In this document: positions 1-27,360 of the stretch, one piece after another
How the letters are laid out: every line of letters begins with the position of its first letter
How positions within the stretch are numbered: the first letter of the stretch is position 1
NCBI GenBank assembly: GCA_036171815.1
Contig: JAVHRV010000128.1
Location: forward strand, 1 to 27,360
Length of the DNA: 27,360 nt
Direction: 5' to 3'
Source: Patescibacteria group bacterium
GTDB taxonomy: Bacteria; Patescibacteriota; Patescibacteriia; Patescibacteriales; UBA12465
Notes under the pieces: model-generated
Seen by the model: only the letters and a program-made list of their open reading frames with translations
The model's database searches: none
What the model was told of the DNA's origin: nothing
Made by a program: the position numbers and the translations under genes

Positions 1-481
1 CGCCGATTTTAGTAATAACTCTAAAAAATTTTTGGCCGGTGATATTAAATCTAACTTGCCAAGTTCCATCGCCATTATTTTTTATAATCTCCGCTTGTAA
101 TTCTGTGGAAATACTTTTTAAACTAGGCTCCACTCGCTTTTTAAATAAAATAAACGCTCCCGGTTTAACTCGACCGCCGATCAGACACTCCCAAAGATTA
201 TTTCTTCCTCTGATTGATAATTGCCGATGTAAAAAAATCTCTACCGCTCCGCCAGTCTCTTTTTTGTAACCCAGCAAGCGGGCCGGGAAAACCTTGGAGT
301 TATTTAAAATTAATAAATCTCCCGGACGCAAATAATCCCCGATATTAAAAAAATGCTGATGAATAACGGCCCCGGTTTTTTTAGACAAAACTAAAAGCCG
401 CGCCTGATCGCGCGGTCGAGCTGGCTTTTGCGCAATTAGCTCACTTGGTAAATAGTAATCAAAATCTGATACCCGATACAT
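1..481 (-). CDS. queA: S-adenosylmethionine:tRNA ribosyltransferase-isomerase (queuosine biosynthesis), 5' part; runs off the left edge; not in the ORF track
   Basis: Manual translation from ATG at 481: MYRVSDFDYYLPSELIAQKPARPRDQARLLVLSKKTGAVIHQHFFNIGDYLRPGDLLILNNSKVFPARLLGYKKETGGAVEIFL..., open for 160 codons to the edge. Matches QueA N-terminal motifs (DFDY-LP-ELIAQ-P, RLLV, GDLL-N-SKV-PARL). Lies downstream of ruvB, a well-known neighbourhood. Confidence 0.95.
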   Translation of the reverse strand, partial: MYRVSDFDYYLPSELIAQKPARPRDQARLLVLSKKTGAVIHQHFFNIGDYLRPGDLLILNNSKVFPARLLGYKKETGGAVEIFLHRQLSIRGRNNLWECLIGGRVKPGAFILFKKRVEPSLKSISTELQAEIIKNNGDGTWQVRFNITGQKFFRVITKIG

Positions 482-493
482 AAAAAATAAATA

Positions 494-1084
494 TCAATTT
501 TTCTGGCTAATTAATATCTTCCGTCTGATAAATAACATCATAATAAAAAAACTATTAGAGACAACCAGACTCCCCGGATAAAGCCAGGTCACTAAATTAT
601 AAGCCTCCAAAGCGAATAGACTAATGATCGTCCCAGTCATAGCCAGAATAAAATAAACCATCGTTTCCTCATAGGGTTCGCGATAAGCCTTTCGAAATGT
701 CCAAGAATAAGCTAAAGCGTCTATTAAGGTCGCTAAAATAACCGCCCATAAAGGATTATCAGTTAATCCCCAAAGCGCTAAACCTAGTAAAGCACCAGTC
801 AGCGTTAACCAATCAAATAAAAACATTTTCCTCTCCCACCGGTTAAAAGATAAAACCACTATCACAAAACAAATTAGCGCGGTCAGCCCATTAGACCAAG
901 CCCCTGGGCCGGCGCCTTTAATAATTTGCGCTAAGAAAGTAATGGCGCCTAGTAGCCCCCAAAGAAACCAAGAAAAAATATGAGGCTTAGTTTTACCCTT
1001 AAAAATATCCCGCAAATAAGGGATATAAGCTAAAGAAGCAATTAGCGAAGAAATAACTCCTAAATATATTTTGTATTCCGGCAT
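494..1084 (-). CDS. Polytopic membrane protein (about 7 TM) with two PQ-loop/SWEET-like half repeats; function unknown
   Basis: 196 aa, mostly hydrophobic. Internal repeat LAYIPYLRDIFKGK (res 18) and LAYSWTFRKAYREP (res 124). Family assignment is inference from pattern only. Confidence 0.6.
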   Translation of the reverse strand: MPEYKIYLGVISSLIASLAYIPYLRDIFKGKTKPHIFSWFLWGLLGAITFLAQIIKGAGPGAWSNGLTALICFVIVVLSFNRWERKMFLFDWLTLTGALLGLALWGLTDNPLWAVILATLIDALAYSWTFRKAYREPYEETMVYFILAMTGTIISLFALEAYNLVTWLYPGSLVVSNSFFIMMLFIRRKILISQKN

Positions 1085-1111
1085 GATAATAGTTTGATTT
1101 AATAATCGGGC

Positions 1112-2146
1112 CTAAATCAGTTTCCCCGTTCCCGGTTCTTTTAAGCCAAGGTGACGATAACCGAGCGCTGTCGCCACTCGCCCGCGTGGTGAACGATCTA
1201 AAAAGCCTAATTGCATTAAATAAGGTTCATAAATATTTTCAATCGTCTCCATCTCTTCGCCAGTTGCGGCCGCTAAGGTATTGAGCCCGACCGGACCGCC
1301 TTTAAATTTATTAATAATAACTTCTAAAATCCGCCGATCAACTAAATCTAAACCCAACTCATCGACCTCGAGCATCTTAAAGGCTTCAAGACTGTCTTTT
1401 AAAGAAACCCGACCGTCCCCCTTTACTTCACAATAATCACGAACCCGTTTTAATAAACGATTAGCGATTCGTGGCGTATGACGACTACGCTTAGCAATTT
1501 CAATTTCCGCCTCCTCATCTATGGCTATCCCTAAAATATTAGAACTACGCTGAATAATTTTTTTAATATCTCCGACTTCATAAAAATTTAAATGGTGCGT
1601 AATTCCAAAACGATCGCGTAAAGGAGCGGATAAAAGGCTGGCGAGCGTAGTCGCTCCGATAATAGTGAACTTCGGTAAGTCTAAACGTAACGTTCGCGCG
1701 CTTGGCCCTTTCCCCATAATGATATCCAGAGCATAATCCTCCATTGCCGGATATAATATTTCTTCAACTATTTTCGGCAAGCGGTGGATCTCATCGATGA
1801 ATAAAATATCGCCTTTTTCTAAATTGGTTAAAATCGCCGCCAAATCACCACTTTTTTCAATCGCCGGACCGGAGGTCACCCGAATATTCGCTCCGATTTC
1901 ATTCGCAATAACATGGGCTAAAGTAGTTTTACCAAGTCCGGGGGCGCCATATAATAAAACATGTTCAATCGATTCATGGCGTTTCTGAGCCGCGGCGATG
2001 GTAATCGCTAAATTCTGTTTAATTTTTTCCTGTCCAACATATTCTTCTAAATTTTTCGGACGCAACGATAAATCCAGGGCGTCGTCGCCTTGACGCTCAA
2101 TCGGACTGATTAAACGATCCGGAGTATTTATATCCGAATTCTTCAT
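1112..2146 (-). CDS. ruvB: Holliday junction branch migration helicase RuvB
   Basis: [16 protein letters not shown], Walker [18 protein letters not shown], Walker [38 protein letters not shown] at 2146 preferred to the track start at 2170. Confidence 0.98.
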
Positions 2147-2197
2147 ATAGTTATAGATTAAATTAACCAAAAATTTTCTAAATTAGAAATCAAATTT

Positions 2198-5100
2198 TTA
2201 AACCTCTCTAAATTCACAAATCGAATTAAAATCACAAAAAGAACATAGTCGCGAAGGCGTTGGGGAAAAGTCGCGCTTCTTAATAGCCGCAATCTCTCCC
2301 CTGACTTCTAGCTGTAATTTAGCAATATCTTTTTCCGTAGCCGTAAAAGAAAATTTTTTTCCACTTTCTAAATAATAATAACTAAGACGGCTGACTTTCT
2401 GCCCTAAAAATTCTTCTAAAAATAACTGGTATAGAATTAATTGGCGTTTGTCTTTAAATTCTAATTTAGTTTTAGTTTGACCGGTTTTATAATCCACTAT
2501 TTCTAGAGTGCCGTCGCTTAATTTATCAACGCGATCAATCGCTCCTTTAATAACATCTAAACCGATCTTAAAAGAAAATCTCTTTTCTAAAAATAATATT
2601 TCGGCCGGGGCGGCGGACTGATAGGCGGCGAGAAATAACTTGAGAGACTCTCGACCACGCAGTAGATACTTTTCTCTCTCGGCCTTATCTTGATAACCGT
2701 CCGGCTGCCAAAATTCAGCATAAATTTCTAAAAGTCGCTTCTCGGTTAATAGCGCGGCGGGCCAATTATTATCTTTAGTTATTTGACCAGCCGACCCAGC
2801 GTTTAAACCCCCGAATAGATCACCTTGTCTCGATCGCTGTTCGCTTAATAAAGGCAATAAAAAATTATAAAGAGTGTTATGCATGACCCGGCCAAAAATT
2901 AAACTAGCTTTATCGGTTGAGACCGGAATTTTTAAAATAAAAGCAAACTTATACTGGAGGGGGCAAGTCGAAAAAGCCGCTAACTGCGAAAAAGAAAATT
3001 TACTGGGCAGGGGATATTGTTCGACTAAGGCCGCGTGATCTGGCCGTTCGGATTCCACCGCGATCTCTCTAGTATTTAAATAGTGTAAATCTCTTAAAAA
3101 TTCATTTTTTTCGCTTAAAACCAAGTCGGGCGCTGTTTCACTAATGAGACCCATCTCCTCAATAAAACGCGACGGTTTTTTTTCTCGCACGCCGCCGTAA
3201 TCTTTAGCACCGGTTAAGTATAATCTATCTTTGGCTCTAGTCGCCGCTACATAAAATAAACGGCGCTCTTCTTCTAGGTGAATATCCGGGCTCACTTCAA
3301 CTTTTTCTCGGACTAACGCCTCGGGAATAGCTATTTTTTCGCTTCGACTAATAGTCGGGAATTTTTTATCCACTAAATTAACTAAAAAAACATATTTAAA
3401 TTCTAACCCTTTGGCGCCATGAACCGTCATGATTTTAACGACGTCGCTGTCAGCAAAATCCAACTTTAAAGCGCCAGTCTCTCCCGCTTCTAATTCTAAA
3501 TTTATCGCTAACAAAAAATCTGGCAAACGTAAATCGGGTTCTGTTTCCTCTAGCTGTTTAATCTTCTGATAAAATTGATTTAAATAAGAAAATAACTCTA
3601 AGTCGCGATCTCGGTCCAACCCGACGAGCAATCCGGAATCATAGGCAAAATGTAAAAATATTTTAGTAGGCTTAGCCGTCGCCGCCAACAATGAATGTTG
3701 AGATAAAAGATTAATTAATTTATTAATATTTTTAAGGCTCTCGGCTCCTATTCTGGGGATAGCCTTAATATTTTTAAGCGCTTCATATAAAGACCAGACC
3801 TTGCGCGCCGCCATTTTATTAATGTTAACCAAATCGAGATGAGAGACTTTAAAAGCTTCCATATTCAAAACTCGAAATAAGGCTGATGATTCGTGGTAAT
3901 TATCCAGTAAGCGGAAGTAGGCTAAAATATCTAAAATTAAAGGCTTATAGTAAAGTCCGCGCCAAGACATAAACTGATTGGGAATATTCTGACGATTAAA
4001 TTCCTTGACATAGGCTTCAGCGGTATCATTAGCTCTAACTAAAATAGCAAAATCAGACCAATTAATCTCACCGGCCCCGGCTACAAACAAAGCCCTAATC
4101 TCTTGCGCGACAGAAGATCTCTCCTCATCTTGATTAGTCAGCTGCCAAAAACGAACTGCGGGGACAGCGTCGGGCTTTTTATTGATTTCGCCTTTGGCCT
4201 CTAGCCGTTTATTAATTTTTAATTTAGTTTCTAAACGATTCGGATTATTATGCTGAATAAATTTATAAGCATAATCTAAAATTTCTTGGCGCGAACGATA
4301 ATTTTCCGTCAAAATAATCTCGCGCGCTGCTTGATAATCGTCCTTAAATTGCAAAATATTAGATAAAGAAGCCCCCCGGAATTTATAAATAGCCTGATCG
4401 TCATCTCCGACCACGACCAAATTATTGCGCGGCGCGGCCAACAGCCTGACTAGTTCATATTGAGCGAAATTAGTATCCTGAAACTCATCAACCATAATAT
4501 ACTTAAATTTTTGTCGATAAAATTTAAGAATATTGAGTCGCTCTTTAAACAACTGCAAAGTATAAATTATCAAATCACCAAAATCTAAAAAATTATTTTC
4601 TAACAGAAGTTGATTATAGGTATGATAAGCGTTAGCGAGCTCTTTAATCCGACCAATTTCTAATTCTTCTCCCTCTTCATCAGCATCAGTCATTTTTTTC
4701 ATTAATTTTTTACCTTTTGTTTTCGCGGTCGTCGGCTTGACCGGAATAATTTTTACTTTTTTAACCACTGGTCGGCCGTTCAAACGGCTATCTTGATCAG
4801 ATTCTATTTCTTCTGCATATTTTAAATATTCCGCGGCGGAGATATTTTCGTCTTTCAGACGAGAAAAATGCCGAATTAATTCCGAAATAAACTTAGTCGG
4901 ATTACCAAGCGGGCGGTAATAATCTAAAACAAAGCGGTTCAAGTTTTTCTTAATTAAAACCCACTGTTCGGTTTCCGTTAAAAGCTTAAAATTAGCATTC
5001 AGTCCAATATCCAAGCCAAATTCCCGCAATATCCGTTCCCCAAAACTATGAAAAGTATTAATCCATAAATCCGTATAACCATAGGGCAGAATTTTATCCG

Positions 5101-5314
5101 CCCTTTCGGTCATTTCGCCCGCGGCCTTTTCCGTAAAAGTCAAAAGTAAAATTTCTTCAGTCTTTATTTTCTTATCCAAAATTAAATAGGCTAAACGATT
5201 AATTAAAACCGTCGTTTTACCCGTCCCCGCGCCAGCCACGATCAAAAGCGGTCCTTGATCATGAACGACCGCTTCTTTTTGAGCCTTATTTAAACTTTTC
5301 AATAATTCCGACAT
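2198..5314 (-). CDS. UvrD/PcrA-family SF1A helicase fused to a C-terminal PD-(D/E)XK (RecB/AddAB/AdnAB-type) nuclease with a 4-Cys Fe-S 'staple'
   Basis: Helicase motifs AGAGTGKT, DEFQD, GDDDQAIYKFRGA, ENYRS, TVHGAKGLEF, EERRLFYVAATRA. Nuclease motifs SFSQL..CPLQYKF, EKRF, GAIDRVD, VDYKTG, QLILY, C-terminal CSFCDFNSIC. Confidence 0.92.
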   Translation of the reverse strand: MSELLKSLNKAQKEAVVHDQGPLLIVAGAGTGKTTVLINRLAYLILDKKIKTEEILLLTFTEKAAGEMTERADKILPYGYTDLWINTFHSFGERILREFGLDIGLNANFKLLTETEQWVLIKKNLNRFVLDYYRPLGNPTKFISELIRHFSRLKDENISAAEYLKYAEEIESDQDSRLNGRPVVKKVKIIPVKPTTAKTKGKKLMKKMTDADEEGEELEIGRIKELANAYHTYNQLLLENNFLDFGDLIIYTLQLFKERLNILKFYRQKFKYIMVDEFQDTNFAQYELVRLLAAPRNNLVVVGDDDQAIYKFRGASLSNILQFKDDYQAAREIILTENYRSRQEILDYAYKFIQHNNPNRLETKLKINKRLEAKGEINKKPDAVPAVRFWQLTNQDEERSSVAQEIRALFVAGAGEINWSDFAILVRANDTAEAYVKEFNRQNIPNQFMSWRGLYYKPLILDILAYFRLLDNYHESSALFRVLNMEAFKVSHLDLVNINKMAARKVWSLYEALKNIKAIPRIGAESLKNINKLINLLSQHSLLAATAKPTKIFLHFAYDSGLLVGLDRDRDLELFSYLNQFYQKIKQLEETEPDLRLPDFLLAINLELEAGETGALKLDFADSDVVKIMTVHGAKGLEFKYVFLVNLVDKKFPTISRSEKIAIPEALVREKVEVSPDIHLEEERRLFYVAATRAKDRLYLTGAKDYGGVREKKPSRFIEEMGLISETAPDLVLSEKNEFLRDLHYLNTREIAVESERPDHAALVEQYPLPSKFSFSQLAAFSTCPLQYKFAFILKIPVSTDKASLIFGRVMHNTLYNFLLPLLSEQRSRQGDLFGGLNAGSAGQITKDNNWPAALLTEKRLLEIYAEFWQPDGYQDKAEREKYLLRGRESLKLFLAAYQSAAPAEILFLEKRFSFKIGLDVIKGAIDRVDKLSDGTLEIVDYKTGQTKTKLEFKDKRQLILYQLFLEEFLGQKVSRLSYYYLESGKKFSFTATEKDIAKLQLEVRGEIAAIKKRDFSPTPSRLCSFCDFNSICEFREV

Positions 5315-5338
5315 ACTCTAATATTATAAGCTTTGAAA

Positions 5339-6520
5339 CTATTTGCCAACCCCTCCCGTGATTTCAATTTTTGCTTGCCGAAGATCTTTTCCGGCCTCGT
5401 CACTAAGCTGTGACCAGGCGACATATTTATTTAAAAAATTAATTTTATCTTCTCCGGACATAAGTTGTGGGATACTGGCTCTCGACTGCAAAGGAAATAA
5501 AAAAACCGTCGTCTGATTATCTAAAATATCCAATCCAATCGCCAACCCTTGCTGCGTATCCAGCGAAAAATACTGATCAAATATAAAATTACCCAAAGAA
5601 TAAAAAATTGGTTTATTCTGATAAATTTCCATCCCTTGCACTACATGAGGATGATGACCGATAATGATATCAGCCCCCGCTTCTATTAAAGCGCGGCCAA
5701 TTGTTTGTTGATGTTGACTAAATTGATGCTGATACTCCGTCCCCCAATGAATATTAATTATTACTAAATCGGCCTGGACTTGAGCAGCCCGAATTAATTC
5801 AACCGCTTCCTTTAAATTAAAATCATGATAAACCATTGATAAACTAATAAAAGCGATCTTTTTACCTTTTATATCAACGACTCTAAGTGAATTTTGATCG
5901 ACCGCCGCATCGGCGCTGCCACTATAATTTAAACCTAATTCAGTCAAATTTTTTCGCGTTTCCTCTAAGCCCCGCGCGCCCTGATCGGTAATATGATTAT
6001 TAGCAATACTAAAAAAATTAAAGCCGTACGACTGCAATTCCTGAATTCGGGCTGGCAAAAAAGCGAAATCATAAGCTTGCACCGGATTATAATGTGCCCC
6101 TTGGTTAGTCACCGCTCCTTCTAAATTAGCCCCCACTAAATCATGGCCGGCTAAAATATTCGGCGTAGAACTAGCTAAATCTTGCAATAAATAATTTAAA
6201 TGAAGATTTTTAAGCTTATCGCCAACATGACGATCTAGCATTAAGTCGCCAAAAAATAGGAAACTAATGGCTTGATCTAAACGAGGGGAGACCGACTGAT
6301 TAATTAAACGCCTAGAGGAAGAGGAGCGATCCTGGTTAAAAGAGGGATCCTCCTGGTCAGAGGAAACTAAAACTTTATCAGTCGCAACATTATCTAGAAC
6401 CACTAAATAATCCGATTGAGAAAATCGCCAATTTTTAAAAAATAATAATCCGCTCAAGCCCGCGACGAGTAAAATTAAGCCAGAGACTAATAACCAAAAA
6501 TAAGCAGATTTATGCTTCAT
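5339..6520 (-). CDS. CapA-family (PGA_cap) metallophosphatase-fold protein with N-terminal membrane anchor
   Basis: FFGDLMLDR, NLEG, ANNHITD, IHWGTEY, IIGHHPHV, YSLGNFIFDQ; hydrophobic N-terminus. Confidence 0.9.
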   Translation of the reverse strand: MKHKSAYFWLLVSGLILLVAGLSGLLFFKNWRFSQSDYLVVLDNVATDKVLVSSDQEDPSFNQDRSSSSRRLINQSVSPRLDQAISFLFFGDLMLDRHVGDKLKNLHLNYLLQDLASSTPNILAGHDLVGANLEGAVTNQGAHYNPVQAYDFAFLPARIQELQSYGFNFFSIANNHITDQGARGLEETRKNLTELGLNYSGSADAAVDQNSLRVVDIKGKKIAFISLSMVYHDFNLKEAVELIRAAQVQADLVIINIHWGTEYQHQFSQHQQTIGRALIEAGADIIIGHHPHVVQGMEIYQNKPIFYSLGNFIFDQYFSLDTQQGLAIGLDILDNQTTVFLFPLQSRASIPQLMSGEDKINFLNKYVAWSQLSDEAGKDLRQAKIEITGGVGK

Positions 6521-6521
6521 A

Positions 6522-7787
6522 TTAAAATTTTAAAATCTTCTTTAATTGACTGGCCTGGGCCTGACCAATCACCGCTAAATTTAAATTATGATTCACAAAA
6601 ATTTTCCGCGCCGTTTGCTGTAAGTCGCTGGGGGTAATCTTATTCATAATTTTTAAAAATTCACCGGGCGTAATTATCTGACGGCGCAAAATCGCTTGTC
6701 GAGCGTACCAAGTCGCCAAATTATCGGTAGCTTCCATTTGTAGTAACGATTTTCCCGCTAAAAGATCTTTGGCTCTTTTTAATTCCGAGATACCGACTAG
6801 CTCACTAGTCAATCGCTGGTACTCCGATAAAATAATCTTTATCGCCGTTAGGGTTTTATCTTTAGGCACGCCGGCCTGCGTAGTTAAATAGCCAGAATCC
6901 GAATAAAATTCACTAGCTGTTCGCACATAATAAGCTAGACCATTTTTCGCGCGTAAATTAATAAACAAACGTGAACTCATTGATCCGCCTAAAATAATAG
7001 ACAATAATTTAATCTTAAATTCTTCCGGGTGACCAATCGCCACCGTCCGCACGCCTAAAGACAAATTTACTTGATCAATCTTTTTATTCACAATTTTTAA
7101 TCGCGGACCTTTTTGAACTTCTTTAACCACTAATTTATCGCCCCACTTATTCTTAGGGACTGTGGCGAACAGCCGCGCGACGGCTTTTTTATCGGCCTCT
7201 TTAAAACCACCAGCAATAATTATATAAATACTTTTAGTGCCATATTGCGCCTGAAAATAACGTAAAAAGTCAGACCGCTTAAAACGATGAATATTTTCTT
7301 TAGTACCAATTGTTTCCCAGCCAGCCGGTGCATCGCCATAAAGACAGGTTTCAAAAATATCTTCCACGTGCATAAGAGGATTATCTTCATACATATTTAG
7401 CTCTTCGATAATTACCCCTTTCTCCCGCTCAATCTCGGCCGATTCAAACTTAGAATTAAGGAGCATATCGCTAACAATATCTAGCGCTTCTGTTAATTTC
7501 GGAGCCGCCACTTTAACCCAATAACCAGTAAATTCTTTAGCGGTAAACGCATTATATTCTCCCCCTAAAGAATCTAGTTCGCTGGATAAGGCTAAAGTAT
7601 CAGGCCGACGCTTTGTTCCTTTAAAAAACATATGCTCTAAAAAATGAGATAAACCATTATTAGCCCGAGTTTCATATTTAGAACCGGTTTTTATCATAAT
7701 TAAGGCCGTAACCGTTCGCGCCCCCTTAACCGGGATAGTAATTAAGGGGATTTTATTTGACAAAATATCAATTTTATATTTATTCAT
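6522..7787 (-). CDS. M16 (pitrilysin/insulinase family) zinc peptidase
   Basis: Inverted zinc motif HFLEHMFFKGT, NAFT, EREKGVIIEE, MSSRLF, GLAYYV. ATG at 7787 preferred to TTG at 7799. Stop is 1 nt from the capA-like start (TAAtATG). Confidence 0.93.
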   Translation of the reverse strand: MNKYKIDILSNKIPLITIPVKGARTVTALIMIKTGSKYETRANNGLSHFLEHMFFKGTKRRPDTLALSSELDSLGGEYNAFTAKEFTGYWVKVAAPKLTEALDIVSDMLLNSKFESAEIEREKGVIIEELNMYEDNPLMHVEDIFETCLYGDAPAGWETIGTKENIHRFKRSDFLRYFQAQYGTKSIYIIIAGGFKEADKKAVARLFATVPKNKWGDKLVVKEVQKGPRLKIVNKKIDQVNLSLGVRTVAIGHPEEFKIKLLSIILGGSMSSRLFINLRAKNGLAYYVRTASEFYSDSGYLTTQAGVPKDKTLTAIKIILSEYQRLTSELVGISELKRAKDLLAGKSLLQMEATDNLATWYARQAILRRQIITPGEFLKIMNKITPSDLQQTARKIFVNHNLNLAVIGQAQASQLKKILKF

Positions 7788-7861
7788 AATATTAAACAAA
7801 TTAAGCTATTAATAAATTAGTCGGTAGCCAAAGCTATCTTATTTAAAACTTAGCATATTCT

Positions 7862-7870
7862 TGCTATAAT
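7862..7870 (+). promoter_or_regulatory. Extended -10 promoter element (TGcTATAAT) upstream of radC
   Basis: Exact TGnTATAAT in the divergent spacer, about 46 nt before the radC ATG. Confidence 0.6.
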
Positions 7871-7916
7871 TTAAAGGAAGCTAATAAAGAGATAATCATT
7901 CTGCTTAAACAAAAAT

Positions 7917-8630
7917 ATGTCTTATAAAATTCAAGATCATGTGACGATTTTAAATCATGGCCGACAATATGTTATGCGGGTTAAAGATCGCCCTGAGGAA
8001 GAAAGACCACGAGAAAAAATAATGCGCGACGGGGTTGGATCTTTAAGTTCAGCTGAATTATTAGCCGTCGTCCTGGGGGTCGGGACTAAAAAGGAAGAAG
8101 TGTTCGCTATGTCCAGCCGTCTTTTAAGAGAGTACGGGGAAAAAGGAATCGCCTATCAAAAAGATCCCCTTATAATTGAAAAAGATCTAAAAATCCCTAA
8201 CGCTAAAGCCTGCCAAATAGTCGCCTGCTTTGAACTAGGCCGTCGCTTTTATCAAAAAAAACCCGGTGGATCAATTACTATTCGAACCGCGGCTCAAGCC
8301 TTCGCTTATCTAAAAGATATGGGGAATTTGAATAAAGAACAATTCCGCGGACTCTATTTAAATACTCATTATCAGCTTATCCACGACGAAGTAATTTCTC
8401 TAGGAACCCTAGAAGCTTCCCTGGTTCAACCTCGAGAAGTTTTCCGACCAGCTTTGGAATATTCTGCGGCCGCGCTTATTATCGCTCATAACCATCCCTC
8501 CGGAGTTCTTAAGGCTAGTAAAGCGGATGTAGAAATAACCGACAAACTAATCGCCGCCAGCAATATCTTAGGGATAGATATTTTAGACCATTTAATAATC
8601 GGCAAAAATAAGTTTGCCAGTATTATTTAA
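7917..8630 (+). CDS. radC: RadC family JAB/MPN-domain protein (long, chromosomal form)
   Basis: RPREK, LSSAELLAVVLGVG, ELGRR, IGxGTLxxSLVxPREVF-like (ISLGTLEASLVQPREVF), AHNHPSG, ILDHLIIG. Confidence 0.93.
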   Translation: MSYKIQDHVTILNHGRQYVMRVKDRPEEERPREKIMRDGVGSLSSAELLAVVLGVGTKKEEVFAMSSRLLREYGEKGIAYQKDPLIIEKDLKIPNAKACQIVACFELGRRFYQKKPGGSITIRTAAQAFAYLKDMGNLNKEQFRGLYLNTHYQLIHDEVISLGTLEASLVQPREVFRPALEYSAAALIIAHNHPSGVLKASKADVEITDKLIAASNILGIDILDHLIIGKNKFASII

Positions 8631-8641
8631 TATTTAGATAA

Positions 8642-8695
8642 AATTAAGACTGGACGAGCTAAGCTTTAGAAGAGCCGGCTCGTCCAGTTTTAATT
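8642..8695 (+). terminator. Long inverted repeat, probably a bidirectional intrinsic terminator
   Basis: Arms aattaagactggacgagc (8642-8659) and gctcgtccagttttaatt (8678-8695): 17/18 complementary (the exception is G-U on +), perfect 11-bp core, T-rich on both sides, 12 nt after the radC stop. Confidence 0.65.
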
Positions 8696-8707
8696 ATTAA
8701 CACTAAT

Positions 8708-8989
8708 ATGCCAAAAAAATATAAAATTACGCCGCTGCTTTGGCTAATCAAAGATGAGGCCAGTATAAAATTTCATGTCAAAAGCCAGGATTATTTTGGC
8801 ACGATAGCCACTGTTTTATCTCTCTTAAAAGAACAAATTAAAAAAAGCGATATTAAAAATACCGCTTTGCTAGAAAAAATCCTCAATAATTTAGAGAAAG
8901 ATTTACTATTACTCCAAAAAAATTATCATATCAAACCGAACATCAAGAAAAGAAAAATAATGCCAAAAGGCAGACTCAATAACCAGTGA
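8708..8989 (+). CDS. Small hypothetical protein (93 aa)
   Basis: ATG with aat context like other genes here; helical, amphipathic-looking core (DYFGTIATVLSLL...LEKDLLLLQKNY). The 3' end overlaps the convergent O-antigen-ligase-like gene by 64 nt. Confidence 0.6.
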   Translation: MPKKYKITPLLWLIKDEASIKFHVKSQDYFGTIATVLSLLKEQIKKSDIKNTALLEKILNNLEKDLLLLQKNYHIKPNIKKRKIMPKGRLNNQ

Positions 8990-10224
8990 TCTAATAGCAT
9001 TAATATAATTAAAGCGCCCAAAATTGCTCCCGAATAAATATTGCGACGCTCTTTTTTAAGAAGAAACAGAAAAATCAAAAAAGCAATCAGGGCACCAATC
9101 CCGCTTTCCGCCCATAATAATAAAAAGACATTATGCACCGGTTGATAGTCCCAAACGTTTTTTTGATAATTATCTTGTTTTTCTGAGGCAACTACATAAT
9201 TCCCCGGGCCAATTCCCCACAGCCAATTTTTCTGAATCAGCCCCTGCGCTTCAACTAAATATTCCTGCCGCTCATTCCAAGATTTAAGTTCCAGGCGCGT
9301 CGAGGCGTCGACTCGAACTCCTAATAGATGACGATAAGGAACGGCGACAATAAAAATCATTAAGACTGAAAATAAAATTAATACGACAAAACGACCAGAG
9401 ACCCAATGGTCTTTTTTAAATAACAGTAAAATAAAAATATAAATAAGGCCAAAGGCGAAAGCGAGCCAGGCGGCGCGCGAAAAAGAAAAGAATAAGGCGC
9501 ATAAAGAAGTAAAGTAAAAAATAAACAAGAAAATTGATTCACCCATCTCCGCGGCCGAACGAATCATCTTTTTCTTAGCTAATAAATAAGCGGCAATAAT
9601 TAAAGCTAAAGCCAAAACGCCGCCAAAAATATTGGGATGGTCAAAACTCCCATAAGCCCGGAGCCAACGGCCGGAAGCTATTTCGACAACAGCCGCACCC
9701 AAAGTACTAGCATCATGATGCGCTAATCCTAAATATTTAAAAACCGGGGTTTGTTGATTTAAAAATTGATAAATACCGAGTACCGACTGGAGTAAAATAC
9801 CGGCCAAAAAACTATACAAGAGCTTAACCTTATTTAAACTCGGCTCTTCATAATTACTAACATTCAACCCAGAAAATAATAGATAAAATAAAGCTAAACC
9901 AACTAAAAATAAAATATAGTAATAAAAAGCAAGCACTTGATCACTGGCGACAAAAAAGGAAGCGAGAACAAATAAATCCAGACCCGCTAGCGACCACCAT
10001 AAACCAGATACTGGTTCATCTTGCTTATGCCGACGAATTTTATAAATAAAGAATAACACCAAAATAAAAAGCAATAAGACATGGCTCAAATACAAGCTAA
10101 TTTCGTTAAAATTAGAATTAGCCGGTCGCAAAATTATTTTAGTCTGCCAAGGCAATAAGAAGACGAATAAATAAAAAAGCGCTTCAATAAGTTGTCGAAA
10201 AAATTTGCTGAATTTTATTTCCAT
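8926..10224 (-). CDS. O-antigen ligase/Wzy_C-like polytopic membrane protein
   Basis: About 12 hydrophobic segments; RAYGSFDHPNIFGG, FSFSRAAW, WGIGPGNY, PVHNVFLLLWAESG, LLDHW motifs typical of Wzy_C proteins. Confidence 0.85.
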   Translation of the reverse strand: MEIKFSKFFRQLIEALFYLFVFLLPWQTKIILRPANSNFNEISLYLSHVLLLFILVLFFIYKIRRHKQDEPVSGLWWSLAGLDLFVLASFFVASDQVLAFYYYILFLVGLALFYLLFSGLNVSNYEEPSLNKVKLLYSFLAGILLQSVLGIYQFLNQQTPVFKYLGLAHHDASTLGAAVVEIASGRWLRAYGSFDHPNIFGGVLALALIIAAYLLAKKKMIRSAAEMGESIFLFIFYFTSLCALFFSFSRAAWLAFAFGLIYIFILLLFKKDHWVSGRFVVLILFSVLMIFIVAVPYRHLLGVRVDASTRLELKSWNERQEYLVEAQGLIQKNWLWGIGPGNYVVASEKQDNYQKNVWDYQPVHNVFLLLWAESGIGALIAFLIFLFLLKKERRNIYSGAILGALIILMLLDHWLLSLPFGIIFLFLMFGLI

Positions 10225-11106
10225 ATTTTTCTAAAATTTCTTGACGATTATCATGCTCATGGAACTTGAGTACCTGGTCGCTGATGATAACATGACCCGG
10301 CTTATTCCTCGCCGCTCTAATCGTCTGAGGTAATATCTTTAATTGTAGCATCTTAGCAAAAAATTCTAAATAGTCAATCGTTAAAAAGGGCGGTCGACCT
10401 AAACTAATTTTATCTTGAATCACCCACTCTGATTGAGCGCTACTCAAGCCCACTTCGTCTTTATTAACCGATAAAAACTGAGCGTATACCCCACCGCGGT
10501 CATAAAGAGAAAAAAATAACGACGCCAATAATGAAAATGGGGATCAAAAGCGGCAATTTTTAAATTATCAAGATTAAGTCGGTCGATAGTAATATAAAAA
10601 CTTAAACAAACCCGATCGCGCTTAACTTTAATGGTCGGTCGCTTATTTAATAATTTAGCTAAACCGGCACAATATAAACGACTCAACCAAATTCTTCCCG
10701 GCGCGCTAACAATAAAAAAATCTAAATCGCTACCATCGCGTAAATTATGATCACCAAAAGAATTACTTAAGGCGACTAGTCTAACAAAAGGACAAATTTT
10801 AAATAAATTAGCAAAGCGATGAGCAATTTTTAATTTACGACAACTATAATTATAGCGCTGTGCCCGAGTCACCACAATAGAATCACGTCCGACTAAAAAA
10901 TAAAAACCATTTTTCTCGGCTATTTTAGGTAGCGCGGCCTGATCTTCCTGTAAGACTCTAAGAATCTCTGACAGACTGACTAATCGATCTAAGTTTACCC
11001 AAATCTCATAAGCGGTTAAAGGATAGTCAAACAAATCAAAAAAAATAATTAACTTAACGACTGCTCGGCGCAAACCACTGTCCGTTTTAAAATCATCACT
11101 AAACAT
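10184..11106 (-). pseudogene. Nucleotidyltransferase-fold (Pol-beta superfamily-like) gene split by a -1 frameshift near 10510-10528
   Basis: 5' ORF carries FFDLFDYPLT and ALSNS...GSDLDFFIV and loses protein-like character after FHYW. The 3' ORF continues in the -1 frame (SLYDRGGVY...VIISDQVLKFHEHDNR). A T7 run on the coding strand lies at the junction. One added base gives a single 307-aa ORF from ATG 11106. Confidence 0.7.
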
Positions 11107-11107
11107 G

Positions 11108-12250
11108 TTATTCATTATTTTTAGGTCGATCAATATGTAAAACCTCTACCTGGCCTTTAACCTCGGTAATTTTAGTCACATCTTTATCAATTTTCTTAAA
11201 CTCTAAATAGGCATTATTATAATGATTAACCGTCGTCGACATGGAAACTCCCAATTTTTTCATGAATTCGTCATAACTACTAATATGCCGCTGTAATTTT
11301 TCGATATTCGCTCTAATTTCTTTAGCTTTTTCCTCAATTTGCATCGCCTTTAGTCCCTGCAAAACTGTTTGTAAATAAGCTAAAAAGGAAGTGGGCGAAA
11401 CAATAATAACCTTTTTATCACGGAAGGCATATTCAATTAGATCGCGGGTATTAACTTTAACTACCCCCACCGAATTGACCAATAAATCATAATAAATCGC
11501 TTCGGAAGGAATAAACATAAAAGCAAATTCTAAAGTGTTCTCGCTAGGTTTAACATATTTAGCTGTTTCATCAATCCGATTCTTTAAATCAGCTTTAAAT
11601 TGAATTTCTAATTTTTTGCGAGTCTCCGCGTTAGTACAATTAATTAATTTTTCATAATTTTCCAGAGAAAACTTGGCGTCGACGGGGATAATTTTATCTT
11701 TTACAAAAACTACCGCGTCAACAATGGTTCCGTCTTTAAAGGGATATTGCATCTGAAAAGACTTGGGTGGCAAAACATTTTTTAAAGTTTCTTCTAAAAA
11801 ATATTCGCCTAAAACACCGCGCTGTTTAGGATTTTTTAAAATATCTTGTAGATTCTGGAGTTGTGCCGAAAAATTCACTACCTGCTTATTGGTTTCATCA
11901 AGCTTAGTCAGTTTCTCGGTCACGTCCGCAATTAATTTAGCCGATTGCGAAGTAATATTTTGAACAATTTTAGCATTTTGACCAAATTGTTCTTGATTGG
12001 TACGATGGGTTTCTGATAATTTACGGTCCAGCTCCTGGCGCAATTCACTATTTTGCTGCGCCAGCTGAACTAATTTTTCCGATTGACGAATCGAACGCTC
12101 CAGAGCTTCGTTATTCTGTTTCTCCAGCTTTTCCATGATCTCCTCTATCTTCCCACCAGTACCATTTTTCCGGCGCAATAACAAAAAAATGACCGTGATT
12201 ATTCCGATCATGAGAACTACTAATAACAATATGATTAAAAAACTATCCAT
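11108..12250 (-). CDS. rmuC: DNA recombination protein RmuC
   Basis: N-terminal TM, coiled coil, then NPKQRGVLGE, Q..F.DG..VDAVV, IPVDAKFS, AFMFIPSEAIY, VSPTSFLAYL. Confidence 0.93.
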   Translation of the reverse strand: MDSFLIILLLVVLMIGIITVIFLLLRRKNGTGGKIEEIMEKLEKQNNEALERSIRQSEKLVQLAQQNSELRQELDRKLSETHRTNQEQFGQNAKIVQNITSQSAKLIADVTEKLTKLDETNKQVVNFSAQLQNLQDILKNPKQRGVLGEYFLEETLKNVLPPKSFQMQYPFKDGTIVDAVVFVKDKIIPVDAKFSLENYEKLINCTNAETRKKLEIQFKADLKNRIDETAKYVKPSENTLEFAFMFIPSEAIYYDLLVNSVGVVKVNTRDLIEYAFRDKKVIIVSPTSFLAYLQTVLQGLKAMQIEEKAKEIRANIEKLQRHISSYDEFMKKLGVSMSTTVNHYNNAYLEFKKIDKDVTKITEVKGQVEVLHIDRPKNNE

Positions 12251-12270
12251 ACAGTTACGAACTATTTAAA

Positions 12271-12729
12271 TTACGCTTCTCTGCCCGATTTTGTTTTTAA
12301 TAAATCCCTAATTTCTGCCAGAAGCTCTTGATCCTTAGTAAGTGGCTTAGCCTCTTCTTCTTTTTTCTCACCCTCGGTAACCATTAATTTCAATTGGGCT
12401 TTTAGTCGGCCGATCAGCTTGACCATAAAGAAAACTGCGGCAGCAACAATTAAAAAATCTAAAATATTTTGAATAAAATTACCAATGTTGACAGAAACGG
12501 CCGGCGCTAAAACCGCTCCCGTCGTGTCTAAAACCGCGCCCTTGAGTACAATTTTGACGTCAGAAAAATTTATCCCTCCCATTAAAACGCCGATCGGTGG
12601 CATAATAATATCGGCCACAAAAGAAGAAACTATCTTGCCAAATGCACCACCGATAACGACCGCCACCGCTAAATCAAGAACATTACCTTTGATAGCGAAC
12701 TCTTTAAATTCTCTAAGATATTTTTTCAT
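12271..12729 (-). CDS. mscL: Large-conductance mechanosensitive channel
   Basis: [65 protein letters not shown]. Confidence 0.98.
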
Positions 12730-12755
12730 ATTTTATAACTTATCCGCCGAAATAA

Positions 12756-13388
12756 TTATTCGTTTACTTCATCGCCCAGTTGATTAATAACGCTTTTAGA
12801 GGCGATAAAATCGCCCGCCGGATATTTAGATATAAAATCGCTGACTTTATCCTTAAACTTTTTTTTGTCGCACTCAATCAAAGGGTATATATCAACTAAA
12901 TACGGTTTAAGTTCTTGATCTTTCTTAGTATGGCCGTAAAGAAGATTGCCGGGTTCATCAAAATCAACTATTTCCATATCATTATTCCGCCACATTTCTA
13001 TTAAGTCCACTAAAAAATTATCTAACTGCGCTGATTGAATTTTTAATTGTTCCGCGGTTAGCTCATCTGGTTGAATAACTTCCGGTATTACCATATAACC
13101 GGCTCCGCCACCCTCGTCTTTTCCGTAAACTAACATAATCTCTGGCAGATATTGAGGGAGAAAATGTCTAATTTTTTCTAGATTATTACCATAATGTTTT
13201 TGAAATTCTTCTAGAGAAAAATTATTATAAAGGCCATCGGATAATCTAATCGTTAATCGCTTAACCAATATATTTTTATTTTTCTTTAAGCGCTCAAGAG
13301 AAGTATTAAAACAACCCCTCTCCGCAACTGGTAATTTTATTTTTTTACCGGGTTGAAAAGGCAATTGATTGTTTTCTTTAAAAAACAT
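12756..13388 (-). CDS. Hypothetical protein, possibly atypical kinase-like fold
   Basis: 210-aa ORF co-oriented between gyrA and mscL with ATG and tight spacing. Kinase-like motifs are weak (see findings). Confidence 0.6.
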   Translation of the reverse strand: MFFKENNQLPFQPGKKIKLPVAERGCFNTSLERLKKNKNILVKRLTIRLSDGLYNNFSLEEFQKHYGNNLEKIRHFLPQYLPEIMLVYGKDEGGGAGYMVIPEVIQPDELTAEQLKIQSAQLDNFLVDLIEMWRNNDMEIVDFDEPGNLLYGHTKKDQELKPYLVDIYPLIECDKKKFKDKVSDFISKYPAGDFIASKSVINQLGDEVNE

Positions 13389-13432
13389 AACTTAAAAATT
13401 AATTTTTCAAGCCAAAAAAATAAATAATAAGC

Positions 13433-15964
13433 CTAAACCCAAGTAACGCCGGCGACTTTATCGCCTTCATCCTTAAAGCGCATAATGCGAACCCCTTGCG
13501 TATCACGGCCTAAGACGCTCACTGATTTAAACGGCGTCCTAATAACCTGTCCTTGTTCAGAAATAATAATAATATCGCGATCAACCATATTATCGGCATT
13601 AACTAAGAAAGCGTTAGTAATATCGCCGGTTTTAGCCGCTACTTTAGCGGTCTTAATCCCGCTACCGCCGCGGCCCTGAATCTTATAAGCGCTAAAATCG
13701 GTTCGTTTACCAAAACCGTGCGCCATAATTGTCAAAATCTGATAATTTCTTTTTCTCTCTTTATCGGTTTTAGCAATACCCATCCCAATGACTAAATCGT
13801 CCTTATGTAGCCTAATACCATGTACACCGGCCGCGCCCCGCCCCATATCTCTCACATCCGTTTCCTTGAATCTAATAGCTTGGCCCTTGGCGGTCACGAG
13901 TTGAATATGATCGCTGCCGGAAGTTGGCTTGACCCAAATTAATTTATCATCGTCTCTAATTTTAATAGCAATTAAACCGCTGCGCCGCACGTTCGAAAAC
14001 GCGCTAAGCTCTACTTTTTTGACCAAACCCTTGGCGGTTGCAAAAAACAAATATTTACTAAAAATTGCTTTATCTAAAGGTAAAATAGAAGAAATCTGCT
14101 CACCCCCGATAAGTTGCAAAAAATTCACAACCGGTGTTCCTTTGGCGATTCGGGAAGCTTGCGGAATTTCATAGACTTTTAATTGAAACACTCGCCCCTT
14201 AGTGGTAAAGAAAAGAACATCGTTATGCGTCTGCGAAGAAAACATAAATTCAACCATATCTTCTTCCTTGGTCGTCAAACCCATAACGCCTTTTCCGCCC
14301 CGGGCTTGGACTTTAAACGTATCCGGCTCCAGTCTCTTAATATAACCGTCGCGAGTCATCATCACCACCGTTTCTTCATTCGGGACTAGGTCCTCCATAC
14401 TAAATTCTTTAATGCCATGAACGACAACCTGGGTACGGCGTTCATCACCGAATTTATCAGCCAAAACCCTTAATTCGTCCCGAACAATACCCCGAATTCT
14501 CGCTACTGATTTAAGAATAGCTTCTAATTCTTTAATTAATTTTAATTTTTCTTTCAGTTCTTCTTCAATCCTTAATTGCTCTAAATTGGCTAAATTCTGA
14601 AGACGCATTTCCAAAATCGCGATGGCTTGCCGGTCGGATAATTTAAATTTTTTAATCAAATTGAGCTTAGCGACTTCTTTATCTTTAGAAGCCTTAATGG
14701 TTTTGATAACTTCATCAATGTGTTTTAAAGCGATCATCAGCCCCTCTAAAATATGCGCCCGATCTTGAGCTTTATTTAAATCGAACTGCGTTCGCCGACG
14801 AACTACTTCAGCGCGATGATTAATATATTCCTCTAAAATCATCTTGAGCGTCAAAACCTTCGGTTGAATACCGTCAACCAAGGCGAGCATATTTAGATGA
14901 AAAGTCGTTTGTAAAGAAGTATGCTTATATAAACTGTTTAAAATCTTTTTAGGATAAGCATCTTTTTTAATTTCAATCACAATCCGCACGCCATCTTTAT
15001 CTGATTCGTCGCGCAGTGCTTTAATCCCTTCAACTTTTTTGTCTTTTACTAAGTCGGCAATCTTTTCGACTAAATCCGCTTTATTAACCTGATAAGGAAT
15101 TTCGGAAATAATAATTCGAAAACCGCCACTTTTTTCTTCTTCAATTTCGGCTTGACCACGAACAACAATTCCGCCTTTACCCGTCGCGTAAGCGGCTAAA
15201 ATTTCCTTATGGTCATAAATTATCCCGCCCGTCGGGAAATCTGGCCCCTTCACAAATTGCATTAAATCTTCAATACTGGCCTCGGGATTAGTAATTAAAT
15301 GATCAATTGCAGCGGCCAGTTCCTTTAAATTATGGGGGGGGATATTAGTAGACATCCCGACCGCGATTCCCATTGTTCCATTTAATAATAAGTTTGGTAA
15401 TTTAGAGGGTAAAAGACTTGGCTCTTGATGACTACCATCATAATTTGGAATAAAATTAACCGTATCTTTATCAATATCAAAAAGCATTTCTTCGGCCACG
15501 GCTGATAATTTCGCTTCCGTATAACGCATCGCGGCCGCGTTATCGCCATCCATAGAACCAAAATTTCCCTGACCGCGAACCAGAGGGTAGCGCATCGAAA
15601 AGTCTTGTGCCATCCTTACCATCGAATCATAAACCGCGCTATCGCCATGCGGATGATATTTACCTAAAACTTCACCGACAACCGTCGCTGATTTACGAAA
15701 TTTAGCATTAGCTTTTAAACCGATATTCCACATCGCGTAAAGAATACGGCGATGAACCGGCTTTAAGCCATCGCGGACATCTGGTAAGGCGCGCGAAACA
15801 ATAACGCTCATGGCATATTCTAAGTAGGACTTGCTCATCTCATCATAAATCGGTTGTTCTTCGACTAATCCGTAAGCGGTTTTTTTCCGCAAATTATTAG
15901 TTACCGCCGATTCTGGTTCTTGTCGGCCAGACTTTTCTTTATTATCCTTCATTGATTGAGACAT
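13433..15964 (-). CDS. gyrA: DNA gyrase subunit A
   Basis: [26 protein letters not shown], catalytic [11 protein letters not shown], GyrA-box QARGGKG, C-terminal pinwheel repeats. Confidence 0.98.
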
Positions 15965-16017
15965 AAAAATTAAACGAAAAACTAATAGTGTAAATACTGA
16001 TCAAAAGATAAGATTAT

Positions 16018-16524
16018 TTAATAAGCAATAACCGTGACCCCCTCACAACCAACCGGAATCTGGCAAGGACGGCTGATGCCGATAGTCGGCATACAATCAA
16101 TATAGGCCGGGCAATTCTGTTTCTTATTAATTAGGGGACTGCTGGCCGACTTAATTCCGTCACTCGAAGAAGCCAGGGGAGGTAAATTCGACTCAGTCGT
16201 CGAGGAAGTTAATTTATTGGTTTTTTGTAATAAATCCGCTAAAAGCTGTTCCCCGGCTAAATTATTTTTGACGGCCTCTTGCTCGATATTTCTATTTTTT
16301 TCTAATATTTTAAGTTGATCGGCGATACCGTTTAAAGTACCACTCAAACTATTTCGCAAATCAGTCCATTCTTGACTCTTGGCTGTTTCGGCCGCGCCCT
16401 CTCGATAATCGTTAGCCAGCCATAAATTTTTTAAATTAAAACACCAAATAACCAACAGGCTAATAACAAATAAAGCCCCGATGATTTTCAAAACTACTAT
16501 TTTAAATTGGCGTTTCTCGGCCAT
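16018..16524 (-). CDS. Membrane-anchored hypothetical protein with coiled coil, Ser-rich linker and C-terminal 4-Cys motif
   Basis: N-terminal TM (IIGALFVISLLVIWCF); C-terminus CPAYIDCMPTIGISRPCQIPVGCEGVTVIAY; tightly coupled to ndk. Confidence 0.7.
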   Translation of the reverse strand: MAEKRQFKIVVLKIIGALFVISLLVIWCFNLKNLWLANDYREGAAETAKSQEWTDLRNSLSGTLNGIADQLKILEKNRNIEQEAVKNNLAGEQLLADLLQKTNKLTSSTTESNLPPLASSSDGIKSASSPLINKKQNCPAYIDCMPTIGISRPCQIPVGCEGVTVIAY

Positions 16525-16527
16525 AAT

Positions 16528-17130
16528 TTATTCTTTAATCCCATCTAAATTAACATCATAAAGAATCTGCTCAACGATTAAACGATATTGTAAAATTTCA
16601 TTTGAACCGAACCAAATTGGTATTTCTCGCTCCGCATCCGCCACCGGATCAGAACAATGGACTAAATTACGAACGGCTCGATTATCAATACTAGATAACT
16701 CATAAGAATCAAGGGTATAATCACCGCGAATAGTTCCCCCGTCTGAAGTCAGCGGTTCAGTCGAGCCCACTAATTTTTTTACGATACCAACGGCCTGATT
16801 ACCCTCCCAAATCATCGGAATAATCGGTCCGCAACTCATAAATTTAACCAGAGCTCTAATAATATCCTTACCATACTCAATCGCCTCTTTTTCAATCGGT
16901 AAACCCGCCGCCTGTCTCTCTTCAATAGTTCTCTCCCCCTTCTTTTTAAACCATTCCTCATTCTTATCGTAATGTTGCCAAAGCTGTTCCTCGGTTGCAA
17001 AAATAAGTTTAAGGGCCACTAATTTCAAACCCGTATTTTCTATCCGCTTAATGATCTCCCCTACCAAACCGCGTTGCACCGCGTCTGGCTTAAGAATCAC
17101 GAAAGTTCTCTCTTTTTTAGGATTAGTCAT
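16528..17130 (-). CDS. ndk: Nucleoside-diphosphate kinase (long form with insertion)
   Basis: ERTFVILKPDAVQRGLVGEII, VKKLVGSTEP, GTIRGDY, RNLVHCSD (phospho-His), REIPIWF. Confidence 0.95.
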   Translation of the reverse strand: MTNPKKERTFVILKPDAVQRGLVGEIIKRIENTGLKLVALKLIFATEEQLWQHYDKNEEWFKKKGERTIEERQAAGLPIEKEAIEYGKDIIRALVKFMSCGPIIPMIWEGNQAVGIVKKLVGSTEPLTSDGGTIRGDYTLDSYELSSIDNRAVRNLVHCSDPVADAEREIPIWFGSNEILQYRLIVEQILYDVNLDGIKE

Positions 17131-17153
17131 AATTTCTATAAATTAAATAAATT

Positions 17154-17798
17154 TTACAGGCTTAAGATTACTAGTTCCATATCTTCACTCGGCAAATCTT
17201 TTTTAGATATTTTCAGCTTCTCCTCATAACTCGGCGTTAAACCGATCTCTTTAATAAACCGCTCTATTCCTTCAATATCTATTTTCAAATCCTTAGTCTT
17301 ATAATGCATCGGGATAACGATTCGCGGCTCAACCTGAGAGATAACTTCGACGGCCTGTTTAGCGTCTAAGGTATATTTTCCGCCGACCGGAATAAGTAAA
17401 ATATCTGTTCCCGCTAATTTTTCCAGCTGAGTGTTATCAAGCGCTTGTCCTAAATCGCCTAAATGAGTAATAGAAATATCATCAATTTCAATCCGATAAA
17501 TTATATTAGCCCCTCTTTCCGCCCCGTTTTTGTCATCATGATAAGAATCGATCCCCTCAACTAAAACTCCTTTAAAATCATACTCGCCGGCACAATCAAT
17601 AATAAAAGGCTCCCCGCGTAAAGCCGCCACATTATTATGATCATGATGCGCGTGAGAAACCGTAATAATATCCGTCTCAAAATTAGGAACTTTTAAACCG
17701 ACCTCTTTACTAAAGGGGTCAGTAGTAACAGTTACTCCGTCCGGTCCAATCTTGTCCTGAATTTTAAAACAGGAATGTCCTTGCCAAGTAATAATCAT
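17154..17798 (-). CDS. Metallo-beta-lactamase-fold hydrolase (Lactamase_B_3-like)
   Basis: ITWQGHSCF, TDPF, VSHAHHDH (HxHxDH), HLGDLG, DILLIPVGG, VIPMHY. Confidence 0.9.
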   Translation of the reverse strand: MIITWQGHSCFKIQDKIGPDGVTVTTDPFSKEVGLKVPNFETDIITVSHAHHDHNNVAALRGEPFIIDCAGEYDFKGVLVEGIDSYHDDKNGAERGANIIYRIEIDDISITHLGDLGQALDNTQLEKLAGTDILLIPVGGKYTLDAKQAVEVISQVEPRIVIPMHYKTKDLKIDIEGIERFIKEIGLTPSYEEKLKISKKDLPSEDMELVILSL

Positions 17799-17838
17799 AT
17801 AGCTAAAACAATAAAAATAGGTCTAATAACCTATTTTT

Positions 17839-17867
17839 AGTATAACAAATAAATCAGTAGCGGTCAA
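17839..17867 (-). promoter_or_regulatory. Sigma70-type promoter TTGACC-N17-TATACT with TG extension, driving the MBL-ndk-hypothetical-gyrA run
   Basis: Minus strand: -35 TTGACC (17867-17862), 17-nt spacer ending in TGT, -10 TATACT (17844-17839). Confidence 0.7.
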
Positions 17868-17915
17868 ACCAAAAACAACTAAAAATTACCTTAAAAATAG
17901 ACAAAATAACCCGTA

Positions 17916-18794
17916 TTAATGATACTCAAAGGGCGGAATTATAAACTGAATACTTCCGGCCTGATCTGTTCTTTTAACGGTAATTCCTAATTTCGCCGCC
18001 CGAGCTAGAAGGTCGGGATCAGGATGCCCGAATTTATTATCAGCGCCGACAGAAACAACTAACCAAACGGGCCGAACCAGCTCTAAAAATCTAAGGCTAT
18101 TAGCACTTTTAGAACCATGGTGCGAGGCTTTTAAAACATTGGCGGTTAAATTAAGACCCGAAGTTGAAAGAGTTTGCTCAACTTGGCTACTGTTATCCCC
18201 GGCCAATAAAAATTTTTGTCCTTGGCAATTTAAATTAGCTATTAAAGAATTATTTTCATCTTTTTTTATTCTTAAAACTTGAGGATTCCACAAATCTAAA
18301 CTACAGCCAGCGGAAAAAAATAATTGTCGGCGACTCGTTAAAATCGTTGTCGGTATATTCCGAACCTTAACGACAGCTAAAAGCTCCTCTAAAACGGGCG
18401 AACGATAATCGCTAGGAGCGTAAATTAAATGTTTAACTTTATACCGGCGCACAATTTCAATTAGCCCGGTAATGTGATCATCGTGAGAATGACTAAAAAT
18501 TAGATAATCAAGCTGACGGCGATAAAAAGGTAAAAAATCGCCCAAGCGTCGCAGAATCTTATTATCCGGCCCGCCATCAATTAAAATGATTCGGCCCGTC
18601 GGAGTTTTTATTAAGCTAGAGTCGCCTTGTCCGACATCCAGGAAAGTAACCGCCAGAGAACCGGCGGCGTTAGGTAAGATAAAAATTAAAAAAAATAAAA
18701 CTAATAATACCGACAAAATACCACCAAAAATTAAAAAATACTTAAAACCTGATTTTTTAATCCCCGCTCGTAATTTTTGAATAATTAATGGCAT
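17916..18794 (-). CDS. Stand-alone ComEC/Rec2 C-terminal-type MBL-fold hydrolase with a single N-terminal TM
   Basis: VTFLDVGQGDSSLI, ILIDGG, SHSHDDHITG, ENNSL, LLAGD, LKASHHGSK, VSVGADNKFGHP, RTDQAGSI. No ComEC membrane channel domain. Confidence 0.88.
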   Translation of the reverse strand: MPLIIQKLRAGIKKSGFKYFLIFGGILSVLLVLFFLIFILPNAAGSLAVTFLDVGQGDSSLIKTPTGRIILIDGGPDNKILRRLGDFLPFYRRQLDYLIFSHSHDDHITGLIEIVRRYKVKHLIYAPSDYRSPVLEELLAVVKVRNIPTTILTSRRQLFFSAGCSLDLWNPQVLRIKKDENNSLIANLNCQGQKFLLAGDNSSQVEQTLSTSGLNLTANVLKASHHGSKSANSLRFLELVRPVWLVVSVGADNKFGHPDPDLLARAAKLGITVKRTDQAGSIQFIIPPFEYH

Positions 18795-18901
18795 CCTCCT
18801 ATTATAAAAAAGGTGGAATTAAAAAAATATAAAATAAAAATCGTCTAAAAATAAATTTCGATTGCCTAATCATCGCCTCATTAATTAGTAACTCCTTACA
18901 A

Positions 18902-18929
18902 AAACCGCCCTGATTCCGCAGGACGGTTT
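18902..18929 (-). terminator. Intrinsic terminator downstream of the histone-like gene
   Basis: Minus strand AAACCGTCCTG-cggaat-CAGGGCGGTTT then T: 11-bp stem with one U-G pair, which is a mismatch on + and so supports minus-strand use. Confidence 0.7.
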
Positions 18930-18986
18930 CTGTATAATTTTCAAATCAAACAAACTTATTAATTAATAATTAATAAATTTTAAAAA

Positions 18987-19118
18987 CTATTTTCTTTTTT
19001 TAGTCGCTTTTTTAGCTGCCTTCTTAACTACCTTTTTTACTACCTTTTTTACTACTCTCTTAGCAACTTTCTTTTTCGCAACTTTTTTCACCGCTTTTTT
19101 AGCCGCTTTCTTTTTCAT
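18987..19118 (-). CDS. 43-aa Lys/Ala/Val-rich histone-H1-like basic protein (not in the ORF track)
   Basis: Manual translation MKKKAAKKAVKKVAKKKVAKRVVKKVVKKVVKKAAKKATKKRK* (22 K + 2 R), with SD, promoter and terminator all present. Confidence 0.88.
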   Translation of the reverse strand: MKKKAAKKAVKKVAKKKVAKRVVKKVVKKVVKKAAKKATKKRK

Positions 19119-19122
19119 AATA

Positions 19123-19130
19123 TCACCTCC
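19123..19130 (-). promoter_or_regulatory. Shine-Dalgarno site GGAGGTGA of the histone-like gene
   Basis: Minus strand gagggGAGGTGAtattATG; the 3' end of GGAGG is 7 nt from the ATG. Confidence 0.85.
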
Positions 19131-19177
19131 CCTCTTAAATAAATAAAAATTAAAATTAAAATATCCTGACTAAGATA

Positions 19178-19206
19178 ATTATATAACTAATTAAAATAAG
19201 TAGCAA
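19178..19206 (-). promoter_or_regulatory. Sigma70-type promoter TTGCTA-N17-TATAAT for the histone-like gene
   Basis: -35 TTGCTA (19206-19201), exactly 17-nt spacer, -10 TATAAT (19183-19178). Confidence 0.7.
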
Positions 19207-19233
19207 TAGTTTTTTCAAAAAAAAATAAAAAAA

Positions 19234-19259
19234 TCCCCACTTGATTCCGAAAGCGAGGA
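19234..19259 (-). terminator. Intrinsic terminator downstream of glyQS
   Basis: Minus strand TCCTCGCTT-tcggaatc-AAGTGGGGA followed by a long T tract. Two G-U pairs that are mismatches on + indicate minus-strand function. Confidence 0.7.
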
Positions 19260-19321
19260 AATTTTATTTTTTAGGCTCTAGTTAAAACACTACCGATAAA
19301 AAATTTAAATGACTTAATAAT

Positions 19322-20707
19322 TTAAATCTTCGCCGTTAAAAATTTTGATAATTCTTCGATATTAATACGTTCTTGTTTCATGGTATCCCGATCGCGAATC
19401 GTCACTTCATTATTTTCTAAGGTGTCAAAATCAATAGTCACGCAATAAGGCGTACCTATTTCGTCTTGCCGCCGATAACGCTTACCAATATTTCCGTTAT
19501 CATCAAATTCACAACGCCAAGTTAATTTTAATTCGTTAAAAACCGCGCGCGCTTTAGCGACTAATTCCGGCTTATTCTTTAATAAGGGGAAAACGGCTAC
19601 TTTAATCGGTGCCAATTTTGGTTTTAATTTTAAAACTATTCTAATTTCTCCCTCTAAATCTTCTTCCTGGTACGCCTCGCTTAAAACCGCTAAAAAAGTC
19701 CGACCAACCCCGGCCGAAGTTTCGACCACGTGGGGAATAAATTTCTGATTCGTGACGGAGTCGAGATAATTTAATTCTTGTCCCGAATGTTTACTATGCT
19801 GAGTTAAATCGTAATTACCCCGAGCATGTATTCCTTCTAGTTCTTTAAACCCGAAAGGGAAATTATATTCAATATCATAGGCTTCTTTAGCATAAAAGAC
19901 TAAATTCTCATGCTTATGCCATTTTAAATTACCAGCCGCAATTCCTAAATCAAGATAAAACTGAAAACGAATCTGACGCCACTCTTCATAATACTTCAAG
20001 TCATCGCCTGGTTTTACAAAATATTGCATTTCCATCTGTTCGAATTCCCGAGTGCGAAAAATAAATTGCCGGGCAGTAATCTCATTACGAAAAGCTTTAC
20101 CAATCTGAGCGATACCAAAAGGAATCTTCACCCTGGCCGTGTCGACGACATTTTTAAAATTAACATAAATCCCCTGGCAGGTCTCACCGCGCAAATAAAC
20201 CGGTTCTTTGCTCCAATCCCCCGTAAAATTTCCTAGATTGGACTGGACTAGTAAATTAAATTTTCGACCCGGCGTAAAATCCGATGCGCCACAGCTTGGA
20301 CATTTTATTTTTTCTCTATTGGTATTAAAAATCTGATTAATTTCTTCTTCGCTCATTTTCTCATCGGCAAAAATCCCCGCTTCTTCTAGCAGCGCGTCAA
20401 GGCGTAAACGAGTATGACATTTCTTACATTCTGTTAACGGATCAGAAAACCCCGTCACGTGACCGGAGGCCTCCCAGATTTTCGGGCTCATAAAAATCGC
20501 CGAATCTAAACCTACGATATCATCGCGCAATTGGGTCATTGCTTTCCACCACTCCTTCTTAATATTATTAGCTAATTCGACGCCATAAGGACCAAAATCA
20601 TAAACGGCGGCGAATCCTTCATAAATTTCGGAAGACGGAAAAATAAAACCCCGCCTTTTTGTTAAAGATATTATTTTATCCATTTTATCTAGGACTTTTT
20701 TACTCAT
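19322..20707 (-). CDS. glyQS: Glycine--tRNA ligase, alpha2 (eukaryote/archaea-like) type
   Basis: KRRGFIFPSSEIY, YDFGPYG, WEASGH, LRGETCQG, FGIAQIGKAFRNEI, FRTREFEQME, ELEGIH, IGKRYRRQDEIGTP. Confidence 0.97.
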   Translation of the reverse strand: MSKKVLDKMDKIISLTKRRGFIFPSSEIYEGFAAVYDFGPYGVELANNIKKEWWKAMTQLRDDIVGLDSAIFMSPKIWEASGHVTGFSDPLTECKKCHTRLRLDALLEEAGIFADEKMSEEEINQIFNTNREKIKCPSCGASDFTPGRKFNLLVQSNLGNFTGDWSKEPVYLRGETCQGIYVNFKNVVDTARVKIPFGIAQIGKAFRNEITARQFIFRTREFEQMEMQYFVKPGDDLKYYEEWRQIRFQFYLDLGIAAGNLKWHKHENLVFYAKEAYDIEYNFPFGFKELEGIHARGNYDLTQHSKHSGQELNYLDSVTNQKFIPHVVETSAGVGRTFLAVLSEAYQEEDLEGEIRIVLKLKPKLAPIKVAVFPLLKNKPELVAKARAVFNELKLTWRCEFDDNGNIGKRYRRQDEIGTPYCVTIDFDTLENNEVTIRDRDTMKQERINIEELSKFLTAKI

Positions 20708-20720
20708 ATTTTTTCATCTT

Positions 20721-22418
20721 TTACATTTCCTCAGAAATTTTTAAACCTAAAATTTTATAACCATTAAGTAAAACCTGTCCGACTGATCTAATTAAAGACA
20801 GCCGGGTTACCTGCAAGACTGTCGCCGATTTTAAAATATGAACCCGATGATAATAATCATTAAAGAGCTGGGCTAACTCAAATAAATATTTGGCTAATTC
20901 GCTCGGATCATACTTCTGAGTCGCCTCTTTGATTAGTTCCGGATATTTAGCAATCTTCAATAATAATTCTTTTTCGAGAGGCTCAGATAATAACTCTAAA
21001 TTAGCCCGCCTAAAAAATCGGCGGAAACCAGCCTTCCTTATAATACTCTTAAGTCTAGCGTAGGTATACTGTAAATAACAAGCGGTGTAACCGTCAAAAC
21101 GCAAAGCTTCTTCAATATTAAAAGTGATTATTTTTGCCGCCCCGACTTTAAGCATCTCGAATTTAATAATTGAAACACTGAGATTATCTACTACTTTAAG
21201 CAAACGATACTCGCTCCAGCGAGGATGGCGTTTCTTAGTTTCGATTAACAATTTATCAACAATTTTATTCTTTAACTCATCATAAGTGATAATATTTCCG
21301 GTCCGTGATGACATCATACCGTCAGGCAAAGTGACAAAGTCATAAGATAAATGAGCGACCGCCGGCTGATAACCCGTCAATTCTAAAATTTTAAATAACT
21401 GCTTAAAATATAAACTCTGTCGCACATCAATGACATAAATCGACTCAGCTAAATGATATTTTTTAAATTTTTCCGACGCTAAGGCTAAATCGCCAACCGG
21501 GTAAAGGGCTGTACCGTCTGATCGAATAATCGGTAAAACCCCTAAATCATACTTCTCTAAGTTAGCAATAATCGCCCCCTCGCTCTTAACTAGGACCCCC
21601 GTCTGAAATAATTCTTCGGCTAATTTTAATCCTGCGGCAATCACTTCGCTTTCGTAAAAAATATGATCAAATTTAATACCCAGTTCTTGATAGATAGAGG
21701 CGAAATAATCGATACTCCACTGTCTAGAAATCTGCCAAAATTTATAATTGTCTCCTTGGCGGCTCTCGATCTCTTTCATTATCGCCGTTACTTCTTTTTT
21801 CCCTTCCGGATTATCGACTAAAAGCTGACTAGCTTTAGCATAACAATGGCCTAAAAGATATCCTTTAGCTTCAGGACGCTCATCAAAAACAGGGTTGTGC
21901 TGCCAATGCCAAATTGTTTTGGCGACATGAATGCCAAAATCGTTAACATAGGATACCGGAATAGTTAAATAACCACTAGCCTGAAGCAACTTAACCACGC
22001 TATCGCCGTAAGAAATATTACGTAAATGTCCGACATGATACTCTTTATGCGTATTACCATTAGAATACTCGACCATCACGCGCCGACGACAACCGCTTTG
22101 ATTAAAACCATAACTCTCTCGCTGCGCCCTAATTTCCGAAATAACGCCGACGGCTAAATAAACGGGAGAAATAAAAAAATTCAAATAAGGACCAACTGCC
22201 TTAATATCTAAAAAATAAAAATTAAGGTTCGAATTATTTTTTAAATCATGAGCTAACCGCGTCGCGAGCTCTGTCGGTTTAACGCCGCGACTCTTCGCTA
22301 GTTCAAAACAGGCTAAACTTAAATCGCCTAAAGCAATATTAGGTGGATAAGAAAAATTCGCTCGTTCGAAATTCAAAGCCGCGACTATTTTTAATTTTAA
22401 ATCATCTAAAAAACCCAT
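20721..22418 (-). CDS. argS: Arginine--tRNA ligase
   Basis: VGPYLNF, VEYSNGNTHKEYHVGHLRN, YVNDFG, MSSRTGN, FDGYTACYLQYTYARL, FNDYYH. ATG at 22418 preferred to the overlapping track start. Confidence 0.96.
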   Translation of the reverse strand: MGFLDDLKLKIVAALNFERANFSYPPNIALGDLSLACFELAKSRGVKPTELATRLAHDLKNNSNLNFYFLDIKAVGPYLNFFISPVYLAVGVISEIRAQRESYGFNQSGCRRRVMVEYSNGNTHKEYHVGHLRNISYGDSVVKLLQASGYLTIPVSYVNDFGIHVAKTIWHWQHNPVFDERPEAKGYLLGHCYAKASQLLVDNPEGKKEVTAIMKEIESRQGDNYKFWQISRQWSIDYFASIYQELGIKFDHIFYESEVIAAGLKLAEELFQTGVLVKSEGAIIANLEKYDLGVLPIIRSDGTALYPVGDLALASEKFKKYHLAESIYVIDVRQSLYFKQLFKILELTGYQPAVAHLSYDFVTLPDGMMSSRTGNIITYDELKNKIVDKLLIETKKRHPRWSEYRLLKVVDNLSVSIIKFEMLKVGAAKIITFNIEEALRFDGYTACYLQYTYARLKSIIRKAGFRRFFRRANLELLSEPLEKELLLKIAKYPELIKEATQKYDPSELAKYLFELAQLFNDYYHRVHILKSATVLQVTRLSLIRSVGQVLLNGYKILGLKISEEM

Positions 22419-22425
22419 AGTAAAT

Positions 22426-23700
22426 TTAGTTAAGTCGCACTCGAACAAAATTGAATTTTCCTTTTTGGATAATTATTGAATCAATGTCCGATCCAAATTC
22501 TAATTCTTGTTTTAGGTCTTTTATAACGACCATGGCCGAGGAATTAGTGGCTATTTTTTTTTCAATTTTAATCTTAATCGCTCCTTCGCTAATTTTTTGA
22601 CGACCCTCCGTTTTACTTTTAACTAATTTTGTCTCGACTAACAAGTCGACGAGAAATTGCCGGGGCTGAGCCGTCGAATAAATATCCATCATCTCCGGCA
22701 ATTCTTTGTTCTGGATAGTATTCACAAAATGTTCTTGAGCCGACTGAGCCACTTGGGCTCCTTTTTTCTCTCCCCCGCCAATAATTCTGGTTAACTCGTA
22801 CGCTAATTTCATCTTTAAATCACGTGGATTAAGCTCTTTATTTTTCAAGCCGATCGTCATCTTAGTAATCTCGGACATCGGTAGATTAGTACATAATTCA
22901 AAAGCGGTGCTAATCGCTCCATCCGGCCAAGACATTATCTGACCATAAATATTGTTCGGTTCTTCATTAAAAAACACCGCGTTACCCTCGCTCTTACCCA
23001 TTTTTTTCCCTTCATCATCAGCTAAAAGTTTCAAAGTCATGACAAATTTTTCTTTATTTTTTAAAGTTTTGAGCAAAGTGCGACCGCACATCATATTAAA
23101 CATTTGATCATTACCGCCGATTTCTAAATCGACATCTAGGACGACACTGTCATAAGCCTGAACCAGTGGGTAAAGAAACTCATGTAAATAAACGGGTTTT
23201 TCTTCCTGGATCCTTTTCTGAAACATATCCCGCTGAATCATCTGCTGAACGGTAAAATTAGTCGCCAGCTTAATCAAATCGACAAAATTCAATTGATCAT
23301 TCCAAACACTATTATATTTTAGCCTAACTGGGTTATCGCCGGTAAATTTTAAATAGGCGGCCGCTTGTTTTTGATAATCTCGGGCGTTATTTAAAACCTC
23401 ATCCCGAGTCATTTGGAGTCTAACCGCTTTCTTATCAGTCGGATCGCCGATCATACAAGTAAAATCACCTATTAAAAAAATAATCTCATGACCGAGCGCC
23501 TGAAATTGCGCTAGTTTATTAAGAGCAACGGCGTTACCAACCTGTAAAGACGGCGAAGTGGGGTCATAACCACAGTATAATTTAATTTTCTCACCGCTCA
23601 ACAGCTTTTTTTCTAAAGCGGCGCGGCTAGGATAAATCTTCTCAACCCCCCGACTTAAGACCTCTTCAATCAATTTTTTATCGGTAATTATCTGAGACAT
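22426..23700 (-). CDS. tyrS: Tyrosine--tRNA ligase
   Basis: YCGYDPTS, IGDPT, EFLYPLVQAYD, EIGGNDQMFN, KMGKSEGN, PRDLKMKLA, C-terminal S4-like domain. Confidence 0.96.
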   Translation of the reverse strand: MSQIITDKKLIEEVLSRGVEKIYPSRAALEKKLLSGEKIKLYCGYDPTSPSLQVGNAVALNKLAQFQALGHEIIFLIGDFTCMIGDPTDKKAVRLQMTRDEVLNNARDYQKQAAAYLKFTGDNPVRLKYNSVWNDQLNFVDLIKLATNFTVQQMIQRDMFQKRIQEEKPVYLHEFLYPLVQAYDSVVLDVDLEIGGNDQMFNMMCGRTLLKTLKNKEKFVMTLKLLADDEGKKMGKSEGNAVFFNEEPNNIYGQIMSWPDGAISTAFELCTNLPMSEITKMTIGLKNKELNPRDLKMKLAYELTRIIGGGEKKGAQVAQSAQEHFVNTIQNKELPEMMDIYSTAQPRQFLVDLLVETKLVKSKTEGRQKISEGAIKIKIEKKIATNSSAMVVIKDLKQELEFGSDIDSIIIQKGKFNFVRVRLN

Positions 23701-23739
23701 ACATTAATATATTAATATTTGGCACCAATTAGCAAATTA

Positions 23740-23748
23740 TGTTATAAT
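23740..23748 (+). promoter_or_regulatory. Extended -10 element (TGtTATAAT) upstream of the membrane protein-PilB operon
   Basis: Exact TGnTATAAT in the divergent spacer. Confidence 0.55.
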
Positions 23749-23832
23749 ATTATCAGACTTTTTTATATTTTTCAATTGATTCCGGACAATAAAAATAATA
23801 AACAAATAAGACAAAAATTAATTTATAAATCT

Positions 23833-24807
23833 ATGTTTTCTTATCGTGCCTTACTAAAACAATCTTTTTCGGCCACTTGGCAATATAAACATTTATGGTT
23901 ATTTGGTTTATTCGCCGCGATTGTCGCCGGCAGCGGATCTTGGGAGTATCAATTACTAACTCAAAACCTAAATCAGAGTCTTATTGATGGCTCCTATCTT
24001 TTCTTCAGTCAATTCGTTAGCGCCGTTGATTTATTAAAAAGTTTCGCTCTGGGTCTAGTAGAACTATTCACCTATGATTTTTGGACAATCCTGAATGCTC
24101 TGACCGTTCTACTCTTATCAATTATTTTAATCGTAACTTTCATCTGGTTAGCAATTATTTCTCAGGCGGCTTTAGTCGATGACGCTAAAAAAATATTAAA
24201 CAACAAAAAAAAGGAAATTAAACTAAGTATTCGCGAAAGTTTTACTAAAGTATCGCCCTATTTTCTGCCCGTTCTATTCCTCAACATCACCGCCAAACTA
24301 CTAACCACTTTTATCTTCGTCATTATCAGCCTGCCGCTCCTCCTGATGGTTATAAATGATACCTGGCTTTTAGCAACTATTTATACAATTCTTTTCGTAT
24401 TATTTATCCCTTTATCCTTAGCGATATCTTTAATTATAAAATACGCCATCGCCTACACCGTTTTAGAAGAAAAATCTCTAGTCGCTTCTTTAAACCACGC
24501 TTGGAAATTATTTCGAGATAACTGGCTAGTGAGCGTAGAAATGGCTATAATTTTATTTATCATAAATTTCTTAGCCAGCGGGGTGATTGTCATTATCTTA
24601 TCTATCTTCCTACTCCCCCTTCTCCTGTTAGGCTTAATGCTTCAAATAAGTTGGCTCGCCAATTTAATTATTTTCCTGGCTATTATTCTGATTGTTATTT
24701 TTGGTTCCATCCTGGTAACCTTTCAAATCATCTCTTGGACTAAACTTTTTTTAAGCTTGAAAGAAAATAATGTTCTCGCTAAGCTAGAAAGACTCTTCCA
24801 GCGCTAA
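23833..24807 (+). CDS. Polytopic membrane protein of unknown function (324 aa)
   Basis: ATG at 23833 (MFSYRALLKQSFSATWQYKHLWLFGLFAAI) preferred to the track start; multiple TM helices with two pseudo-repeats (SIRESF..V and SLVASL.HAW); 24 nt upstream of the PilB-like gene. Confidence 0.75.
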   Translation: MFSYRALLKQSFSATWQYKHLWLFGLFAAIVAGSGSWEYQLLTQNLNQSLIDGSYLFFSQFVSAVDLLKSFALGLVELFTYDFWTILNALTVLLLSIILIVTFIWLAIISQAALVDDAKKILNNKKKEIKLSIRESFTKVSPYFLPVLFLNITAKLLTTFIFVIISLPLLLMVINDTWLLATIYTILFVLFIPLSLAISLIIKYAIAYTVLEEKSLVASLNHAWKLFRDNWLVSVEMAIILFIINFLASGVIVIILSIFLLPLLLLGLMLQISWLANLIIFLAIILIVIFGSILVTFQIISWTKLFLSLKENNVLAKLERLFQR

Positions 24808-24831
24808 AGATTTATAAACCAGTAGAAAATT

Positions 24832-27360
24832 ATGAGTGATTTCGACTCTATCTCTAAGCTAATTAACCCGACCGATGATGAAGAGAGCATCACCGGTCGT
24901 TTTGCTAAAAAGCAAGATGAGATAAAATTAAAAGAAATTGAAAAACAAACTAAAAAAGAGGCTGATGATTCCGGTTTAGATTACGTTAATTTAGCCGGTT
25001 TTCCTATCAGCCCCGAGGCGCTCTCCCTGATTAGTGAAGAGCGCGCCCGAGAATTAGCTGCTGTCTGTTTTTATTATGATGGCAAAAATATCCGTTTAGC
25101 CTGTCTAGAGCCGACCGAACAAGTCGAAAACGAGCTAATCGATTTAAAAGAACGTTATTTCGCAGAAATCAGATTATATCTAATATCAAAGTCGAGTCTA
25201 GACCTAGCTTGGCTGGCCTATAAATCTCTGCCGAAAACAAAAAAATATGAACAGGGATTAGAAATAAACGAAGCCAGCTTAGAAAAATTTAAAGAAGCAA
25301 TTACTAGCTATCATAATTTAAAAGAAAAAATAAATGACGTAAATATTAGTGACATTATCACTCTAATAATGGCGACCGTTATTAAAGTCGGCGGCAGCGA
25401 TATCCATATTGAAGCCGAAGAGGCCGATGTCGCTATTAGAATTCGAATTGATGGCGTTTTACAACAAGCCGCCACGATTAGTAAAGATAAATGGTCAAAA
25501 ATAGTCGCTCGCTTAAAAATACTAGCTAAGGTAAAAATAAATATCACTAACAAACCACAGGATGGCCGTTTTTCTATTTATTTAACCAATAAAAATATTG
25601 ATGTCCGCTGCTCCTTCTTACCGACGGCTTATGGAGAAAGCGTCGTGATGAGAATTCTAGATTCGGCCGCAGCCGGTTTAGAATTTGACGAGCTTGGTAT
25701 TCGCCCGGAGATACTACCGATTCTAAAACGAGAAATCTCTAAACCTAACGGCCTTATTTTAACGACCGGGCCAACGGGATCGGGAAAAACTACCAGCTTA
25801 TACGCTATTTTAGATAAGCTTAACCAACCCGGCACAAAAATAATTACCTTAGAGGATCCAATTGAGTATCAAATTAAAGGAATTAATCAGAGCCAAGTTG
25901 ATAACAAACGCGGCTACACTTTCTCTGATGGACTACGATCTATACTCCGCCAAGATCCTAATGTCGTGATGGTCGGAGAAATCCGAGATTTAGAAACCGC
26001 TGAAATAGCTGTCCAGGCCTCCTTAACCGGCCATCTTGTCTTATCAACTTTACATACCAACGACGCGGCTGGCGTTATCCCCCGCTTAATCGACATGGGC
26101 GTTAAACCTTATTTTTTAGTTCCCTCAGTTAATGCGGTCATCGGCCAACGATTAATTAGGCGCCTATGCCCCCATTGCCGAAAAGAAAAAATCTTGACTC
26201 CGGAAGAAACAGAACAAGTTAATAAAATATTAGCGGTAATTTCCCCGAAGGCCGGAGTGGCTGTCCCAGCTGATTTGCCTAAAATATATCAAGCGGGAGC
26301 GGGTTGCGAATTCTGTAGTGAAATTGGTTATAAAGGACGCTGCGGCATCTACGAAATTTTTACCATGAACGATAAAATAAAACAGTTAACTGTCGACAAC
26401 GCTCCCTCCTTTAAAATTCTTCAACAAGCCGTAGAGGATGGGATGATTACTATGCTCCAAGACGGCGTTCTCAAGGCTCTGGAGGGAATCAGCTCTTTAG
26501 AAGAAGTCTATCGAGTAATTGGAAACTTCGATTATATTAATGAACTATACGATATAGTGATTTCTCAAACAATTGGCCGAGGCATAAAAATAAAACCAGC
26601 CGAAATTAAATTAGCCGCTGAACTGAGCCGTGATATCACTAAAATAGCTGAAACAATTAAAGAAATACCAACTGGTAATCTAGTTAGCTTAGTCATGGCC
26701 TTAGCCGTATCGTCTGACGCGGGGGATCTGCATATTGAACCGACAGAAAATGACGTTAAAATTCGTTTTCGAATTGATGGCGTTCTGCATGATATTTTAA
26801 ATCTCCCTAAAACTAGCTACTTACCCTTACTATCGGAAATCAAAATTCTGGCGGGCGAACCGACTAATATTAAACGGGCGACCTTCGATGGACGATTTAG
26901 TATTTACTTCGCGGAACGCAAAATAGATTGTCGTCTTTCTATAATCGCTGGCGGTTACGGAGAAACTATTGTTATCCGCCTACTTTCTTCTTCGGCCGCC
27001 AATCTAGATATGGCGAATCTCGGTATAACTTCCGTCGCCTTCGACGCCCTACAATTAGCCATGAAAAAAACCCGCGGAATTATTATCACAACCGGTCCAA
27101 CCGGGTCGGGAAAAACCACTACTTTATACAGTATTTTAAATAAGCTAAATCGACCTGATGTTAAGATAATTACTGTCGAAGATCCTATTGAATATCAACT
27201 ACCCGGTATTATGCAAACCCAAATTGACGAAGAACGCGGCTATACTTTTCCAGCAGCCATGCGCTCTTTACTGCGACAAAATCCTAACATCATGATGATT
27301 GGCGAAATCCGCGACTCCGAAACAGCTAAAGTCGCTATCGAGGCTACGCTGACCGGCCAC
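24832..27360 (+). CDS. Type IV pilus/T2SS assembly ATPase (PilB/GspE family) with two tandem ATPase modules; runs off the right edge; not in the ORF track
   Basis: Manual translation: 843 codons without a stop from ATG 24832. N-terminal GspE-N-like domain, then module 1 (SDIHIE, RIDGVL, PQDGRF, GPTGSGKTT 25768-25794, TLEDPIE, RQDPNVVMVGEIRD, TGHLVLSTLHTND, CPHC..CEFC), then module 2 (GDLHIE, RIDGVL, GPTGSGKTT 27094-27120, TVEDPIE, RQNPNIMMIGEIRD, TGH at the edge). Confidence 0.95.
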   Translation, partial: MSDFDSISKLINPTDDEESITGRFAKKQDEIKLKEIEKQTKKEADDSGLDYVNLAGFPISPEALSLISEERARELAAVCFYYDGKNIRLACLEPTEQVENELIDLKERYFAEIRLYLISKSSLDLAWLAYKSLPKTKKYEQGLEINEASLEKFKEAITSYHNLKEKINDVNISDIITLIMATVIKVGGSDIHIEAEEADVAIRIRIDGVLQQAATISKDKWSKIVARLKILAKVKINITNKPQDGRFSIYLTNKNIDVRCSFLPTAYGESVVMRILDSAAAGLEFDELGIRPEILPILKREISKPNGLILTTGPTGSGKTTSLYAILDKLNQPGTKIITLEDPIEYQIKGINQSQVDNKRGYTFSDGLRSILRQDPNVVMVGEIRDLETAEIAVQASLTGHLVLSTLHTNDAAGVIPRLIDMGVKPYFLVPSVNAVIGQRLIRRLCPHCRKEKILTPEETEQVNKILAVISPKAGVAVPADLPKIYQAGAGCEFCSEIGYKGRCGIYEIFTMNDKIKQLTVDNAPSFKILQQAVEDGMITMLQDGVLKALEGISSLEEVYRVIGNFDYINELYDIVISQTIGRGIKIKPAEIKLAAELSRDITKIAETIKEIPTGNLVSLVMALAVSSDAGDLHIEPTENDVKIRFRIDGVLHDILNLPKTSYLPLLSEIKILAGEPTNIKRATFDGRFSIYFAERKIDCRLSIIAGGYGETIVIRLLSSSAANLDMANLGITSVAFDALQLAMKKTRGIIITTGPTGSGKTTTLYSILNKLNRPDVKIITVEDPIEYQLPGIMQTQIDEERGYTFPAAMRSLLRQNPNIMMIGEIRDSETAKVAIEATLTGH

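Follow-up and report, generated by a model that had tools for sequence, protein, structure and literature searches.

The C-terminal domain of linker histone H1 and the tail-only H1 proteins of kinetoplastids are rich in Lys, Ala, Pro, Val and Thr, are disordered, and carry about +0.5 charge per residue. In bacteria, chlamydial Hc2 (HctB; PF07382, NF038052) is a protein of 165-237 aa that is made of Lys/Ala-rich short tandem repeats (pentamers), has no acidic residues, and varies in length with the number of its lysine-rich repeats (PMC2848022). The Streptomyces nucleoid protein DdbA combines an H1-like domain with a DksA-like domain (PMC3643593), while the H1-like AlgP of Pseudomonas is a long polycation of Lys/Ala/Pro (KPAA) repeats that localizes to polyphosphate granules and spaces them (PMC9239181). 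In Parcubacteria, the ribosomal protein uS19 has an Ala/Lys-rich C-terminal extension that is specific to this lineage (PMC9297842). Here we describe a gene for a 43-aa protein that resembles each of them in part.

The gene lies in a window (the whole stretch of DNA analysed, 27,360 nucleotides) from a patescibacterial genome of 779 kb that is distributed over 145 contigs, is 90% complete and has a G+C content of 38.9% (the window is its contig C128); the window DNA is represented in groundwater metagenomes. The closest GlyRS loci come from MAGs that for the most part bear the label Patescibacteria or Parcubacteria group. Its product has 43 residues, of which 22 are Lys and 2 Arg by direct count, and neither Asp nor Glu is present, giving a net charge of about +24. 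The original prediction of a 43-aa ORF with 24 basic and no acidic residues is thereby borne out, the minus strand being the one detail to add. So are its three VVKK units, which are consecutive, and its DNA repeat GTAGTAAAAAAG, which occurs in exactly two tandem copies and for which none of 100 shuffles of the window gave even one match. Tandem Repeats Finder reports periodic arrays of 12 nt and 24 nt. No other ORF of the whole genome is as basic as this one, which is also alone among ORFs of its kind in having a ribosome-binding site. On the same strand, the tRNA synthetase gene glyQS (GlyRS, 19322..20707) lies upstream and a ComEC-like gene (17916..18794) downstream, the latter encoding a protein of 292 aa with a metallo-beta-lactamase fold of the ComEC C-terminal type; these neighbours offer no functional hint. 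The features of what we call the polycation gene are collected in Table 1.

Table 1. The polycation gene and its signals (positions in the window)
Feature	Position	Strand	Basis
glyQS terminator: hairpin and T-run, insulates the polycation gene	19224..19259 (also 19234..19259)	minus	terminator scan
Promoter: -35 TTGCTA, 17-nt spacer, -10 TATAAT; A-tract directly 5' of -35	19178..19206	minus	match to consensus
Shine-Dalgarno GGAGGTGA, ATG 4 nt further 3'	19123..19130	minus	invariance in orthologous leaders
Polycation CDS, 43 aa, Lys/Ala/Val, stop codon included	18987..19118	minus	ORF listing and orthologues
12-nt tandem repeat GTAGTAAAAAAG, two copies, coding VVKK VVKK	19032..19055	minus	repeat scan and shuffles
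3'-UTR motif ATTTGAAAATTATAC, just 5' of the terminator stem	18932..18946	minus	invariant alignment columns
Intrinsic terminator of the polycation gene: 15-bp stem, 6-nt loop, A-/T-tract arms (bidirectional type), ending TTTTTGT	18898..18933	minus	pairing over 29 loci

The polycation ORF is a genuine conserved gene. A search with the single protein found a look-alike in 13 of 24 same-genus genomes, all of them between glyQS (GlyRS 70-86% identical), which they directly follow, and the ComEC-like gene. In the 11 genomes without a match, the DNA 3' of glyQS was inspected separately: six have the corresponding DNA assembled, and each of these holds a Lys-rich ORF of 45-54 aa, while the contig stops at glyQS in four and glyQS was not found in one. 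With contig ends and the missing glyQS set aside, an orthologue directly 3' of glyQS is present in 20/20 same-genus genomes with the region assembled. When 200 genomes of the order were searched with a profile, the family grew by further members of the genus and by four other genera, two of which retain the order glyQS, polycation gene, ComEC-like gene with GlyRS only about 50% identical (loci L037, L038, L045 and L046). A locus scan based on GlyRS added six genus members with an orthologue (L056-L061); in the same scan, 17 other Patescibacteria-like loci and 57 loci from other phyla had no ORF of this kind up to 1.5 kb from glyQS. A syntenic homologue at the glyQS-comEC locus, which the original prediction had named as the thing to look for, is present both in the genus and beyond it.

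The surroundings of the gene show some variation of their own. In one genus member (L002, 1837-2577, minus strand) an extra ORF of 246 aa lies on the opposite strand between the polycation gene and the ComEC-like gene, and a gap of similar size is found at the equivalent position in L003, L005, L011 and L013. Assemblies often break in the spacer between glyQS and the polycation gene, as noted for loci L022, L026, L028, L030 and L042; a contig end lies there in 4/10 relatives, and in one genome (G002) the glyQS half and the polycation-gene half sit on different contigs.

Across 32 orthologues of 34-118 residues, the frame is always open. The residues are nearly all Lys, Ala, Val, Pro and Thr, with rare Arg, Ile, Leu, Ser, His and Gly, and not one acidic or aromatic residue occurs. 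Basic residues make up 46-58% (56% in the window protein), net charge ranges from +18 to +54, and proline counts run from 0 to 12 per orthologue, the prolines lying in units of the AKKP and APKK type, the window protein being proline-free. A low-complexity, A-rich sequence of this kind might be thought to hold a chance open frame or a non-coding RNA, the more so as an invariant motif in the 3'-UTR (discussed below) resembles an RNA or promoter element. Against this reading, the ribosome-binding site and ATG are invariant, the frame is held through every length change in the 32 orthologues, and the non-coding frames across the ORF are interrupted by stop codons in the ORF listing. Synonymous variation is also heavy while amino-acid composition is retained: AAA (329) is used alongside AAG (207), none of the Ala or Val codons (four each) goes unused, and pairwise differences at codon positions 1:2:3 amount to 517:731:3148, counts in which pairs are non-independent and the protein-guided alignment favours synonymous differences. 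In the closest pair (window versus L033), the differences are 0:5:14. That the locus is untranslated seems highly improbable on this evidence.

The gene was also not missed by gene callers, as the original prediction had supposed, since a 43-residue product with the same translation is on record as a called gene in a public assembly that is nearly identical to the window (JAVHOL010000011.1, GCA_036170015.1). In a representative library, one orthologue (P0007) has been called with an over-long N-terminus, and the nearest ESM Atlas clusters consist of 'hypothetical proteins' of 30-46 aa from Minisyncoccota and Moraniibacteriota, with 55-127 members each. Despite the product recorded at the locus, an exact-sequence look-up in the protein collection returned neither the window protein nor three orthologues, and a word-seeded protein search with the window protein gave nothing at E <= 0.01. 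An exhaustive profile search of 1.84 billion representatives yielded five matches only, which is no guide to family size because the composition filters of HMMER suppress such sequences. The gene is thus predicted in public data, yet is without a name, a family model or an informative annotation, and our literature search found no description of such mini-proteins in Patescibacteria.

The signals that surround the coding sequence make it a complete stand-alone transcription unit, as had been proposed, with the TTGCTA-17-TATAAT promoter, the perfect Shine-Dalgarno sequence and the terminators on both sides all found as described; over about 30 orthologous loci, promoter, ribosome-binding site and terminator are either invariant or covarying. 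The promoter (19206..19178) matches the consensus at 10 of 12 positions. Over 20 loci of the genus, the A-tract with CTATTGCTA, the TATAAT, the GGRGGTGA and the ATG are invariant or nearly so, while the remaining leader drifts. The combination of AAAAACTATTGCTA and TATAAT, likewise (near-)invariant in the genus, is retained in other genera, and GGRGGTGA is unchanged in 20/20 aligned orthologous leaders. For the terminator of the polycation gene, 98.4% of cells in the stem are paired over 29 loci and six pairs show compensatory changes, values of pairing and covariation that were reached by 0/500 shuffles. A hairpin equivalent to the glyQS terminator is visible at orthologous loci. Rfam gave no match in the polycation-gene region, and no DnaA box (TTWTNCACA) was found near the gene, the single site of the window being at 7084; nor did the 90%-complete genome yield a SET domain.

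Two further elements of these non-coding regions deserve mention. In the window's genus, the glyQS terminator and the polycation-gene terminator have the loop CGGAATCA in common; a genome scan ruled out that this loop is a genome-wide terminator repeat, and it is not kept in other genera. In the leaders of a sister genus (L037, L038, L039, L043 and L045), a conserved palindrome, GGGAAATTTCCC, directly adjoins the Shine-Dalgarno sequence on its 5' side, some 15-30 nt ahead of the ribosome-binding site, and is missing in the window's genus. It might fold into a hairpin and so modulate translation.

Several proxies bear on how strongly the gene is expressed. The genome as a whole makes very weak use of Shine-Dalgarno sequences: among its 694 ORFs of at least 100 aa, 443 have not even a 4-mer match, GGAGG occurs in 15 and GGAGGTGA in none, which makes the GGAGGTGA of the polycation gene an outlier. 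This gene is the one place in the 779-kb genome where an ATG with a substantial open frame comes after GGAGGTGA. An exact TTGCTA-N17-TATAAT is found at one further site of the genome, upstream of a tRNA gene (contig C117). High expression, an element of the original prediction, is plausible in view of this unique GGAGGTGA-ATG context and of the promoter form shared with a tRNA gene, and the polycation gene is probably strongly expressed and efficiently translated. RNA evidence is weak and comes from a single metatranscriptome, from sediment, where a contig of 117 nt matches 19005..19112 at 93% identity; this contig is strandless and might reflect DNA carry-over. In the source metagenome, word depth rises from about 7.5 to 80-100 over 19178..19219, i.e. 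at the promoter and roughly 10-fold relative to the flanks, the pattern expected if the promoter sequence is common to many co-occurring relatives, which is probable.

The same features would suit a rather different protein, namely a ribosome- or RNA-associated polycation. As a free peptide it would do what the Lys/Ala extensions do on ribosomal proteins of this lineage and shield rRNA phosphates, possibly offsetting reduced rRNA or missing ribosomal proteins, or it would act as a general RNA chaperone. An exceptionally strong ribosome-binding site and a promoter form common to a tRNA gene would be in keeping with a constituent of the translation machinery, and glyQS, the gene upstream, encodes a tRNA synthetase. 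Moreover, Lys/Ala tails of similar style are found in the same genome at the end of bL28 (C143, 5968-6258), at the start of uS11 (C143, 32-484) and at the end of a NusA-like protein (C24, 850-2238), and also on a zinc-ribbon protein (C76, 3609-4136); the terminus of the bL28 tail is very like the C-terminus of the polycation. Together with the Parcubacteria-specific extension of uS19 (PMC9297842), which shares residues, repeat style and lineage with the polycation, these tails on ribosomal proteins and NusA make RNA a serious alternative, indicated at least as much as DNA. However, they are tails of 15-35 residues on folded RNA-binding proteins, whereas the polycation is free-standing and has its own promoter and terminator. 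In addition, it matches no ribosomal-protein family in NCBIfam or Pfam, its gene is outside any ribosomal-protein operon, and a three-fold length range (34-118 aa) with freely varying proline content would be unusual for a fixed ribosomal binding site. On balance, we regard a role on ribosomes or RNA, the chief alternative to DNA, as possible rather than probable.

How far the protein deserves to be called histone-H1-like, as it was originally, depends on what is meant by the term. By composition the name is apt: with a threshold of at least 40% Lys/Arg, the window protein (56% basic) and its orthologues (46-58%) qualify, the rest are mainly Ala, Pro, Val and Thr, acidic and aromatic residues are absent, and short tandem repeats are present. 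Like H1 tails, the orthologues draw on K/A/P/V/T with AKKP- and PKK-type units, carry about +0.5 charge per residue and are of a kind expected to be disordered, a helix being possible on binding. As a statement of homology it fails, since no model of H1, Hc1, Hc2 or the Burkholderia type is reached. No Pfam or NCBIfam family is matched by the window protein, HU/IHF (PF00216) included. Against the Hc2/HctB models (PF07382 and NF038052) it gives no match at E <= 10, and a 99-aa orthologue scores 13.4 bits (cut-off 40) and 11.5 bits (cut-off 135), respectively, which is sub-threshold and compositional. With the Burkholderia-type H1-like model NF038053, the best orthologue reaches 12.8 bits versus a cut-off of 80 and the window protein has no match. 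When the window protein and four orthologues were run against the whole of Pfam at E <= 10, neither Hc1 (HctA) nor the winged helix of linker histones H1/H5 appeared, and 43 aa are too few for a globular domain. Unlike H1, the polycation lacks the winged-helix globular domain and its cell offers it no nucleosomes, and the resemblance to H1 tails is, on sequence grounds, convergent or compositional, homology not being demonstrable; H1-tail-like polycations are a functional class and not a homology family.

The comparison with Hc2 runs along similar lines. Lys/Ala-rich short tandem repeats without acidic residues, a length polymorphism that arises through repeat number (as described for Hc2 in PMC2848022) and a presumed binding of DNA by charge are common to both. 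The polycation differs in its size (43 aa, and 34-118 in orthologues), in its repeats, which are mostly tetramers, and in belonging to another phylum, to an organism for which a developmental cycle is not known, as well as in the lack of a significant model match. The architecture described for DdbA recurs in a protein of 320 aa from the representative library (P0004), retrieved with the profile of the polycation orthologues, in which about 130 residues of VKK/AKKP repeats are followed by a C-terminal DksA/TraR C4 zinc finger. These repeats are nearly those of the polycation, but the window protein corresponds to the repeat region alone, without the second domain.

AlgP, whose Lys/Ala/Pro repeats and H1-like character also recall the polycation, suggests in turn that the latter might bind polyphosphate granules as AlgP does in Pseudomonas (PMC9239181). 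AlgP is a long protein associated with such granules, whereas in the window's 90%-complete genome no polyphosphate kinase was found, neither PPK1 above the family cut-off nor PPK2, which makes polyphosphate an unlikely partner, and we consider this role extremely improbable.

Structural comparison raises one more alternative. AlphaFold models the window protein as one continuous helix (residues 2-42, pLDDT 87), 18-residue windows have a high helical hydrophobic moment, and the sole match in a profile search of the PDB is the spider antimicrobial peptide cupiennin-1a (E = 0.042). The polycation could on this basis be a membrane-active or host-directed cationic peptide, an amphipathic helix of the antimicrobial type that an episymbiont would use on its host or on competitors. 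However, the cupiennin match is weak and compositional, and there is no signal peptide, leader or nearby transporter gene. Mean hydrophobicity is also strongly negative (-0.3 to -0.7), Val and Ala are the only apolar residues among 46-58% basic ones, and orthologues contain up to 12 helix-breaking prolines. The absence of an export signal, the very hydrophilic character and the prolines of the orthologues make a secreted membrane-active peptide very unlikely.

What is conserved in the family is charge density and not a fold, as would suit an intrinsically disordered polycation with electrostatic binding to polyanions. Ultra-small groundwater cells have few ribosomes, as seen by cryo-EM, so that the chromosome is their dominant polyanion. 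With the chromosome as the largest polyanion in such cells, the main target of the protein is probably DNA. Further points in favour of DNA are the repeat type, shared with H1 tails and with Hc2, whose length polymorphism is also the same (PMC2848022), and the fusion of nearly these repeats to a DksA/TraR zinc finger in P0004, as in the nucleoid protein DdbA (PMC3643593); moreover, no polyamine-synthesis genes were found that might fill the role instead. We infer both binding to nucleic acids and a preference for DNA. We put at about an even chance that the protein is a non-specific nucleic-acid polycation which acts mainly on DNA and aids nucleoid compaction. Its paired lysines would bind nucleic-acid phosphates non-specifically, with no specific fold required; on DNA, charge would be neutralized and compaction of the nucleoid helped, alongside two HU proteins, in the manner of the C-terminal H1 tail or of chlamydial Hc2. 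In evolution, xxKK-type units would be gained and lost, changing the length of the protein, under selection on charge density rather than on exact sequence. The two HU genes of the genome (on contigs C70 and C45) cut both ways: the polycation is not the sole candidate nucleoid protein and would be an addition to HU instead of a replacement, and a cell that has kept two HU genes is not obviously in need of a further compactor, which counts against a role on DNA.

A further conserved element of the locus is the motif in the 3'-UTR. ATTTGAAAATTATAC is invariant across 29 loci, including those of the genera with a GlyRS identity of only about 50%, while the adjoining hairpin sequence covaries freely. 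It is degraded in two orthologues (L008 and L009) and occurs once in its own genome. Its reverse complement includes TGTATAAT, the octamer of the sense-promoter -10 region in most orthologues (the window's own -10 region reads TATATAAT), and so could be a conserved promoter in antisense orientation, directed back over the polycation gene; no conserved -35 accompanies TGTATAAT in the complement. The motif may be such a promoter or an RNA-level element of the 3'-UTR.

In the genome, no spermidine synthase and no Orn/Arg decarboxylase were found. The lack of these genes for polyamine synthesis leaves room for the polycation to supply the bulk counter-ions that polyamines supply elsewhere. It would then be a gene-encoded polyamine substitute, made from the strongest-initiated mRNA of the genome and tuned in dose via the antisense promoter or 3'-UTR element just described. 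Although we consider this unlikely, it would, if true, represent a distinct and regulated solution to charge balance in minimal cells, going beyond yet another histone-like protein.

Nothing known is overturned by the polycation gene. What it adds is that bacterial H1-tail-like proteins extend down to mini-proteins consisting of the tail only. Ultra-small Patescibacteria have very little volume and a very small proteome for packing about 1 megabase of DNA, and we know of no study of how their nucleoid is organized. In such cells a conserved and apparently strongly expressed polycation of 34-118 residues, short enough for the peptide to be synthesized, would be a cheap candidate for nucleoid packing.

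Follow-up and report, generated by a model that had tools for sequence, protein, structure and literature searches.

The 3' end of this contig raises the question of whether a single chain can carry two pilus-type motor modules and, if it does, what kind of motor that chain would form. The window that we analyzed (27,360 nt) is the entire contig, and the gene in question is therefore open at its 3' end. Between positions 24832 and 27360 on the plus strand runs a single open frame of 843 codons with no internal stop, cut by the contig end. This frame is the 5' 84% (843 of ∼1,004 codons) of a tandem PilB-type ATPase gene, as indicated by a full-length homologue from another assembly (P0002; 1,004 amino acids [aa]), which differs from the 843 aa of the window at 1 residue, and by another full-length member of the same 90% identity cluster (P0278). 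The Pfam domain T2SSE (PF00437) matched the 843-aa frame in two stretches with 645.7 bits (cutoff, 24.9), and the two modules, scored separately in a profile scan of the genome, had 407.8 and 244.6 bits. An earlier note on this DNA had described one uninterrupted frame with two PilB-type modules, and this description was borne out.

The same note had placed four landmark pairs exactly 1,326 nt apart, and all four were found in frame at that spacing: GLEI/GIKI (25255/26581), DIHIE/DLHIE (25399/26725), GPTGSGKT (25768/27094), and RQDP/RQNP (25948/27274). At this offset, the DNA of modules A and B was 57% identical, and BLASTP aligned the two modules without gaps over 239 aa (49% identity; E value, 1e-83), far above chance. 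The claim of two complete modules stands for module A, which is complete in the window, but module B stops there at ...TLTGH, the start of its His box, and the rest (the second His, the zinc motif, and the C terminus) comes only from P0002. Likewise, the repeat is exact and free of indels, with an offset of 442 residues, for the part in the window, but the offset is 439 to 440 residues further on, where conserved-column positions reveal small indels in the zinc-loop region. A search of this genome's assembly for the missing 3' end returned nothing beyond the equivalent stretch of module A itself. A stop cutting module B just past the window had been considered; P0002 instead runs on to 1,004 aa. 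We conclude that the product of the frame is a genuine member of the PilB/GspE ATPase family, ∼1,004 aa long, with two full N2D-CTD modules and one putative N1D, which supports the proposed single-chain PilB-PilB fusion with one N-terminal domain.

All parts of the protein are encoded on the plus strand. The N-terminal region (24832 to 25254; residues 1 to 141) consists of a coiled or helical lead and then an alpha/beta domain of putative N1D (GSPII/MshEN-like) type, the one N1D-like region in the chain. The MshEN/N1D profile (PF05157) matched residues 48 to 126 weakly (22.3 bits versus a cutoff of 23.1), and AF2 predicted an alpha/beta domain at residues ∼50 to 132 (pLDDT, ∼85 to 90). Module A (25255 to 26523; residues 142 to 564) comprises an N2D and a RecA-like CTD with Walker A (25768 to 25791), Asp box, GE catalytic Glu, His box, and CxxC...CxxC. 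The linker that follows (26524 to 26580; residues 565 to 583; NFDY...TIGR) had been put at about 20 residues, and its length (19 to 20 aa) and sequence are indeed conserved in all lineages of the main tandem family. AF2 predicted one helix (residues 567 to 580) and a short hinge of low pLDDT (residues 580 to 582), mirroring the helix at residues 120 to 132 and the hinge at residues 135 to 140, so that in this model the linker resembles a duplicate of the final N1D helix and of the hinge that precede module A. The window then holds residues 584 to 843 of module B (584 to 1004), that is, its N2D and the first half of its CTD (26581 to 27360), with Walker A (27094 to 27117), Asp box, an RQNPN variant, and GE. 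Foldseek gave TMt values of 0.90 to PilB (5TSH_E) and 0.94 to PilF (5OIU_B), with an rmsd of 1.9 to 3.0 Å over ∼390 columns, and module B alone aligned end to end with GspE/PilB structures. In the AF2 monomer of the full 1,004 aa, the domains were confident and the arrangement of the modules was uncertain (pTM, 0.50).

We compared the protein with the reference structures of PilB (Geobacter metallireducens 5TSG, 5TSH, and 6OLJ; G. sulfurreducens 5ZFR; Myxococcus xanthus 3JC8) and Thermus PilF (5OIU, 5IT5, and 6F8L). Each tandem module shares with these an N2D and a CTD (TM, 0.90 to 0.94; ∼41 to 44% identity) as well as Walker A, Asp box, catalytic Glu, His box, two arginine fingers, a pore-loop Glu, and a tetracysteine motif, and the N-terminal domain of the tandem protein is a candidate counterpart of their N1D. 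The tetracysteine zinc motif sets the PilB/GspE clade apart from PilT/PilU (PMC5424180), and by sequence, zinc motif, and fold the tandem protein is a member of the former. Searched by itself, module B had its best sequence matches in GspE/EpsE proteins (Vibrio 1P9R, 4KSR/4KSS, and 4PHT; E values, ∼1e-89 to 1e-91), which have the same zinc motif and an N1E-N2E-CTE layout, but the Patescibacteria have no outer membrane or T2SS context, no GspL or GspF neighbor was present, and the modules here are in tandem. While PilB has one motor module per chain and forms a homohexamer, the tandem protein has two per chain, and we found no two-module chain among solved PilB/GspE structures. Nor did a literature search (fused or double PilB, two ATPase domains, CPR/Patescibacteria) return a published natural tandem in the PilT/VirB11-like family; the earlier note had allowed that this architecture might already be characterized, and no description of it was found.

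The contig ends within module B, which is the one point in favor of reading the frame as an artefact, either two neighboring pilB genes fused by misassembly or a pseudogene in decay. Against this, hundreds of independent assemblies (NCBI, JGI, ENA, and Logan), including contigs of 0.8 to 1 Mb, show the same junction in the same frame and at the same length; at 57% DNA identity, the modules are too unlike to mislead an assembler; and catalytic residues are kept in both modules. We regard an artefact as having next to no chance of being the explanation, and the tandem fusion is confirmed as real. A count of double-module proteins across the phylum, which the earlier note had proposed, recovered the architecture in 55 of 121 sampled genomes of the window's order (∼45%) and in 3 of 400 genomes sampled from the rest of the phylum. 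In the 55 genomes, the junction lies within a frame of ∼1,004 to 1,043 aa, two frames being shortened by contig ends. The three from the wider phylum scan (G376, G123, and G077) are the only true tandems there; seven other candidates (G093, G313, G338, G377, G369, G325, and G043) were rejected as pilB followed by pilT across stop codons or as single PilBs with long N termini. More than 120 tandem clusters were identified at 90% identity (1,003 to 1,007 aa; contigs up to 977 kb), and ∼14 were found at 50% identity among 1.84 billion representatives.

Both modules look catalytically competent from their residues. Present in both are K319/K761, E345/E787, E383/E825, H401 and H408/H843 and H850, and R259 and R274/R701 and R716, which cover Walker A, the Asp-box Glu, the catalytic GE Glu of an atypical Walker B, the His box (module B's second His via P0002), and the two arginine fingers. 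The four-Cys zinc motif is likewise found in module A (C446/C449/C492/C495, in the window) and in module B (C888/C891/C931/C934, in P0002). Among 49 tandem proteins, these key residues were mostly invariant, with R274, C891, and C931 at ≥90%, and the pore-loop Glu (E388/E830) was ≥90% conserved in both modules. In a set of 77 single PilBs, 83 columns were conserved at ≥90%; of these, module A retained 97.5% and module B retained 91.3%. Module A was more conserved than module B in 95.5% of 820 protein pairs, indicating that module B evolves faster, and module B carries family-specific substitutions (S to G at residue 631, QDGR without its Q, and RQDPD to RQNPN).

In a tree of the modules, an analysis of the kind that the earlier note had called for, 23 of 26 B modules formed one clade (SH-aLRT, 96). 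Because of this clade and the homologous 19- to 20-aa linker in every lineage, we assign the B modules and linker of the main family a common origin on sequence grounds. A single clade of all main-family A modules was rejected by the AU test (delta lnL, 129; P = 1e-4, for a group chosen after the tree had been seen). At least three further tandems outside the main family, each a singleton with a linker of 7 to 11 aa, arose independently, and one triple-module protein of 1,460 aa is known from one contig; at least four separate duplication events are indicated. The tandem gene would have arisen through internal duplication of ∼442 codons starting in the last N1D helix. Its probable starting point was an orphan locus: in nontandem genomes of the order, a single-module PilB is flanked by the same membrane-protein and translin genes and is 51 to 55% identical to tandem residues 3 to 562. 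These orphan PilBs share an N-terminal motif with the tandem proteins, and in the tree they are placed as the sister group of the A modules from the order (SH-aLRT, 95). The tandem gene occupies the position that a single-module orphan PilB paralogue holds in nontandem relatives. Representatives of this paralogue from the same order and class (e.g., loci L053 to L056, L059, and L063) lie in the shared locus, with the membrane protein upstream and translin and metallophosphoesterase downstream; they differ in having one module (566 to 618 aa), ending at ...VFRVAE without the linker or module B.

Directly upstream of the ATPase gene, on the same strand, the window encodes a conserved polytopic membrane protein of ∼325 aa (23833 to 24807; longest frame from 23719) that ends 24 nt before the ATPase start. 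Its Atlas neighbors are DUF7544-like, and Pfam returned no match over threshold for it. A PilC-like identity was rejected, as the protein lacked a T2SSF signal and was closest to DUF7544/DUF7847/GPDPase_memb-like proteins. Of 20 tandem loci from the order, 17 have this gene immediately upstream of the ATPase gene and in the same orientation, and 17 have a translin-family gene downstream. The gaps between the genes are very short; the locus order is membrane protein, PilB (tandem or single-module orphan), translin, and phosphoesterase. In contrast to pilB, the tandem gene is not beside pilC, pilM, or pilins, and no T2SSF or pilus genes were among the neighbors identified in the window and 26 related loci.

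These surroundings bear on whether the protein is the cell's pilus motor, as the earlier note had assumed. It could be the principal type IV pilus extension motor, replacing PilB and docking on PilC/PilM via three N1D domains: its sequence, zinc motif, and fold belong to the PilB/GspE clade, and the T2SSE matches in this genome comprise only the two tandem modules and two PilT-like genes, with no single PilB among them. However, neither canonical PilB nor PilC was found in this assembly (90% complete; 145 contigs), and the absence of PilC as well suggests that a pilB-pilC locus escaped assembly. All 10 of the better-assembled, high-quality tandem genomes that we checked also carry a canonical single PilB adjoining PilC; in these relatives, the canonical pilB-pilT-pilC cluster is separate from the tandem locus, and the number of PilC genes equals that of canonical PilBs, leaving no dedicated PilC for the tandem protein. 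Further, the tandem gene never adjoins pilus genes in the 26 loci, and its single-module orthologue, too, is an orphan paralogue. The evidence does not bear out the assumption in that form, and we judge a role as principal motor to be quite unlikely, although it is conceivable that the tandem protein is this particular organism's only assembly ATPase. The gene order itself suggests another reading, a distinct machine formed with the DUF7544-like membrane protein (possibly as the platform), the translin/TRAX-type nuclease, and the metallophosphoesterase, working not in pilus assembly but possibly in nucleic acid uptake or processing. The conserved order and very short gaps are consistent with this, as are the same flanking genes around the single-module orthologue and the DHH-family phosphoesterase that lies immediately upstream of the ATPase gene at all 3 loci from a distant tandem lineage, the triple-module locus among them. 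Nonetheless, such synteny may be mere inherited gene order in one lineage, the tandem gene has other neighbors in other lineages, and the family of the membrane protein extends to phyla such as Chloroflexota; we consider a machine of this kind rather doubtful. Instead, we favor, with moderate confidence, an accessory PilB-type motor, that is, a real two-module ATPase born of duplication that would form a putative A-B-A-B-A-B ring with built-in asymmetry and would not be the primary pilus motor.

In this accessory motor, three chains would form one six-module ring with three N1D domains, both A-type and B-type sites would hydrolyze ATP, and both modules would line a central pore through which the ring engages a partner in the membrane, be it the shared PilC or the membrane protein encoded next door. 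The alternation of A and B would turn a homohexamer into a C3 pseudo-hexamer, which is the basis for proposing built-in asymmetry; relative to PilB, the predicted ring would have two chemically distinct types of site and only three N1D domains. Other ring ATPases have several modules, as in KaiC, p97/NSF/ClpB (stacked rings), and EccC (three FtsK-like domains), while dynein has six AAA+ modules in one chain and ClpX has been engineered into single-chain pseudo-hexamers. These proteins belong to other ATPase families than the tandem PilB, but by analogy they resemble it in having several covalently linked P-loop modules whose sites can specialize. Since tandem ATPase domains commonly stack (KaiC, p97, and EccC), six chains might instead build two coaxial hexamers, an A ring and a B ring, one of which faces the membrane platform. 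The loose module arrangement in the AF2 model would allow this, and faster evolution of module B is what one would expect if its ring served a different role. A platform-distal ring, however, would be expected to relax its catalytic residues, and the pore-loop Glu and all intersubunit catalytic residues are conserved in A and B; the single N1D per chain also argues against stacking. The single ring is favored because only ×2 and ×3 forms were seen, both divisors of six, because the linkers of the independent tandems are just 7 to 11 aa, and because pore-loop residues are conserved in both modules. A trimer-of-dimers ring is thus plausible, and a stacked double ring seems improbable to us.

Symmetry counts against the single-ring model. 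The earlier note had invoked the C2 cycling of PilB, and this is confirmed in the literature: in published structures of PilB, the cycle is of the C2 CCOCCO type and repeats after three packing units (PMC5424180, PMC6858323), and every solved PilB ring cycles with this symmetry (PMC6858323). An ABABAB ring, however, sets A opposite B, so the fusion breaks C2 symmetry rather than matching it, and strict C2 CCOCCO cycling cannot occur in such a ring. The ×2 and ×3 forms, the at least four duplication events, and the fixed substitutions specific to module B suggest selection for asymmetry among sites. We offer only tentatively, as a rather unlikely extension, that tandem and triple proteins are natural covalent pseudo-hexamers, (AB)3 with C3 and (ABC)2 with C2 symmetry, that evolved because the sites are nonequivalent in the cycle, the (AB)3 cycle being either alternating (OCOCOC type) or a symmetry-broken CCOCCO, and that together with the DUF7544-like membrane protein and the translin-type nuclease they make up an unrecognized nucleic acid-scavenging envelope machine of Patescibacteria, distinct from the canonical type IV pilus.

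In other ring ATPases, mutating sites separately has required engineered single-chain constructs. Here, a natural chain with two or three nonidentical modules wired into a ring would make each class of site separately mutable. The firing order of the six sites in the PilB/PilT family is still debated on the basis of crystal and cryo-EM snapshots, with C2 CCOCCO, C3 OCOCOC, and C6 schemes all proposed (PMC5424180, PMC6858323). For the organisms themselves, the tandem protein would be a second PilB-type motor in cells thought to rely on pili and DNA uptake, and because its locus lies apart from the pilus genes, beside a membrane protein and a translin-type nuclease, it may mark an unrecognized function of the cell envelope.

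We identified a single open frame of 843 codons that runs on the plus strand from position 24832 to the final base of the window, which is an entire contig of a 779-kb genome (145 contigs, 90% complete). Pfam matched T2SSE (PF00437) twice in this frame, for a total of 645.7 bits, with a below-threshold MshEN/N1D match at residues 48 to 126 of the protein. The two modules, A and B, shared 57% DNA identity at an offset of 1326 nt and 49% amino acid identity over 239 gap-free residues (BLASTP, E 1e-83). The four pairs of landmarks that the earlier note had picked out lie where it placed them and in frame, with a spacing of precisely 1326 nt, a match well beyond what chance would produce. Module B is truncated by the contig end at ...TLTGH, and the missing 3' remainder was not found elsewhere in the window's own assembly. 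A protein from another assembly, P0002 (1004 aa), showed one difference across the window's 843 residues and provides the missing remainder: the second His of module B, a CxxC...CxxC motif, and the C-terminal end, followed by a stop codon and then a translin-family gene. P0278, also of 1004 aa and in the same 90% cluster as P0002, lies on an 822-kb contig. The repeat described as exactly 442 residues holds as such within the window, but past the window end the A/B offset drifts to 439 to 440.

A word-indexed search with residues 430 to 843 returned more than 120 clusters (90% identity) of 1,003- to 1,007-aa proteins, 73 to 100% identical to the query over the queried part. These clusters derived from NCBI, JGI, ENA, and Logan assemblies, with contigs of up to 977 kb, and their named members were annotated as "GspE/PulE family protein," "type II/IV secretion system protein," or "PilB" from Patescibacteria or Candidatus Falkowbacteria. 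A query across the A/B junction (residues 520 to 700) located it, complete, inside a frame of ∼1,004 to 1,043 aa in 55 of 121 sampled genomes of the window's order (two of these frames were shortened by contig ends), including 12 of 12 genomes of its family. Misassembly of the tandem gene is ruled out because the same junction recurs across assemblies. In a 400-genome sample of the rest of the phylum, almost all genomes had only single-module PilBs of ∼550 to 600 aa; true tandems were found in three (G376, G123, and G077) and in none of the 25 sampled genomes from other orders of the same class. This tally takes in one unpublished genome, G154, on which no specific claim is built. When 1.84 billion representatives (50% identity clusters) were scanned exhaustively with HMMER, ∼14 tandem clusters of 978 to 1,047 aa emerged.

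Both modules appear to be intact. We aligned 77 single PilBs with 41 A and 41 B modules from the main family, the tandems that share a 19- to 20-residue linker. Of 83 columns conserved at ≥90% in single PilBs, module A retained 97.5% and module B 91.3%. Catalytic residues were scored over 49 tandem proteins, and both modules kept the Walker A lysines (K319/K761), the Asp-box glutamates (E341, E345/E783, E787), the GE-motif catalytic glutamate (E383/E825), the T-G-H...H His box (H401, H408/H843, H850), an arginine pair 15 residues apart (R259, R274/R701, R716), and four cysteines, most of them invariant. The pore loop 1 glutamate (E388/E830) was ≥90% conserved in each of the two modules. The roles of the catalytic, arginine-finger, and pore-loop residues come from Geobacter metallireducens PilB structures (PMC5424180); judging by motif and spacing, the arginine pair and the other residues would be the equivalents of these functional residues. 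Taken alone, module B aligned over its whole length with structures of GspE and PilB (E ∼1e-88 to 1e-91), and a full-length (1004 aa) AlphaFold2 model built from a 49-sequence alignment (mean pLDDT, 84.3) matched PilB 5TSH and PilF 5OIU with TM scores of 0.90 to 0.94. In sequence, motifs, and fold, each module is a PilB/GspE-clade ATPase; the tandem protein stands apart from the family through its two modules per chain and the absence of pilus genes around it. No PDB chain had two T2SSE modules, and our literature searches found no paper on a natural tandem in the PilB/GspE family; databases label the tandem proteins merely as GspE/PulE family or PilB.

Of the two copies, module B has changed more quickly. 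Mean identity over 820 non-independent protein pairs was 56.0% for module A versus 50.0% for module B, and A was the more conserved module in 95.5% of these pairs. Several changes are fixed in module B alone in most lineages: it has lost the Q of QDGR and shows S189 to G631, P264 to S/A, and RQDPD to RQNPN. The second Walker A of the G123 tandem PilB does not fit the strict G[PSA][TS]GSGK[ST] pattern.

The linker, which had been put at about 20 residues, has a constant length of 19 to 20 residues and a common motif in every main-family lineage, whether in the window's order or in distant classes (as in NFDYINELYDIV... and DAKYIEELYGQA...). AlphaFold2 predicted it as one helix (567 to 580) plus a short hinge, mirroring helix 120 to 132 and hinge 135 to 140 ahead of module A. 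The linker thus resembles a duplicate of the final N1D helix, which points to simple internal tandem duplication as the event. A maximum-likelihood tree of 100 modules grouped 23 of 26 B modules with the third module of a triple-module protein in one clade (SH-aLRT, 96). Its only "single" members were two short entries that match tandem proteins solely over the 3' part, apparently fragments from contig edges. The A modules of the window's order had single PilBs from that class and order as their sister group (SH-aLRT, 95). A single clade for A modules, a group named after inspection of the tree, was rejected by the AU test (delta lnL, 129; P = 1e-4). The history may have been one ancient fusion with losses afterwards, conversion of module A by resident genes, or lateral spread of the 3' cassette.

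Three further proteins, each a singleton on one NCBI contig of 7 to 40 kb, are independent PilB duplications because their A and B modules are sisters and their linkers are unrelated. These were P0128 (SH-aLRT, 100; 11-residue linker; 70% A/B identity), P0130 (99; 7 residues; 53%), and P0135 (84; 32 residues; 43%). A triple PilB of 1460 aa, P0080 (L052:8001-12383), was found on one 77-kb JGI metagenome contig only. It has one N-terminal domain and three complete PilB modules, joined by two linkers, each homologous to that of the tandem. Because modules B and C are sister to each other, at 57% identity, P0080 arose from a tandem via a second duplication.

The tandem gene is preceded on the plus strand by a polytopic membrane protein of ∼325 aa (23719-24807; likely start, 23833) that ends 24 nt before it. 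This protein had no Pfam match over threshold, and its closest relatives were DUF7544/DUF7847/GPDPase_memb-like. Among 20 tandem loci, which represent about ten of the order's families, the membrane protein was directly upstream in 17 and a translin directly downstream in 17, with mostly very short gaps. The membrane protein also keeps this position, directly 5' of the tandem gene or the single-module orthologue, throughout the order and in two or more further genomes of the class. In the near-identical contig and in close relatives, the region beyond the window end carries a translin-family protein (PF01997, E 3.6e-18; L025:5751-6326) and then a Metallophos_2 phosphoesterase (L026:13018-14089), with gaps of 2 to 36 nt. 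Context was unlike this in a distant lineage, where a DHH-family gene was directly upstream in 3 of 3 loci (L049 in G376, L051 in G077, and L052, the P0080 locus), with RuvB and a bPH_2 protein nearby. In the G123 lineage, the neighbors were SHMT and two single-domain CheY-like receivers, the latter directly downstream (L050:5754-6547). The rest of the window (1-23700) carries housekeeping genes, nearly all of them minus-strand: RuvB, an AddA/UvrD-type helicase-nuclease (1038 aa), PGA_cap, M16 peptidase, RadC, an O-antigen-ligase-like protein, RmuC, MscL, GyrA, NDK, two MBL-fold proteins, a class II aaRS, ArgRS, and TyrRS. GC skew is negative throughout, climbing towards zero at the gene-strand flip near 25 kb.

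Non-tandem genomes of the order contained two kinds of single-module PilB. The first (566 to 618 aa) is 51 to 55% identical to tandem residues 3 to 562, has the tandem's N-terminal motif, and occupies the same locus (membrane protein, PilB, translin, phosphoesterase), which makes the tandem gene a derived form of this orphan PilB paralogue. The second is 39 to 41% identical to the tandem protein and adjoins PilT and/or PilC in the loci examined. Ten well-assembled tandem-bearing genomes (five of the window's family, two from other families of the order, and three from other classes) all had at least one canonical PilB, almost always directly adjoining PilC, and none had PilC near the tandem gene. 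In the window's genome (90% complete), neither a single PilB nor PilC was found, although a prepilin peptidase (contig C7) and two PilT-like genes (C28 and C78) were. Both missing genes probably lie on an unassembled piece, because PilB and PilC are adjacent in relatives and one locus would explain both absences. The description of the tandem as a pilus motor must consequently be cut back, as its locus lacks pilus genes and relatives hold canonical PilB and PilC besides. Its role could be that of an accessory motor sharing PilC, or of one that serves the adjacent membrane protein, perhaps in connection with nucleic-acid handling.

The chain has a single N1D-like domain followed by two intact PilB motor modules, with a conserved helical linker between them. 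We infer that three chains would close a single six-module ring, A-B-A-B-A-B. This arrangement is indirectly supported by the retention in both modules of residues acting across packing-unit interfaces and of the pore-loop glutamate thought to engage the platform, by the detection of double and triple forms alone, each a divisor of six, and by the linkers of 7 to 11 residues that suffice in independent tandems. A stacked double ring is possible by analogy with KaiC, p97, or EccC, and the pTM of the 1004-aa monomer model (0.50) does not discriminate between the two. Published PilB rings are C2, CCOCCO (PMC5424180, PMC6858323); in the single A-B-A-B-A-B ring, A would lie opposite B, so a CCOCCO cycle would be only pseudo-symmetric. 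PilT, FlaI, and DotB are known to adopt C3 OCOCOC states, which would fit (AB)3 chain symmetry, and an (ABC)2 triple would fit C2. The T2SS platform PulF is reported as trimeric (PMC10790770), which would make a C3 motor less odd. The tandem is of solid interest for researchers on PilB/GspE motors.
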